DNA from: Candidatus Binatia bacterium
Lineage (GTDB): Bacteria; Desulfobacterota; Binatia; UBA9968; JAJDTQ01
DNA: 64,000 nucleotides
Assembly (NCBI GenBank): GCA_963666515.2
Contig: OY762897.2
Span: forward strand, 832,001-896,000
Reading direction: 5' to 3'
In this document: positions 1 through 64,000 of the stretch, one piece after another
Layout of the letters: every line of letters begins with the position of its first letter
Position numbering within the stretch: the first letter of the stretch is position 1
Program-made: the position numbers and the translations under genes
Notes under the pieces: generated by a model
Told to the model about the DNA's origin: nothing
Seen by the model: the letters and a program-made list of their open reading frames with translations, nothing else
The model's database searches: none

Positions 1-2002
1 TGAGTGTGTTGCCCATGCCGAACATGATCGAGCCCTGCTCCTGGCCCTCGCACCGGAGCGGGTGCATGGCCTGTCCGATGTCGGCCGAGGAGACGTAGGT
101 CAGGCAGCGCGCCCTGCCGGTGTCCGAATCCACCGCCATCACCGCGATGCCCGCGTTGATCTCCCAGGTGCGGATGTCGATGCGGTCCCGGGTGAGGGCC
201 TTGTCCATGCCCCGGCCCACCAGCGTGCCGGTGGTCCTTTCCGCCAGTTCCTCCAGGGTCATCACCGGCTCGCCCCCGCTCGAGAAAGCGTCGTCCTCCA
301 GCGAGAGGTCCCGGGCGTCCCGGTCGGTCAGGGACGCCGCCTGTTGCAGCATGATCTCCCGCAGCTCCTCGGACGCCCGCTTCACCGCGTTGCCCATGAG
401 CACGGTGATGCGGCTGCCGTAGACGCCGGAGGCGCCGGGCGTGGTGCTGGTGTCATAAGGGGCGATGGTGATCCGGTGGATGCCCACGCCGAGCGCCTCG
501 GCCGCGGTCTGGGCCAGCACCGTCTTGGCGCCGCCGCCGATCTCCGGGGCGTTGGCGTGCACCGTGAAGGTGGCGTCGTCCTCGAACACGATCCGGGCGT
601 TGTACTGGGTGGTGGACAGGTCCTTGATGGCGCAGGCGACGCCGGTGCCGATCTTCTCGCCGGGCCGCGCCAGGGACTCGGGCGCCCGTGCGCCGCGGGT
701 CTTCTCGAAGAGGTCCAGGCAGGCCGTCAGCGCTCCGTGCGGGTTGCCGTCCAGCGGCGGCCCGCCGAGCACGTATTTCTCGCCGGCCCGCAGCAGGTTC
801 TTGAGCCGGAACTCGACGGGGTCGTAGCCCAGCTCGGTGCAGATGTGGTCGGTGTGGGCCTCGCACGCCCAGCCGAGCTGGACGCTGCCGATGCCGCGGA
901 AGGCGCCGGCGGGCACCTTGTTGGTGTAGACCGAGTAGCAGTCGGCCCGTGCGTGCTCCACCCGGTAGGGCCCCACGGAGCGGAAGGCCGCCTTGCGCGT
1001 CACCTGGATGCCGAAATCGGCGTAGGCGCCCGTGTCCAGGTAGATTTTCGCTTCCCGGCACAACAGCGTGCCGTCCTCCCGCAATCCCGTGCGGATGTCG
1101 ATCTCGGCGGGATGGCGCCGGGCGGTGAACGCGGTCTCCTCCATGGACATGCGGAGTTGCACCGTCTCCCCGGAGGCGGCCGCCGCCAGGGTCGCCAGGT
1201 GCTCGACGCCGATGTGGCCCTTGGCGCCGAAGCCGCCGCCCACGTAGGGGACCTTCACCGTCACCTGCTCCTGCTCGAGCCCGAACATGCGCGCCAGCTC
1301 GTCGCGCACCGGAAAGGGGGCCTGCGAGGAGGTGTGCACGGTCACGGACCTGCCGTCCACCGCGGCCACCGCGCAGTGGGGCTCCATGGGATAGTGGAAC
1401 AGCGACGGGAAGGAGAAATGGTCCTCGATGACGTGGGCGGCCTCGCGGAACGCCCCCTCCGGGTCTCCCTGGACGAAGTGGGTGCCGCCGCAGTTGTTGC
1501 GGCCGTAGTCGTGGTCGAAGTCGCTTTCGCCCTCGCGGTCGTAGGCGGAGTCGGCGTCGTGCACCAGCGTGCCGCCCTCCATCGCCGACATCATCTCCGA
1601 CACCTGGGGCAGCGGCGTGTAACGCACCTCGACCCGCGCCGCCGCCTCCACCGCCGCGGTCTCGCTGTCGGCCACCACGATGGCCACGGGCTCGCCCTGG
1701 AACCGCACCTTGTCGTGGGCCAGCACCGGCCGGTCCTTCACCGCCTGGCCGTACGGCTTGAGGGTGCGGAGGCATCCCAGCCGGCCGAAGTCGAGGCTCT
1801 CATGGGTCACGATGGTGCGCACGCCGGGGACGGCGCGCGCGTCTTCGAGGTCGAACCCGTCGATGCGCGCGTGCGCGTGGGGACTGCCGATGACCCGGGC
1901 GAACTTCATCCCCGGGATGCTGAGGTCCGCCGTGTAGACGGCGGTTCCGGTGACTTTTTCGTCCGCGTCGAGGCTGCGTACCGATTGGCCCACGTATTTC
2001 AT
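1..2002 (-). CDS. Xanthine dehydrogenase family molybdopterin-binding subunit (3' end runs off the window)
   Basis: Manual minus-strand translation from ATG at 2002: MKYVGQSVRSLDADEKVTGTAVYTADL...SPHAHARI...VRFQGEPVAIV...MEPHCAVA...VGGGFGAK...AGAFRGIG. Absent from the ORF track because no stop lies in the window. Confidence 0.9.
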   Translation of the reverse strand, partial: MKYVGQSVRSLDADEKVTGTAVYTADLSIPGMKFARVIGSPHAHARIDGFDLEDARAVPGVRTIVTHESLDFGRLGCLRTLKPYGQAVKDRPVLAHDKVRFQGEPVAIVVADSETAAVEAAARVEVRYTPLPQVSEMMSAMEGGTLVHDADSAYDREGESDFDHDYGRNNCGGTHFVQGDPEGAFREAAHVIEDHFSFPSLFHYPMEPHCAVAAVDGRSVTVHTSSQAPFPVRDELARMFGLEQEQVTVKVPYVGGGFGAKGHIGVEHLATLAAAASGETVQLRMSMEETAFTARRHPAEIDIRTGLREDGTLLCREAKIYLDTGAYADFGIQVTRKAAFRSVGPYRVEHARADCYSVYTNKVPAGAFRGIGSVQLGWACEAHTDHICTELGYDPVEFRLKNLLRAGEKYVLGGPPLDGNPHGALTACLDLFEKTRGARAPESLARPGEKIGTGVACAIKDLSTTQYNARIVFEDDATFTVHANAPEIGGGAKTVLAQTAAEALGVGIHRITIAPYDTSTTPGASGVYGSRITVLMGNAVKRASEELREIMLQQAASLTDRDARDLSLEDDAFSSGGEPVMTLEELAERTTGTLVGRGMDKALTRDRIDIRTWEINAGIAVMAVDSDTGRARCLTYVSSADIGQAMHPLRCEGQEQGSIMFGMGNTL

Positions 2003-2063
2003 CGAGAGGTCTCCAAGGTTGAAGTGTTACTTCTGTATACCGAACCCGCCATCGTTTCGGAAC

Positions 2064-2092
2064 CGTCCTTCGACTTCGCTTCGCTCAGGACG
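2064..2092. repeat. REP-like intergenic palindrome CGTCCT-TCGACTTCGCTTCGCTC-AGGACG
   Basis: 6-bp inverted arms between divergent genes; single copy in the window. Confidence 0.35.
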
Positions 2093-2356
2093 ACCGATTG
2101 GTCCAGAAAGGACACCGCAGGCGTGGCGGAAACTGTCATACGTTGATAGACTGTCATGGATCGGCGGAACAAGCCGACCACCTGCCGAGGAGCCGCGTTC
2201 AGGGAGCCGCGCGGTCACGGGCCGCCAGCGGCCCGTGTGACGTCTCCTTAACAAAAACGTGACAGCTACTGAAACCGGGGCCATTTTATGGTATTCCGGC
2301 TTGTTCCGAATATCGACAGGACGAGAAGCGGATCGTCTTGCCATAGGCTGTTCGAC

Positions 2357-6909
<4,553 letters not shown>

Positions 6910-6913
<4 letters not shown>

Positions 6914-6935
6914 GGGGCGGGTTTCAAACCCGCCC
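6910..6935 (+). repeat. GTAG-type REP-like palindrome
   Basis: GTAG followed by perfect 10-bp arms GGGCGGGTTT-C-AAACCCGCCC (6915-6935), overlapping the gltB stop codon. Confidence 0.55.
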
Positions 6936-7018
6936 GTGTGCGGGCCGCTGACTCACTCGAGACAGCACGCTGAAGACCGAAGCACAGGGACGTTTGGAGC
7001 AAACGTCACCGGGTTACT

Positions 7019-8515
<1,497 letters not shown>

Positions 8516-8554
8516 ACTCTATCCACTCGGGTCCGCGGCCGGAATCCCCATTTC

Positions 8555-8656
8555 CCGTCATTCCGGGCTTGACCCGGAATCCAGGAGGGGTGGGGTGGCG
8601 GGGATTCAGACCTCCCACAACCACCCCTGGACCCCGGGTCAAGCCCGGGGTGACGG
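8555..8656. repeat. Inverted doublet of CGTC-type REP palindromes (REPIN-like), forming a ~100-bp hairpin
   Basis: CCGTCATTCCGGGCTTGACCCGGAATCCAGG (8555-8585) and inverted copy CCTGGACCCCGGGTCAAGCCCGGGGTGACGG (8626-8656), between convergent genes. A third copy is at 33038. Confidence 0.75.
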
Positions 8657-8707
8657 ATAGGAACGCCCGGAATGACAGGAAGGGCGCCATGCCGGCCGGA
8701 GCCGTTT

Positions 8708-9586
8708 TCACGTCCACGCCAGCAGGAACACCCCGCCGACGATCAGAACCGCGCCCACGCCGTCCTGCACCCTTACGATCTCGATTCCCTTCAGGGTGAA
8801 GTGCGCCAGCGCGAAGGTGACCAGGGGCTGGATGTTCCAGATGGGACCCACGATCACCGCCGGGGCATGGACCACGGCCAGGAAGGTGAGGATGGTGCCG
8901 ATGGCGTGGACGACGCCGGAGGCGGCGAAGTAGACGGCTCCGGCCAGCGGCACCCCGCGCCAGACGATGCGGATGCGCACCGTCTTGCCCAGCAGGCCGA
9001 TGAACATCAGGCCGGTGACCTGGGTGATCACCGCGCCGACGATGGGGTCGCCGCCCTGCAGCACCCCGAGCCGCTTCAGGATCGGGCCCAGGCTGTAGAA
9101 GAGGAAGGAAAGAGCGGCGTTGCCGAAGCCGGCCAGGGGCGCCCCGGGTTCCGCCTCGGATCCCTTCGTGTGCGTGATGAGGAGGATGCCGGCAACGATC
9201 ACGATGACGCCGCCGAACGTCCCCAGCGTGGCGCTCTCGCCGAGGAAGGTGACGCCGATCACCGTGGTGAGCAGCGGTGAGGCGTTCTTGATGGACTGGG
9301 CTCTGGAGGCCCCGATCTGGTCGATGGCTCTAAGCAGGAAGACGCGGCCGAAGAACGCGCCGATGGCGCCCAGGATGACGAAGGTGACGACGGCGGGAAG
9401 GGGAATCGGCAGTCCGCTGGCGCCGTAGCCGGCGATCCAGACCACCAGCAGGAACGCCACCATGGCGAGTTGCTGGACGGTGACGGCGGCATCGACGTCG
9501 GAGTGGACGAGTCCCCGCTTCACCAGCGGGGGCACGAACCCCCAGACGATCCCGCCGGTGATGGCGTAGATGATTCCCGTTCCCAC
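8708..9586 (-). CDS. DMT/EamA family transporter
   Basis: 292 aa, about 10 hydrophobic segments, two EamA-like repeats (IGASRA...FLGE). Confidence 0.85.
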   Translation of the reverse strand: MGTGIIYAITGGIVWGFVPPLVKRGLVHSDVDAAVTVQQLAMVAFLLVVWIAGYGASGLPIPLPAVVTFVILGAIGAFFGRVFLLRAIDQIGASRAQSIKNASPLLTTVIGVTFLGESATLGTFGGVIVIVAGILLITHTKGSEAEPGAPLAGFGNAALSFLFYSLGPILKRLGVLQGGDPIVGAVITQVTGLMFIGLLGKTVRIRIVWRGVPLAGAVYFAASGVVHAIGTILTFLAVVHAPAVIVGPIWNIQPLVTFALAHFTLKGIEIVRVQDGVGAVLIVGGVFLLAWT

Positions 9587-9658
9587 GAGGGGCAGTGTGG
9601 TCCGGCGGCCGCCTGGGGGTCAAACCCGGCAGGCTGGATGTCGTCGGGGCGATCTCCG

Positions 9659-9686
9659 GCAGGGGCGACCGGCGGGTCGCCCCTGC
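9659..9686. repeat. Perfect 12-bp-stem hairpin (REP-like or terminator)
   Basis: GCAGGGGCGACC-GGCG-GGTCGCCCCTGC just downstream of the 9697 stop codon. Confidence 0.55.
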
Positions 9687-9696
9687 ACGCCTGCGG

Positions 9697-10122
9697 TCAC
9701 TTGGCGGGCAGCACCTTGATCTTGATCGTGTGCGCCATCTTCTTGCCGAAGGAGCGATGGAGGCCGTCGGCGAACTGCATGGTCAGCGTGTACTCTCCGG
9801 GCTCGAGCTTGATGGTGGCTTCGGTCTGCCCCTTGCCGTAGTGCAGGTGGGTCTTGTCCGTCGGAATCACCTTTCCGCCGCGCATGGGGCCCTGGTTGAG
9901 CAGGATGTGGTGATGCCCCGTCCCGGCGACCACGCCGGCTTCGGAAGGTTTGATCGTCATGCCTTCCACGCCCATCACCACCTTCACCGGGCTCCGCACC
10001 TCGGCCCCATCCTTCGGCTCGATGAAGTAGACGCGCTGTTCCTGTGCCGCGGCAAAACCCGCAAGAGCCAGGGATGCCGCGAATACCGCGGCGGCGATCC
10101 GCCAAAGTGCTGGTCCGTTCAT
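9697..10122 (-). CDS. DUF4399-family secreted protein
   Basis: Signal peptide, RVYFIEPKDGAEV, TGHHHILL, HYGKGQTEA, LEPGEYTLTMQFADGLH. Confidence 0.85.
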   Translation of the reverse strand: MNGPALWRIAAAVFAASLALAGFAAAQEQRVYFIEPKDGAEVRSPVKVVMGVEGMTIKPSEAGVVAGTGHHHILLNQGPMRGGKVIPTDKTHLHYGKGQTEATIKLEPGEYTLTMQFADGLHRSFGKKMAHTIKIKVLPAK

Positions 10123-10243
10123 GATGGAACTCCTTTCCGGTAGAGTGACGGAGATCCTATCAACCGCTTCTCACGTTGACAAGCCACGGATGATGACCTA
10201 GTGGGTTCAAGGTCGCGAATCACCCGTCAGAGAAAGGTTTTTC

Positions 10244-12010
10244 ATGTCGGACATCAAGAAATCGGACCAGCGCTGGCAGTCGGACGTCATCGTCGACCTG
10301 ATGAAGCTCTACGACATCCCCTACGTCGCCCTCAATCCGGGGGCGAGCTACCGGGGTCTCCACGACTCCATGGTGAACTACGGCGAGAACGACCCCGAGA
10401 TGCTGCTGTGCAACCACGAGAAGATCGCGGTGCAGATCGCCCACGGCTACGCCAAGGCGTCGGGCAAGCCCATGATCGCCATCGTGCACGACGTGGTGGG
10501 GCTGCTGCACGCGCCCATGGGCGTCTACTACGCCTACATCGACCGCTGTCCGGTGTTCGTCATCGGCGCCACCGGGCCCATGGACGAGAAGTACCGGCGC
10601 CCGTTCATCGACTGGATCCACACGGCGTTCGCCCAGGGCGACGCGGTGCGGAACTTCACCAAGTGGGACTACCAGCCCGGCAGCATCCACGGCGTGCCGG
10701 ATTCCTTCGCCCGGGCCTACTCCATCATGATGAGCGAGCCCCAGGGGCCCATCTACATGTGCTACGACTCGGCGTTGCAGGAGACCCCGCTCACCGACGA
10801 TATCACGATCCCGCCGGCGTCCGCGGTCAAGGTGCCGTCGCGCATCGCGCCGGAGCAGGCGGCGGTGGCCCAGGCCGCGGAGATGCTGGTGAAGGCGGAC
10901 AATCCGCTGCTGCTCACCGAGTACGCCGCGCGCATGCCGGAGGGCTTCGAGCCCACGGTGGAACTGGCGGAAACGGTCGGGGCGTCGGTCTTCGACGTCT
11001 GCAAGCGGCTGGGCTTCCCCAACCGCCACGCCCTGAGCATGAGCTTCAACCCGGACGCCTTCGCGGGGGTGGACCTGGTGATGGCGCTGGACGTGGTGGA
11101 CTGGACCCGGGGCTCTCACAAGCTCAACACCCAGACCCGCGAGATCACGGTGGTGACGGCGCCCGACTGCAAGTGGGTCGACGCGGGCTTCGCCGACATC
11201 GAGATCAGCAAGTGGGCCACGGACTACAACAAGCACAACAACTGGGACCTGCGGGTCATGGGGGACACCGCCATCACCATCCCGGCGCTCACCAAGGCGT
11301 GCGGCGCCCTCATCGACGCCGATCCGGCGCTGAAGGAGCGCGTCGCGGAGCGCAGGAAGGCGCTGGCGGACAAGCACGAGCAGCAGTGGTCCAAGTGGCA
11401 GAAGCAGGTGGAGTCGGAGATGGACCAGCGGCCCATGACCGAGTCCCGGCTGGCCTGGGAGGTGTGGCAGGCCATCAAGGACGAGGACTGGGTGCTGACC
11501 GCCGGGACCCTGAAGGACTGGGTGCAGAAGATATGGGACTTCGACAAGCCCTACCGGCACCCGGGCCGGGAGCTGGGCACCGGCACCCAGATCGGCATGT
11601 CCATCGGCGTGGCGCTGGCCCACAAGGGGCAGGGGAGGCTGGTGGTGGACCTCCAGCCCGACGGCGACCTCATGTTCGACCTGGGCGCGCTGTGGATGCC
11701 CATCAAGTATGACATCCCCATGCTGGTGGTCATGTACAACAACCGCGCCTACTACAACGACTGGGCGCACCAGATCCACATGGCCCACCAACGCGGCACC
11801 GACCCCAACCGGGCCTACATCGGCATGGACCTGGAGGCGCCGCCGCCGGACTTTGCCCACATCGCCCGTGGCATGGGCTGGTATGCCGAAGGCCCCATCG
11901 AGGATCCGGCCGAGGTAGTGCCGGCGGTGCGCCGCGCCATCGAGCAGGTCAAGGCCGGCAAGCCGGCGCTGGTGGACCCCATCGTCTGGCGCCGGGACAT
12001 CAACACATGA
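10244..12010 (+). CDS. Thiamine diphosphate-binding enzyme (acetolactate synthase/benzoylformate decarboxylase superfamily), paralog 1
   Basis: NPGASYRGLHDS, conserved Glu in CNHEKIAV, ThDP motif variant DGDLMF...YNNRAY. Confidence 0.9.
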   Translation: MSDIKKSDQRWQSDVIVDLMKLYDIPYVALNPGASYRGLHDSMVNYGENDPEMLLCNHEKIAVQIAHGYAKASGKPMIAIVHDVVGLLHAPMGVYYAYIDRCPVFVIGATGPMDEKYRRPFIDWIHTAFAQGDAVRNFTKWDYQPGSIHGVPDSFARAYSIMMSEPQGPIYMCYDSALQETPLTDDITIPPASAVKVPSRIAPEQAAVAQAAEMLVKADNPLLLTEYAARMPEGFEPTVELAETVGASVFDVCKRLGFPNRHALSMSFNPDAFAGVDLVMALDVVDWTRGSHKLNTQTREITVVTAPDCKWVDAGFADIEISKWATDYNKHNNWDLRVMGDTAITIPALTKACGALIDADPALKERVAERRKALADKHEQQWSKWQKQVESEMDQRPMTESRLAWEVWQAIKDEDWVLTAGTLKDWVQKIWDFDKPYRHPGRELGTGTQIGMSIGVALAHKGQGRLVVDLQPDGDLMFDLGALWMPIKYDIPMLVVMYNNRAYYNDWAHQIHMAHQRGTDPNRAYIGMDLEAPPPDFAHIARGMGWYAEGPIEDPAEVVPAVRRAIEQVKAGKPALVDPIVWRRDINT

Positions 12011-12032
12011 GGGCCTCTGAGAGGAACAGGAC

Positions 12033-13817
12033 ATGAGCAAAGCGGAAAAGATCGAAGCGGTCGAGATCAAAAAGTCGGACCGCAAGTGGCAGTCGGACGT
12101 TATCGTGGACATGGTCAAGCGCTACGGGTTCGAGTACATCGCGCTCAACCCCGGGGCCAGCTACCGGGGCCTGCACGACTCGCTGGTGAACTACGGCGAG
12201 AACGACCCGCCGATGATGCTGTGCAACCACGAGAAGATCGCGGTGCAGATCGCCCACGGCTACGCCCGCGCCAGCGGCAAGCCCATGATCGCCATCGTCC
12301 ACAACCTGGTGGGGCTGCTGCACGCTCCCATGGGGATCTACTACGCCTACCTGGACCGGGCGCCCATCTTCATCATGGGCGCTACCGGCCCCATGGAAGA
12401 ACCCAAGCGGCGCCCCTTCATCGACTGGATTCATTCGGCCAGCGTCCAGGGCGAGGCCATCCGCCACTACGTCAAGTGGGACTCCCAGCCCACCACCATC
12501 GACGCCGTGCCCGGCGCCTTCGCCCGGGCCTATGCGGTGATGATGAGCGGCAAGCAGGGGCCCATCTACATGTGCTACGACGCCGGCCTTCAGGAGGCCG
12601 CCCTGGACCACGAAGTGGCCATGCCGCCGGAGGACAACGTGCACGTGCCCGCGCAGGCGATGGCGGACCCCACGGCGCTGGAGAAGGCCGCGGACACGCT
12701 GGCCGCGGCCAAACGGCCCGTGATCGTGGCCGATTTCGCCGCCCGACCGCCCCACGGCTGGGACCACGTGGTGGAGTTGGCCGAGACCCTGGGCGCGGCG
12801 GTGTGGGACTGCGACTCGCGGCTCAACTTCCCCAGCGAGCATCCGCTGAACCTGAGCATGGACAGCGAGGGCTGCTACAAGGACGCGGACGTGGTGCTGA
12901 CCCTGGACATCGCCGATTTCGAGAAGCCCACCCACGTGCGCGACATCGCCACCCGCACGGTGGTGAGCATGGTGCCCGAGGACGCCACCTGGATCGACAT
13001 CGGCTACACCGACACGGAGATCAGCAAGTGGGCCATGACCTACGCGCGGCCGTTCTACGCCCACCAGCGCATGACCGCGGACCCCGTGACCGCGGCGCCG
13101 GCGTTGACGAAGCTCGTGAAGGAGCGCATCGCCGGAACACCGGGTCGGGCCGAGCAGATCGCCAAGAGGACCGAAGAGGTCGGCAAGCGCCACGCCGAGG
13201 TCCGGGCCGAGTGGCTCCGGCAGGCGCGGGAGGACCGCTGGGCCGCGGTGCCCATGACCGTGCCGCGGCTGGCGCTGGAGGTGTGGGACGCCATCAAGGA
13301 CGAGGACTGGGTGCTGACCTCCGGCACGCTCCACGACTGGGCGCGCCGGCTGTGGAACTTCGACAAGCCCTACCGCCACGGCGGCCGCGAGCTGGGCACC
13401 GGCACGCAGATCGGCATCTCCCTGGGCGTGGCCCTGGCCCACAGGGGGAAGGGCCGGCTGGTGGTGGACCTCCAGCCCGACGGCGACCTGATGTTCGACG
13501 CCGGCAGCCTTTGGATCGCTGCCAAGTACCAGATCCCCATGCTCATCGTCATGTACAACAACCGCGCCTACTACAACGACTGGAACCACCAGATCGTCAT
13601 GGCCCGCAACCGCGGCACCGATCCGAACCGCGCGCACATCGGCATGGACCTGTGCGGCCCGGACCCCGACTTCGCCACCATGGCCCGCTCCATGGGCTGG
13701 TACGGCGAGGGCCCCATCGAGAACGCCGACGACCTGAGGCCGGCCCTCGACCGCGCCATCGAGCAGGTCAAGCAGGGAAAGCCGGCGCTGGTGGACACCG
13801 TCACCCAGCGGCGCTGA
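12033..13817 (+). CDS. Thiamine diphosphate-binding enzyme, paralog 2
   Basis: Same motifs as 10244-12010 with long identical stretches; RBS-like GAGG/AGGA upstream. Confidence 0.9.
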   Translation: MSKAEKIEAVEIKKSDRKWQSDVIVDMVKRYGFEYIALNPGASYRGLHDSLVNYGENDPPMMLCNHEKIAVQIAHGYARASGKPMIAIVHNLVGLLHAPMGIYYAYLDRAPIFIMGATGPMEEPKRRPFIDWIHSASVQGEAIRHYVKWDSQPTTIDAVPGAFARAYAVMMSGKQGPIYMCYDAGLQEAALDHEVAMPPEDNVHVPAQAMADPTALEKAADTLAAAKRPVIVADFAARPPHGWDHVVELAETLGAAVWDCDSRLNFPSEHPLNLSMDSEGCYKDADVVLTLDIADFEKPTHVRDIATRTVVSMVPEDATWIDIGYTDTEISKWAMTYARPFYAHQRMTADPVTAAPALTKLVKERIAGTPGRAEQIAKRTEEVGKRHAEVRAEWLRQAREDRWAAVPMTVPRLALEVWDAIKDEDWVLTSGTLHDWARRLWNFDKPYRHGGRELGTGTQIGISLGVALAHRGKGRLVVDLQPDGDLMFDAGSLWIAAKYQIPMLIVMYNNRAYYNDWNHQIVMARNRGTDPNRAHIGMDLCGPDPDFATMARSMGWYGEGPIENADDLRPALDRAIEQVKQGKPALVDTVTQRR

Positions 13818-13860
13818 CCCGGGGCGCGGATTCCGGCATTGCCGGGCTGTTTCGACGGTA

Positions 13861-14241
13861 ATGCCGTATGAATACTACGACATAAGGGGTTACGAGCGGC
13901 TCATCGTCCGCATCACGCTGGGGCTCGACCCCGACACAGCCGATGACGTGGAGCGCTACGGCGCCGCCTCCGTCCTGTGGAGCCTCTACAACCGCCTTCG
14001 GGAAGATCAGCGGGAGGTGTTCCTCGTGGGGCTGGGCAACGCGCTGGAGAAGAACGCCAGCCGCAAGGCGCTGTCCCAGATGGTGCTGTTCGCGTCCAAC
14101 CCGGTGGTGGACGTGGACCACAGCATCGACATCCTCGGCGACTGGTTCATCAAGAACAAGAAGGCCGATCCGCGCCTGTACGAGGCGCTGGACGCCTACT
14201 GGCGCCGGCGGTTCAGACGCGGATTCGACGATGCCGCCTGA
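13861..14241 (+). CDS. Hypothetical protein (126 aa)
   Basis: Host-like GC3-rich codon usage, follows the ThDP genes; no recognisable motif. Confidence 0.6.
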   Translation: MPYEYYDIRGYERLIVRITLGLDPDTADDVERYGAASVLWSLYNRLREDQREVFLVGLGNALEKNASRKALSQMVLFASNPVVDVDHSIDILGDWFIKNKKADPRLYEALDAYWRRRFRRGFDDAA

Positions 14242-14258
14242 TGCCGCCTGATGCCGCC
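14230..14258. repeat. 10-bp tandem repeat (GATGCCGCCT x ~2.9) at the left island edge
   Basis: GATGCCGCCT GATGCCGCCT GATGCCGCC across the 14241 stop codon. Confidence 0.7.
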
Positions 14259-14459
14259 CTCGCCGAAGGTTCGTTGCCTTCACAGTCCAGCGATCTGCTA
14301 TCCAGGTGGAGCAAGAACCGTTCTGGCCAACCGCGAGCGTCCTTCAGGGAAGAACACCCAACACCCGGCTGATCGTTCCCGACGAGCAATTCTGCGGCTC
14401 AAGAAGGTTCGCGTCAGAACAAAGAGGAAAGGCAGTCCCGCTCGTTCGAACCGTCCGGC

Positions 14460-17150
14460 TCAGCGTGACGGCACCTCCCCGGGAACGAGACAGGCCAAGT
14501 TCTCGACAACTGGCAACGTGAACGGGAGTTCCAGGGCTTCTATCTGCGACTCGACGTACTGCTTTGCCTTTGTCATCAGATCCGCAACGTCACACGATGG
14601 GTGCACGTCCGCAAACATCGGGCTGCGGGGTTTGTCGGCCAATGGGTTCAGGCGCTGCATCAGTTCCCAGTCACGAACCAGGACCCATTCACCGTCGCCC
14701 TCCAGCCTGGTGGCCACGACGACGGCACGAATGGGGGCCGCCGAGCCGGTGACGCGGTCCTGTACCCTGAACACGAAGATCGGCGCGTCCAGGCCCCGGA
14801 CTGCGCCGAAAGCGCCGTTCAGTTCCACCGCATCGTGAACCGCTCGGTCGACGACCCGCAGTCCGACGCCAGCGACATCTTCCCCGTCCTTCGGTTGTGT
14901 TTCCCGGGCGAAGATAAGGTCGTAGCGATTCACCACGGCGATGGAGAAGTCGTCTCTCCACTCTTCCGGCGGAAGGAAGCTCAGACGCACATCCTCCGGC
15001 TGGTCGGGGCGCCGACCACGGACCGCCAGAATCGCCTTGAAGAACGGCACGAGATCCGGAAGATCCACTAAGGGGATCTGGCCCACTACCGATCCAAAGT
15101 CGAAGCGTGCGACATGGCCGACGAGATGGCGGACTGCCTTCACTGCGTCCTCGCCGCCAAATGTCGCGGTTTCCGTATCGAACCAGTCGTGGAGCGTTTG
15201 CCCACTGAGCGTGGGATCAGCGTAGGCGAACACCTTGGTGAACATGCCCGGCGATGCCATCCCGATCACGAGTTGGCGAATATCCTCGGGGTCGTCCATT
15301 GCCCCCCGAAAAGCCAAGTTGATTCGCTCCAGCTTCTCGTCCAGGAGATCCCAGATCCGGCTCTCCACCGTGTCCGGGTTTCGCACCGTGACTACATCGA
15401 CGGGGTCAGTTTGGCCGTAGCGGCTCAAGCGGCCGACACGTTGATGCAGGCGCATCGGGTTCCACGGCAGATCAACGTGAATCAAGGCGCTACAATGTCC
15501 CTGAAGGTCGACGCCCTCGCCAGCCGCTTCGGTCGAAACAAGGAAGCGCGCGTCCCCCCGGTTGAACCGTGCTGCCGCATCCTGCCGGTCTTCCTTCCAG
15601 CTCGAGATACTGCCAGACGAATCCTGCACATCGTCAAGGGCCCCGTCTCCGTTGATGAACGTCACACATCCGTCGCCGTAGCGCTTGTTCAGCGCGCTCA
15701 TAAGCAGCGCCTGGGTCGCCTTGTACTCTGTGAAGAAGAGCACTGACCTGTCGCGGAACTCTTCGTCGACCAGCGCAAGAATCCGTCCGATTTTCGTCTC
15801 TTCAGTCACCGCGTTTGCGGCCGCCAGCAATTCCTCGAGGGCTGGAATTTCGTTTGGATTGAGATCAACTCCACGCAGACTCTCCGCCACGCGTTCTTCC
15901 AGTTGACTGATCTCGTCCATATTGGCCGGATCGTCCTCAGCCTGCAGCTCTTGCAGTCGTACCAGATCCTCGCGCGAATCCTCCAACTTGGCCTTCGCCT
16001 GCTGCAGCCGGGCAAGTCGTCGAGCGAGGGCTCGTCGCACCGCCGCCACGGAGCTCGACGCCAGCTTCTGCATCGTAATCAGGATTAGAATCACCATGCG
16101 CCGATCCTGGAAACCGAGACCGGCCGCGTATGCTTTTCCGGTCACAATGAACTGAGTAAGCTGCTCGTAGAATCGCGCCTCTTGCGGAGAATATGCGTAC
16201 GTCTCTCGCCGTGACTGCACCGGGGTGAACAGCGGCTTGCCCGACATGTTCGTGACGGATTGCTTGTTGTTGCGGATCATCACGGTCCGGAGTTTTTCGA
16301 CCTGATCCTCAAGAGGCTCCCCGGGATCGAAGTCTTCTGGTCGAAGCAGCTTCAGCAGCGACAAGAATCCCGTGTCCTTGCCCCGATGGGGCGTACCCGT
16401 AAACAGCACCAGGGACTGTACTTTGCCTCGTTCCTGTAAGCGCTCCACCAGTTGATACGACAGCGTGCGGTGACCCTGTTCATCTACGTTCAAGTGGTGG
16501 GCTTCGTCGATGAGCACCAAGTCCCAGGGTTTTGCGTCGAATAGGCGCTCCCAACGATCACCTTTGTCGAGACGCAATGTATGCGCCGAAGCGACTATTC
16601 GGTCTTGGGTATTCCAGAAGTCCGAGGTTTTCGTATCGGCAGCGGGAACGTAGATCGAGACCCGGATGTCAAACATCTCCCGCAAACGCACTTGCCACTG
16701 TTCGACCAAGTTGGCTGGCGCCAGAATAAGCACCCGGCGCACGCGCCCCGCCGACAGGAGTGGCGTGAGGATGAGACCCGCTTCGATGGTCTTGCCAAGT
16801 CCTACATCGTCCGCTACCAGCCATCGCGTAGGCCACGATTCGAGCACGCGCTTGCAGACCCAGAGCTGGTGCGGCAGCAAGGCGATACGGGATCGGGAAA
16901 AGACGCCCCAAGCGTCGTTGACGGAACGAATGCACTCGCCCAGGATTCGCGTGACGACATCCAGAGCGGGGTCGAGATGTCCGGTGGCCACGCGTTCCGC
17001 GATATCCTCCAGCAGTTGGAGGTCGGTGGCCAGGCATTCCTCTATACCGTGCTCAAATCGGACCACAACGCTGTCGCCCTGATCCACGACGACTTGGCCG
17101 GGGCCGAAGCGGGGATGTCGCACTGCGGCCTTCTCGTCAAGTTGTGTCAT
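14460..17150 (-). CDS. SNF2/RapA-like SF2 helicase (896 aa)
   Basis: ADDVGLGKT, DEAHH, TGTPH, STEAAGEGVDLQ, QRVGRLSRYGQ. ATG 17150 overlaps the upstream TGA (TGATG coupling). Confidence 0.92.
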   Translation of the reverse strand: MTQLDEKAAVRHPRFGPGQVVVDQGDSVVVRFEHGIEECLATDLQLLEDIAERVATGHLDPALDVVTRILGECIRSVNDAWGVFSRSRIALLPHQLWVCKRVLESWPTRWLVADDVGLGKTIEAGLILTPLLSAGRVRRVLILAPANLVEQWQVRLREMFDIRVSIYVPAADTKTSDFWNTQDRIVASAHTLRLDKGDRWERLFDAKPWDLVLIDEAHHLNVDEQGHRTLSYQLVERLQERGKVQSLVLFTGTPHRGKDTGFLSLLKLLRPEDFDPGEPLEDQVEKLRTVMIRNNKQSVTNMSGKPLFTPVQSRRETYAYSPQEARFYEQLTQFIVTGKAYAAGLGFQDRRMVILILITMQKLASSSVAAVRRALARRLARLQQAKAKLEDSREDLVRLQELQAEDDPANMDEISQLEERVAESLRGVDLNPNEIPALEELLAAANAVTEETKIGRILALVDEEFRDRSVLFFTEYKATQALLMSALNKRYGDGCVTFINGDGALDDVQDSSGSISSWKEDRQDAAARFNRGDARFLVSTEAAGEGVDLQGHCSALIHVDLPWNPMRLHQRVGRLSRYGQTDPVDVVTVRNPDTVESRIWDLLDEKLERINLAFRGAMDDPEDIRQLVIGMASPGMFTKVFAYADPTLSGQTLHDWFDTETATFGGEDAVKAVRHLVGHVARFDFGSVVGQIPLVDLPDLVPFFKAILAVRGRRPDQPEDVRLSFLPPEEWRDDFSIAVVNRYDLIFARETQPKDGEDVAGVGLRVVDRAVHDAVELNGAFGAVRGLDAPIFVFRVQDRVTGSAAPIRAVVVATRLEGDGEWVLVRDWELMQRLNPLADKPRSPMFADVHPSCDVADLMTKAKQYVESQIEALELPFTLPVVENLACLVPGEVPSR

Positions 17151-20100
17151 CACTGCTCCAGGCCGAACCGACGGCGCAGTTCCGCGTTCAAGGCCACGTG
17201 TCGAAGGGGTATGTCGAAAGCACAATGGAGATTTGGGGTTTCCGTCCCCAACTTGGACGCCAGAAAGTTGAATATGGCACGTGCCTTCTCCGGATTGGAA
17301 AGACTTTCTTCCGACCTCAACCCGAGAGGCCTTAGGAAATCCAGGACCTGTTCGGAAGGAACCCAGCAGTACGGGAAGAGATGTTCGCCCGTAACAACTT
17401 CCAGACGCACTAGTTCTCGAAGTACCCAGTGGAGACCCATGTTGAGGGGCGCAGGCGGGGCATCGAAGTGTGTACCCGCGCCCGTGAGCGCTTCGTCGAC
17501 GCGTGGCGCAAGCAAGTGAGTGACTGAAGAAATGCTTTCAGGACGTCGGCCCGCCGATTTGAGCAAGCGAACATATACTGCCCGATACCGACTGAGTTGG
17601 TAGATTGCGGGAAACAGCGACATCCAATGCGGATACGTCAGCTTGGCCAAGGCGGTGTCGTGCCAGTCTCGCAGCACTCCCATCCAGGCATCGGCATCGT
17701 CAGGTGCCCTGAACACGCCCCACCATCCTTTCCTGTGGGCCAGCTCGAGAAAGTTTCGGTGTTGATCGTCATTTGTACGACCAAGGCTTCGGCACGCGCC
17801 TAGCACCAGCAGGGCGAGCCAATCATCTTCAGAATCGGCTTGCAGCCTGCCCGCTAGCCCGTCTCGCCGCAACCACTCGGGCCATACGTGCTTCTCGTAG
17901 GCAGCGATCACTGCCTTGCGCTCAGTGGCATCGTCCCACCATTCCACTAGTTGCCGATAGAATGCCTGAGAATCGAGCCCAACTGGCGCTGGCGGCTCCT
18001 CTGGAACCTGGGACCGGTCGGGAAACAGGGCACCCAGAAGTCTCTGGCGACGCCAAGGTTCCTCGCATAAGTCGCCGAGCATTCCGCGGACATCCTCGTA
18101 GTGCCGAAGCCACGGTGGGCGGGCGTTGAGAGGGACGAGATACGGAAGAACACGCTCTTGCAATTCTCCATCCAACAGATAGCGAACCGCAGCGGGGCGA
18201 AGGCCTGTTTCAAGGTCCATGTACCATTTCGCAATTTCGGCGGCATCAACGCGATGCTGCATCCGAAACCATCGGAATACGCTCCAATCTTCCCTGCATT
18301 CAATGTATGCCGGATCAAGAACCCGGGCGTCGGGAGCGAAGGCAGACCGCAGGAATTCCTCCCAGTGGTCTCCGTCGGCGTCATCCCGCAATACGGAGAC
18401 TTCTCGCAGCAGCAATCTTCGCAGTGGCTGAAGGCTTCCGTCCGCTGCTTGGGCTTGAATCTTGCCTCGCCAAGCTGCGCCGTGCGGATCGTTGGACATC
18501 AGGTTCCAAGCCGGATCTTGAGAAAGAGGGCGAATTGCGTGCAGCCGAGCCGGCGTCAAACGGTAATCCCACCGTCGAGCCAGTTCCGCCAACAGGTCGC
18601 ACGGGCGAAGCGGGGTCGAGCGGATGTGATCGTCCATTCCTGGGAAGTTGCGCAGTGGAAGGAGGAGCCGCTCGGTTTCCTCCGATACGACGAGGTGGCT
18701 TTCCAACAAACGCGCGAAATCTTCATCGTCCACTTCAGCGAGGGCGGCGCATAGCTCCGGGTTGTCCAAACCATCGACTGCGACTTTCCACGACATCCCG
18801 GAATTCAGCGGGGGCAACAGTGGGGAAAATGGCGCCGGAAGTCCGGTTGGCACGACGCCACGGGCGGCCATCCATGCGGATAGCCCGCGACCGTTCCCAT
18901 GCAATCTGCAAAGAAACATCCGGCGTAGCTTGTCGGAGGTCGCCGTGCCGGAAACGAGAGCCTTCCAGAGTGACGGCAGAAAGCTTCGACCGTCAACCCC
19001 AATCATGGGTCCATTGGGTTCATACGCTGCCTGTCGAGTATCGGCCAACACTTCGTGAAGGTTGAGCAGGCCTTCTCCGAGCGCTTCGCCGAGGTCACTG
19101 ACGGCTCGAAGGGTCGTATCGTCATCGAGCGACACATGGGTTCTGCCAGGGTCGAGCTTGAAGGGTCCGTTAACGACGTATCCGCAGCCCCAACTCTCGC
19201 TCGTGGGCGTGACGTTCCAGAGAAACGGCACATCCGGGTTGAAAGCGGTGGGAACGCCATCTCGAAGCCCGATGGCCAACGCTGTGGTACCCATATTGTC
19301 CCGTCCCGCGTCCGCAGGTCGGAAACGAAGGACTCGCCAGCGGCCGGGATGGTTGGGGAAATCGGTCTCGGCACCGATCGACCACCCGGGCGCGCCGTCG
19401 ATCTGCTTTCCGTCGAAGACGTGGGTCCCGGGAAACGGTCCGCCCTCCACAACGACTTCTTGCACCTGCCGTGCGAATACTGGCAACAGGACACGCGCGC
19501 AGGCAAAACGACCGAACATCTCCGAGATCAGCGTGTGTGCTTCGACATCCGAGCGCAGGGGCAGCCGGACGCGCGTTGCTCGACGGCCTTCAACCATCCA
19601 TGAATCCACATTGTCGGCGACGGCCTGTTCCTGCGGCAGTAACCCTCCGGCAATGGAGAAGGCGATGAAGCCGCTGACCACGGACGGAGACGACGAGACG
19701 AGGTGGACGGATTTGAAGCCGAGGCCAAAGCGCCCGGTGGTCGAAGATGAAGAGGACTCTCCAGGAGCCTCGCCGGGTTTGCCGCTCAGATTCATGAGCA
19801 TCATGAAATAGAGGTCCTGATCCCACTGACGCTCTCGCCCGGCGGGGAATACAGCGCCGCCAGAGTCGTTGATCGGACGCCCCCAGTGCATGATGTCCAC
19901 GGTGGGTACGCCGCCATGTTCGTGGATTCGGACAAAGAGACGACGGGTGGCAAGAGGCAGCGGTCCGCCGTTGATCTCGGCGGCCTCTGCAAGCGCGTCG
20001 TCGGCGTTCTGCACGAGTTCCAACAGCACGCTGTCGCGTCCGTAGCCGTAGCGCCGCATCATCTCGTTGACTCGCTTCCAAAGGAATGTCCGATGCTCGG

Positions 20101-23100
20101 GCGCTTCGACGAGGGACGCCAAGTGGTCCAGGGCTTCTCTCTCGATCTTGAGCTTGACCAAGTTGATCGGCTGTGCCTGCTCCCGCTTCCTTTGCGCCTG
20201 CTCGGCCTTCCTGAGGGCGTCCCTGAGCGGTTCGTTGTCCTTGACATCGAGCTGTTGAAGCGTGAGCGGCAGATGCGCCTTGATAGAGGCTAGCACGGGA
20301 GCGAGGTTCGCTTGGGAGGTGGTGCTCCATCGGGACCACCAACGGTTTACCTGCTCGCGGTCCAGCTTAAGGTACCCGCAGGCCCATCTCTCGACGGTGC
20401 CGCCGAGCAGGTGCAAGAGTTCGGACGTGGAGCGGTTCTGCGGCTCGACGTCACGCAGAGTGATCTCCCAGAAGGGGCCAAGCGGCTTGAGCATATACTG
20501 CGAGCGGGGGTACCGAATGGGGTCGATGGCGAACAGCGTGTCGTCGTCGGGTTCGGCTTCCATCTCCAGCTGTGATCCCAGGACATTGACCGCACTCACA
20601 CGGTCACTATGCGCGACCTGTGGTCGGACGAAGACACTGATATCTGCACAGGGATCCTGTCCGCTCGGGCCGACGAATTCGCTACGTATTGCGTCGATGC
20701 TGACGTCTTCGCCAAGCCATTGCTCAGCAAGCGTCGCGATAGTCCCGTGCAGGCCGCTGCCCAGCAAACTGAGGAATGCACCGACAGCGGCGGGCTGGAG
20801 TCGTCCACGCCAAGGCTCGAAGTACTTTTCCAACGTGTCCAGTCCGTAGCCACCCCAGCCGGGTTGGATAAGTTCCGGTCCAGGGCTCCGGTCGTCGCCG
20901 GTAAGTTGGAGAATTGGGCGGAGTTCGGAAACCAGGCGGTGCCGACGCGCGATGCCGGTTTCGGATCGTGCGACGTCGCGGCTCTCATGCCAATTGCCGT
21001 CCTGGGTCGGTAGGTGGATTTTTGGCAGGACATGCGTGAAAAAGTTTTCCGTCTTTGCGAAACAGCCCAAGAGTGTGAGGAACATACGCCCGTCGGAAGA
21101 TCCCTTCGGCGGTCTTTTGTCGGCAAGGCCGGTCAGCATTTGGATCTGACGGTTCGGGGGGATAGGCGCACAGAGTGCTTTTGCCAACCTCAAGAGCAGT
21201 TCCGAATCATCTCCGAGTCCACCGTCACCGTGTCGCAGAACATTCTTGACGAAGTGCACCAGCTTCCATCCGCGATGGCTGCTGGAGAGCGTCGTTTCAA
21301 GTGCGCACTCGAGCAACGGAACGGTGACCAGTTCTGGTTGCGGTAGGACAAGCCACGCGCCGTCATCCACCTGCGCAACCTTGTCGGAATCCAGGGCGTC
21401 GACCATCCGCCGTACTTGGATGTTGCGATTTGGTCGCCCAAGTGCTTCGCGGACCACCGGCTCCGCTACGCGCCAAATCTCTCGCTCGACGATGTCGGGA
21501 AGCCGCTTGTCCTTAAGGGCACCGGCCGCCGCGAGGTCGGCGATGGCATCCAGCACTGCTTGCGGGGCGACGAGCACCGCATCCGGCGCAAGACCCCCGC
21601 CATCGCGACGCGGGAGCCAACATCCGTCCCTCAGTAGTCCACGCAGTACACGGACTTGCGGCAGCGTCATTTGGCCGTCGGCGGGACATACCGCCTGCAC
21701 GATCTGCCTGGCAAAACGCCACGGACGCGAATCCTCCAGCATGAGTCGAAGGACGCCGTCGCGGTCCATGACGGGAAGGGACTCGTAGAGATGGGCAAGC
21801 TGGGGATACGGATCCAGGATGCGCACTTCTGCAGCGAGTTCCGGCGGCAATGGAAATTCGTCCGTCGCCCCCGTCGAACGCCGTGCGAGTTGATCGAACG
21901 CCCCGCGACTTCCGTCAACGCCCCGGTGAAGTGGCATCCTTTGCCAGCGTCGGCGATCCTCCGGTTCAGGGCTGTACAAGCTTCGGAGTAGAAGCAGTGC
22001 CTCCTCGTTGCCAAGCACCGTCCAGTCGACAGGTTGTTCCAGGCAGAGGCAGTCACCGAGAATCCGATGTAGCACTTTGAGGTCGGCCCGACTGACGGAT
22101 AGTGCGTTGGCGAGATCTTGTGAAATCGTATCGACCCACCTGCCTTGAACCGTGCGCCATGACTGGTCCATGAGTCGCAACAGGATGGCCAGTGCTCGCG
22201 CATTGTCGTCGTCGCCGTGGAAAAGCTCGGTATCCTGCCCGACGACATCTACCGCGCGCCCTGCAAGGAGCGCACGTGCGGCCAAACGAACACTGTCGTT
22301 GTCCGTGATGTTCGGCGCGAGCCGATTGAGCAGCCGTGTCCGATGGGCAGGCTCGGCGAACCGTTCGGCTCGAAGCACTGCAGCGGCCAATGCCTCTGGT
22401 GTGGGTGACGGCGCATCGGCGATGGATCCCACCACGTCACCGCTCACGAACCAAGCGGCTTCGTCGAGCGCCTTCGCAAGTTCCATGACGGCCTGCTTCG
22501 GATCGGCGAGTCGTTCCGGCCGGATTCTGTCTGTGCCGTTGGAGTCCGTAAACTCCGAAGCCGGACTGGCGAATACCCGGCGGTTCTCGATTTGGCGGCG
22601 CAACTCGACGATGGACCAAGCTTCCTCCCGATCCTCCGGTAACCTGACCGCCCGCAGCAACGGCACCTTAACCAGATGCTGAACCATGGGGTGGTTATGT
22701 CGTCGTCTGGATAGCAGCGTCTCGGCAAGGACAAGCCGGGAGTGCCGCAATGGCTCCGATTCGCCTTCCACTTCCAAGCGTCGTCCCAAGGTCAACAGCG
22801 CACGATCCAACCGTTCCTGGTCAAGCTGCGGGGCCGTCGGCGACCCCTCTGGACGCCGTCCGAACGGCAGCGGGAACAGCCCTTCGCCTATCATCTCTTC
22901 TGCAGCAAGCTCGACAACGGCCTGTTGGCTTTCCACAGGTGTTTCGACCAGCCACGCCTTCGGCAGCCCGTGGCACAGATCTCGCCACGCCTCCCGCAAC
23001 TCGTCGCGAGATTCTCTCGAGACTGAACGTCGGGTCGTATGGGCAAGCGCGCCGTCGCCGATCTTTCCCGCAAGCCATCGAGCGACTGCGGCGGCGCGTA

Positions 23101-24130
23101 TATCTCCGTCACGGGCGTCCTGACCGATGACATGGAAGACAACTCCCTTGATCCAATGCAGAGATTGCAGAGACCCGAACACGTCGCCCGGAATGCAGTT
23201 CAGGAGGCGTTCGAGCGGGTCGACGGTCCAATCGTCGAGGTCACCTGCGAAACGGGGGACAGCGTCGTCGATGAACACGTCATCGCCCGTGCGTTGGCTG
23301 CAAGGGTCCACGAACTGCCTGCGAACAGCCTCGGGCGCCTGACTCCACTTTGGGATCGACAGAACAGGACGTGCATTCGCGTCAAGCGCTCTCCATCGAA
23401 CCCCGTCGGTCGCAACAACTGGTAGGAGCCAATGTCGTCGGGTGACGAACTCCAAGCGGTTCTTGACCATTTCCGAGCCGATGACCGCCTCTAGCAGCCT
23501 CCGTACTGCGCGCTCGCCGACTCCATCTACCGCATTGGCGAGGGCGCTTGGCAGCAAAGGAAGCAGCAGCTCTTCGCACAGCGTCCTGTTCCAACGAACG
23601 CGCATGTCACGTTCACTTGCGGCATCGCCAATATCGTCGGTGACGCCGGGAATGGACCGGCGGTCCTGGGACGGCCAGAAGTAGCCGCACAGGATGATTT
23701 CCCAGGCAGGCGAGGGACCGTGGCTCTCCACGATCGCACTGGAACTCGGCTCGGGATCGTCGTCCAGCGGCAGGAACACGGCCCAGCGGAGCCGTGTTCC
23801 CGAAAGCTGGTCATCCAAGTCGCTGGGTCGCAGTACGGTAACTGCGGCGTGAGCGAGAGCCTTCCGCGGCACCGGGGAGTAGCGACCGTGTCGCCACTGC
23901 GGGGATTGCGGCCAATCGGGCTGCGACCGGAGTCGAGACAAGCTTTCGTTGCCGCGTACCTCGATTCCTGCGACGGACCAGCTCCGATTGTCGGAGATAA
24001 TTTCGCCCTCGAAGGCCTGGTCCGAGAAATACCCGCGGTCGTCCGTATATCGCCCGACCCATCCCACCGTCTGCCGGGTCACACACACTAGCGAGGCTTC
24101 GCCTCAGACCGACGAGGGGGTAAGGGGATT

Positions 24131-24234
24131 GGCTCCGGTCGCTTGTAGCAGGGATTGAATCCCTGGTCATGGGACCTTGCAAGGTCGGACCTCAAAGGGT
24201 CAAATGGGCATAAAAGCCCGAAGCAACCGGAGCC
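24131..24234 (+). promoter_or_regulatory. Highly structured leader (five-way junction) sequestering the RBS of the element ORF
   Basis: 13/14-bp closing stem (24131-24144 with 24221-24234) enclosing four hairpins; GGAG lies in the 3' arm just before ATG 24239. Confidence 0.65.
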
Positions 24235-24238
24235 GGAC

Positions 24239-25846
24239 ATGAGCCTACCACAAACCGTAGCGGAAGTATTGCGCGATCACGTGACGCTGGAATACGAGTC
24301 GGTGGATCGCCTGTACTTGAACCTGTATGTGCCGCAGTTGCAGAGCGTGGGCGGGGTAGTGGGGTATCTGCACAAGCACCATGGCCAGCGGTTTGCGTCG
24401 ACGGTGGCGCTGGCGCCCAAGAGTCGGGAGTTCGTGCAGGCGGTGAAGGACTTTGCGGAGCGGGAGCAGATCGAGGTGGTGCACTTCAAGAAGGGCCAGC
24501 GCAAGGACGAGGTGACGCAGGAGTACCTGGGGCGGTTCAAGGGAACCGAAGGGGTTTTGTACATCGGGATAGCGCAGGAGAAGGCCCGTGTGATGCGCAC
24601 CGAGCGGCGCCGGAACCCGGACACCGGGGTCACCTATCCGTGGGTGGTCTCGTCTACCGCGATGGTCAACCATGTGTATTTCTATTGCGTGGACAAACAG
24701 GCGGGGCCGTTCTTCATCAAGTTCTGCACCTACTTCCCGTACAACGGCAAGCTGTGCCTCAACGGCAACGAGTACGCCAAGTGCCAGTTGCGCGAGCGCG
24801 GCATCCCGTTCGAGGCTTTGGACAACGGCGTGCGCTGCTGCGGAGACCCCGAGGCGCTGCAACAGATCTGCGAAGGCTTCGATGCCGCTTTCATCGACAG
24901 ACTGGCGCGCAAGTGGTTCGATCGCCTGCCGCATCCGTATACGCCTCAGGACCGTCGCGCCGGTCTGCGCTACGACATCTCCATCCTGCAAGCGGAGTTC
25001 AGCCTGACCCAGGTGCTCGACCGCCCGGCCTCGGGCCGCGTCTTTTTCGAGGACGTGATCCGCGAGAACCTCGATCTCGGTCGCCCCAGCCAGGTGCAGT
25101 TGATCTTCCAGCGCCGGGTCACCCGGCGCACCCCCGGTCGGTTCCGTACCCGGGTCATCACCGCAGGCGTCACCCCTTCCTTGCACGTGGACTACAAGCA
25201 CTCGCGCATCAAGCAGTACCACAAGGAAGGGCAGGCGCTGCGCACCGAGACCACCGTCAACGACACCTATGACTTCGCCCTGGGCCGGCGGCTGTCTAAC
25301 CTGGCGGCGTTGTGCCAGGTCGGCTTCACAGCCAACCGTCGTCTGTTGCAGATAGAAACCATCAGCCACGACTGTGCCCTGGGTGAAGACGAACTCCAAC
25401 GCCATCAACGCGGCCTGGAGTTCCACGGACAACGCGCCTCGGCCCTGCGCTTCGCCGATGAGCGCGTGCAGGCTCTGATGCAGGCCCTGCTCTTGTTCAC
25501 TCTTTCGGCCCGCGGCTTCTCCAACCGCGACCTGCGCGGGCACCTCGGTGCACTCCTGGGCCTCGATCCCAGTCCAATGCGCCCGGGCCGAATGAGTTAC
25601 GACCTGAGACGCCTGCGCCTGCACGGCCTGATCGAGCGCATCCCCGGCGCCTACCGCTACCACTTGACCGAACACGGCCTCAAGGTGGCGATGTTCTACA
25701 CGCGTGTCTACAACCGCATCCTTCGCCCCGGCCTGGCCCATCTTGCGCCCGACGCCGTGAGCGGCAATACCAAGACCCATCGGCGCTTTGCCGCCATCAC
25801 CAGGAACCTCGATGCCATTTGCGATGAGGCGAAGCTCGTCGCTTAA
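24239..25846 (+). CDS. Putative transposase of unclassified type (535 aa; Rep_trans-like Y-K...R-E motifs, C-terminal winged HTH)
   Basis: Only coherent ORF in the element: VDRLYLNL, QAEFSLTQ, SRIKQYHKEGQALRTETTVN, and wHTH-like GFSNRDLR...SYDLRRLRLHGLIERIPGAYRYHLT. GGAG precedes the ATG. Confidence 0.75.
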   Translation: MSLPQTVAEVLRDHVTLEYESVDRLYLNLYVPQLQSVGGVVGYLHKHHGQRFASTVALAPKSREFVQAVKDFAEREQIEVVHFKKGQRKDEVTQEYLGRFKGTEGVLYIGIAQEKARVMRTERRRNPDTGVTYPWVVSSTAMVNHVYFYCVDKQAGPFFIKFCTYFPYNGKLCLNGNEYAKCQLRERGIPFEALDNGVRCCGDPEALQQICEGFDAAFIDRLARKWFDRLPHPYTPQDRRAGLRYDISILQAEFSLTQVLDRPASGRVFFEDVIRENLDLGRPSQVQLIFQRRVTRRTPGRFRTRVITAGVTPSLHVDYKHSRIKQYHKEGQALRTETTVNDTYDFALGRRLSNLAALCQVGFTANRRLLQIETISHDCALGEDELQRHQRGLEFHGQRASALRFADERVQALMQALLLFTLSARGFSNRDLRGHLGALLGLDPSPMRPGRMSYDLRRLRLHGLIERIPGAYRYHLTEHGLKVAMFYTRVYNRILRPGLAHLAPDAVSGNTKTHRRFAAITRNLDAICDEAKLVA

Positions 25847-26752
25847 ACTACCGAGCGTTACAACTCGCGATGGCCTACGATAGTATTCATGTACGAACGA
25901 AGTCCAGTTCAAATATCTTGTCTTCCTGAGTCAAGATCCTGTCGATCAAGGATTCTAGTCTTTCCAGGTTGCGTAGACTCTCCGGCCCTGCTGCACGCTC
26001 TGCTTCGATAGTGTGAAGATGCCCGCACTGCGCCAGCAGCAATGCGGCGGGCGTCGCGCATCTGATCCAGGCGCAGAGATCATCCGTTTGCGGGCAATGT
26101 GTCCCCAACCCGTACTGGTGACCTTCCACACCGCGATCCAGATGTTGGGGAAGTCGCAACGGTACCCACAGCAGGAGGCCGTTGCTCGAATTCCCAATGA
26201 GTTCCGTCGTCACTGACCGCAGCCGCTCGACGTCAATCTCGTGCCAGTCGGGATGCAGGGGATCGGCTTCTCCGCTTTCTCCGGTCCCCGCCCACGGGTT
26301 CAGAACGCCGGCACGCCACTTCCCATCCTGGGCTCCGATGTAGAGAAATGCCTCGCATATATGGAAGACGCTCTTCAACCCAATACCGAAGGTGCCGATC
26401 TTGCCAACCTCGTCCTCCTTGGATCCGCCGACGGCCTTATGCAGCGCCTCACGATCTTGGTCGGGGAACTCCCCGTCGTTCGCAACCAGGAGTGCAGGTC
26501 CGTGGAGCAGACTGTTTCGCGCATCGGTCCAACCGCGCTCCAGCACCGCGAGCTTGAGACGGCGTGCACCTGCGTCGTCGGCATTTTGGACCAGTTCCCG
26601 GAACAGGGCGCGTCCATCCCCGGCATCCTTGTAGACGTCAGCCAGAAGGGTCTGGATTGCCTTGATCTCGTCGAGCGGGCTTCGGACGATGCCGGAGTTT
26701 GGTCGGACATCGACGTCGGGCAGCCGTGCTTGGTCAGACCCGACCGTAGGCA

Positions 26753-27574
26753 TCAGTCGTCGAAGAATGCGAGAGTCCGGATCTCGATGCTCTCCCGCGG
26801 CGGCGCGTCCGCCGGGGTGCTGGGGTGCTCGAAGGCGGAATGGGCGGAAAAGCGCGCCCGGCCGTCGGTCTTCGAGTCGTAGCACTTGAAGACGATGGCC
26901 TCGTCGGGCTGCATGTCCGGGAAGTAGTAGAACCGGTGGCCGGGGCTGTAGGTCAGGTGGTAGGTCTCGCCGAGCCGGTTGGGGTGGGGCCGCACGGTGG
27001 GGATGAGGTCCTCGGTGGCGATGCTCTGGGCGTCGCACATGGCCAGGGGATCCCGCAGCACCGGGTTCAGCATGCCGCGCCACACCTGGACCACCGCGAA
27101 GCGGCGCTTGAACAGATCGTCGGCCTCGTCGGGCAGCAGGTCGCGCACCCGTTCCGGGCCGGACCACTCGGTGTAGTCGTTGTGCACGTTCTGGACCGGT
27201 GCCTTGGCGCCCTTTTCCTCGTAGCCGGAGCGCAGGGTATGGTCGAAGATCAGCACCCGGCAGGCGCCGGTGTTCTCCTTGATCAGCGCCTCCATCTCGG
27301 GATAGTAGACCGCCCGGATCTCGTCCTCGTCGAAGAAGTCGGTCATCTTCGTGGGCTGGGGCCGCAGGGCGAAACCGTGGTGCTCAATGGAGAGCTCGGG
27401 GTGGTTGCGGCCGTTCCGGACCGAGGCCGTGTGGGTCTCGTACGTCCGGTCCTTGTGCGGATAGCCGAGGCTGGGCTTGTCCCAGGTGGTCACGGGCCGA
27501 GGGCCGGTGTGCACCATGTAGTTGAAGCTCGCTTCAACGGCGTCATCGAGAGTTTCCGCTACCGCTGTGGCCAT
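26753..27574 (-). CDS. CmcJ/NvfI-family oxidoreductase
   Basis: YYPEME, RVLIFDHTLR, VHNDYT, VQVWR, PLAMCD, FKCYDS, AHSAF, PPRESIEIR motifs. Confidence 0.85.
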   Translation of the reverse strand: MATAVAETLDDAVEASFNYMVHTGPRPVTTWDKPSLGYPHKDRTYETHTASVRNGRNHPELSIEHHGFALRPQPTKMTDFFDEDEIRAVYYPEMEALIKENTGACRVLIFDHTLRSGYEEKGAKAPVQNVHNDYTEWSGPERVRDLLPDEADDLFKRRFAVVQVWRGMLNPVLRDPLAMCDAQSIATEDLIPTVRPHPNRLGETYHLTYSPGHRFYYFPDMQPDEAIVFKCYDSKTDGRARFSAHSAFEHPSTPADAPPRESIEIRTLAFFDD

Positions 27575-27664
27575 TGTGATCTCCTTCGGGATTCCGCTGG
27601 ATTCCCATTGGGCGACCGAGGGTCGTCCCTACCATCGCTAAAATCACACTGCTCGGACAGACTG

Positions 27665-28627
27665 CTAGCCCGCCAGCGCCCCCTGTTCCGCCCACGTGCG
27701 CTGCACTTCGCGGCTGGTGCTGATGAGGGCGAAGTGGGTGGCCATGTTCTTGAGCGAATAGCGCTGCAGGTCGGCGTCGTAGGCCGCCACGCAGTCTTCC
27801 AGCACCACGTTGTAGTAGCCCCGGGCGAACGCGTCCCGCACCGTGGCCTCGACGCAGCCGTTGGTGGCGGCGCCGGTGAACAGCAGCGTTTTTATGCCCA
27901 GGCGCCCCAAGGTCGAATCCATCTTGGGGTTGGTGAAGCCGCTGTGGTGCCACTTCTTGATCCGGACGTCCTCCGGCGCGGGCGCGACGAAGTCGCAGAC
28001 GTCCCATCCCGGTGTTCCCGGGACCGTGTACTTGGCGTTGGCCAGCCCCACCCGCGCGCGCCGCGCCAGGATCGGGCCGTTGTCGTGCTCGTTGTCGTTG
28101 GAGGTCTGGGTGTAGATCACCGGCACGCCCGCGGCCCGTGCCGCTTCCACCATCACTTTCAGAGGCTCGCGCATGGCCTCGACGAAGCTCAGATCTCCCT
28201 TCATGCGCGCGCCGCCGGGAGCGCAGAAGTCGTTCTGCACGTCGATGACCACCAGGGCCGTGTGCTCGGGCTTGACCGTGTCCGGCAGCTCGGTCCACAC
28301 CTCCTGCACCTGGGGCTCCCACATCTCTTCTTCGGGGTCGAACTCGAAGTCGGCGATCTCCCGGCTCTGGAAGATCGGCCGCCCGACCTCCTGCGCCACC
28401 TGCCGGTGCACAGGGTGGTCCACGTAGCGCCGGAGGGCCTCCGCGTCCTCGCAGATGGCCACCATGGCATAGTCGTAGTCGCCGTCGCGGCGCAGGTTGG
28501 GCCCCATGGACCAACTCAGCAGGTCCGGGATGGAGTCCTTCATGGAGTTGTAGCCCGCGATCATCCTGTCGATCTGCTCGGGAGATGCGTCCGGCTTCAG
28601 CTTGACGAGAACGACGTGCTTGATCAT
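27665..28627 (-). CDS. Dabb (stress-responsive A/B barrel) domain fused to an isochorismatase-family cysteine hydrolase
   Basis: N-term MIKHVVLVKLK...YVDHPVH; C-term ALVVIDVQNDF, K in IKKWHHSGF, GAATNGCVEATVRDA. Confidence 0.85.
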   Translation of the reverse strand: MIKHVVLVKLKPDASPEQIDRMIAGYNSMKDSIPDLLSWSMGPNLRRDGDYDYAMVAICEDAEALRRYVDHPVHRQVAQEVGRPIFQSREIADFEFDPEEEMWEPQVQEVWTELPDTVKPEHTALVVIDVQNDFCAPGGARMKGDLSFVEAMREPLKVMVEAARAAGVPVIYTQTSNDNEHDNGPILARRARVGLANAKYTVPGTPGWDVCDFVAPAPEDVRIKKWHHSGFTNPKMDSTLGRLGIKTLLFTGAATNGCVEATVRDAFARGYYNVVLEDCVAAYDADLQRYSLKNMATHFALISTSREVQRTWAEQGALAG

Positions 28628-28711
28628 CGCAAACCTCCGAAGGGCTCCGGTGAAACTACGCGACGGTCAGGACGGAGAATATCCGATGACCCCGCTGCAA
28701 GTCAATTTCAC

Positions 28712-28727
28712 GGCCGCGACCGCGGCC
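28712..28727 (-). promoter_or_regulatory. Putative SECIS hairpin for the second UGA
   Basis: GGCCGC-GGUC-GCGGCC begins after a 10-nt spacer following the UGA at 28740-28738. Confidence 0.6.
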
Positions 28728-28728
28728 T

Positions 28729-28953
28729 CTACACCGCTCAGCTTCCGCCGAAGCCGACGGTGACCCGACCGTCCTCGACGATGACCGGGACGTCGCGGCG
28801 GCCGTGGTTCAGGTCCATCATGCGCCGGAGGCCGTCCTCGTCTTCCAGCACGTTGACGTATTCGAAGGGAATGTTTCTGTCCGAGTAGTCCCGCCGGGCA
28901 CTCGCGGTGTAGTCTCAATGGTCGTGCCCGAAGATCGATACCTTGTCCGGCAT
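28729..28953 (-). CDS. UXX-star family glutaredoxin-like selenoprotein with two Sec (74 aa)
   Basis: MPDKVSIFGHDH-U-DYTASARRDYSDRNIPFEYVNVLEDEDGLRRMMDLNHGRRDVPVIVEDGRVTVGFGGS-U-AV-stop; in-frame TGA at codons 13 and 72; Grx-type VPVI cis-Pro motif. Confidence 0.85.
28882..28904 (-). promoter_or_regulatory. Putative SECIS hairpin for the first UGA
   Basis: CGAGU-G-CCC-GGC-GGG-ACU-ACUCG begins after a 10-nt spacer following the UGA at 28917-28915. Confidence 0.55.
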
Positions 28954-29142
28954 GGGTTCGTCCTTTCCGGGGTCGTACCCGAAGGTTGTCCTTACCCCGT
29001 ACCGCCAAATGCGGTTCATGGCAAATCGAGGCGGAACGGTATCGACGACGAAAAAATCATTTGGGGGTTTCTTGCGCGGAAACTTGTGGTATGAAAGCGG
29101 GCTGAACGGCTGTCCTGCGCCGTCTGCCATGCGGGGAAATGA

Positions 29143-29928
29143 ATGGTTGAACGTTTCAAGGAACTCGGCACCATCACCTTCAGTCTCGTCCTCTTCACCC
29201 TGCTTTGGGAGGTGTCGGTGTGGCTGTTGTCGGTCTCCGAGTTCCTGCTGCCCGCGCCGTCGAAGATTTTCTGGACCATCATCGAGAAGTTCTTCCCCCT
29301 CATGCAGAACTGCCTCGTGACTTTCCGGGAAACCATATACGGGTTCCTCATGGGGCTCGTGCTGGGGGTGATCTCGGCCATCATGATCGTCTACTCCCGG
29401 TTGCTTCAGAATCTTCTCTACCCGCTGATCCTCGTGGCCCAGATCGTCCCCAAGGTGGCCATCGCGCCGCTGCTGCTGATCTGGGTGGGTTACGGCGAGA
29501 TGTCCAAGGTGCTCATCGCGTTCCTGGTGTCGTGGTTCCCCATCATCGTCACCACGGTCCAGGGCATGCGCATGGTGCAGCCCGAGATGCTGGACCTGGT
29601 CAAGTCGCTCCAGGCCTCGGACTGGCAGATCTTCGCCAAGGTCCGCCTGCCCAACGCGCTGCCGCACTTCTTCGGCGGCCTCAAGATCGCCATCACGCTG
29701 GCGGTCATCGGCGCCATCATCGGCGAGTTCGTCGGCGGCAACACCGGCCTCGGGTACCTGGTCATGGTCGCCAACTACGAGGTCAATACGCCGTTCATGT
29801 TCGCGGCCCTCGTCGTGCTGTCGATCCTGGGCCTGGTCCTTTACGGCGTTCTGGTGCTGCTGGAAATGTGGCTGATCCCGTGGAGCATCGACGAGGATGA
29901 GCAGGAGTTGACGGGCTTCGGCATGTAG
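29143..29928 (+). CDS. NitT/TauT-family ABC transporter permease
   Basis: LLPAPS, PKVAIAPLL, KVRLPNALP, GAIIGEFVG..GLG. Confidence 0.9.
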   Translation: MVERFKELGTITFSLVLFTLLWEVSVWLLSVSEFLLPAPSKIFWTIIEKFFPLMQNCLVTFRETIYGFLMGLVLGVISAIMIVYSRLLQNLLYPLILVAQIVPKVAIAPLLLIWVGYGEMSKVLIAFLVSWFPIIVTTVQGMRMVQPEMLDLVKSLQASDWQIFAKVRLPNALPHFFGGLKIAITLAVIGAIIGEFVGGNTGLGYLVMVANYEVNTPFMFAALVVLSILGLVLYGVLVLLEMWLIPWSIDEDEQELTGFGM

Positions 29929-29993
29929 GCCGGCTCCGGGCGGATGGAGAACATCCGGCCGGCCGCGGCGTATCGAGTTTGGAACCGATTTCC

Positions 29994-30764
29994 ATGACGA
30001 ACGGGAAAGCCATCGAGGTCAGGAACCTCACCAAGGTCTATCCCTCCAAGGATGCTCCCATCGTGGCGCTGGAGGACGCCTCGTTCGAGGTCTACGAGCA
30101 GGAGTTCATTTCCCTCGTGGGCCACAGCGGCTGCGGCAAGACCACCATCATGAAGATCATCGCCGGGCTGCTCGACAAGACCCGGGGCGAGGTGCTGGTG
30201 AACGGCGCGCCGGTGACCGGACCCAAGTCGAGCACCGGCATCGTGTTCCAGACCCCGGTGTTGTTTCAGTGGCGCTCGGTCATCGACAACGTCCTGTTGC
30301 CGGTGGAGATCCTCGGCCTCTCCAAAGAGGAATACCATCCCAAGGCCCTGGAGTTGCTGGAGCTGACCGGACTCACGGAGTTCAAGGACAAGTACCCGCG
30401 GGAGTTGTCCGGCGGCATGCAGCAGCGCGCGTCCATCAGCCGGGCGCTGGTGCACGACCCCTCGCTGCTGCTGCTGGACGAGCCCTTCGGCGCCCTGGAC
30501 GCCATGACCCGGGGCGAGATGAACATGGAGCTTCAGCGCATCTGGAGCGAAAAGAAGAAGACCAGCCTGCTGATCACCCACAGCATACCGGAAGCGGTCT
30601 TCCTGGCGGACCGGGTGTTGGTGATGACGCCCCGGCCGGGCCGGATCACCGACATCATCAAGATCGGGCTGCCGCGGCCCCGGACCCCGGAGATGCGGCT
30701 TTCGGCGGAGTTCAACGACTGTGTCAGGCAGGTGGGAAAGACCATCGGCTTGCAGTATCTGTGA
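29994..30764 (+). CDS. NitT/TauT-family ABC transporter ATP-binding protein
   Basis: GHSGCGKT, LSGGMQQR, LLLDEPFGALD, ITHS. Confidence 0.92.
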   Translation: MTNGKAIEVRNLTKVYPSKDAPIVALEDASFEVYEQEFISLVGHSGCGKTTIMKIIAGLLDKTRGEVLVNGAPVTGPKSSTGIVFQTPVLFQWRSVIDNVLLPVEILGLSKEEYHPKALELLELTGLTEFKDKYPRELSGGMQQRASISRALVHDPSLLLLDEPFGALDAMTRGEMNMELQRIWSEKKKTSLLITHSIPEAVFLADRVLVMTPRPGRITDIIKIGLPRPRTPEMRLSAEFNDCVRQVGKTIGLQYL

Positions 30765-30797
30765 TGGAACAAACTCTAACGCAGGGAGGTAAATGAA

Positions 30798-31802
30798 ATG
30801 AAACGCACATTCATCGCGCTTGCGATTTTCCTGCTGTACGTGACGAGCGTCGGCAGCGCCTCGGCCGCGGACAAGGTCAAGTTCGCGCTGGACTGGATCC
30901 CGTACGGCAAGCACGCCATGTACTACGTGAGCATCGACAAGGGGTTCTGGAAGGAAGCCGGCCTCGACGTGCAGATGACCCGAGGCTTCGGCTCCGGCGA
31001 CACCGTGAAGCGGATCGCCTCGGGCACCGACGACTTCGGCTTCGCGTCCGTGGGCAACATGATCGCGGCCATGTCGCGGGGCGCCGATCTCAAGATGGTC
31101 GGCATGGTCCACGACAAGACCCTGGAGACCCTGGCCACGCTGGTGGGAAACAAGATCACCAAGCCGTCGGACCTCGAAGGGAAAACCATCGGCTCGCCCG
31201 AGGCCAACGCCGCGCGGGTCATCTTCCCGGCCTTCGCCAACATCAACAAGTTCGATGCCGGCAAGGTCAAGTGGATCAACATGACGGTGCCCGCCACCGT
31301 CCCGAGCCTCCTGGCCGGACGGGTGGACGCCATCCTCATCTTCTACACCGAGAAGCCGACGCTGGACGCGGCCGCCGCGAAGGTCGGCAAGAAGCCGCTG
31401 TACCTGCTGTTCGCCGACCACGGCATGGCCACCTACGGCAACGGCCTGATGGTGTCCGGGAATACCCTCAAGAACAAGCCGGACCTGGTGAAGCGGTTCC
31501 TGGCGGCCACCTACAAGGGCATCGCCTGGTCGGTGGAGAACCCGAAGGAGGCCGTGGACATCTTCATCAAGCACAACCCGGCCATCAGCCCGGACCTGGC
31601 GCGGAAGCACTTCGACATCGCGGTGGACTCGCTTCTGTCAAAGAACGCCTTGAAGGAAGGCATCGGCCACATGACCACGGAACGGATGGCGTTCACCAAC
31701 GATCTCATCACCAAGCACATGAAGCTTCCGAAGAAGTCGGCGGTGGAGGACGTCTTCACCAACGAGTACCTGCCGAAGCTCTTCCCGAAGCGGGGCAAGT
31801 AA
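30798..31802 (+). CDS. ABC substrate-binding protein (NMT1/THI5/SsuA-like)
   Basis: Signal peptide, ALDW.P...H, KGFWKEAGLDV, GFGSGD; GGAGG RBS. Confidence 0.88.
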   Translation: MKRTFIALAIFLLYVTSVGSASAADKVKFALDWIPYGKHAMYYVSIDKGFWKEAGLDVQMTRGFGSGDTVKRIASGTDDFGFASVGNMIAAMSRGADLKMVGMVHDKTLETLATLVGNKITKPSDLEGKTIGSPEANAARVIFPAFANINKFDAGKVKWINMTVPATVPSLLAGRVDAILIFYTEKPTLDAAAAKVGKKPLYLLFADHGMATYGNGLMVSGNTLKNKPDLVKRFLAATYKGIAWSVENPKEAVDIFIKHNPAISPDLARKHFDIAVDSLLSKNALKEGIGHMTTERMAFTNDLITKHMKLPKKSAVEDVFTNEYLPKLFPKRGK

Positions 31803-31853
31803 AAATCAGCCGGGCCGGCCCCAAGGGCCGCCTGGCAGCCGATCGAAGAGACG

Positions 31854-31886
31854 GGTGGGAGTCCGCCGCGGATGCGGACTCCCACC
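31854..31886. repeat. Perfect 13-bp-stem hairpin (REP-like or terminator)
   Basis: GGTGGGAGTCCGC-CGCGGAT-GCGGACTCCCACC between the SBP and oxidase genes. Confidence 0.55.
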
Positions 31887-31923
31887 GTTGCGCCCTTACG
31901 CCGTTCGCCGGAAGGAAATCGCA

Positions 31924-33006
31924 ATGAGTGAACAATTCGTCAGCAACCAGGAGCTTGTCGTACAGGCGCGGCGCAACCTGCCCCAGCCCGTCTGGGACTA
32001 CCTGAGCGGCGGCAGCGAGTCGGAGACCACCATGCGCCGCAACCGGCTGGCGCTGGATTCGCTGGCGTTGCGTCCGCGGGTGCTGGTGGACGTCTCCGAG
32101 GTGGACACCTCCACCACCGTGCTCGGCCACAAGCTGCGCATCCCCGTCATGCTGGCCCCCATCGGCTCGCTCCAGCAGATCACCCCGGAGGGGGCCGTGG
32201 CCGCGGCCAGGGCCGCCAACGAGTTCGGCACCGTCAACTTCGTCAGCTCCGTGACCCAGCCCGCCCTTGAAGAGACCGCGGCCGCCACCCCGTCGGACAA
32301 GATATTCCAGCTCTACATCCGCGGCGGCCTGGACTGGGTCGAGGAGATCCTGGGACGGGTCAAGCAGTCCGGCTACAAGGCCCTGTGCCTCACAGTGGAT
32401 TCCGCCCACTACAGCAACCGGGAGCGGCAGTTGATGAACCGCTGGCTGCCGCCCAGCAAGCGGCGCGAAGCCGCCAACCAGGACCGGCTGTGGCAGGCCA
32501 AGCTCACCTGGAAGACCATGGACGCCATCAAGGAGATCGGCGGCATGCCGTTCATCCTCAAGGGCGTGGCCACCGCGGAGGACGCGCGCATCGCGCTCGA
32601 CCACGGCGTGGACGTCATCTACATCTCCAACCACGGCGGTCGCCAGCTCGACCACGGGCAGGGGACCATGGACATGCTGCCGGAGATCGTCCAGGCCGTG
32701 GGCGGCAAGGCCGAGATCATCATCGACGGCGGCTTCCTGAGAGGCACCGACGTGCTCAAGGCCGTGGCCCTGGGCGCCAAGGCCGTGACCATCGGCAAGC
32801 TCCAGGGCTGGGCGCTGGGGGCGGGGGATCACGAGGGTCTGGTGCGCGCCCTGCAGCTCCTGGAGAACGAGATCGTCATCGCCATGGGCCTCCTGGGCGT
32901 GACCAGAATCGATCAGATCACTCCGGCCCACGTCTGCAAGGCGCAGGCTACGGCCATGCCCCACGAGATGAGCACCTTCGTCAATCTGCCGGAGCGGTTG
33001 CGGTAG
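31924..33006 (+). CDS. FMN-dependent alpha-hydroxy acid oxidase/dehydrogenase
   Basis: WDYLSGG, LRPRVL, LTVD, ILKGV, SNHGGRQLD, DGGFLRGTDVLKA. Confidence 0.92.
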   Translation: MSEQFVSNQELVVQARRNLPQPVWDYLSGGSESETTMRRNRLALDSLALRPRVLVDVSEVDTSTTVLGHKLRIPVMLAPIGSLQQITPEGAVAAARAANEFGTVNFVSSVTQPALEETAAATPSDKIFQLYIRGGLDWVEEILGRVKQSGYKALCLTVDSAHYSNRERQLMNRWLPPSKRREAANQDRLWQAKLTWKTMDAIKEIGGMPFILKGVATAEDARIALDHGVDVIYISNHGGRQLDHGQGTMDMLPEIVQAVGGKAEIIIDGGFLRGTDVLKAVALGAKAVTIGKLQGWALGAGDHEGLVRALQLLENEIVIAMGLLGVTRIDQITPAHVCKAQATAMPHEMSTFVNLPERLR

Positions 33007-33037
33007 CCGCGAGACTCCGAACGGATCAGCCACCCCG

Positions 33038-33068
33038 CCTGGACCCCGGATCAAGCCCGGGGTGACGG
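33038..33068. repeat. Third copy of the CGTC-type REP, containing the MFS gene stop codon
   Basis: CCTGGACCCCGGATCAAGCCCGGGGTGACGG, 30/31 identical to 8626-8656. Confidence 0.75.
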
Positions 33069-34481
33069 GTGGTTGGCCCCCCGCAGCAGCGAGCACGCCA
33101 CCGCGGCCAGGGCGATGCCGGTGGTGACCAGGAACGTGTCCTGAAGCGCGAGCACGAAATGAGCCCGGTCCGCGGCTGCTGGCAGCGCGTCGGGATTGCC
33201 GGAGTGCATGCGGAAGGCCACGGTCATGAGGAAGTTGCCCACGGTGACGCCGAAGACGTTTCCCAGGCCGAACATGGTGTAGAGGGTGCCGGTGGCCACG
33301 CCCCGGTGCTCCAACGGCACGGACGATATCAGCGCGGTGTGGTTGGGCGGGAAGAAGAGCGCGCTGCCCAGTCCCACCAGCACCAGCGCCAGCGTCGGCA
33401 CCATCCAGTGCGAACCCGCCGCGAACCAGACCCCCAGGAAGGATGCTCCGGCGTACAGCGCGGCGCCCGCGGTGGCCGGTATGCGCGGTCCTACCTTGTC
33501 GGCGATGATGCCGCCCACCGGCGACAGCGCGGCGGCGAAGATAGGCGCGCTGAGGAACAGGATACCCATGAACGAGGGAGTCAGCCCCAGCACGTCCTGC
33601 AGGTAGAACGGCAGCAGGTAGACGTGCAGGGTGTTGACGATGGAGACCAGCAGCATCGCCACCGTGCTGAAGGCGAACATGCGGATCCGGAACAGCGCCA
33701 GGCTCAGGATGGGGCTCGCCGCCCGGCTTTCGCGCCACAGGAACCCCGCGGCCAATGCCGCCAAGGCCGCAACCGCGCCCGCTCGCCAGGCCGGCGTGAA
33801 GGATTCCATGATCTGGCGGTCGAGGACGCCCATTAACGCCAAGGTGACGCCCACCAGCAGTGCGGCGCCGAGATAGTCGATGGCCGGGCGTCCGTTCTCC
33901 GTGCGCTCGGTGGCATCGCTCCCCTGGCTCCGGCGAAAGCCCAGAGCCAGGGCGGTGGCGACGGCTCCCAAGGGGACGAGGAAGAAGAAGACGCCGCGCC
34001 AGTGGACGTACTGGATGATGAACCCGCCCAGGCCCGGACCGACCAGAAAGCCGCTGTGATGCGCCGTGGTCATGAATCCCTGCACGCGCCCTTTGGACTC
34101 CTCGGTGGAGGCGTCCATGGCCAGGGCCCGCCCCTGGGCCTGCATCATGGCCGCGCCGACGCCCTGGAGCACGCGGTAGAAGATCAACTGCGCGATGTCC
34201 CCGGACAGCCCGCACAACAGCGAGCTGACGGTGAAGAGCACGATGCCCCAGATGTAGACGGTCTGGCGCCCGTACACGTCCCCCACGCGCCCGAAGACCA
34301 GCGACAGTGCGGCGGTGGCAAGCTGGAAGGAAATGAGCGCCCACGATATGCCCACCATGTCGGTCTCCAGACCGGTGGCCACGGTCGGCAGCGAGATGGC
34401 GAAGATGCGGCTGGCGGTCCCGGTCGTGAAGGTGACGAGCAGGGCGGTGGCCAGGAGCAGGGCGTTGGCGCGCGATGTCAT
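33051..34481 (-). CDS. MFS transporter (DHA2/EmrB-QacA-like)
   Basis: GRVGDVYGR motif A, RVLQGVG, GPGLGG..WRGVFF, about 14 TM segments. Confidence 0.9.
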   Translation of the reverse strand: MTSRANALLLATALLVTFTTGTASRIFAISLPTVATGLETDMVGISWALISFQLATAALSLVFGRVGDVYGRQTVYIWGIVLFTVSSLLCGLSGDIAQLIFYRVLQGVGAAMMQAQGRALAMDASTEESKGRVQGFMTTAHHSGFLVGPGLGGFIIQYVHWRGVFFFLVPLGAVATALALGFRRSQGSDATERTENGRPAIDYLGAALLVGVTLALMGVLDRQIMESFTPAWRAGAVAALAALAAGFLWRESRAASPILSLALFRIRMFAFSTVAMLLVSIVNTLHVYLLPFYLQDVLGLTPSFMGILFLSAPIFAAALSPVGGIIADKVGPRIPATAGAALYAGASFLGVWFAAGSHWMVPTLALVLVGLGSALFFPPNHTALISSVPLEHRGVATGTLYTMFGLGNVFGVTVGNFLMTVAFRMHSGNPDALPAAADRAHFVLALQDTFLVTTGIALAAVACSLLRGANHPSPRA

Positions 34482-34549
34482 CTTGAATCGTGGGCGAGTG
34501 GTAAAGTAAGAAGTAATGCAGGAAACAGGACAGTAGCTACCAGATCGAC

Positions 34550-37303
34550 ATGAAATTCCTACCCTTGACCCTGATCGTGGCCGTTGCGATGGCCGTGTGG
34601 GCCGCGCCGCCGGGCTTCGGCCAGACGCCTCCCGGCGTCGCGGAGACCCCGGAGGCGGCGCAGAGCATCGATTTCGAAGAAGAAGTGCTCGACGACCGCA
34701 TCGCGTTCATCCAGAGGCGCCTGACCGAGACCGGCTCCCGGGTGGTCAGCCTGCTTATGACCCTCGAGCTGGAGGTGCTGAAGGTCCAGAAGGAAACCCT
34801 TGCGCTCCGCCGGGAGCTGGAGCGGGTGCGCGCCGAGCTGGCGGAGCAGGAACGGCTCACGGCCCAGGACCTGCGCAACAAGGAACGGCTCGTGGACCTG
34901 GTGGAGCGTTACGGCGCCGGCGACTGGGTGGCCCGTCACATCAAGGTGGAACTGGAGAAGTTCCGCCACCGGGGCCAACGGGGCCCCGCCCGCTCCACGG
35001 ATGAAGAGTCGCTGCGGCAGCGCCTTCGAGAGCACCGGCAGGCGTTGTTCGAGCTGGGCACGCTGCTGTTCCGCGCGGATTCCGACGCCACGGGCTACGC
35101 CCGGGCGCTGGCCGCGGAGGGGAGGCCGTCGCCCGCGGTCAGCGGCCGGCTCGGCGACATCGTCAGGGACCGCAAGGAGGCGTTGCAGGCTCAGGAGAAC
35201 GTTCTCAACGAGCTGGCGGATGCGGCCACGCGCCTGGCGGACCTGAAGCGCCAGAGGGAAGACCAGATCGAGAGCCTCTACGCGTTCGTCCTGGGCCGGA
35301 TGCTGTGGCTGCGCAACCGCGAACCCGTGGGCCTGTTCCCTCCCAACTGGGCGCTTGTCGGGCAGGCCGCGGACGGCGCCGCGACCTTGCTGGGGCGCCT
35401 CTACGAGCTGTCCCACCTGGAACGTCAGGTCGCCCAGATCCGCTTCGCGGCGTCGACGTGGCCGTGGGTTGCGGCCGTGCTGGTGTTCGGGCTGTTGCCG
35501 TTGCTTGCGCTGAGAGCCCGCCGCTTCCTCCGGGAGCGGGTGGCGGCCACGATGGCCCGCGGGCAGGCGGCGCCGGCGCATCGGGTGGCGCTGCTGCTCG
35601 CTGGCCGCGCCGCGGTATGGCCGGCCTGGGTCGTGCTCGTCACGCTGGCGCTGCCGCAGTTCGGACTGTCCCAGAACGATTCTCTCGGTCCGGTGTTGGC
35701 GGGGGCGTTGCAGCTCGCCGCGCTGGTGCTCTGGATCGGATCGTTCGGCGACGCCGTGTTCCGTCCGGACGGCCACGGCGAGCGCCGCTGGGGGCTCACG
35801 CCGGAGGCGGGCCGGGTGCTTCGGACCGCGGTGGTGGCGGTGAGCGTGGCCGCAGTGGCGCTGATCGTCCCGCGCTACGTGGCGCTGAACGCTCCGGGCG
35901 ACGACGTGGCCGCGAGCCTGGCGCTGGCCCGCCTGCTGATGATCGCTTTCGCCCTGGTGGTGCTGGTGCTGGCAACGCTCGGATGCAGGCGGCGGGGGAC
36001 GCTCATGCAGGCGGTCCTGCGGCACAGCCGTTCGCAGGACGGCTTCCTGTGGTCGGTATGGCCCCTGGTCCACCTGCTGGTCTTCGCCGTGTTGGCAGGC
36101 ATCGTCGTCCTGAACCTGGCGGGCTACCAGTACGCGTCGCAGTTCGTGTGGCAACGGGTCACGGGCTCCGCACTCCTGCTGCTGGCCGCGCTCATCCTGT
36201 CCTTCTACGTCAAGAGCGCGGTCCGGGCGGTGTGGAAGAGGGTCCTGGCCGGACAGGGCGGGCTCGGACCGGAGGGCGGCCGGGCCGCGGACGAGCGCGC
36301 CGGCCTGTTGCGCACGCTGGTGGACCTGCCGCTGGCGGTCGTGGCCGCGGCCGTCCTGCTGGAGATATGGGGCGTTTCCGTGGTGGATTTCCTGAGCACG
36401 CCCGCGGGTGAGACGATGCTGGTGAGGACGGCGTTGATCACGCTGGTGATCGTGGCCGGGTTGGCCATCATACGGCTCAGCAACGCCACGGTGCTTTCGC
36501 TGCTTCGTCCCCGGATCCTGGACCGGGTGCGCAGCCGGGAGGCCGGGAGGAAGCTCCAGACCCTGGCGCCGCTGGCGCAGACGTCGGTCAAGCTGCTGGT
36601 GGTGCTGGTGGGCGCTCTGCTCGTCCTCCAGCTCGTGGGCGTCGAGACCGGGCCGCTCCTGGCGGGCGTCGGCATCTTCGGACTGGCCGTGGGCTTCGCC
36701 GCCCAGTCGCTCATCAAGGACATCATCAACGGCCTCTTCATCCTCACCGAAGGCAGCGTGGGCGCCGGCGACGTGGTGGACGTGGGCGGCGTCACCGGCG
36801 TGGTGGAGAAGGTGACCCTGCGCTCCGTGCGCATCCGCGACCTGAGCGGCAACGTGCACTTCGTACCCAACAGCACCATCGAGCACGTGGAGAACATGAC
36901 CAAGGACTACTCCCGCTACCTGCTGGACGTGGGGGTGGGCTACCGCGAGGACACCGACGAAGTGGTGGCGGTCATGAAGGAGGTGGACGAAGCCATGCGC
37001 GGAGACCCGGAGTTCCGCCGGGACATGCTGGAGCCCATCGAGATCATGGGCGTGGACCGGTTCGAGGACTCCGCGGTGATCGTGCGCGCGCGGCTCAAGA
37101 CCCGCCCGAGCCAGCAGTGGGGCATCGGCCGCGAGTACAACCGCCGCCTCAAGAAGGCGTTCGACGAGCGCGGCATCGAGATACCGTTCCCGCACCGCAC
37201 CGTCTACTGGGGCGAGACCAAGCAGGGACAGATTCCGCTGCAGGTGGAAGCGAAGGAAAAGGAGGAGACCCTTGGCACGAAGCAGCTCAAGACTGAGCCT
37301 TGA
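34550..37303 (+). CDS. Large MscS-family mechanosensitive channel with signal peptide and coiled-coil N-terminus
   Basis: C-term GIFGLAVGFAAQSLIKD, GDVV, VPNS, GIEIPFP. Confidence 0.88.
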   Translation: MKFLPLTLIVAVAMAVWAAPPGFGQTPPGVAETPEAAQSIDFEEEVLDDRIAFIQRRLTETGSRVVSLLMTLELEVLKVQKETLALRRELERVRAELAEQERLTAQDLRNKERLVDLVERYGAGDWVARHIKVELEKFRHRGQRGPARSTDEESLRQRLREHRQALFELGTLLFRADSDATGYARALAAEGRPSPAVSGRLGDIVRDRKEALQAQENVLNELADAATRLADLKRQREDQIESLYAFVLGRMLWLRNREPVGLFPPNWALVGQAADGAATLLGRLYELSHLERQVAQIRFAASTWPWVAAVLVFGLLPLLALRARRFLRERVAATMARGQAAPAHRVALLLAGRAAVWPAWVVLVTLALPQFGLSQNDSLGPVLAGALQLAALVLWIGSFGDAVFRPDGHGERRWGLTPEAGRVLRTAVVAVSVAAVALIVPRYVALNAPGDDVAASLALARLLMIAFALVVLVLATLGCRRRGTLMQAVLRHSRSQDGFLWSVWPLVHLLVFAVLAGIVVLNLAGYQYASQFVWQRVTGSALLLLAALILSFYVKSAVRAVWKRVLAGQGGLGPEGGRAADERAGLLRTLVDLPLAVVAAAVLLEIWGVSVVDFLSTPAGETMLVRTALITLVIVAGLAIIRLSNATVLSLLRPRILDRVRSREAGRKLQTLAPLAQTSVKLLVVLVGALLVLQLVGVETGPLLAGVGIFGLAVGFAAQSLIKDIINGLFILTEGSVGAGDVVDVGGVTGVVEKVTLRSVRIRDLSGNVHFVPNSTIEHVENMTKDYSRYLLDVGVGYREDTDEVVAVMKEVDEAMRGDPEFRRDMLEPIEIMGVDRFEDSAVIVRARLKTRPSQQWGIGREYNRRLKKAFDERGIEIPFPHRTVYWGETKQGQIPLQVEAKEKEETLGTKQLKTEP

Positions 37304-37709
37304 AAGGGCCGCGATCATCGTCGACGAGACCCTTGCCGAAGCCCGCCGGCTGGACCTCAGGCCCATGTGCGTGGCCGTCCTCGACGACGGCGGCCACCTC
37401 AAGGCCCTCAAGCGCGAGGACGGCGCCAGCATCCTGCGCCCCCAGGTCGCCATCGGCAAGGCCTGGGGTTCCCTGGGCATGGGCGGCTCCAGCCGCTCCA
37501 TCGCCGACCGCCTCAACGAGCGCCCGACCTTCCTCGCCGCCCTCACGGCACTGGCCGACGGCAAGGTGGTCCCCGCGGCCGGCGGCCTGCTCATCCGCGA
37601 CGGCGACGACGTGGTGGGCGCCGTGGGCGTCAGCGGCGGCACCTCCGACGAAGACGAGGACATCGCCCGGGTGGGAGTCGCGGCCGCCGGGCTGGAGTGC
37701 TTCGACTGA
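37272..37709 (+). CDS. GlcG/HbpS-family heme-binding protein
   Basis: VAVLDDGGHL..REDGA, AIGKAW, GGLLI...VGAVGVSGG.SDED; TTG start after GGAGG. Confidence 0.85.
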   Translation: MARSSSRLSLERAAIIVDETLAEARRLDLRPMCVAVLDDGGHLKALKREDGASILRPQVAIGKAWGSLGMGGSSRSIADRLNERPTFLAALTALADGKVVPAAGGLLIRDGDDVVGAVGVSGGTSDEDEDIARVGVAAAGLECFD

Positions 37710-37742
37710 TCCGGCACGGGGCTCTCCACGGAAGGATCGGGG

Positions 37743-38828
37743 ATGCGAGCGGTGGTGCTGACGGGCCATGGCGGCCTCGACCGGCTGAGCTTTCGGGACG
37801 ACTGGCCCAAGCCCTGTCCGGGACCCGGCCAAGCCCTCATCCGAGTGGGTGCATGCGGGTTGAACAACACCGACGTCAACACCCGCACGGCGTGGTACTC
37901 GGCCAGCGTCGCCGGCGGTACCACGGGTGACGCGCTGGATGACGCTGCCGAGGTGGACGCGACCTGGGGCGGCAAGCCGATCACCTTTCCCCGTATTCAG
38001 GGCGCGGACGTATGCGGACGGGTGGTTGCTCTCGGCGCCGGTTGCGACGCCGCGCTCCTGGGCAGGCGAGTGCTGGTGGACCCCTGGCTGCGCGACTGGA
38101 GCGATCCGCTGGATCGCGAGAAATGCGGTTACTTCGGCTCCGAATGCGACGGCGGCTTCGCCGACTACACCCTGGCTGATGTCCGGAACGTCCATGCGGT
38201 GGGCAGCGACCTCTCCCACGCCGAGTTGGCAACCTTTGCCACGTCCTACCTGACCGCGGAGAACATGTTGAACCGCGCCGGGGTAGGGGAGGATGACCGC
38301 ATCCTGATTTCCGGCGCCTCCGGCGGCGTCGGCTCCGCCCTGATCCAGCTCGCCCTGCGCCGGGGCGCCGAGACCGTTGCGCTCTGCGGCGAGGACAAGG
38401 CCGAGGCGGTCAGGGCCCTGGGCGCGGATCACGTGCTGCCGCGCGCCCCGGAAAACCTGAGGACAGCCCTCGGGATGGCAACCGGCGCCGAAGAGGTGAC
38501 AGTGGTCGCGGACGTGGTGGGCGGCCCGTTCTGGCCCCGGCTGATTTCGGTCCTGTCGCGGGGTGGCCGGTATACGTGCGCCGGCGCCATTGCCGGGCCG
38601 ATGGTGAGGTTCGATCTGAGAATGTTCTACCTGCGCGACCTTGTGTTTACCGGCGCCACGGTGCCCCCGCCGGGGGTCTTCGGCGACCTCGTGGGCTACA
38701 TCGAGCGTAACGAGATCAAGCCGGTACTGGCGGCCACCTACCCCTTGCGGGAGCTGGTGGCCGCCCAGCAGGCATTCATCGCCAAGCGCCACGTAGGCAA
38801 CATCGTGGTTACGATGAATGAGGCGTGA
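37743..38828 (+). CDS. Medium-chain dehydrogenase/reductase (zinc-binding alcohol dehydrogenase family)
   Basis: GLNNTD, PRIQGAD, DGGFADY, GASGGVG. Confidence 0.88.
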   Translation: MRAVVLTGHGGLDRLSFRDDWPKPCPGPGQALIRVGACGLNNTDVNTRTAWYSASVAGGTTGDALDDAAEVDATWGGKPITFPRIQGADVCGRVVALGAGCDAALLGRRVLVDPWLRDWSDPLDREKCGYFGSECDGGFADYTLADVRNVHAVGSDLSHAELATFATSYLTAENMLNRAGVGEDDRILISGASGGVGSALIQLALRRGAETVALCGEDKAEAVRALGADHVLPRAPENLRTALGMATGAEEVTVVADVVGGPFWPRLISVLSRGGRYTCAGAIAGPMVRFDLRMFYLRDLVFTGATVPPPGVFGDLVGYIERNEIKPVLAATYPLRELVAAQQAFIAKRHVGNIVVTMNEA

Positions 38829-39163
38829 CGATCCACCCGCATTGACAAAGCACGTGTACGGAGGCAGGTTGTTTGGTGAGGCGCAATCCTGTATTGCCCT
38901 CCTTCCGAGGCTCGCGCTCCGGCGCGAGCTTTCGTGTTTCTGGAGGCCCATCCGGCCCTGTGGGAAAAGAAGGGTCCAGCCTCTACACTACGACCAGCGT
39001 GATCTGGTATTCGGAACTCCGCAGGTCTACGAGCCGGATGTTCAGCAAGATCGAGCGGCTGGGCGGCTTCGTATTCTACGAGGGGATCAGGAAGTCGACG
39101 GCACCGCCCCACCGAAGAATCGGAAAGATTGGGACTATCTGAAACGCCAAGAGGATCCAAATC

Positions 39164-39499
39164 ATGAAACGTGACCCTAGCTATATGCGAGAAATCCTCC
39201 TCGAATACGAGGCGTCAACTTCCAGTGATGTGATGGAACGAGACTTTCTTGGGATGAGGGGAAGCGATCAAAAACGTTTTCACCATGTTCAACTGCTTTG
39301 CGATGCCGGTCTTCTAGAAAGAATCAGCCAGTCGGTGTTCCGTCTAACCAATCAGGGCCATGACTTCCTTGATTCGATCCGGGACGAAGGGCGGTGGAAG
39401 AAGGTAATGGATAGAATCGCAGAGCACGGAGGGGACTGGACGATGGAGGTGCTCAAGACAGTGGCTCTCAATATTTTCAAGGAAACTTTTTCAAACTGA
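39164..39499 (+). CDS. DUF2513-family protein
   Basis: MKRD...REILL, HHVQLLCDAGL, RLTNQGHDFLDSIRD..W; lower GC than flanks. Confidence 0.82.
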   Translation: MKRDPSYMREILLEYEASTSSDVMERDFLGMRGSDQKRFHHVQLLCDAGLLERISQSVFRLTNQGHDFLDSIRDEGRWKKVMDRIAEHGGDWTMEVLKTVALNIFKETFSN

Positions 39500-39603
39500 G
39501 ACAAGATCAAAGGCCACCGCTGGCCCCTTCTTGGTTCAGAGTGCACGCCGTACCTTGCGCACCCGTACACTGAACCGCCCCGGGTCCACGAGGCTCAATA
39601 ACC

Positions 39604-40026
39604 CTATCGGGCTTTTCGGAGATTCAGAAAGACCGCTGGTCTCAGGATCGGTATGTTCTGAAACGGGTACATCTCCAGGAGGTCCCGGTCTCCCGTGACC
39701 AAGCAATCCGCTTCACCCATCAGGGCCGTCTCGAGCAGTTTGTCGTCATCCGGGTCACGGCACCCCAGCTTGGCGCCGGCTATCGACACCCATTCCGAGA
39801 CCGCTTCGAGTTGCGCCAGATAGACCGCCCTGCCTTCCCGGCTGATGTAACGGTCGAACCTCGGAAGGTGGAGACGGCTTCGAAGCTCGTCCAACGTCTC
39901 GTCCGAGAACAGCAATACGCCATTGTCCGACCGCACCGCGTCCACAACCGCGCGTGGCGCCCCTTCCGGTCGAAGCGCCGCGCTGATCAGGACGTTGGTG
40001 TCGAGAACGACACGCTCAGCTTTCAT
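39604..40026 (-). CDS. PIN-domain toxin of a type II TA system
   Basis: VVLDTNVLISA, CRDPDDDKLLE, LVTGDRDLL. Confidence 0.9.
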   Translation of the reverse strand: MKAERVVLDTNVLISAALRPEGAPRAVVDAVRSDNGVLLFSDETLDELRSRLHLPRFDRYISREGRAVYLAQLEAVSEWVSIAGAKLGCRDPDDDKLLETALMGEADCLVTGDRDLLEMYPFQNIPILRPAVFLNLRKAR

Positions 40027-40276
40027 CGGCCAGTAGCGCTTCGAGCCCGGCCTCTGTCAATCCTCTCGCCGATGCTTCCCTGCCCAGAGCGTCCATCGTC
40101 GTCGTCAGACGCTCCCATGCGGCGCCACGAAGCCGTTCATATTGCTGCACCGACATCATGACGCCGACCGACCTGCCGTTCCTGGTCACGCGTACAGGCG
40201 CGCTCTGGGCAGCGTCGAGCAAACGGCCAAAACGATTCTTGGCGTCTTTGGCTGCCATTTCCTTCATGGGAGCCAT
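40016..40276 (-). CDS. Phd/YefM-family antitoxin
   Basis: AKDAKNRFGRLLD..PVRVTRNGR; overlaps the toxin start. Confidence 0.88.
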   Translation of the reverse strand: MAPMKEMAAKDAKNRFGRLLDAAQSAPVRVTRNGRSVGVMMSVQQYERLRGAAWERLTTTMDALGREASARGLTEAGLEALLADES

Positions 40277-40378
40277 AGTAGCTAAGATGGTCCCATCTCA
40301 CAATGACCGTGTATGGAGTCCTTCCGCGATTGCAGCCCGTGGTCGTTGGCCGTGACGACGTGGCAGGCGCCGTGGGCG

Positions 40379-42841
40379 TCAGCGGAGTTTCCGGCGCTTG
40401 CGTATTTTTTCAAGGCCGATCCGGGCCATTTCGAGGGTTGGGTCCAGGGCGAGCGCGCGCTCGAGGCTTTGGCGGGCGTCGTCGAGCCGGTCGAGGTAGA
40501 ACAGGGTAGCGCCCAGGTTGGCGTGGTTCTGGGCGCTGTCGGGCCGGATCTCCAGCAGGGTCCGGTACAGGCGAAGCGCCTCGCGGTAGCGCTTCTGTCC
40601 GAAACGCAGCATGGCGAAGCGATCCATGGCCTCGGCGTTGCGCGGGTCGATCTCCAGGGCGCGCTCGTAGTGATTCGCCGCTTCCCCGGGCCGCGCAAGC
40701 TCCTGCAGGACACGGCCCGCGAGAAGGTGAAGGGAGCCCGCCATCCGCAGGTCCGGCTCGATGGTGAGGGCTCGGGTCAGGGACGCCGCCGCCTCCTCGT
40801 ATCGTTTCATACGGAACAGCGTGTCACCCAATCCGGCGTGGGCCAGCGCGTACTGCGGGTCGACGTCCAGGGCAGCGCGGTAAGCCTCGATAGATTCGGC
40901 GTACCGCCCCTGCTTCCTGAGCGCCTCGGCCGCGTTCTGGAGGACCGCCGGATCCTGTGAATTGAGATCCCGGGCGCGGTTCAGGTATTCGTCCGCCTCT
41001 TCGGTGCGTCCCTGCGCAATTCGCAGGTTGGCCAGGGTCACGAGCGGCTGCGCTTCACTCTGATCCAGTTCCACGGCGCGATGAAGGTGTTCCGCCGCGG
41101 CTTCGAGCCGTCCAAGCCGTTTCAGCGCCTTGCCCAGGAGGAAATGGAGCACTGCGGTAACCTCCGGGTCCGTGCCCAGCGAGATGGCCTCGGTCAGGGA
41201 TTCGACGGCCTCTTCGTATCGTTCGAGACTGAGCAGCGCATCGCCGAGTCCGGCATGGGCGAGCGCGTAACCGCGGTCCAGTTCGAGCACCCTGTGGTAC
41301 GCCTCCACCGCGGCTTCATGGCGCTTCTGTTTCCTGAACGTCTCGGCCATGTTCTGGCGTGCGTCGCGGTTGCGGGGGTCGAGTTCCAGGGCGCGGCGCA
41401 GGCTCTCCTGCGCTTCGTCCAACCGGTCGAGATGCATGAGCGCGTTGCCGAGGTTGGAATACCCTGCGGCCATATCCGGGCGTTGCTCTACGGCCGTCCG
41501 TGCCGCGGCCACGGCTTCGTCCGGGCGGTCCGCCTCGATCAGCTCGTTGGCCAAGTTGAGGTGGGCGTCACGGGCGTCGGGGTTGTGGGCGATGATATGG
41601 CTGAAGAACGTGATCCCGTCCCGGTAGATGCCCGTCTGGCGCCACGTCAAGGCGCCGAGGACCACCAGGACCGCGGCCACGAAGTACGGCGCGCTCTTCC
41701 GGACGGCGTCCGGCAGCCTGCTGGCGGCCTCGGCCGCGCCGCCGACGAGCACCGCCATGACCGCGATACCCGCCAGATACTGAAAGCGGTCGGCCACGAA
41801 AGCGAACTGCATGTAGCCGTAGTCCACGAAGCCCAGCACCGGCGACAGGGTGACCGCGTAGAACAGCGCTCCGGCCAGGGGTCCCGGGCCGAACCGGCGC
41901 CGTCCGAACCAGAGGAACGCCGCCAGCACAATCGCGCCCAGGAGATAAGCCCAGGCCAGCGGATCGTCGGCGCGGATGTCCCAGAGCGGATAGATCACGG
42001 CCAGGTCCGCGGGCCACAGGAGCTTGCCTACGTAGAACCACAAGGCGCGCGCGGCGATCAGCATCCGTTCCACCAGCGAGTAGCCCAGGGAAAGGGGCTC
42101 ACGGGAGGTGTAGAACGAGAGGTCGCCCAAGGCGATGCCCAGTCCCACCGCGAAGAACGGCGCCAGCCGCAGCAGGTCCGTGGAAGTCACGCGCTCCCGC
42201 TTCCACACGTGCCAGATGAGCAGCGCCGCGGGCAGGGTCACCACCACCGACTTGGAAAGCATCCCCGCGGCGAAGAGCGCCAAGCTGAGGACGTAGCGCC
42301 CCCACCCGGGTGTCTCCACGAACCGGATCCAGGTCAGCGCCGCGGTGAGGTAGAACAGCGCCGACAGCAGGTCCTTGCGCTCGATCACCCAGGCCACCGA
42401 CTCGACGTGCAGGGGATGCACCGCGAACACCGCGGCCGCCACCCACGCTCCGGGCACGGCCAGCCGCAGCAGCAGGCGCCAGACCAGCACCGAATTGACC
42501 AGGTGCAGCAGCACGTTGACGAGGTGATAGCCCAGCGGCGCCAGTCCCCACAGCTTGTGCTCCAGCCAGAAGCTCGTGTAGACGACGGGCCAGTAGTGAC
42601 CTTCCTTCTTGATGTCCGACGGCGAGAACCAGATGTTCCACAGGCCGGAGGCCCTGTGGATCACCGGCTCCTCGACGACGATCAGGTCGTCCCAGACAAA
42701 GCCGCCCCACAGCGCGGGGAGGTAGCTCACCACCACCATGAGACCCAGGGCCACGGAGGCGAGCGCCTCCCGGCGTGAGAAGTGGAGGGGAAACGCCGCG
42801 GGCGCGGCAGGTGTGCGTGTCGGTGTATCGCTCGCCGGCAT
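40379..42841 (-). CDS. TMTC-like membrane GT-C protein with C-terminal TPR array
   Basis: FVWDD, HPLHVESVAWVIERKDLL, ADRFQY, multiple TM segments, then many TPR-like repeats. Start uncertain. Confidence 0.82.
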   Translation of the reverse strand: MPASDTPTRTPAAPAAFPLHFSRREALASVALGLMVVVSYLPALWGGFVWDDLIVVEEPVIHRASGLWNIWFSPSDIKKEGHYWPVVYTSFWLEHKLWGLAPLGYHLVNVLLHLVNSVLVWRLLLRLAVPGAWVAAAVFAVHPLHVESVAWVIERKDLLSALFYLTAALTWIRFVETPGWGRYVLSLALFAAGMLSKSVVVTLPAALLIWHVWKRERVTSTDLLRLAPFFAVGLGIALGDLSFYTSREPLSLGYSLVERMLIAARALWFYVGKLLWPADLAVIYPLWDIRADDPLAWAYLLGAIVLAAFLWFGRRRFGPGPLAGALFYAVTLSPVLGFVDYGYMQFAFVADRFQYLAGIAVMAVLVGGAAEAASRLPDAVRKSAPYFVAAVLVVLGALTWRQTGIYRDGITFFSHIIAHNPDARDAHLNLANELIEADRPDEAVAAARTAVEQRPDMAAGYSNLGNALMHLDRLDEAQESLRRALELDPRNRDARQNMAETFRKQKRHEAAVEAYHRVLELDRGYALAHAGLGDALLSLERYEEAVESLTEAISLGTDPEVTAVLHFLLGKALKRLGRLEAAAEHLHRAVELDQSEAQPLVTLANLRIAQGRTEEADEYLNRARDLNSQDPAVLQNAAEALRKQGRYAESIEAYRAALDVDPQYALAHAGLGDTLFRMKRYEEAAASLTRALTIEPDLRMAGSLHLLAGRVLQELARPGEAANHYERALEIDPRNAEAMDRFAMLRFGQKRYREALRLYRTLLEIRPDSAQNHANLGATLFYLDRLDDARQSLERALALDPTLEMARIGLEKIRKRRKLR

Positions 42842-43005
42842 CAGCCAAATCCCCGGCTCTTTGTAACGTGTGTTCGGCCCCGGCGACAAACGGCCCCGGT
42901 CCGCCGCGGGTTGTTTCCGACGCTGGACGCTCCCGCGTCTATTGTCTATATTGGCTGACTCACCACGCGGAGTCGGTTCACCATACATTTCAGGGAGGCA
43001 CCTTT

Positions 43006-44202
43006 ATGGCTGGCAACGGAAAAGAGAAATGGCAGGAGCCCACGGGCGAGATGCAGAAGGCGGGCTACGGGAAGTTCCTTCGTCCCAACACCGCCTACGA
43101 CACCTTCATGGAAGAGCAGGAGATCCCCATCTACCGGGACATCGGGGTGGAGAAGGTTCAGAACCTGCCCAGGAAGATGTGGAAGCGGCTCGGAGGCCAC
43201 GCCAGCTTCATCCAGCTTCTGGGGACCGAGGGGCTTTGGGGCTCTTACGTGGTCGAGGTTCCCGGCGCCGGCGCGCTGAACGAGGAGAAGCACCTTTACG
43301 AAGAGCAGTATTTCGTGGTGGAGGGGCGCGGCACCACCGAGGTGTGGGCCGAGGGCAGCAGCAAGAAGCATACCTTCGAGTGGCAGCAGGGGTCGCTGTT
43401 CGCGATTCCGATGAACGCCAGCCACCGCATCGTCAACGCCACTTCCAGCCCGGCGCTGCTGCTGGCCGGCACCACGGCGCCCAACATCATGAACCTGTTC
43501 AACAACACGGACTTCATCTTCAACTGTCCCTACACCTTCACCGACCGCTACAAGGAGACCGAGGACTACTACAAGCCCAACGAGGAGATCGAGCCGGATC
43601 CGGTGCGCGGGCTGGCCATGCGCCAGACCAACATCATCCCGGACATCGTCGCCTGCGAGCTGCCGCTGGACAACCGCCGATCCCCCGGCTACCGGCGCAT
43701 CGAGCCGCACATGGTGGGCAACAGCTTCTACCTGTGGATCGGCCAGCACGAGACCGGCCGCTACTCCAAGGCTCACGCCCACGGCTCCGCCGCCGTGCTG
43801 ATCTGCGTCAAGGGCAAGGGCTACACCTACACCTGGCCCTCCACCCTGGGTCCGACCCCGTGGAAGGACGGCAAGGCCGAAGGGGTGAGGCGGCAGGACT
43901 ACGAGCCCGTCGGCATGGTGAGCGCGGCGCCCATGGGCGGCAACTGGTTCCACGCCCACTTCGGCGTGAGCGCGGAGCCGCTGCGGCTGTCGGCGTGGTT
44001 CGGCCCCAACGCCCCCGGCCGCGAGCGCGGCCGGCCCGGCGAGAAGGCCATCGACTACGGCGCCATCGAGATCAAGGACGGCGGCACCGCCATCGCCTAC
44101 CGGGACGAGGACCCGTTCCTGCGCAAGGAGTTCGAGGAGACCCTGGCCAAGGAGGGGATGAAGTCCAAGATGCCCGCCGAGATCTATCAGCCGGAAGCCT
44201 AG
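43006..44202 (+). CDS. Bicupin-domain protein
   Basis: EKHLYEE..VVEGRG, PMNASH; KAHAHG, WFHAHF; GGAGG RBS before ATG 43006. Confidence 0.82.
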   Translation: MAGNGKEKWQEPTGEMQKAGYGKFLRPNTAYDTFMEEQEIPIYRDIGVEKVQNLPRKMWKRLGGHASFIQLLGTEGLWGSYVVEVPGAGALNEEKHLYEEQYFVVEGRGTTEVWAEGSSKKHTFEWQQGSLFAIPMNASHRIVNATSSPALLLAGTTAPNIMNLFNNTDFIFNCPYTFTDRYKETEDYYKPNEEIEPDPVRGLAMRQTNIIPDIVACELPLDNRRSPGYRRIEPHMVGNSFYLWIGQHETGRYSKAHAHGSAAVLICVKGKGYTYTWPSTLGPTPWKDGKAEGVRRQDYEPVGMVSAAPMGGNWFHAHFGVSAEPLRLSAWFGPNAPGRERGRPGEKAIDYGAIEIKDGGTAIAYRDEDPFLRKEFEETLAKEGMKSKMPAEIYQPEA

Positions 44203-44211
44203 GGACCGCTC

Positions 44212-45708
44212 GTGGCCGATACAGGATCCCTCGGTTTCACCGGTTCCGGCAGGCACATCGTTGACGAAGACGAGATCAAGCTCACCAGCGTGGGCGTGGA
44301 CATCGGCTCGTCCACGTCCCACCTAGTGTTCTCGCGCCTGGAACTGAGTCAGGAAGGCACCCGCTACGTCGTCAAGAAGCGCACCGTGCTGAGCGAATCG
44401 GAGATTCTGCTCACGCCGTACACCGACGACCTGACCATCGACACGGAGCGTCTGGGCCGGTTCATCAACCAGCAGTACGAGCACGCGCAGCTCAAGCGGG
44501 AGGACGTCGACACCGGCGCGCTGATCCTCACCGGCGTGGCGGTGCGGCGGCGCAACTCCCGCGCCATCGCCGAGCTGTTCGCCGAGGAGGCGGGCCGGTT
44601 CGTGTCGGTCACCGCGGGCGACGGGTTGGAGACCACCATGGCGGCCCACGGCTCCGGCGCGGTGGCGCGCTCCGGCCGGGAGGACGCGGTGGTGCTGAAC
44701 ATCGACGTGGGCGGCGGCACCAGCAAGATCGCGGTGTGCGCCGGCGGCAGGGTACGCGAGGTCACGGCCATCGACGTGGGCGCCCGGCTGCTGGCCATGG
44801 ACGGCGGCAACGCGGTGGTGCGGGTGGAAGAGGCCGGGCGGCGCCACGGCGGCAAGGTGGGCGTCGAGCTGGAGCTGGGCCAGCTCATGAACGAGGACAC
44901 CCTGCAGGCCATCGCGTCGGAGATGGCGGACCGCCTGTTCGAGGTGGTCAACCAGCAGGATCTCACCGAGGATACCCGTGAGTTGCTGCGCCTTCCGCCG
45001 TTGTCGTACCGGGGCAAGGTCGACGCCGTCACCTTTTCGGGCGGGGTCTCCGAGTTCATCTACGGCCATGCCGACAACGGCTACGGCGACATGGGGGCGG
45101 TCCTGGGCCGGGAGATCCGCCGGCGCGTGGAAGGCATGGGGGTCCCCATCCTGGAGCCCTCGGCCCGCATCCGCGCCACCGTCATCGGCGCGTCGCAGTA
45201 CACCATCCAGGTGAGCGGCAGCACCATCTTCATCTCGCCGCCCGACGCCGTTCCGGTCAGGAACGTGCCGGTGGTGAGCGTCGATTTCCAGTGGGACGAC
45301 GACATTGACCCCGCCAAGGTCATCGGCGCCATCGACAACGCGCTCCGGCGCCTGGATCTGCAAGCCGGCCGTCAGCCGGTGGCGCTGGCGTTCCACTGGC
45401 AGGGGTCGGCCACCTTCGCCCGCCTGCAGGCCTTCTGCGGCGCAGTGGCGGAGGGCCTTAAGCAGGTGCTGGACAAGGGCCACCCGCTCATCCTGGTGAA
45501 CGACGGCGACATCGGCGGCATCCTGGGGCTTCACTTCAAGGAAGAGATGAAGCTCGACAAGCCCATCATCTCGGTGGACGGCATCGTGCTGCAGGAGTTC
45601 GACTACATCGACGTCGGCGCCCTGATCCCGTCATCGGGCGCCGTGCCCGTGGTCATCAAATCGCTCGTTTTCCCAAGCGCGGAGCAGAACGCGGCCATCC
45701 GGCAGTAG
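44212..45708 (+). CDS. EutA-like ASKHA-fold reactivating-factor ATPase
   Basis: [66 protein letters not shown]. Confidence 0.85.
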
Positions 45709-45739
45709 GCGGTGCTCCGTCGGGAGTAGAGGACGGTTC

Positions 45740-47110
<1,371 letters not shown>

Positions 47111-47365
47111 AGCCGAAATTCCCTCGCCAGCCGTCGCGCCTCAGGCTCGGCGCAATCTCTCTCCGTTTCAGCAGGACTTGCAGCAGAAGACGTAGTTGTC
47201 GAAAGAACCCGTGATTTTGTCAATCATGATGACATTATACGGGGATCTTTTGGCGAAACCGCCAAGGCATGAGTACTCAGGCTTTGAAATTGTCCTTTTT
47301 GCATGGTTCTTAGCCATATGGCCTTCAACAAATCGCATCTTGGAGTTATTTCGATATCGTGTTAT

Positions 47366-47388
47366 TTTGATGGTTATGAGCCATCAAA
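47366..47388. promoter_or_regulatory. Inverted repeat spanning the abiEi start codon (candidate operator or translational hairpin)
   Basis: TTTGATGG-TTATGAG-CCATCAAA. Confidence 0.4.
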
Positions 47389-48218
47389 GAACCCCGCGTC
47401 TGAAACCGCTGCTGGATACCGTCCCCCCCGGCTTCATGGTGGATACGCCGTGGCTCAAGGCCCAAGGCATCGACCCCAAGTCCATCCACGGCTACGTCGC
47501 CCGCGGGTGGCTTGAGCGCGTCGTCCGGGGGGTGTATCGCCGCCCCCTGCCGGAAGGCGCACAAGGCGCCTGGGGGGAGTCCTGGGAAATTCCGCTTCTC
47601 TCGCTCCAACGGCTCATGAGGTACGCCGTGCATCTGGGTGGGGAGAGCGCCCTCGACGTGGTCGGCTACACGCATTACTTGAACCTCGGAGGAAAGCCCC
47701 GTGTCCGGTTCTACGGGGAGGCGCCGTCTTGGCTGAGGCGGCTGCCCATGCGGACCCAGATCGTCGTGCGCCGGCGGACGCTCTTCGGCGAGGATCCGCT
47801 CGGCATCGACGACGTCGGTTTAGAGGCCGGAGTGGGAGGATCCGCAGTCGGCGTGTGGCGCTGGCCCCTCAAGGCATCTTCTCCCGAACGAGCTATCTTC
47901 GAGGCCCTTGACGAGTTGCCGCGGGACGCGAGCTTCGAGAACCTGGACAAGGTCTTCGAGGGACTGGCATTGCTGCGGCCCAAGAGGCTCATGGCGCTGT
48001 TGACGGCCTGCCGGAGCGTGAAGGTGCGCAGGCTGTTCTTTGTCTTCGCGGACAGGCACGGGCACGCATGGCGCAAGCATCTGGACACTTCGAGGATCGA
48101 CCTCGGGTCGGGACCGCGGGCCCTCGTGAAGGGCGGCAGGCTCCACCCGGCCTACCGCATCTACGTGCCCCGGGCGTTCGTGCCCGAGAAGCCTTCAGTG
48201 GCGGCCGGCGATGCTTGA
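47376..48218 (+). CDS. Type IV TA antitoxin, AbiEi family
   Basis: wHTH N-term (YVARGWLERVVRGVYRRP), HLGGESAL, SSPERAIFE, SVKVRRLF. Start inferred at ATG 47376. Confidence 0.88.
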   Translation: MSHQRTPRLKPLLDTVPPGFMVDTPWLKAQGIDPKSIHGYVARGWLERVVRGVYRRPLPEGAQGAWGESWEIPLLSLQRLMRYAVHLGGESALDVVGYTHYLNLGGKPRVRFYGEAPSWLRRLPMRTQIVVRRRTLFGEDPLGIDDVGLEAGVGGSAVGVWRWPLKASSPERAIFEALDELPRDASFENLDKVFEGLALLRPKRLMALLTACRSVKVRRLFFVFADRHGHAWRKHLDTSRIDLGSGPRALVKGGRLHPAYRIYVPRAFVPEKPSVAAGDA

Positions 48219-49125
48219 CAGGTACGTAGCGCAGGTCGGCCTGCTGCTGAGCGCGTTGCCCGACATCGCGAGGGAGACCGTGTTCGCGCTCAAGGGCGGC
48301 ACCGCGATCAACCTGTTCTACAGGGACATGCCGAGGCTGTCGGTGGATATCGACCTGACCTACCTGCCGGTGGCGGACCGCCGGTCGTCGCTTGAGGAAA
48401 TCGACGGCGCGCTCGACCGCATCGTCACGGCGGTCAACGCCCGCAGCCCGCGGCTCAGGGCGCGCCGTATCGCGGGCCGCGGGGACAGCGACACGCGCAT
48501 CATGGTGAGCGACGGCCGGGTGCGGATAAAGATCGAGACTTCCCCGGTGCTGCGAGGGGCGGTGCATCCGGCGAGGCGGATGGCTGTGTCCGATAGGGTC
48601 ACGGAGCAGTTCGGCTTCGTCGAGACGAGCGTGCTGGCCTTCGAGGATCTGTACGGCGGGAAGCTCCATGCGGCGCTCGATTGTCAGCACCCGCGTGACT
48701 TCTTTGATGTGAAGCTCCTGTACGACAACGAAGGCGTGACGGACGACCTCTTCCGCACTTTCATGGTCTATGTGGCGAGCTCGAACCGTCCGATGCATGA
48801 GCTCCTGGCTCCCTCTGCGCCCCCCGAAGAGGACCTGTATTATGAAGAATTCGTCGGGATGACCCGCGAGGCGGTATCCAGGGATGATCTGGCCGGCACG
48901 CGCCGCCGTCTTCACGCCGACATCGGATCGCGGTTGAAAGGAGACATCGCGGCGTTCCTGCTCTCCCTCCACGATGCGGAGCCCGACTTCGGCCTGATCG
49001 GTTTGCCCGAGGCCGCGGATATGCCGGCTGTTCGCTGGAAGTTGGTAAACTTGGAGAAGCTCAAGCGCGAAAATCCCGACAAGCACGCGGTTGAGCGCGA
49101 GGCGCTCGAAAGCCTTTTCCGCTAA
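48211..49125 (+). CDS. Type IV TA toxin, AbiEii nucleotidyltransferase
   Basis: FALKGGTAINLFY..PRLSVDIDL, KLHAALD.QHPRDFFD. Confidence 0.92.
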   Translation: MLDRYVAQVGLLLSALPDIARETVFALKGGTAINLFYRDMPRLSVDIDLTYLPVADRRSSLEEIDGALDRIVTAVNARSPRLRARRIAGRGDSDTRIMVSDGRVRIKIETSPVLRGAVHPARRMAVSDRVTEQFGFVETSVLAFEDLYGGKLHAALDCQHPRDFFDVKLLYDNEGVTDDLFRTFMVYVASSNRPMHELLAPSAPPEEDLYYEEFVGMTREAVSRDDLAGTRRRLHADIGSRLKGDIAAFLLSLHDAEPDFGLIGLPEAADMPAVRWKLVNLEKLKRENPDKHAVEREALESLFR

Positions 49126-49163
49126 CGGCGAAGCCCGCTTGGTGGAGGACGGCGGTCAAGGTT

Positions 49164-49298
49164 CGGGCATTCGGGCTGCATCCCTTGAAGGGCGACCGCG
49201 GGGGCCAGTGGAGCGTCGGCGTTTCCGGCAACTGGCGCGTGGTATTCCGCTTCGGGGACGGCGAGGCCGTGGACGTGGATCTGATCGATTATCACTGA
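49164..49298 (+). pseudogene. higB: 5'-truncated HigB (RelE-like) toxin remnant
   Basis: FGLHPLKGDRGGQWSVGVSGNWRVVFRFGDGEAVDVDLIDYH-stop; N-terminal half and start codon absent. Confidence 0.8.
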
Positions 49299-49317
49299 CC
49301 GAAGAGGAGAGCTGACC

Positions 49318-49632
49318 ATGAACGGCATTACGAGCGATCGCGTCGGCCCGATGATGAACCCGCCGCATCTAGGCGAACTGATCCGCGAGAGCATGGACGA
49401 GGTGGGTTGGAACGTGACCGAGACCGCGGCGCGTCTCGGCTGCGAGCGCGGAACACTGTCTCGTCTGCTGAACGGCAAGGCGGGCGTGTCAGCGAACATG
49501 GCGCTGGCGCTGGAGGATATCGGCTGGGGCACCGCCGATCACTGGATGCGGATGCAGGCGAGCTACGAGCTTGCGCAGGCGCGCCGGGACCGGGCCGCTG
49601 CCGAGCGGCGCACAGGCGCATTGCACACATGA
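49318..49632 (+). CDS. higA: HigA-family antitoxin
   Basis: NPPHLGELI, TLSRLLNG..VSANMALAL, WMRMQASYEL; GAGGAG RBS. Confidence 0.88.
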   Translation: MNGITSDRVGPMMNPPHLGELIRESMDEVGWNVTETAARLGCERGTLSRLLNGKAGVSANMALALEDIGWGTADHWMRMQASYELAQARRDRAAAERRTGALHT

Positions 49633-49755
49633 TCCGGTCTGTCGCCTTCGCCAAGGCCATTTAATTTACGTAAGCCCCGAAGTCCGAAAGCGAGGGACTT
49701 ACCTTGGAAGCACCGTGCGCCAGCACTCCGGCAAGGGTTCTTCTGTCACGGGACA

Positions 49756-51540
49756 CTACGCCTCCGGCGCGAACTGCAACGAAGCCAGCCGCGCGTACAG
49801 GCCGCCGCCGCCCATCAGTTCCTCGTGGGTGCCGGTGGCGACGATGCGGCCCTGGTCGATGACGACGATGCGGTCGGCCTTGAGGACGGTGGCGAGGCGG
49901 TGGGCGATGATGAGGGTGGTGCGGTTGGCCATGAGGCGGTCCAGGGCCTCGTGCACCAGGTGCTCGCTTTCGGCGTCCAGGGAGCTGGTGGCCTCGTCCA
50001 GCAGCATGACCGCGGGGTCCCTGAGGATGGCCCGGGCGATGGCGATGCGCTGGCGCTGGCCGATGGAGAGGCGCAGGCCCTTTTCGCCCAGGAAGGTGTC
50101 GTAGCGCTCCGGCAGGCTCTGGATGAAGTCGTCGGCGAAGGCGGCCCCCGCGGCGACCGTCACTTCCGCGTCGGTGGCGGAAGGGCGCCCGTAACGGATG
50201 TTCTCCCTGGCGTCGGCGGAGAAGATGACCGTTTCCTGGGGTACGAGGCCGATGCGGCTTCGCACGGCCTGGGGGTCCGCGTTCCGCAGGTCCACGCCGT
50301 CGAGCCGGATGCACCCTCCAGCGGGGTCGTAGAATCGCAGCAGCAGCTTGAACACGGTGCTCTTGCCCGCCCCGGAGGGGCCTACCAGGGCCACGGTTTC
50401 GCCGGGTTCGATGGCCAGGGAGAACGCGTCCAGCGCCCGTTCGCCGGGGCGGGAAGGGTACCCGAACTCCACCGAGTCGAGAACGACGCTGCCCCGCGGC
50501 GGTTCGGGCAGGGGCCGGGGCGCCGCCGGCGGGGTGACGGCCGGCCGGGCCTCCAGCAGCTCCATCAAACGTTCCGTGGCGCCCGCGGCCCGCTGCACCT
50601 CGCCCCACACCTGGCTCAGGCTCGCGGCCGATCCCGCCACGAAGATCGCGTAGAAGACGAACTGGATCAGGACGCCGGCGGACATGCGGCCGCTCAGCAC
50701 CGCCTCGGCCCCAAGCCACAGCACGCCCACCACGCCGCCGAACATGAGCGTGATGACCAGGAAGATGAGCAGCGCCCGGTTGCGGATCCTCACAAGCGCG
50801 GCGTCGTAGGCCGCCTCGGTGGCATCGCCGAAACGGTCCTTCTCGGTGCTCTCCTGGGTGAACGCCTGCACCGTCTCCACCGCGTCGAGGTTCTCGCCGG
50901 CCAGGGCGCTGGTGTCCGCTATCCGGTCCTGGCTCACCCGCGACAGCCGCCGCACCCGCCGGCCCAGCACCAGGATGGGCAGCAGCACCAGCGGGATCAA
51001 CACCAGCACCGCGCCCATGAGCTGCGGGCTGGTGACGATCAGCATGACGAAGCCGCCCGCGAAGATCAGCAGGTTGCGCAAGGCCATGGACGCGCCCGAG
51101 CCGATGACCGTCTGGATCAGCGTGGTGTCGGTGGTGAGGCGCGAGAGGATCTCGCCGGTGCGGGTCACCTCGAAGAAGGTGGGGTTCATGCCCAGCACGT
51201 GGCCGTGGATCTGCTTGCGGATGTCCGCCACCACGCGCTCGCCGATCCGGGCGACGAAATAGAAACGGCCGGCTGACGCCACCGCGAGGACCGCGATGAT
51301 GCCGAGCAGAAGCTGGAAGCGCTGGCCGATGAGCGCGCGGTTTTCCTCGGTGAACCCGGTCTCCAGAATCTGGCGGGCGGCGATGGGAAGGACGAGGGTC
51401 ACCAGCGCGGCGGTGAGCAGGGACACGACGGTCAGGACCAGCAGCCACGGGTACGGCTTCAGGTACCGGACGAGGTGGCGCAGGGGCCGCAGGTCCCGGC
51501 CGGCGGGCCGGGAGTGGAGGACATTTCCGGGCGCTTGCAT
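49756..51540 (-). CDS. ABC transporter fused permease/ATP-binding protein (MsbA/ABCB-like)
   Basis: TM domain plus GPSGAGKS, LSIGQRQR, LLDEATSSLD, IAHRL. Confidence 0.9.
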   Translation of the reverse strand: MQAPGNVLHSRPAGRDLRPLRHLVRYLKPYPWLLVLTVVSLLTAALVTLVLPIAARQILETGFTEENRALIGQRFQLLLGIIAVLAVASAGRFYFVARIGERVVADIRKQIHGHVLGMNPTFFEVTRTGEILSRLTTDTTLIQTVIGSGASMALRNLLIFAGGFVMLIVTSPQLMGAVLVLIPLVLLPILVLGRRVRRLSRVSQDRIADTSALAGENLDAVETVQAFTQESTEKDRFGDATEAAYDAALVRIRNRALLIFLVITLMFGGVVGVLWLGAEAVLSGRMSAGVLIQFVFYAIFVAGSAASLSQVWGEVQRAAGATERLMELLEARPAVTPPAAPRPLPEPPRGSVVLDSVEFGYPSRPGERALDAFSLAIEPGETVALVGPSGAGKSTVFKLLLRFYDPAGGCIRLDGVDLRNADPQAVRSRIGLVPQETVIFSADARENIRYGRPSATDAEVTVAAGAAFADDFIQSLPERYDTFLGEKGLRLSIGQRQRIAIARAILRDPAVMLLDEATSSLDAESEHLVHEALDRLMANRTTLIIAHRLATVLKADRIVVIDQGRIVATGTHEELMGGGGLYARLASLQFAPEA

Positions 51541-51622
51541 GTGCTCAGTGCGCGTCCACACCAAAACGGGTGCCACCGTTGCTCACAGTGGCACCCGTTC
51601 AATGGCTTCGGGCTCGTCCCGC

Positions 51623-53080
51623 CTACACGTTGACCACCACCACGCCCTTGGGCTCCAGGTAGTAGTCCAGCGCCTCGGGGCCGTGCTCGCGGCCCACGCC
51701 GCTGGACTTGACCCCGCCGAAGGGCAGCTCGTCGTAGCCGTAGTGGAGCGAATTGACCCACACGTTGCCCGCCTCGAGCCGGTCGATGGCCTTGTTGGCG
51801 TAGTTCATGTTGCTGGTCCAGATGGACGAGCCCAGGCCGAATTCGGAGGCGTTGGCCCGCTCGATGGCCTCGTCGATGTCCTTGAAGGTGAACACCGGCA
51901 GGGCCGGGCCGAAGCACTCCTCGGTGGCGATGCGGGCGTCGTCGGGCACGTCCGTGAGCAGCGTCGGCAGGTAGAAGTGGCCGTTCTTGAACTCGTCGCC
52001 CTCGGGCCGGGCGCCGCCCGCCACCGCCTTGGCACCGCGCGCCTTGGCGTCCTCCACCTGCTCCTCCACCTCGGTGCGCTGGTAGTCCACGTGGAGCGGC
52101 CCCATGCGGCTTTCCTTCTTCATGCCGTCGCCCACCGCCTTCTTCTGCAGGCCCGCGGCGAGCTTGCCGACGAAGTCCTCGGCGACGGATTCGTGCACGA
52201 AGAGCCGCTTCACCCCCAGGCACATCTGGCCGCAGTTGAAGTACCGTCCGATGTCGGCCATCTTCACCGCCATGTCGACGTTGGCGTCCTCCATGACGAT
52301 CATGGGGTCGCTGCCGCCCAGCTCCAGGGTCACGCGCTTGATCTCCCTCCCGGCCACCTCCATGACGTGGCGCCCGATGGGGGTGGAGCCGGTGAAGGCG
52401 ATGCGGCGGATGCGGGGGTTGCTGAGCAGCTCCTCGCCCACCGAACCGCCCGGTCCGCTGACGAAGTTCACCGCGCCCTTGGGCAGGCTCTTCTTGCCGC
52501 CGGCGTAGGTGGCCTGGGCGATCAACTCCATGCACAGCGCCGTGGCCAGCGGCGTGGTGGAGGCGGGCTTCACGATGATGGTGTTGCCGGCCGCCAGCGC
52601 CGGGCCCACCTTGGTGCCCATGAGCGTCAGCGGGAAGTTCCACGGCACAATGGCGCCGCACACGCCGATGGGCTGGCGCACCACCATGCCGTAGGCGTTC
52701 TTCTGCGGCAGCGGCACGTGGGAGCCCCGCACCTTGGAGGCCAGCCCGGCGTAGAATTCCAGGCCGTGGATCAGGTGGTGGATCTCCAGCCCGGCCTCGA
52801 ACAGGGTCTTGCCCTGCTCCTGGGTCAGCAGCGCCGCGATGTCCTTGCTGCGCTCCTGGATCAGCTCGCAGGCGCTCTCCAGCGCCTTGCCGCGGTCCTC
52901 GGGAGTGGTGTCGGACCACTCCTTGAACGCCTCTTCCGCGGCGTCCACTGCCTGCCGGACGTCCTCCTCCGAGCCCTTGGCGGCGTGGTCCACGACCTGG
53001 CCGGTGGCCGGGTTGCGCACTTCGTAGGTTTCCTTCTTCACGGCGTCGACGAGCTCGCCGCCGATCAACAGCTTGGACAT
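51623..53080 (-). CDS. NAD(P)-dependent aldehyde dehydrogenase
   Basis: PWNFP, FTGS, LELGGSDP, FNCGQMC, EECFGP, PFGGVK.SG.GRE. Confidence 0.93.
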   Translation of the reverse strand: MSKLLIGGELVDAVKKETYEVRNPATGQVVDHAAKGSEEDVRQAVDAAEEAFKEWSDTTPEDRGKALESACELIQERSKDIAALLTQEQGKTLFEAGLEIHHLIHGLEFYAGLASKVRGSHVPLPQKNAYGMVVRQPIGVCGAIVPWNFPLTLMGTKVGPALAAGNTIIVKPASTTPLATALCMELIAQATYAGGKKSLPKGAVNFVSGPGGSVGEELLSNPRIRRIAFTGSTPIGRHVMEVAGREIKRVTLELGGSDPMIVMEDANVDMAVKMADIGRYFNCGQMCLGVKRLFVHESVAEDFVGKLAAGLQKKAVGDGMKKESRMGPLHVDYQRTEVEEQVEDAKARGAKAVAGGARPEGDEFKNGHFYLPTLLTDVPDDARIATEECFGPALPVFTFKDIDEAIERANASEFGLGSSIWTSNMNYANKAIDRLEAGNVWVNSLHYGYDELPFGGVKSSGVGREHGPEALDYYLEPKGVVVVNV

Positions 53081-53172
53081 TCTTTACCTCCGGATTGTGA
53101 ACCTGATGAGATGTTCGGCGTGAAGCCCCGGCCCGGGCCGCGCGGCGGGGGGGCTTCGAACCGCCGTTCCGT

Positions 53173-53961
53173 CTACTGGCCCTTGAACTTGGCCGTCCGC
53201 TTCTCCAGGTAGGCCTGGACGCCTTCGTTGCCGTCGTCGCTGGCGAAGGTCTGGGTGAGTACTTCGCGCTCGAACGCCAGGCCCTCGGGCAGCGAGGTCT
53301 CGATGCCCGCGTGGACGGCGCGCTTGATCTTGCCCACGGCCATGCTGGCCTTGTTGGGGGGCACGAACTGCCTGGCGTAGTCCATGACGTCCTGCATGAA
53401 GCTGTCGCGCTCGTAGATGTAGTGGAGGAGCCCCATGTCGTGGGCCTCGTCGAAGGCCACCTGCTTGCCGGTGGCGCACAACTCCAGGGCCTTGGCGCGG
53501 CCCACCAGGCGCGGCAGCCGCTGGGTGCCGCCCATGCCCGGCATGACGCCCAGGTTCACCTCCGCCAACCCCATGCGGCCGCCGTCCTTCTTGCCGATGC
53601 GGATGTCCGCGGCCATGGAGATCTCCAGGCCGCCGCCGATGGCGTGGCCGTTGACCGCGGCGATGACCAGCTTGGGGGTGTTCTCCATGCGCATCAGCAC
53701 CTCGTGGCCGTGCAGCGCGAAGTTGGACTTGTAGGAAAGGTTCTGGGTGCCGAGCATGTTGATGTCGGCGCCGGCCGAGAAGAACTTCTCGCCCTTGCCG
53801 GTGATCACGATCACGTGGATGCCGTCGTCGAAGCGGGCGGCCAGGAGCGCATCGTCGAGTTCGCGCAACATCTCGTGGGTGTAGGAATTGACCGGCGGGT
53901 GATTCAGCTCGATGAGGGAGATGCCGCCTTCGTTGGTCTGGTCGATGCTGCCGTCTGCCAT
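53173..53961 (-). CDS. Enoyl-CoA hydratase/isomerase family protein
   Basis: [37 protein letters not shown]; GGAGG RBS before ATG 53961. Confidence 0.92.
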
Positions 53962-54113
53962 TTGTGCCTCCTGAAGTAGCGGGAAAAAGGACTCTGTAAC
54001 GGGGGGCTGCCGGTGCTCGCCGGTTCCCATCTGAATTAGCGGGCAGGGCCGGACAAGTCAACCGTTGACGGGCTCCGTTGGAAAACCCGCTGCCGTATGG
54101 CAAGAGTAACACG

Positions 54114-55280
54114 ATGGCCAGTCAGAACACGCGACAGAAAACCCTCCGAAGCGGCCTGAAAGCGCTTCGCAACGAAGGGCTGGAGACGGAATCGCCGGAT
54201 GCAGCCACGGTGGAACCGCTGCTCCAGCGGTTCGGAGCCGATCCTGTGGTTTCCCTGGCCGTGGCGCACGTGCTGGGCCGTGTCCGGGACGCCGCCTCGG
54301 TGAGCGCGCTCAAGGACCTGGAGCAACGGGCGGGGAGCAAGGAAGTCCGCCGGGAGATCCGGCGGTCGCTGTTCAAGCTGGCTCAGGGGGGCCTTTCGTC
54401 CGACAAGCCGGGAGCGGCGGCGGGGGAGGGCGGGGCCAATTTCAGCCTCGCGCCGGAGATCGAAGGGTACCTGTCGTCGGTCACGGGCGGCGGCTCGCGC
54501 ATGGTCATCCTCACGCGGCCGCAGCCCGGCGGCGGGCTTCTGGTCATGCAGGCGGCCGTCAACGACCGCCGCGGCCTCGAAAGGCTGGCAGGCAACGTCA
54601 TCCGCCGCAAGGAACTGCGGCAGATGATGGACGACATGAAGACCCGGTTGGATGTCTCCCTGACTCCCGTGCCTTGGGAGTATGCCGACTGGCTGATGCA
54701 CGACGCTTACGGAAAGGTGAAGGATTCACCCGGCGAGGGGGTGTCGGACTATCCCCGGCTGCGGACCCACCTGACCGGCGCCAAGCCCGCGCAGCGCGCC
54801 CACCCGGTCTACGATCTCGTGGACGCCGCCGGCATCGGCTCCACCGCCCTGTCCGAGACATCGGAGAAGCTCCTGGAGGAGCCGGAGTTCCGCACCTGGT
54901 TCGTGGAGAAGGACCTGCTGGAGCCCTACCTGCAGCGCCTGGAGGAGGCCGAGCAGAGCCGCATCGTGCTCAACCCGATGCAGAAGGAAGAGCGGTTCCG
55001 CAGCATCGTCCGGGAAGCCGTCGAGGGTATCTTCCTCGGAGCGGAAACGCGCGCGGTCTTCGAGGGACGACTCGAAGACGCCGCGCTCCATCTCCACGTC
55101 TCCGGCCAGGAAGAGAAGGCGAGGGATATCCTGGGCGTCGCCCTGGCCATTCGCCGCGGCGACCTCGGGCGCCTGGGAGTCCCGTTGCTCGAAGCCCTCG
55201 TCATGCGGAGCCTCGGCCTGCACGAGGCGCAGGAGAAGCAGGAAGCCGAGGAAGAGCCGTCGCTGATCGTCAAGCCGTAG
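54114..55280 (+). CDS. Hypothetical protein with HEAT-like N-terminal helices
   Basis: Long ORF with host-like codon usage; helix pattern AHVLGRVRDAASVSAL...KEVRREIRRSLFKL. Confidence 0.7.
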   Translation: MASQNTRQKTLRSGLKALRNEGLETESPDAATVEPLLQRFGADPVVSLAVAHVLGRVRDAASVSALKDLEQRAGSKEVRREIRRSLFKLAQGGLSSDKPGAAAGEGGANFSLAPEIEGYLSSVTGGGSRMVILTRPQPGGGLLVMQAAVNDRRGLERLAGNVIRRKELRQMMDDMKTRLDVSLTPVPWEYADWLMHDAYGKVKDSPGEGVSDYPRLRTHLTGAKPAQRAHPVYDLVDAAGIGSTALSETSEKLLEEPEFRTWFVEKDLLEPYLQRLEEAEQSRIVLNPMQKEERFRSIVREAVEGIFLGAETRAVFEGRLEDAALHLHVSGQEEKARDILGVALAIRRGDLGRLGVPLLEALVMRSLGLHEAQEKQEAEEEPSLIVKP

Positions 55281-56683
55281 CGTGAGAAACCGCAAGCATA
55301 CGGCATCCACCTACAGCAGTCCGTTTAGTGCTTTGAAGGCTTGCTCGAAACGATCAAGTTCCTGTTCACTCAGTCGAGCCACCAACGCCCCGACTTCGCT
55401 GGCGAAATAGCGAGCTGGTGCGTAGTGGTTGAATTTGGCGTTTTTCGGAAGCGGATTGTCTTTGATGTGGCGCTCAAGACGGCGGAGGATTCGAGGAGGG
55501 TTCTTGGGCAAATCTGCCAAAGCAACTGATGAACCGAAGGTCCCGTTCACCAACTCCAGGTAGAAGTTGGGCTCGAACATGTCCTCAATATCGGCTTCGC
55601 TTTTGCCCACATAGTCTGCATATGTCAGGACCTTTTGCTTCTTGAGTAGTTTTCTCTTGTAGAGGTTCTCAAGGGTCTGTTTATCCTTTTTCTGGAAGTC
55701 GAGGAGAACGGCCATCTTAAGACGTGTCTGGGCGCCAATCAGCGCGACGAAGGTTGAGACCTTGTCGGAGCCACCGACTGGAGTGATAGTCCAATCGCTA
55801 CTCAGGCCCACCCTGCCTTTTTCCTGGAGAATGGTCGAGATTGTTTGGATGTAAAGTAGGTCGGATACGCCTTCAACAACGAGGCAGTTTGGGCCGACGA
55901 ACAGTGTCTGGTAGATCTCGTAGCCGAGAGCACCTTGGAGGGGGAAGAGGCTATCCGGTGTTGCATCGAGGACTTCCGTTATGACCTTCGTGCCTTCTTC
56001 GTCTTCCGCGAGATCGTTAGCATCTGGTTCGAGGCTCCTGTCCTGGACGATGCGGACGCGATCAAAATGTGTCGGATCGACCATGAACGGTGAATGGGTT
56101 GTGTAGATGAGTTGGTGATACGGTTTCAGTTCCACCTCAAAGTAACGAAGGAGGTCTTCCTGGGCTTTCGCGTGAAGAGAGAGGCCAGGTTCATCTAGAA
56201 GGAGGATAAGGTTCTCCTTCTTTGCTCGGAGTTGAGAATACCATGCAAGAAAGGAAAAGAACCAGATGAAACCGCGAGAGCGAGTGCCCAACGCTGTGCT
56301 TACCATGTGCTTCGTGTCATGTACACGGCCCCAGATATTCATTCCGTTGGTCATGCCGGGCGGGTCCTGGGATTGACCCGGACGGATATCAAACTTCAAT
56401 CTGAGGTGGCGGTTTTGGGACCAGTATTTTAGCACCTTCTGCGTAAGCTGATTTTCGGCAGCTTCGAGCTTGGCTAGTAAGCTTTCAGTTCTGTCTGGTG
56501 CGAGTATCTGTTGCAAGTTCAACCCAGCAAGAGCAATTAGCCCGAGGAGTGGGTGATCCCGCTCTTCAAGCTCATTGCGATCGACACGGCTCACGAGAGC
56601 GTCAAGATTATCGTGGCCCTTCATCAAGTAGTACTCGTCGAAGTATACCCGATTGTTGCAAAAACCACGGCTGAATTTGAGAG

Positions 56684-58061
56684 TCAGGCGCGGGGCGTGA
56701 GGACTGCGAGAGCATGACGCATCTCAGCTTCGAGTTTGGGATTGGTGTTCATCGACAGGATGAGTTTGCCGGCGGGGCGAATGATACGCCCGGCCCGTTG
56801 AATGAGGGTACGGCGAAGGGTTCCGATTTCGCGAAAGCACCAAAGGGCGGAGCGTTTTGCCGTGGTCGAACGCTCACGCGGGTGGATTCGCATCTGGAGT
56901 TCGCGGGTGAGGTTGTGAGCGAGGATGCTGGCGAACATGTACAACTGGTTCCCCACGCGGGTTTTGACGGGCACCGTAGCCCATTTGGCAGTGGGTCTTC
57001 AACTCGGCGAAGATGCCCTCTTGGGAGCCCCGGCCTTCATGGAAGAGAGCGACCTTGCGTGGGCGGATTCTCTTGTTGGTAACGATGACCTTGAACTCGT
57101 ACCCATAGGAGACGGGCTTGAAGAGGTCGAGTTGGATTTCGTCCTTGTTCTGGTGTCGGACGGGTTTTCTGATGAAGACGAAGCGATAGCGGGTGTTCCA
57201 GGACTTGGGCTTCCAGCGGCTCTCGAAGTAGCCGAGTCCATCCCCCATGGGCCACCATTGTCGTCTGCCCTGGACCATCCCCTTCAGTTCGGCCAAGCGC
57301 TCGAAGGGCACCGAGACGGTGAAGGTGACGCCCAGGGAGTGAAGTCGATCGATGATGTCCCGGTTGAAGAAGGCGCTGTCCATGCGCACCTCGATCCTGG
57401 CCCGGGGCAGGCTCGCGCGCACGATGCACACACAGCGCTCGATGAAGGCGTCGGCGCCCTTGGAGTCGTGGACGTTTCCCGGCCGATGGTGCACGTCGAG
57501 CACCTGGTCGGTCTGGGCGACGGTGCAAAACAGGGGGTAGTAGCTGCGCGCCCCTTTCTTCTTCTTGTTGAACCCCACCGCGGTGCCCTCGGCGTGACGC
57601 CCGGTGCTCAGGACCGAGCCGTCGAAGTCCAGGGTGATGGTCGCGAACCCTTCGGCCACCAGGCGCTCGATGACCACCGTTCTCGACTCGGCGCGGACGT
57701 TGTCGACGCTGCGCACGTCGGCACTCTTCAGCGAGCGGCTCATGGTAGACACCCCCGGCAAGCGTTTCAGCCCAAGCAACCCCTTGACCAGTTCATCATC
57801 CCGGTAGTACGCCAAGTCTTGCAACCGTCGGTGTCCGATGATCAGATGCACCACCAGCAGGAGCAGCACCACGTGGTGACCGTAGATCGGGTTGGCTTTC
57901 AGGTGGCGGAAGCACCGCCGCAGCCGCTCCTTGAGGCCCAGGTGGGAAAAGAAGTGCTGAAAGAGGATGAGCCCCGAATACGATGTCAGTTTCTGCGGCT
58001 CGAATCGAACATCCATGCCCAGCGTGGCTTTACCTCGAACCGCGGTTCTGCTAAGTTTCAT
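56684..58061 (-). pseudogene. IS1380-family transposase with +1 frameshift near 56975
   Basis: LDFDGS, YYPL, RPGN, RMDSAF, GRGSQEGIFAELK. The frame continues as VPVKTRVGNQ...AHNL only after removing one G in TACGGTG. Confidence 0.85.
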
Positions 58062-58094
58062 TTCGTGGTCTCCGTTTCATCGGGTATTGGGATT

Positions 58095-59357
58095 CACTGC
58101 TGTCCCACAAACTTTAGGTACCCGGGAGGGGGAGTTGGGGTGGCGGGGGAGCCGGGGGCGGCGGGTAGAGGAGGGAAAGGAGCGGGCGGCGGTCGAAGAG
58201 GTTGAGTTGGAGGAGGCGGAGGATGTGGTAGAGGGAGAGGGAGATACGATTGAGGAACTTGATGTAAGCGATGAGGAGATAGACACAGAGGGCGATCCAG
58301 AGTTGAGTGAGGACGGCGTTGCGGGAGGTTCCGAGGAAGCTTTTGACTTTGAGGTGCTGCTTGATCCACTTGAAGAAGAGTTCGACTTGCCAGCGGTCTT
58401 TGTAGATGTCGGCGATGGTTTTGGGGGCCAGGGAGAAGTGGTTGGTGAGGAAGTCGTAGAACTGGCCGGTGGCGGCATCGACATAGCCGACGCGGCGGAG
58501 GGGGCGGGGATACTTGGAATGGCTGGAAGTGAGTTCGATGGTTTGATCGCAGATCACGCCCTGTTCGGGGTGGACGGGCCGGCTTTCACAGACGCGGTAG
58601 CAGGCGCCTCTTTTGAGGCGGGTGACCAGGAAAATCCCTTGTGAATACAGGTGGTTGAGCCAACTGAAGTCCACGTAGCCCCGGTCCGCCACCAGGATGC
58701 TGCCCTGGGGCAGGGTGAGTGCCCGCGCTCCTTTGATGTCGGAGGTCTTGCCGTCGGTGAGGTTGACGAAGGTGGGCAGATAACCGTCATGGTCCAATCC
58801 CAGGTGCACCTTCACCGCTCCCTTGGTGGTACGGAACTTTGCCCACGGAAACAGCGACAGACACAAGTCGATGGTGCTCCCATCCAACGAGTAAAGCTTG
58901 TTCTTGAAGCGAAACTTGTGCCCCGGCGCCTGACTCCGACAGCGGCCCAGCAACTTGCCGAACACCGCCTCGTATAACGTATACGGCTGCTTCTCGTTCA
59001 CCCGCGCCAACGACGATCGGCTCACCCGCTTCACCCCAAGGTGATACTGCTTGTCCGCTTGCACGTCCAGATTCCCCACGATGTCCCGCAGACTGCTCCG
59101 CCCCGCCAATTGCCCCAGCACCATCGCCACGAACTGCCCCCACCGCGTCATCTTCCGCAGCCGCCGCCCCTCGTGGTGCTCCCGCGCCTCCCTCTCAAAT
59201 TCATGTCTCGGCACCAGCTTGAGTATTTGCCCCAATACGGTATGATTATACGCCATGGACCTGAACCTCCCTGTTGATGGGGTTTTTGCTTGTTCCATCT
59301 TAACACAGGCGAGCTCTTCAGGTCCTCCCCCGTTCGTATTTTTGTGGGACAGCAGTG
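58095..59357 (-). mobile_element. IS4-family element (1263 bp) nested in the IS1380 leader
   Basis: Perfect 17-bp TIR CACTGCTGTCCCACAAA; 9-bp TSD ATTGGGATT at 58086-58094 and 59358-59366. Confidence 0.93.
58114..59256 (-). CDS. IS4-family transposase (DUF4372-like N-term + DDE)
   Basis: SLDGSTI, ADRGY, YKDRWQVELFFKWIKQ (YREK signature); GGAGG RBS before ATG 59256. Confidence 0.92.
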   Translation of the reverse strand: MAYNHTVLGQILKLVPRHEFEREAREHHEGRRLRKMTRWGQFVAMVLGQLAGRSSLRDIVGNLDVQADKQYHLGVKRVSRSSLARVNEKQPYTLYEAVFGKLLGRCRSQAPGHKFRFKNKLYSLDGSTIDLCLSLFPWAKFRTTKGAVKVHLGLDHDGYLPTFVNLTDGKTSDIKGARALTLPQGSILVADRGYVDFSWLNHLYSQGIFLVTRLKRGACYRVCESRPVHPEQGVICDQTIELTSSHSKYPRPLRRVGYVDAATGQFYDFLTNHFSLAPKTIADIYKDRWQVELFFKWIKQHLKVKSFLGTSRNAVLTQLWIALCVYLLIAYIKFLNRISLSLYHILRLLQLNLFDRRPLLSLLYPPPPAPPPPQLPLPGT

Positions 59358-59363
59358 ATTGGG

Positions 59364-59387
59364 ATTATACCAACGATGATTATAGCA
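59364..59387 (-). promoter_or_regulatory. Two extended -10 boxes (TGnTATAAT) in the IS1380 leader
   Basis: Minus-strand TGCTATAAT (59387-59379) and TGGTATAAT (59372-59364). Confidence 0.5.
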
Positions 59388-60263
59388 GTTTCGGAGACCA
59401 CATCCTCTAGATCACCTCGTTTTGTTCGCAAAAAAACGTCGCAACAACCCCCCTCGATTTTAACTCACGGGCGGCTGTGGCTTAGCTTCACAGATGGTGA
59501 GCCTGAGCTACTTGCCCGCACGAACCGGAAACCCTATGTAGGACGGCTTCAGCGGGTTCTTCAAGTCAGTTTTTTTGCAACTGACGGGTATAGGAAGTTC
59601 GGTATACGGGCGCGGAGCACCGAATTGTAGACTACATGGGGAAGGTCGTTGTCTGTTATCTCGCTAAGCCTTGAGGTGAGTTGTTGGACGGCTTCGGTCT
59701 GCTCAGCATTGCGCAATGCCTCTATCATGTCTTCGAGTTTCAGACGGCTTATCTCTGAGGCCAGCGGTTGGGAAAGCCCTGCGGCCTTTATCAAATGCTT
59801 TATGGTTTCTTGCTGGTTGACATTCAGGTTAGAGAATGTACATTTGTTTGTATACCCTTTGCGGAGGGTGACGGTTGGGTTGGTCTCTGTGAGACAACGA
59901 GGACCAAAGACCCTCTTCACTTCTTCTACATCGGGTGGTTCGAGGGTGTACGTGGCTTGCACTACTTGTGCAGGCGGTCGCTGTCCAGCTTCCACATCGG
60001 TTTGGTAGTCGGTTACGGATTGACGAGGATAGTCGTCGGTTACATCAAAGTTCCCTGCTCCATCAACTATTGGGTTTAGTCGGTACAATGCCTTAAGCAG
60101 CGCAGTTTTGCCCGCTTCATTCTTTCCAACTAGGCATGTGACGTCACCGATAACGAACTCAGTGGAGTCGGTTATGCTTTGGAACTGCGTGATATGTACA
60201 TTCGTGAGTCTCATACCCTCTCCAAGGGAATTACATACATAGCAGTTTACCCCACCTCGCTCG

Positions 60264-60411
60264 TCAGTGGGGCTTGTTCTTGTGGTAGCGCCAATCACTC
60301 TCGGGCTTCGAGGGTTTCTTTCTACATGATGGCTTTCGCCACGGTTTCTGGCGGAGTGTCAATGCGGACGGTTTCCTGATACTTCGGTTTCTCCAGGCGA
60401 CCGCTTTTCAT
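60264..60411 (-). pseudogene. Small (~48 aa) ORF with a 1-nt frameshift upstream of the OLD gene
   Basis: MKSGRLEKPKYQETVRIDTPPETVAKAIM, then one extra base, then RKKPSKPESDWRYHKNKPH-stop. Confidence 0.35.
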
Positions 60412-60559
60412 CTGTGGATTGCATCAGCCATCACGCGGTTCGCCTCGCGATCGTTCACTACCGACCACGGCGGTCTTGCCCAAGGCCTCGGGTTCAGCCC
60501 TCAGCTTCTTGGAGCCGTGCTTATTCTTCTCCTTGCCGCCCATGTAGGTCTTGTCTACT

Positions 60560-60922
60560 TCAATTGGTCTCTGATGCGCCCTGGCCCAGGAGCACGGCCA
60601 GTTTCTCCAGCACCTCCGCCATCACCTGCGACGGCGCCTGAGCCTCGAAACGGGTTCCCCGTGCTCGCCAGTCCATGCTCTTGACCTGGTCAGCCAAAAC
60701 GACTCCCGTGACGGCGTCTCCCGGTGGGAGGGGAACCTCAAAGGGATAGCCCTTGACCCTGGAAGTGATGGGGCAGAGCAGCGCCAAGCTCGTCTTTCCG
60801 TTGTAGCCTCGTGGGCTGAGGATCAGCGCGGGCCGGCGTCCGGCTTGTTCGTGCCCGGCCTGGGGACTGAAGGTGAGCCAGACGATGTCCCCTGCGTCGG
60901 GGACATACCGGCGCTCTACCAT
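60560..60922 (-). CDS. mazF: MazF/PemK endoribonuclease toxin
   Basis: YVPDAGDIVWL.F.PQAGHEQAGRRPALILSP, CPITS.VKGYPFEV, LADQVKSMDWRAR. Confidence 0.93.
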   Translation of the reverse strand: MVERRYVPDAGDIVWLTFSPQAGHEQAGRRPALILSPRGYNGKTSLALLCPITSRVKGYPFEVPLPPGDAVTGVVLADQVKSMDWRARGTRFEAQAPSQVMAEVLEKLAVLLGQGASETN

Positions 60923-61155
60923 TCCTCGTTGCCTTGTGGTGGCCCGGTGTCCACTTCCGGATGGAGGTTGTCGTCCGAAATCTCGGCGAGCATGTCGGCG
61001 AGGTTATAGGTTTCCTTGCGCATCACGAGCCGGTCGCCGCGCGAAACCATTTCGATAGCGGAGCCTTCTTGTACACCCCATTGCTCGGCAATGGGCTTGG
61101 GGATACGGATGGCCAAACTGGTGCCCCATTTGGCGATATGCGACTTGGCGCCCAT
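60916..61155 (-). CDS. mazE: MazE/AbrB-type antitoxin
   Basis: IAKWGTSLAIRIPK, Y.L.DML.EI..DNLH.EVD.G.P.G.E.W; overlaps mazF. Confidence 0.9.
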   Translation of the reverse strand: MGAKSHIAKWGTSLAIRIPKPIAEQWGVQEGSAIEMVSRGDRLVMRKETYNLADMLAEISDDNLHPEVDTGPPQGNEEW

Positions 61156-61232
61156 AACGACGATCCTCCTCGAAATCTATAATATATAGTTAGAGGAGGT
61201 TTGCAAGAACAGTGCGTGACCGTGTCGGCCTG

Positions 61233-61625
61233 TCAATCCGCTAGCACCGCGATCGCCTCGATCTCCACCAGGAAGTCCGCGTTGGCCAGGCCGGCGCAGA
61301 CTACCAGGGTGCTGGACGGCGGGTTGTCGCCCATGTACTTGAGGCGCGCCGGGTTGATGTCGTCCCGGTAGCGCGGGTCGGTGATGTAGGTGGTGATCTT
61401 GACCAGGTCGGCGAAGCTGGCGCCGGCCTCGTCGAGCACCGCCTTCATGTTCTTGAGCACCTGCTCGGCCTGGGCCGCGGCGTCGCCCTTGCCGACGACG
61501 TTGCCGTCGGCGTCCACCGCGGTCTGGCCGGCGATGAAGAGCAGGCGTTTCCCTTCGGCCAGGATGCCCTGCGAGTAGCGCGGCCGGGGGTCCGGAAGGC
61601 TCTTGGGTTGCAGCACCTTTCTCAT
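61233..61625 (-). CDS. RidA (YjgF/YER057c/UK114) family protein
   Basis: YSQG, LFIAGQ, PPSSTLV..L...LVEIEAIA. Confidence 0.9.
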   Translation of the reverse strand: MRKVLQPKSLPDPRPRYSQGILAEGKRLLFIAGQTAVDADGNVVGKGDAAAQAEQVLKNMKAVLDEAGASFADLVKITTYITDPRYRDDINPARLKYMGDNPPSSTLVVCAGLANADFLVEIEAIAVLAD

Positions 61626-61657
61626 GGCTTCCTCCTGGGCTGGATACGACCAGCGGG

Positions 61658-64000
61658 TTACCGGTACAGGCGCGGGTCGTCCACGGACGACCTCGGCTTG
61701 CGGATCTGGGGCGTGAGCGACGGCAGGCCCGGACGGGCGCGCAGCATGAAGTCCACCGGAATGAAGTCCTTCAGCAACGGAATCGGCATGCGCACGCCGG
61801 CGTAGGGGCTGGCGGCGTCGTTGCCCACCACCAGTTCGTCCGCCAGGAACGACTTCGGCGCGTCCGCGCGCACGCTGACTCCCGAGGCGGTGACGCTGCC
61901 GCGCACGGTGGGCAGCCCGAGGGCCTTGTGGGGATCGGTTTCCCTGGCGCTCAGAAGCTGGTGGTCGAGAATCGGCGAGCGCGGGTCCGCGTTCCGGCCG
62001 GTGCGCCGGATGAACCGGAGGTCCGCGTCATTGGAGGTGCGGTCCCTTGCCTCGACCTGCATGAGACGGGACGGGAACTCACTGAGCCCGTCGCCGCGGG
62101 TCCGCTCCCGCTTGTCCGCGTCCAGCGCCGCAAGCTCGTAGTGTTTCTCCCGCAGCAGGGTTTCCAGGTTCTCGATGCGACGCTCGGCCACCGGGTAGGT
62201 GCGGGTCTGAACGCCCCACGGGGTGTCGTAGTGCAACATCACCGCGTCGCGGCCCAGGACGTTGAGCCCCTTTTCGGCCAGCTCCACGTTGTCGGACCTG
62301 CCGTCGAACAGCACGGCCTTGAGGCCGAGCCCGCGAGGCCCGTGGAGTTGAGGGTTCTCGGCGAGAAACTGCTTGCTGAGCCTGAGGCCCCGGTTCTCCG
62401 CAGCCGCCAGCCGCGCCAGCAGGCCCTTGGCCTGCTTTCCCGCCGGCGTCTCCGGGTAGTGCTGGATGAGGGCGGCGTACAGGGTCCGTTGCTGCGCCTT
62501 GGAGCCGCTCTTCTCCGCGGCCTTCAGGAGCGTGCGGCCGGCCTTTTCCTCCAGTTCCCGCATTTCGTCCGCCGACAGCTTTCCCGACAGCCGGTAGTAG
62601 TACAGGGCCTTGTGGAGGTGGCCCTTGCCCTCGTAGGCTTTCCCCAGCACTTGGTAGACGTCGCCGGTTTCCTCCGAGTCCGACCGGAAACGGACGTGCC
62701 GGGCGGCGGCGTCCATGACCGTCTGATCCGACACCGGATTGCCGCTGAGCATCTCCAGCAGGTTGCTGCTCACCATCAGGACGTTGGCGGTGCCGAGGGT
62801 GGCGGCTCCGGCAACGCCGTGGGTGATCAACGGCGCGGCGCCGATCAATACGTTCTTTTCCAGGAAATTCCGCCCGAGCAACACGAAGCGTACCTGCTCC
62901 AGGCGATGGCGCGCGCGGGTGCGGTCCAGGACTCCCAGGAGGTTGTACTCCGGGCTGTCCAGCAGGATCCGGGCGCGCTTCTGCTGGCGCTCGGTTGAAC
63001 CGGTGCGGGCGATCTCACCGAGGGTGCGCTTGGCCTCTCCGTGCCGGCCGTTCAGTTCCTGGGCCGCGGCCCGCACGTCCTTGGCCAGGGTGCCCAGGGG
63101 CTCGCCGGCGTAACGCCGCTCCATGTCGCGGGCCCGCTCCGCGGCTCCGGCCGCGTCTCCCCCGGCCAGCGCGTAGAGCAGCGCCCGGACGTCCTTCGAC
63201 TCTTGCGGACCGGGTTCGTAGAGGCCGTCGGCGTCCGCTACCGAGAGTTGCCGGCGCCGCGTTTCCTCGCGCGCCGTCCTGGCGGCGTCGATCTCCCGCA
63301 ATTGCTCGTCAACCTCCCGCGCCTGCGGATCGACGGCGGCTGCCAGTTGCGCATGGAACTCCGCCTCCTCGAGCCGGCCCTCGTCCAGCGCCTGCCCGGC
63401 CTTCTCCACGTGCCGGTGAATCCAGATGCCCTTTCGATCCGCCTCCAGCGCCGTCACCTTCCCGGCTACTTCGCCGCTTCTCGGGTCGTTCGGGAAACGC
63501 TCGACGAAGCGTTTGTAGAACGCCAGGGCCTTGCGTTCGGCCTCCGGCATGCGCGGCGCGCGCGTCCGTTGCACTTCCGTGAAGGCGGTTTCCACCGCCG
63601 CGGTGACGTAGGAACCCGACGCCAGCGTTATCAGGTCCACGGAGGCGAGCAGCCGGTTCAGCAGTGCGTTCCATCGCCCGATGCGGTGCTCGGCCACCAG
63701 CGCCTCGGCCTGTTCCAGCTCGTCTTGGCGCAGGCGGGCGCGGATCAGCCGTTGCGCGGCGTCCGTCGGGGCCTTGGCCAGGGCCTCTTGCTGTGCGTCG
63801 CGGTACGTTTCGCGGTCGGCCACGTTGCCGTGGTGCAGTTCCCGTACGTGGTGGGTCAATCCGCTCGCGTTGCCGCCGCCGGCGACTCTCTCGTCGTCCT
63901 TGTCCTCGAAGTAGCGCACGTGTCCACGCAGCCGCTCCGTGCGATGGGTCAGGGCGTCGACGATGGCCACGCGCACGCGTTGCTCCAGCTCGTCGGGGAA
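61658..64000 (-). CDS. Large hypothetical protein with TPR-like helices (5' end outside the window)
   Basis: Frame is open to the window edge; FVERFPNDP and LIQHYPETP TPR-like motifs. Confidence 0.7.
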   Translation of the reverse strand, partial: FPDELEQRVRVAIVDALTHRTERLRGHVRYFEDKDDERVAGGGNASGLTHHVRELHHGNVADRETYRDAQQEALAKAPTDAAQRLIRARLRQDELEQAEALVAEHRIGRWNALLNRLLASVDLITLASGSYVTAAVETAFTEVQRTRAPRMPEAERKALAFYKRFVERFPNDPRSGEVAGKVTALEADRKGIWIHRHVEKAGQALDEGRLEEAEFHAQLAAAVDPQAREVDEQLREIDAARTAREETRRRQLSVADADGLYEPGPQESKDVRALLYALAGGDAAGAAERARDMERRYAGEPLGTLAKDVRAAAQELNGRHGEAKRTLGEIARTGSTERQQKRARILLDSPEYNLLGVLDRTRARHRLEQVRFVLLGRNFLEKNVLIGAAPLITHGVAGAATLGTANVLMVSSNLLEMLSGNPVSDQTVMDAAARHVRFRSDSEETGDVYQVLGKAYEGKGHLHKALYYYRLSGKLSADEMRELEEKAGRTLLKAAEKSGSKAQQRTLYAALIQHYPETPAGKQAKGLLARLAAAENRGLRLSKQFLAENPQLHGPRGLGLKAVLFDGRSDNVELAEKGLNVLGRDAVMLHYDTPWGVQTRTYPVAERRIENLETLLREKHYELAALDADKRERTRGDGLSEFPSRLMQVEARDRTSNDADLRFIRRTGRNADPRSPILDHQLLSARETDPHKALGLPTVRGSVTASGVSVRADAPKSFLADELVVGNDAASPYAGVRMPIPLLKDFIPVDFMLRARPGLPSLTPQIRKPRSSVDDPRLYR

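Follow-up and report, generated by a model that had tools for sequence, protein, structure and literature searches.

An 1863-bp mobile element inserted at CTAG in a sacsin-like gene of a Candidatus Binatia bacterium, a candidate member of a very large and undescribed insertion sequence family

Results

The window analysed here, a 64,000-nt stretch of the genome of a Candidatus Binatia bacterium, contains a mobile element of 1863 bp (24092-25954) that sits between one CTAG at 24088-24091 and another at 25955-25958, starting with CGAGGCTTCG... on the left and finishing with ...ATCAAGGATT on the right. Its sole conserved ORF, encoding a presumed transposase of 535 aa (24239-25846), is preceded by a left-end motif (24092-24116) and a structured 5' leader (24120-24241), and followed by a right end (25847-25954), all on the plus strand. 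An antisense ORF at 24245-25912 was rejected as a gene because relatives do not preserve it as an open frame (15 elements, 173-535 codons), and a scan of 24000-26050 for sigma-70-like promoters returned 0 sites. The element interrupts a sacsin-like gene on the minus strand, with its C-terminal 2313 codons at 17150-24091 and its N-terminal part, from the first ATG to the junction, at 25955-26753. The Pfam SACS domain was present in both halves of the gene, and a contig of public sequencing run X3 bridged the two parts without the element.

The 1871-nt stretch comprising the element and both CTAGs occurred nine times in this genome, with 100% identity and unrelated flanks, and all nine copies were bounded by CTAG on either side. 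Read depth of the element relative to its own flanks was ~6.5 to 12 in four public runs (X1-X4). None of 40 sampled relatives, among them 24 of the same genus, carried the element, and phage records gave no match to it. Terminal inverted repeats were absent, as the termini were joined by 0 of the 25 longest inverted-repeat pairs (157 pairs in all). We conclude that 24092-25954 is a genuine, recently active mobile element.

In-silico removal of the element together with one CTAG produced the minus-strand junction GAAAGACTAGTGTGTGTG, which reads ERLVCV in frame, and a sacsin-like ORF of 7737 nt from the first ATG, vs 7041 nt when zero CTAGs were kept and 6456 nt when two were kept. Restoration of the frame exclusively with one CTAG was found at 3 of the 9 insertion sites. 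The empty site was also observed directly: contigs from runs X2, X3, and X4 of the same organism connected 24087 to 25955 and skipped 1867 nt, with four letters at the junction assignable to either side, while the site was occupied in run X1. A second empty site, again with one CTAG, was present in a related species (G008) at the position corresponding to the copy at C1:1796292, where the flanks were 98% identical. Three more copies were checked for empty sites in the same species, of which one was unmatched, one had weak matches, and one diverged at the junction. A DNA search found no orthologue of the sacsin gene in 27 genomes of the genus, and neither a circle nor a junction form of the window element was seen in the run contigs, which drop rare forms. 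A single-CTAG empty site is compatible with an ancestral site or with exact excision. The sequence-only reading of this locus had proposed a real insertion at 24092-25954, with ends that are not inverted repeats and a gene frame repaired solely with one CTAG, and all of these points were borne out.

CTAG was rare in this genome, with 1201 occurrences vs 14779 expected from base composition (~12-fold depletion). While G came next in 1201 of the 18427 CTA words, it came next at 9 of 9 insertions. Given the rarity of CTAG, the nine insertions at this word, and the identity of the nine copies, this pattern is not due to chance. Across the family, the base 3' of the right CTA was G in 77 of 95 unique junctions, and the -4 position upstream of the insertion was A in 63 of 98. 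The best reading is a specificity for 5'-CTAG-3' together with a milder bias upstream (A at -4, T at -1); the net insertion is 1867 bp, with CTA at both junctions afterwards.

Sharp boundaries and conserved ends were found in nine multi-copy genomes of other phyla. The family ends are asymmetric, with the left boundary between CTA and (A/G)CGAGGCnnnGCCTCAG... and the right boundary between ...TCAAGnnnnCTA and G. The left-end motif, CGAGGC-TTC-GCCTCAGACCGACGAG in the window, was present at 65 of 80 related loci and conserved across phyla. It includes a 5-bp palindrome (24093-24097 with 24101-24105), and its 56 distinct 24-mers had a variable 3-nt centre as well as the compensatory variants GGGGC/GCCCC and GGGGT/ACCCC. 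At the right end, the terminal block at 25917-25954 (CTTGTC...GAGTCAAG...TCAAGGATT) matched a family motif, AACTTGACTCAA-(about 20 nt)-TCAAGnnnn, found at 61 related loci in addition to the window. A long left-end hairpin was a feature of some subfamilies, and that of L067 had a DNA fold with z = -7.7; the short hairpins of the window element folded no better than shuffles (z about 0).

In this genome both junctions read CTAG, which is compatible with either a host or an element origin of the duplicated bases. The fourth base of the left junction, G here, is A in most relatives, and the left tetranucleotide was CTAA in 57 of 65 related copies while the right one was CTAG. The junctions therefore have CTA, not CTAG, in common, which for this family rules out a host duplication of 4 bp. 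The fourth left base is probably part of the element, and the G of the right junction probably a host base. For one relative with left CTAA (L095), 60 genomes of its genus held no orthologous flank in which an empty site could be read. The sequence-only reading had offered CTAG either as a 4-bp target duplication or as a core that element end and target have in common; judged from these alignments, the second option, with CTA in both junctions, fits better.

Metagenome contigs scanned for the right-end/left-end junction motif yielded at least 120 stretches. Most of the retrieved loci (71 of 80) were without a transposase ORF and represented mini-elements, often organised in head-to-tail arrays of 2-5 units. 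These mini-elements were 85-220 nt in size and had no leader. Given that mini-elements of 85 nt, consisting of the left-end and right-end parts alone, occurred at several sites, a left end of ~26 nt and a right end of ~46 nt would be enough in cis.

The 5' leader folds into a closing stem (24131-24144 with 24221-24234) that encloses four hairpins, and the 3' arm of this stem overlaps the Shine-Dalgarno GGAG (24229-24232) directly 5' of the ATG. The fold had z = -3.65, the covariance-model match scored 30.8 bits (E 7.7e-5), and covariation was high, with 94.2% of cells paired, two-sided changes in 19 of 27 pairs, and 0 of 500 shuffles reaching the same level. No Rfam family matched the leader. 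The longest pairing between leader and element ends was no better than in shuffles for 26 of 26 elements, a comparison with low power for guides of 4-7 nt, and the sole exception to this non-complementarity came from one subfamily, whose left end recurs internally as an inverted copy. We rejected the idea of a bridge RNA on these grounds, with the same reservation on short guides. Most likely, the leader would hold down translation by sequestering the ribosome-binding site.

The 535-aa protein has a C-terminal winged helix at residues ~430-500, preceded by ~420 N-terminal aa without a known family, which had no match in Pfam, NCBIfam, PHROGs, PADLOC, or PDB sequences. A profile search of PDB sequences with the protein returned weak winged-helix matches alone (E 0.1-0.3). 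There were 10355 representative relatives at E<=0.001, with record titles naming Proteobacteria, Acidobacteriota, Actinomycetota, Verrucomicrobiota, Chloroflexota, and others, and the family was abundant in cultured Burkholderia, Rhodococcus, and Mycobacterium plasmids. The names found for these relatives were all "hypothetical protein", save for one "ArsR family transcriptional regulator", and all matching Protein Atlas clusters were likewise "hypothetical protein" and came with no structure. Longer or fused forms were looked for and not found, which is weak evidence. Core residues were kept in 160-164 of 164 full-length sequences as well as in a relative of 25% identity, and included the acidic residues D152, D195, and E253/E337 in a hydrophobic-strand pattern; an LDNG motif was located after a hydrophobic strand. 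The same 164 sequences had no invariant His, no invariant Ser, and no His-hydrophobic-His motif. The winged helix represents a DNA-binding domain, and the N-terminal domain, with its invariant Asp/Glu, Lys/Arg, and Tyr residues, resembles a metal-dependent nuclease or strand-transferase; an RNase-H-like catalytic core is possible given the invariant acidic residues.

When 25 diverse members were compared to the transposase and recombinase models of Pfam and NCBIfam, none matched at E<=1, and no NCBIfam IS model matched the protein. The hhalign probability was 0.5% against an alignment of 23 IS110 proteins and 0.3% against one of 14 IS630 proteins, a test that is blind to fold, given that IS110 against IS630 itself gave 0.3%. 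The proposal that the element is unlike DDE, IS200/605, IS91, and IS110 types and fits no named IS family thus held up at the level of sequence families.

Discussion

On balance, we favour the interpretation that the element is an autonomous and currently active insertion sequence from a very large, undescribed IS family that moves by cutting and joining at a core common to its ends and its target. The conserved core residues of the protein would be catalytic, and the protein would cut sequence-specifically at the CTA/TA core of both element ends and of the target, followed by conservative joining through this common core. An excised right-end/CTA/left-end junction form would be the probable intermediate. 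Such a scheme would resemble that of IS110/IS607-type elements and be unlike transposition that relies on terminal inverted repeats. Both the asymmetry of the ends and the empty site with exactly one CTAG would be accounted for, as would the head-to-tail arrays, given that each insertion places CTAG beside a bound right end.

The likeness to IS110/IS1111 elements includes the lack of terminal inverted repeats, the unlike left and right ends, the short core common to element junction and target, and a single ORF that follows a structured non-coding leader located within the left end. However, the protein had no DEDD_Tnp_IS110 or Transposase_20 match, and the hhalign probability to IS110 was 0.5%. 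While an IS110 site is 11-14 nt long and specified by RNA, the target here is 4 bp with weak flanks, the complementarity of the leader to the ends was not above shuffles, and mini-elements lack the leader. Serine and tyrosine recombinases, including those of IS607 type, were not indicated either, as the 25 members had no Resolvase or Phage_integrase match at E<=1. A further step, which we advance tentatively, is that the family represents a new superfamily, with a catalytic domain either unrelated to DDE, DEDD, HUH, serine, and tyrosine enzymes or kin to them at the level of fold, joining two different ends to CTAG via a CTA/TA core; the conserved leader RNA could then act as a cofactor in trans, in addition to braking translation.

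Somewhat doubtful, in our view, is a highly divergent DDE transposase with an RNase-H fold, moving by cut-and-paste at CTAG with either duplication of TA, as in IS630/Tc1, or exact excision, as in piggyBac at TTAA, and with asymmetric ends bound by two DNA-binding parts. CTAG is the classic target of IS630 elements, which duplicate TA, and YTAR is that of IS5. The palindromic CTAG with its central TA resembles the targets of IS630/Tc1-mariner and IS5 elements, every junction seen was compatible with C-TA-[element]-TA-G, and a 2-bp TA duplication via cut-and-paste would fit equally well. The single-CTAG empty site also suits this explanation, whether ancestral or left by exact excision, as do the near-invariant acidic residues (160-164 of 164 sequences) and the LDNG motif after a hydrophobic strand. 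However, IS630/Tc1-mariner and IS5 elements are bounded by terminal inverted repeats and encode recognisable DDE domains, and the new element has neither: its ends had no inverted repeats beyond the CTAG palindrome, and Pfam/NCBIfam DDE models were matched by 0 of 25 members at E<=1, including DDE_3 of IS630/Tc1-mariner and DDE_Tnp_1 of IS5. The hhalign probability of 0.3% to IS630 proteins points in the same direction, within a test that does not see fold. A 4-bp host duplication, of YTAR type or otherwise, is excluded for the family by CTAA vs CTAG in 57 of 65 copies. The piggyBac elements duplicate the host TTAA on both sides and have inverted terminal repeats. As with the new element, their target is a 4-bp palindrome centred on TA, and sites that lack the element have exactly one copy of it, but in most relatives of the new element the fourth left base is unlike the right one.

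It is unlikely that the family has already been described, e.g., in ISfinder among the orphan or ISNCY entries, with HMM libraries and annotation lagging behind. Given its abundance in cultured Burkholderia, Rhodococcus, and Mycobacterium plasmids, a member may already carry a name. However, the names in annotated records are "hypothetical protein" and, in one case, "ArsR family transcriptional regulator", NCBIfam IS models were unmatched, and a full-text literature search, which included the left-end motif string, found no description.

We regard single-strand or rolling-circle movement, as in IS200/IS605, IS91/ISCR, and Helitron-like elements, as improbable. Here, cleavage 3' of CTA would be guided by subterminal hairpins, and insertion 3' of CTA(R) would occur without duplication; in relatives, it is possible that the host target is the CTAA on the left, with an element-borne CTAG on the right, as in IS200/IS605. 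The element shares with IS200/IS605 subterminal palindromes at both ends, with a long left-end hairpin in some subfamilies, insertion beside a fixed short word, an apparent lack of a conventional duplication, and an exact empty site. With IS91, ISCR, and Helitrons it shares asymmetric ends without inverted repeats, an identical short word (here a trinucleotide) at both cleavage positions, a palindrome just inside the 3' end, and common head-to-tail arrays and junctions, which rolling-circle elements produce and which are features shared with other mechanisms. Helitrons, as described in PMC4778049, have a CTAG-3' terminus, a palindrome 11 nt upstream, and head-to-tail junction circles, so that the likeness extends to the 3' ends reading CTAG. 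However, the protein is without HUH or Y2 signature or helicase, no His-hydrophobic-His motif or invariant histidine was found in 164 sequences, and Y1 (Y1_Tnp), Y2 (Y2_Tnp), and Rep models were matched by 0 of 25 members at E<=1. PF04986 was absent from the genome, in a search that also matched no control genome. The target of IS91/ISCR/Helitron elements is AT or GTTC/CTTG rather than CTAG, the IS200/IS605 likeness does not extend to the 535-aa protein, and the short hairpins of the window element had z about 0. Replication-strand bias was not apparent among the nine copies, a small sample in which the coding strand was the leading one six times and the lagging one three times. Finally, we found no support for the element being a product of misassembly, a homing-endonuclease gene, or the remnant of a prophage, and reject these given nine identical copies in unrelated contexts, a sacsin site that is filled in run X1 but empty in X2-X4, no phage-record match, and boundaries conserved across phyla.

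Returning to the shared-core family that we favour, its anatomy, as read from sequence, is unlike that of any named IS family, combining a strict 4-bp target, no inverted repeats, exact empty sites, mobile 85-nt derivatives, head-to-tail arrays, and a leader that covaries. Its enzyme may thus cut and join DNA sequence-specifically in a way that is new, in which case it would also be of interest as a tool. Given an active element in an organism that is cultured or enriched and has several sequencing runs, the mechanism is directly testable. These results describe an abundant mobile element of multiple phyla that is currently invisible to genome annotation, with its copies labelled as hypothetical proteins or regulators, its mini-elements escaping recognition, and disrupted genes, such as the sacsin-like gene, being read as two genes.

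Insertion in a sacsin-like gene and empty sites

The sequence-only reading had placed the element between two CTAG copies, and these are present at 24088 (...cacacaCTAG/CGAGGCTTCGCC...) and 25955 (...GATCAAGGATT/CTAGtctttcc...; slashes mark the junctions). One long plus-strand ORF between them runs from an ATG at 24239 to a stop at 25846 and encodes a 535-aa protein, P0003, the presumed transposase. On the minus strand, the element separates two ORFs (17150–24088 and 25887–27167), each with a Pfam SACS (sacsin) domain. Deleting 24092–25954 by script gave a first-ATG ORF of 7041, 7737, or 6456 nt with zero, one, or two CTAGs, respectively, and the in-frame ERLVCV junction with one CTAG was as claimed. 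The ends were likewise confirmed not to be inverted repeats, with no terminus–terminus pair among the 25 longest of the 157 inverted-repeat pairs in the element. A 555-aa antisense ORF (24245–25912, minus strand) covers nearly all of the element; the longest antisense open stretch ranged from 173 to 535 codons across 14 relatives and was full-length in two of them, so that this ORF is probably an incidental consequence of codon usage.

The stretch was present in four public sequencing runs (X1–X4), contigs of which were aligned to 23092–26958. Contigs of X2, X3, and X4 connect 24087 to 25955, skipping 1867 nt with four letters that fit both sides, and in X3 one 5138-nt contig at flank depth bears both gene halves. 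In X1, flank contigs continue into the element. The ratio of element to flank depth, ∼6.5 to 12 across the four runs, is as expected for some nine copies. A second empty site was found in a related species (G008) with flanks 98% identical to those of the copy at C1:1796292, where left and right flanks overlap by exactly one CTAG; for three more sites, G008 lacked a usable orthologue. At 24000–26000, all four runs also contained many contigs only 90–99% like the element, with many different left-flank contexts (in X2, 14 loose-ended contigs at 24085–24088), and therefore variant members and further insertion sites coexist in these samples.

Copies in the genome and target specificity

Together with its two CTAGs the element spans 1871 nt, and the genome contains nine copies of this stretch that are 100% identical. 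Comparison of the flanks, which the sequence-only reading had proposed as a check of CTAG targeting, gave CTAG on both sides of all nine copies, with unrelated DNA beyond. CTAG is ∼12-fold under-represented in this genome (1201 occurrences versus 14779 expected from base composition), and G follows CTA in just 1201 of 18427 CTA words; nine insertions out of nine at CTAG thus reflect specificity rather than chance. Eighteen of the 1201 CTAGs are junctions of the nine copies. At three of the nine sites, the longest open frame over the junction needs exactly one CTAG, the stop-to-stop frames measuring 8364, 2949, and 1245 nt; the latter two belong to ORFs interrupted by the copies at C1:1796292 (L005) and C1:1046029, respectively, and result from removing the element and one CTAG.

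Neither a mini-element nor a tandem copy was found in this genome, and its sole decayed fragment of a related element lies outside the window at C1:2645461–2645643. This fragment is 90–92% identical to 24175–24267 and 24594–24686 and lacks the intervening 327 nt; the same joint, 24266 to 24594, was seen in contigs of all four runs.

Conserved ends across the family

Scanning one genome per species yielded 80 loci with 55–74% identity, whose record titles name Gamma-, Beta-, and Alphaproteobacteria, Acidobacteriota, Actinomycetota, Verrucomicrobiota, Myxococcota, Chloroflexota, Gemmatimonadota, Armatimonadota, Spirochaetota, and Planctomycetota. Nine genomes carried two to five copies each, and among these the similarity began and ended abruptly. 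The family left end reads flank/CTA-A-CGAGGC-nnn-GCCTCAGACCGACGAG, a motif present in 65 of the 80 loci and unmatched in the other 15, while the right end, ∼45 nt past the stop codon, reads AAAACTTGACTCAA-(∼20 nt)-TCAAGnnnnCTA-G/flank. In the left 5-bp palindrome, pairing is held around a variable 3-nt centre, with two compensatory variants (GGGGC/GCCCC and GGGGT/ACCCC). The tetranucleotide before the 65 left motifs was CTAA in 57, CCAG in five, TTAG in one, and CTAG in one, with one at a contig end; the fourth base is G in the window element and A in most relatives. Given that CTAA prevails on the left and CTA-G on the right, the family rule is CTA at both junctions. Of the two earlier suggestions for CTAG, a 4-bp target site duplication therefore does not hold for the family, and a core shared by element and target, as CTA, fits better.

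Several comparisons bear on which of the junction bases belong to the host. The left fourth base is constant within a lineage (nine of nine copies here, five of five in one genome, and alike in both copies of each other pair shown). After the right CTA, G stands in 77 of 95 unique junctions pooled over all lineages, and two 98%-identical copies in one genome differ at this position (G versus A). At three different sites, arrays of two identical 85-nt mini-elements have the layout flank-CTA/A...CTA/A...CTA/g-flank. Most simply, CTAG would be the universal target and the element itself would supply the fourth left base. Less parsimoniously, the left side may be a host word (CTAA or CTAG) and the CTAG on the right borne by the element, the arrangement of IS200/IS605; an empty site for a copy with CTAA on the left was looked for, and none was found. 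Upstream flanks prefer A at −4 (63/98) and T at −1 (46/98) with no mirrored preference downstream, so target recognition is asymmetric.

Several loci depart from the common layout. In one mostly acidobacterial subfamily (L067:547–640, L070, L075, L076, L082, L084, and L085), the outermost ∼24 nt of the left end recur inverted ∼30 nt further inward, so that CTAA forms part of a 25-bp hairpin or cruciform (DNA fold z = −7.7). At L093:3075–3200, the right-end CTA is directly followed by another copy of the 44-nt right-end block, which begins at a CTAA made by the stop codon; replication slippage or cleavage at a pseudo left site may account for this. Between left end and leader, L072 (194–613, minus strand) holds an oppositely oriented gene for a PDDEXK_3 (PD-(D/E)XK nuclease) protein (E 2.7e-40), and L098 a similar insert; these are either cargo or nested insertions.

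Mini-elements, arrays, and the leader

Metagenome contigs scanned for a right-end terminus directly abutting a left-end start gave at least 120 such stretches, and 71 of 80 loci examined among them had no transposase ORF. In these mini-elements (units of 85, 93, ∼124, ∼165, and ∼220 nt), a left end of ∼26 nt and a right end of ∼46 nt flank a middle part that varies, and the units often lie head-to-tail, two to five together, or adjoin a full element. Given this make-up, the terminal motifs suffice in cis and the leader is dispensable in cis.

The leader, 147 nt from left end to ATG, folds (z = −3.65) into four hairpins enclosed by a closing stem (24131–24144 paired with 24221–24234). A covariance model based on 17 relatives matched 40 places among 77 sources, window included. 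In the alignment fitted to this model, which favours its pairing figures, 94.2% of cells paired and 19 of 27 pairs changed on both sides, values attained by none of 500 shuffles; with partners shifted by 1–3 columns, just 28–56% of cells paired. The 3′ arm of this stem includes the GGAG before the ATG, and limiting translation would thus be the most ordinary role of the predicted structure. No Rfam family matched the leader, and a guide-RNA role was unsupported in a test of little power for very short guides.

The protein family

The earlier view that the element does not look like DDE, IS200/605, IS91, or IS110 types was supported at the level of sequence families: P0003 matched no PDB sequence and no family of Pfam, NCBIfam, PHROGs, or PADLOC, and none of 25 members (29–96% identity), scanned singly at E ≤ 1, matched a transposase, recombinase, or Rep model. 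That scan returned only weak winged-helix families (AbiEi_4 in six members, HTH_27 in five, HTH_12 in three), and a PDB-sequence profile search only winged-helix regulators at residues 445–520 (E 0.1–0.3). The family is huge: all 8000 scored candidate relatives were significant, and an exhaustive search of 50%-identity cluster representatives gave 10355 hits with E ≤ 0.001, of which 1214 had E ≤ 1e-30. Gene-bearing contigs are mostly 1.7–3 kb, the look of a collapsed repeat in assembly. Relatives that bear a name are called "hypothetical protein" and, once, "ArsR family transcriptional regulator". The latter, a single-copy relative with 25% identity on a Paraburkholderia plasmid (L108:2941–4455), adjoins cytochrome c genes on both sides, retains most of the conserved residues, and may represent either a domesticated or a highly divergent member.

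Across 164 distinct full-length sequences (29–99% identical), Q113, E114, Y147, Y149, D152, G156, P167, N175, D195, N196, Q251, E253, K325, Y327, K329, R335, E337, N341, and D345 were each kept in at least 160, and D23 and R24 were also invariant in a 25-sequence alignment. Judged by sequence pattern alone, residues 143–197 look like a strand-strand-strand-helix-strand unit with Asp ending the first and last strands, and an RNase-H-like core is possible. In profile-profile comparison, the probability was 0.5% for our own alignment of 23 IS110 proteins and 0.3% for that of 14 IS630 proteins, excluding P0003 from both families. IS110 and IS630 share a fold, and as their control comparison likewise gave 0.3%, the test rules out family membership rather than a common fold.

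Mechanism, novelty, and activity

From CTAG specificity with an exact single-CTAG empty site, differing conserved ends with small palindromes and CTA at both junctions, and mobilisable mini-elements in head-to-tail arrays, we infer a core-joining mechanism. The protein would cut at a CTA/TA core in both element ends and the target, and the cut ends and target would be joined conservatively, probably through an excised junction form, by analogy with IS110- or IS607-type elements. The CTAG left beside the right end by every insertion would favour tandem insertion. One main rival is a DDE enzyme in disguise, with TA duplicated inside CTAG, for which the acidic invariants of the protein speak. The other, a single-strand or rolling-circle route, draws on the arrays and the end anatomy (Helitron anatomy as outlined in PMC4778049 served for comparison), but the protein has no HUH-like signature and the copies no strand bias, the coding strand leading in six of nine. 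Full-text literature searches, one of them for the left-end motif string, turned up no account of such an element; the family may already be named, for example in ISfinder.

The element is mobile and active. P0003 was absent from all 40 sampled relatives, 24 of them from the same genus, and of 400 other genomes in the phylum 12 contained it, mostly with 23–51% identity, which points to recent acquisition and expansion.

Follow-up and report, generated by a model that had tools for sequence, protein, structure and literature searches.

Fold-back inhibition in IS10 and IS50 shields the ribosome-binding site (RBS) in read-through transcripts, and the native transcript of these elements starts inside the pairing region and escapes the lock. 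The transposons of the IS200/IS605 and IS91 families, which move by single-strand or rolling-circle routes, have no terminal inverted repeats (TIRs), carry hairpins adjoining their ends and have a short specific target at both junctions, and they use HUH enzymes as transposases. The single-strand origins found in rolling-circle plasmids and in filamentous phages are segments of about 100 nt which fold into several hairpins as single-stranded (ss) DNA, act on one strand and do not need to overlap a start codon. For IS200 itself, passages of a published study describe a left end with a terminator hairpin and a 5′UTR stem-loop which sequesters the Shine-Dalgarno (SD) sequence and inhibits 30S binding (PMC4513863).

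The locus described here lies in a window of 64,000 nucleotides, the whole stretch of DNA analysed, and resembles IS200 in being a small single-gene element without TIRs, in which a hairpin adjoins the left boundary and a more internal inverted repeat draws the SD into a stem just ahead of the transposase start. An SD-sequestering leader, whose stable stem immediately 5′ of the transposase start takes up the SD, is present here as well. The locus differs from IS200 in that a four- or five-way junction, through its closing stem, takes the place of the single stem-loop as the putative lock, and in that the presumed transposase is unrelated, with no HUH/Y1 domain, a length of 535 aa and a predicted TBP-like core. 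As in IS10 and IS50, the region where translation starts is paired with a segment of the element end that lies upstream of it. The lack of TIRs, the hairpins adjoining the ends and the short target abutting them are shared with IS200/IS605 and IS91, although the transposase is not of the HUH type. Like the single-strand origins, the locus includes a segment of about 100 nt with several hairpins, but unlike them it shows no strand bias and is strictly coupled to the start codon. The features of the element are the following:

24088..25958, + strand: complete repeat block of the insertion sequence, bounded by CTAG at each end
24088..24116, + strand: left terminal motif CTAG-C-GAGGC-TTC-GCCTC-AGACCGACGAG, near sequence-invariant across clades
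24131..24144, + strand: closing stem P1, 5′ arm, GGCTCCGGTCGCTT, holding the anti-Shine-Dalgarno CTCC
24149..24165, + strand: hairpin H1, CAGGGATT-G-AATCCCTG, from the RNA fold; its stem covaries between clades
24169..24213, + strand: upstream reading frame of 14 codons, MGPCKVGPQRVKWA and a stop, starting in the H1-H2 linker
24173..24186, + strand: hairpin H2, GACCT-TGCA-AGGTC, a lineage-specific extra hairpin
24188..24201, + strand: hairpin H3, GACCT-CAAA-GGGTC, the middle hairpin of the family consensus
24206..24219, + strand: hairpin H4, GGGC-ATAAAA-GCCC, the last hairpin of the family consensus
24221..24234, + strand: 3′ arm of P1, AAGCAACCGGAGCC, holding the ribosome-binding site GGAG (24229-24232)
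24239..25846, + strand: gene of the element, 535 aa, presumed transposase
25847..25958, + strand: right end, with a hairpin and the terminal CTAG

The original prediction placed the folded leader within the left end of a mobile element, which agrees with both the repeat copies and the contigs that skip the element. The genome harbors nine copies, identical over 1871 bp and with unrelated flanks, and the nine insertion sites have nothing in common except CTAG. In contigs of three sequencing runs (X1-X3), position 24087 is joined to 25955 with 1867 nt skipped and four letters common to both sides; since these contigs lack this copy, the insertion is considered recent. The net gain from the insertion is 1867 bp. 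CTAG flanks the element on both sides, with CTA(G) common to both junctions; the element has no terminal inverted repeats, and its sole gene is that at 24239..25846 (+). Six of the nine copies are co-directional with replication, which amounts to no orientation bias. The number of left-end motifs equals that of full copies in five other genomes, and as for miniature derivatives, the element's own genome contains only a single decayed fragment. No joint of the right end to the left end (circular junction) is present among the contig joints listed, rare forms being dropped from contigs. Judging by these sequence comparisons, the element family behaves as an active insertion sequence. The element is a widespread and so far unnamed mobile element, and the literature searched, with ISfinder outside its scope, holds no description of it or of a transposase with a TBP fold.

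Both ends carry a hairpin one base from the boundary. On the left, the hairpin occupies 24093-24105 and belongs to a terminal motif which is nearly invariant in sequence across clades (consensus CTAACGAGGCYYCGCCTCAGACCGACGAG), with a compensatory change to GGGGC..GCCCC in the hairpin of actinobacterial copies. The right-end hairpin, ATCCT-GTCGATCA-AGGAT at 25936-25953, is one base from the terminal CTAG (25955-25958), and the family consensus of this end consists of the stop codon followed by AAACTTGACTCAA, 17-22 nt and GTCAAGGAATCTAG.

The leader was found in the window just as it had been proposed, with an outer stem between 24131-24144 and 24221-24234 (13 of 14 pairs and one C.A apposition), four enclosed hairpins at 24149-24165, 24173-24186, 24188-24201 and 24206-24219, all matching in coordinates and sequence, and GGAG in the 3′ arm at 24229-24232, followed by the ATG at 24239. 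Folded as RNA without constraints, the region 24125-24245 adopts this very five-way junction at -55.1 kcal/mol, and the comparison with shuffled controls, a check named beforehand, came out far in its favor, with a mean of -39.5 kcal/mol (sd 3.5) for the shuffles, a z of -4.45 and none of 200 as stable. Folding with DNA parameters yields the same architecture on the + strand (z -4.05, 0/200 shuffles) and on the - strand (z -3.89, 1/200), the single mismatch of P1 being C.A on the + strand and a G.T wobble on the opposite one. The five-way form holds for the fold of this element but does not stand as the general form, the family consensus being a four-way junction in which the same outer stem surrounds three hairpins, with four only in this lineage. 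Among leaders with parsed hairpins, H2 was found only in this element and in L010 and L023, the remaining leaders that fold into four hairpins representing alternative folds, and from the sequence (GACCT-TGCA-AGGTC beside GACCT-CAAA-GGGTC) it looks like a tandem copy of the neighboring H3.

The 14-codon upstream reading frame is out of frame with the main gene. A one-base deletion in a contig falls within the H4 loop, and the indels of natural variants affect the H1-H2 linker (at 24169) and a hairpin loop (at 24216), the placement of such indels in linker and loop being counted for a translational lock. A consensus scan of both strands over 23900-26100 revealed no sigma-70-like promoter, a result counted against a lock, and the sole terminator-like site on the minus strand of the same region is H4 read backwards, with no convincing terminator. 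The search against Rfam 15 produced no relevant match in the region 23000-27000 at E up to 10 and none at E up to 0.1 in nine loci of different clades.

Among the relatives, unconstrained folding of 56 distinct leaders recovered a long-range stem around at least three hairpins, ending at most 4 nt from the start codon, in 50. Leaders with the outer stem come from Proteobacteria, Actinobacteria, Acidobacteria, Verrucomicrobia and other groups, and in the stem-bearing relatives GGAG is always found in the 3′ arm; the burial of the RBS is borne out for this element and for nearly all its relatives. Conservation and covariation had also been named in advance as a check, and the structure proved to be kept across phyla with compensatory changes. 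In 27 rows aligned to a covariance model, one of which is a presumed false match within a coding region, 92.8% of the cells are paired versus 78.9% in shuffles and at most 48.8% in slid controls, and changes on both sides occur in 26 of 32 pairs versus 9.8 in shuffles, with none of 500 shuffles equal; in the H3 helix all five pairs have such changes. The acidobacterial group taken alone shows weak covariation with three double-change pairs, a value matched by 13 of 500 shuffles.

With a covariance model named R3, the leader was detected in 32 of 57 loci (E up to 0.01), and the extra matches of this model comprise four on the minus strand within the coding region of alphaproteobacterial copies and two mirror matches. 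The four coding-region matches were treated as false as they fold no better than shuffles (z from -0.2 to -1.9), and it is one of these that is included among the rows of the covariation counts. With the filters off, acidobacterial leaders match weakly, giving eight leader matches at E 0.007 to 1 among noise. The combination of MAFFT and RNAalifold applied to the 56 leaders recovered six outer-stem pairs only, because MAFFT misaligned the hairpins. The leader, which is absent from Rfam, qualifies well as a candidate motif family of RNA (or DNA) that would be new.

The sequences of the hairpin stems differ between clades and the loops are not conserved between them; the junction is variable in sequence whereas the terminal motifs are almost invariant. 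The sublineage of L025 and L032 (61% protein identity) has kept the terminal hairpin and has no junction, and the same is true for six members of distant subfamilies. Two of these six have leaders folding clearly better than mononucleotide shuffles, and in four of the six, a count without a proper control, the SD or the start lies in a predicted stem, an observation counted for a lock. One acidobacterial clade has lost the canonical ATG, and the ATG of the H1-H2 linker, which is in frame there, is the sole remaining start; this start is still enclosed by the junction, also counted for a lock. The folds of 53 distinct leaders contain 106 G.U pairs on the + strand and 105 on the - strand; the absence of enrichment on the sense strand is counted against a lock. 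Stability is higher for the + strand in 32 of these leaders and for the - strand in 21 (Wilcoxon p 0.54).

The 535-aa protein, the presumed transposase, has no family match in Pfam or NCBIfam, including the HUH Y1 transposase domain, and the Pfam search showed no DEDD/IS110 domains. Pfam searches with 29 family members gave weak winged-helix matches only, PF02486 and DUF7845 being absent among the matches up to E 10, and no PDB sequence matched better than E 0.1. Homologues number more than 8000, most of their contigs containing the complete element, and strains of Paraburkholderia or Caballeronia are among the carriers. The family comprises more than 10,000 cluster representatives at 50% identity; its named relatives are all annotated as “hypothetical”, the nearest clusters in the ESM Atlas are unnamed hypothetical proteins with scores of at most 0.81, and no distant relatives were found in the viral contigs scanned.

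The predicted model consists of a TBP-like two-lobed core (residues 1-380) and a winged helix (382-506). In the structure comparison it matches TBP (1mp9_B, Z 8.7, 179/189 residues aligned), RepSTK1 (4cij_A, Z 7.1, 190/267 aligned) and RepDE (4cwc_A, Z 6.9); the fold scores are middling, and a Z below 8 may mean a common arrangement only, according to the warning of the tool. Foldseek retrieved 4cij_B (E 1.6e-3, probability 0.99) and, among viral models, giant-virus TBPs and A0A345MNV4, the latter listed as a Rep_trans protein of an inovirus in passages of PMC13107129. Residues D23, E114, E253, Y327 and E337, located on predicted strands, show no or almost no variation in the family. The model suggests that the protein has the TBP-like fold known from Rep_trans replication initiators. 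A TBP-like core followed by a winged helix, predicted in our protein, is shared with Rep_trans (RepDE, RepSTK1; PF02486) and archaeal Rep-Arvir (DUF7845; PMC13107129), as are DNA ends with hairpins, and the acidic residues and the tyrosine named above are candidates for the metal ligands and catalytic tyrosine of these families. In contrast, the protein has no sequence match to either family and is encoded in a multi-copy chromosomal insertion sequence, not in a plasmid or virus.

The original prediction proposed that the leader could be a structured RNA, lock translation against read-through, or serve as a folded site in ssDNA. The structure and the burial of the RBS stand, the lock is favored, and the ssDNA or two-strand reading is kept alive by wobble pairs that show no strand bias. 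What favors the lock is the constant coupling to the translation start, together with one sublineage in which the junction is lost and the end hairpin retained. We consider the chances about even that the junction is a cis-acting mRNA leader blocking transposase translation, as in IS200. It would form the 5′ leader of the transposase mRNA in a TIR-less, CTAG-targeting insertion sequence, where P1 would pair GGAG, 7 nt before the ATG, with the upstream anti-SD segment GGCTCC and the inner three or four hairpins would keep the two P1 arms together. Any transcript with the whole leader, whether the element's own or a host read-through, would be poorly translated, keeping the transposase scarce. 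The region would have to be transcribed as one RNA, 30S binding would be blocked, and selection would maintain the lock. The variable junction between invariant ends fits a constraint on structure only, with protein recognition placed at the ends, and as L025 and L032 keep the end hairpin without the junction, transposition probably does not depend on the latter as a core cis site. The closing stem alone would suffice for a lock, so the keeping of three inner hairpins is unexplained and counts against it.

It is rather unlikely, in our estimation, that the junction instead acts as folded ssDNA in an element moving via a single-stranded intermediate, in the manner of IS200/IS605, IS91 and rolling-circle replicons, where it would offer the transposase or a host protein a scaffold or prime the complementary strand like the single-strand origins of rolling-circle plasmids. 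The equal architecture of the two DNA strands, with z about -4, and wobble pairs without strand bias in 53 leaders speak for such a role, although a DNA site used on one strand should bias G.T pairs by strand, and none is seen. The absence of TIRs, hairpins 1 nt from both boundaries and the short CTA(G) at both junctions point the same way, as do the predicted core with the TBP-like fold of Rep_trans rolling-circle initiators, whose middling scores (Z < 8) may reflect a common arrangement only, and the predicted winged helix in the same layout as in Rep-Arvir, the origin of which is described in passages of PMC13107129 as a DNA hairpin. Against this, the junction is always located exactly at the translation start and not at the ends, it is missing in L025, L032 and the six distant subfamily members, all of which have the terminal hairpin, and the orientation of the copies relative to replication is unbiased (6/9 co-directional).

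Equal maintenance of pairing on both strands would be directly explained by a sense leader and a complementary antisense RNA, each with three or four hairpins, meeting by loop-loop contacts, of which art200 against the IS200 leader is a known example; RNA I and RNA II of ColE1 are another folded sense/antisense pair. Such an arrangement would also account for the conservation of several separate hairpins with exposed loops, but there is neither a promoter-like site nor a convincing terminator on the minus strand, and the loops, not being conserved between clades, are neutral for a cis-encoded antisense RNA and give no positive support, so we regard it as improbable. A guide or bridge-like non-coding RNA that directs a recombinase by base-pairing both with its target and with the ends of the element, as in the IS110 family, is suggested by the structured, conserved, non-coding segment beside a recombinase gene in the end of a TIR-less element. 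It appears highly improbable, as the nine insertion flanks share CTAG alone, leaving no extended target, the target is CTAG throughout despite loops that differ from clade to clade, and the protein lacks DEDD/IS110 Pfam domains and has a different predicted fold. Unlike the systems with IS110 bridge or seek RNA, the element has no DEDD (RuvC-like) recombinase and no loops complementary to an extended target.

The RNA and ssDNA roles may also be combined. Tentatively, and with the likelihood still on the lower side, the element would represent an unrecognised transposon class with a TBP-fold tyrosine nuclease similar to Rep_trans and Rep-Arvir, whose junction acts as both RNA and ssDNA. The nuclease would cut between CTA and G next to the hairpins on single-stranded DNA, so that transposition of the single-strand or rolling-circle kind would have a second route without an HUH enzyme. 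The junction RNA would lock translation, and the ssDNA of either strand would serve the transposition intermediate, for example by priming or as a protein scaffold; such a dual use would explain the symmetric pairing on both strands.

Hiding the RBS in a structured leader is an established means by which insertion sequences keep themselves silent, and the present leader is an elaborate four- or five-way junction covarying across many phyla. The element also flags a very large protein family without a functional name. Confirmation would allow many “hypothetical” genes located on short metagenome contigs to be annotated as transposases, and would open a new DNA mobility mechanism to testing, for which the target (CTAG), the ends and the regulatory leader are all defined.

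The junction upstream of the element gene had been predicted from the sequence alone as a closing stem around four hairpins which buries its own RBS, and all the sequences and coordinates of the original prediction match the window. The features are as follows:

24088-25958, the element (repeat block of the insertion sequence)
24131-24144 paired with 24221-24234, closing stem P1
24149-24165, hairpin H1
24173-24186, hairpin H2 (the extra one)
24188-24201, hairpin H3
24206-24219, hairpin H4
24169-24213, plus strand, upstream reading frame of 14 codons (MGPCKVGPQRVKWA, then stop)
24239-25846, the sole gene of the element, 535 aa

Folded as RNA without constraints, 24125-24245 adopts the same five-way junction, with an energy of -55.1 kcal/mol versus an average of -39.5 (sd 3.5) for 200 dinucleotide-preserving shuffles, none of which was as stable (z -4.45). 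The RBS is indeed buried: GGAG (24229-24232) belongs to the 3' arm of P1, seven bases ahead of the ATG at 24239. Folding with DNA parameters gives the same architecture on both strands (z -4.05 for plus and -3.89 for minus). The 14-codon frame begins in the single-stranded H1-H2 linker, crosses H2 and H3 and ends in the H4 loop; an ATG in this linker is present in many relatives too.

The 1871-bp block has nine copies in the genome, 100% identical, with unrelated flanks which, when compared, have nothing in common except CTAG. It starts and ends with CTAG, contains no terminal inverted repeats, and carries a hairpin one base from each boundary, namely CTAG-C-GAGGC-TTC-GCCTC on the left and ATCCT-GTCGATCA-AGGAT-T-CTAG on the right. 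In three of four public sequencing runs of the same organism (X1, X2 and X3, but not X4) one contig joins 24087 to 25955, skipping exactly 1867 nt with four letters compatible with either side; this joint represents the empty site, so the window's copy is recent. Excision of the 1867 nt in silico restores an open frame of 2788 codons on the minus strand (17150-24088 plus 25959-27167), and this copy therefore interrupts a very large gene, the uninterrupted form of which is found in contigs of X1-X3. In all four runs word depth rises 9- to 10-fold from the flanks to the element, and loose contig ends at both boundaries (24085-24088 and 25958-25961, X1-X4) run into several other flanks. The element is an active insertion sequence so far without a name, and we provisionally consider it undescribed, a literature search outside ISfinder and subscription journals having found no account of it or of a TBP-fold transposase.

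Some of the flanks reached by these loose ends in X1-X4 do not correspond to any of the nine assembled sites, suggesting that the element has additional or other insertion sites in the samples concerned. Run contigs also contain clusters of base differences inside the element gene (24424-24475 and 25033-25090), hence a second, slightly diverged subfamily coexists with the first. Besides the nine copies, the genome holds one decayed fragment (G000:C1:2645461-2645643), made up of positions 88-180 fused to 507-599 (~90-92% identity), and no miniature derivatives. Copy orientation is uninformative, six of nine copies being co-directional with replication as judged by origin and terminus from cumulative GC skew. 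The skew itself changes abruptly close to its minimum (more than 1 unit inside 200 kb; G000:C1 ~3.8-4.0 Mb), perhaps because the region is strongly skewed or as an effect of the assembly.

The 535-aa protein shows at most a sub-threshold winged-helix match in Pfam and no match in NCBIfam and PHROGs; 29 diverse family members again gave weak winged-helix matches in Pfam and nothing else. It has at least 8000 relatives among 90% clusters, all 8000 scored candidates passing E 1e-3, and 10,355 representatives among 50% clusters at E up to 1e-3. Among the 120 matches listed, "hypothetical protein" is the sole name given, and most lie on contigs of about 1.8-2 kb. Matching genes in plasmid records are hypothetical, uncharacterized or unannotated, with the one exception of a distant one named ArsR regulator. 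In the window's own phylum, 19 of the 401 genomes sampled contain a match.

The AlphaFold model (pLDDT 84.5 for the whole protein; pLDDT 90.0 and pTM 0.88 for residues 1-380) has a two-lobed, TBP-like core followed by a PadR/MarR-like winged helix at residues 382-506 (Z up to 9.5). The best structural match of the core is TBP (1mp9_B; Z 8.7, rmsd 4.5, 179/189 residues aligned), and it also matches two Rep_trans initiators, the rolling-circle initiator RepSTK1 (4cij_A; Z 7.1, 190/267 aligned) and RepDE (4cwc_A; Z 6.9, 182/270 aligned). Foldseek against PDB placed 4cij_B at the top (E 1.6e-3, probability 0.99), with nothing at E 1e-3 or better, and against viral models it returned giant-virus TBPs and A0A345MNV4, described in one report as a Rep_trans protein of an inovirus (PMC13107129). 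The same report describes archaeal Rep-Arvir initiators as having a TBP-fold catalytic domain, then a MarR-like winged helix, with one tyrosine and two glutamates essential (PMC13107129); the modeled element protein has the same order of domains. D23, R24, Q113, E114, Y147, Q251, E253, K325, Y327 and R335 are invariant and E337 nearly so, all on predicted strands. The fold scores are middling and no sequence match was found, so the protein is regarded as a putative nuclease.

Conservation was assessed in 80 homologous loci from named genomes of Proteobacteria, Actinobacteria, Acidobacteria, Verrucomicrobia, Planctomycetes and others, 58 distinct upstream regions being kept as having the gene start and sufficient upstream DNA. 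Without L025 and L032, which have no junction, and the 5'-truncated copy L082, the leader set comprises 56 sequences (55 relatives and the window). The unconstrained fold is a long-range stem enclosing at least three hairpins in 52/56 leaders, and the stem ends at most 4 nt from the aligned start codon in 50/56; in the remaining six (L018, L021, L064, L074, L076 and L083) the MFE fold is an alternative one, with the canonical helices readable in the sequence. The family consensus is a four-way junction. Among leaders with hairpins parsed, only the window's element and L010/L023 possess a real fourth hairpin, which resembles its neighbor and probably arose by tandem duplication. Hairpin stems vary in sequence by clade with pairing maintained, as in the middle hairpin (GAGCT/AGCTC, GACCCT/GGGGTC, GACCGCT/AGCGGTT, TTGACCG/CGGTCGG and ACCGC/GCGGT).

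The covariation among homologs proposed as a check is present: in a 27-row alignment, fitted to a covariance model and hence biased towards structure by construction, and consisting of 26 leaders and one false match (L054, minus strand inside the gene), 92.8% of cells are paired versus 78.9% in shuffles, and changes on both sides occur in 26/32 pairs versus 9.8. These values were matched by 0/500 shuffles, and slid controls reached at most 48.8% paired. The covariance models missed most acidobacterial leaders, and the acidobacterial group alone (83% identical) shows weak covariation (3 pairs, reached by 13/500 shuffles). Matches in alphaproteobacterial coding regions on the minus strand (L054:1860-1953, L039:1860-1953, L031:1860-1953 and L037:1405-1498; 23.6 to 40.5 bits) were rejected as chance, their fold being no better than shuffles. 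Neither the window nor nine loci taken from different clades matched any Rfam 15 family. The junction finding is real and goes beyond what could be seen in the window.

Across phyla the left terminal 29 nt (CTAACGAGGCYYCGCCTCAGACCGACGAG) hardly vary, the terminal hairpin showing one compensatory change, in Actinobacteria. The short right end reads stop-AAACTTGACTCAA, 17-22 nt, GTCAAGGAATCTAG. Most relatives begin with CTAA instead of CTAG, so at most CTA is common to both junctions of the element with its target, which reads CTAG. In acidobacterial, verrucomicrobial and some other copies (upstream regions of L057, L058, L061, L069, L072, L075, L076, L083, L088, L041, L052, L050 and L038) the terminal 20-odd bases are repeated inverted, perfectly or nearly so, 30-60 nt inward; a long hairpin can therefore form at the very left end, with the cut site in it. 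No such inverted copy is present in the window's element. Six distant subfamily members retain a terminal hairpin with AACC after it (clear in L092, L093, L096 and L101) and have no junction, with the SD or start inside a predicted stem in 4/6.

As to which molecule folds, we give about an even chance to a cis-acting translational lock as the main function, in which the closing stem of the mRNA would pair the RBS with a 5' arm resembling an anti-SD. This resemblance argues for the lock, as does the fixed position at the translation start. So does the loss of the junction in L025 and L032 (340-600 in both; 61% protein identity), where the left terminal hairpin is kept and the gene begins with an extension MRGKP(T/M)EK. 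In an acidobacterial clade (L036, L038, L044, L047, L049 and L085) the canonical ATG is lost and the sole in-frame start is that of the H1-H2 linker, lengthening the protein by about 21 residues; being still enclosed by the junction, it also favors the lock. A precedent is IS200, where the left end combines a terminator hairpin with a stem-loop in the 5'UTR; this stem-loop sequesters the SD and makes 30S binding weaker (PMC4513863).

A purely sense-RNA constraint is opposed by the symmetry of G.U pairs, with 106 in plus-strand and 105 in minus-strand folds of 53 distinct leaders; the plus strand is more stable in 32 and the minus in 21 (p 0.54), and the preferred strand differs between clades. 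Such symmetry fits ssDNA of either strand, a sense/antisense RNA pair or strong selection for full Watson-Crick stems. That the junction works as single-stranded DNA, a reading to which the hairpins at the ends and the Rep_trans-like protein fold lend plausibility, we hold to be rather unlikely, and a sense/antisense pair, with its parallel in IS200, quite improbable. A sigma-70-like consensus scan of both strands of 23900-26100 found no promoter, and none of the runs in which the element occurs is registered as RNA. A guide RNA is highly improbable, as the target consists of CTAG alone and the protein does not belong to the IS110 type. The window's junction is a five-way version, particular to its lineage, of a four-way junction that is conserved across phyla, and it is positioned so as to bury the RBS of the element's single gene.
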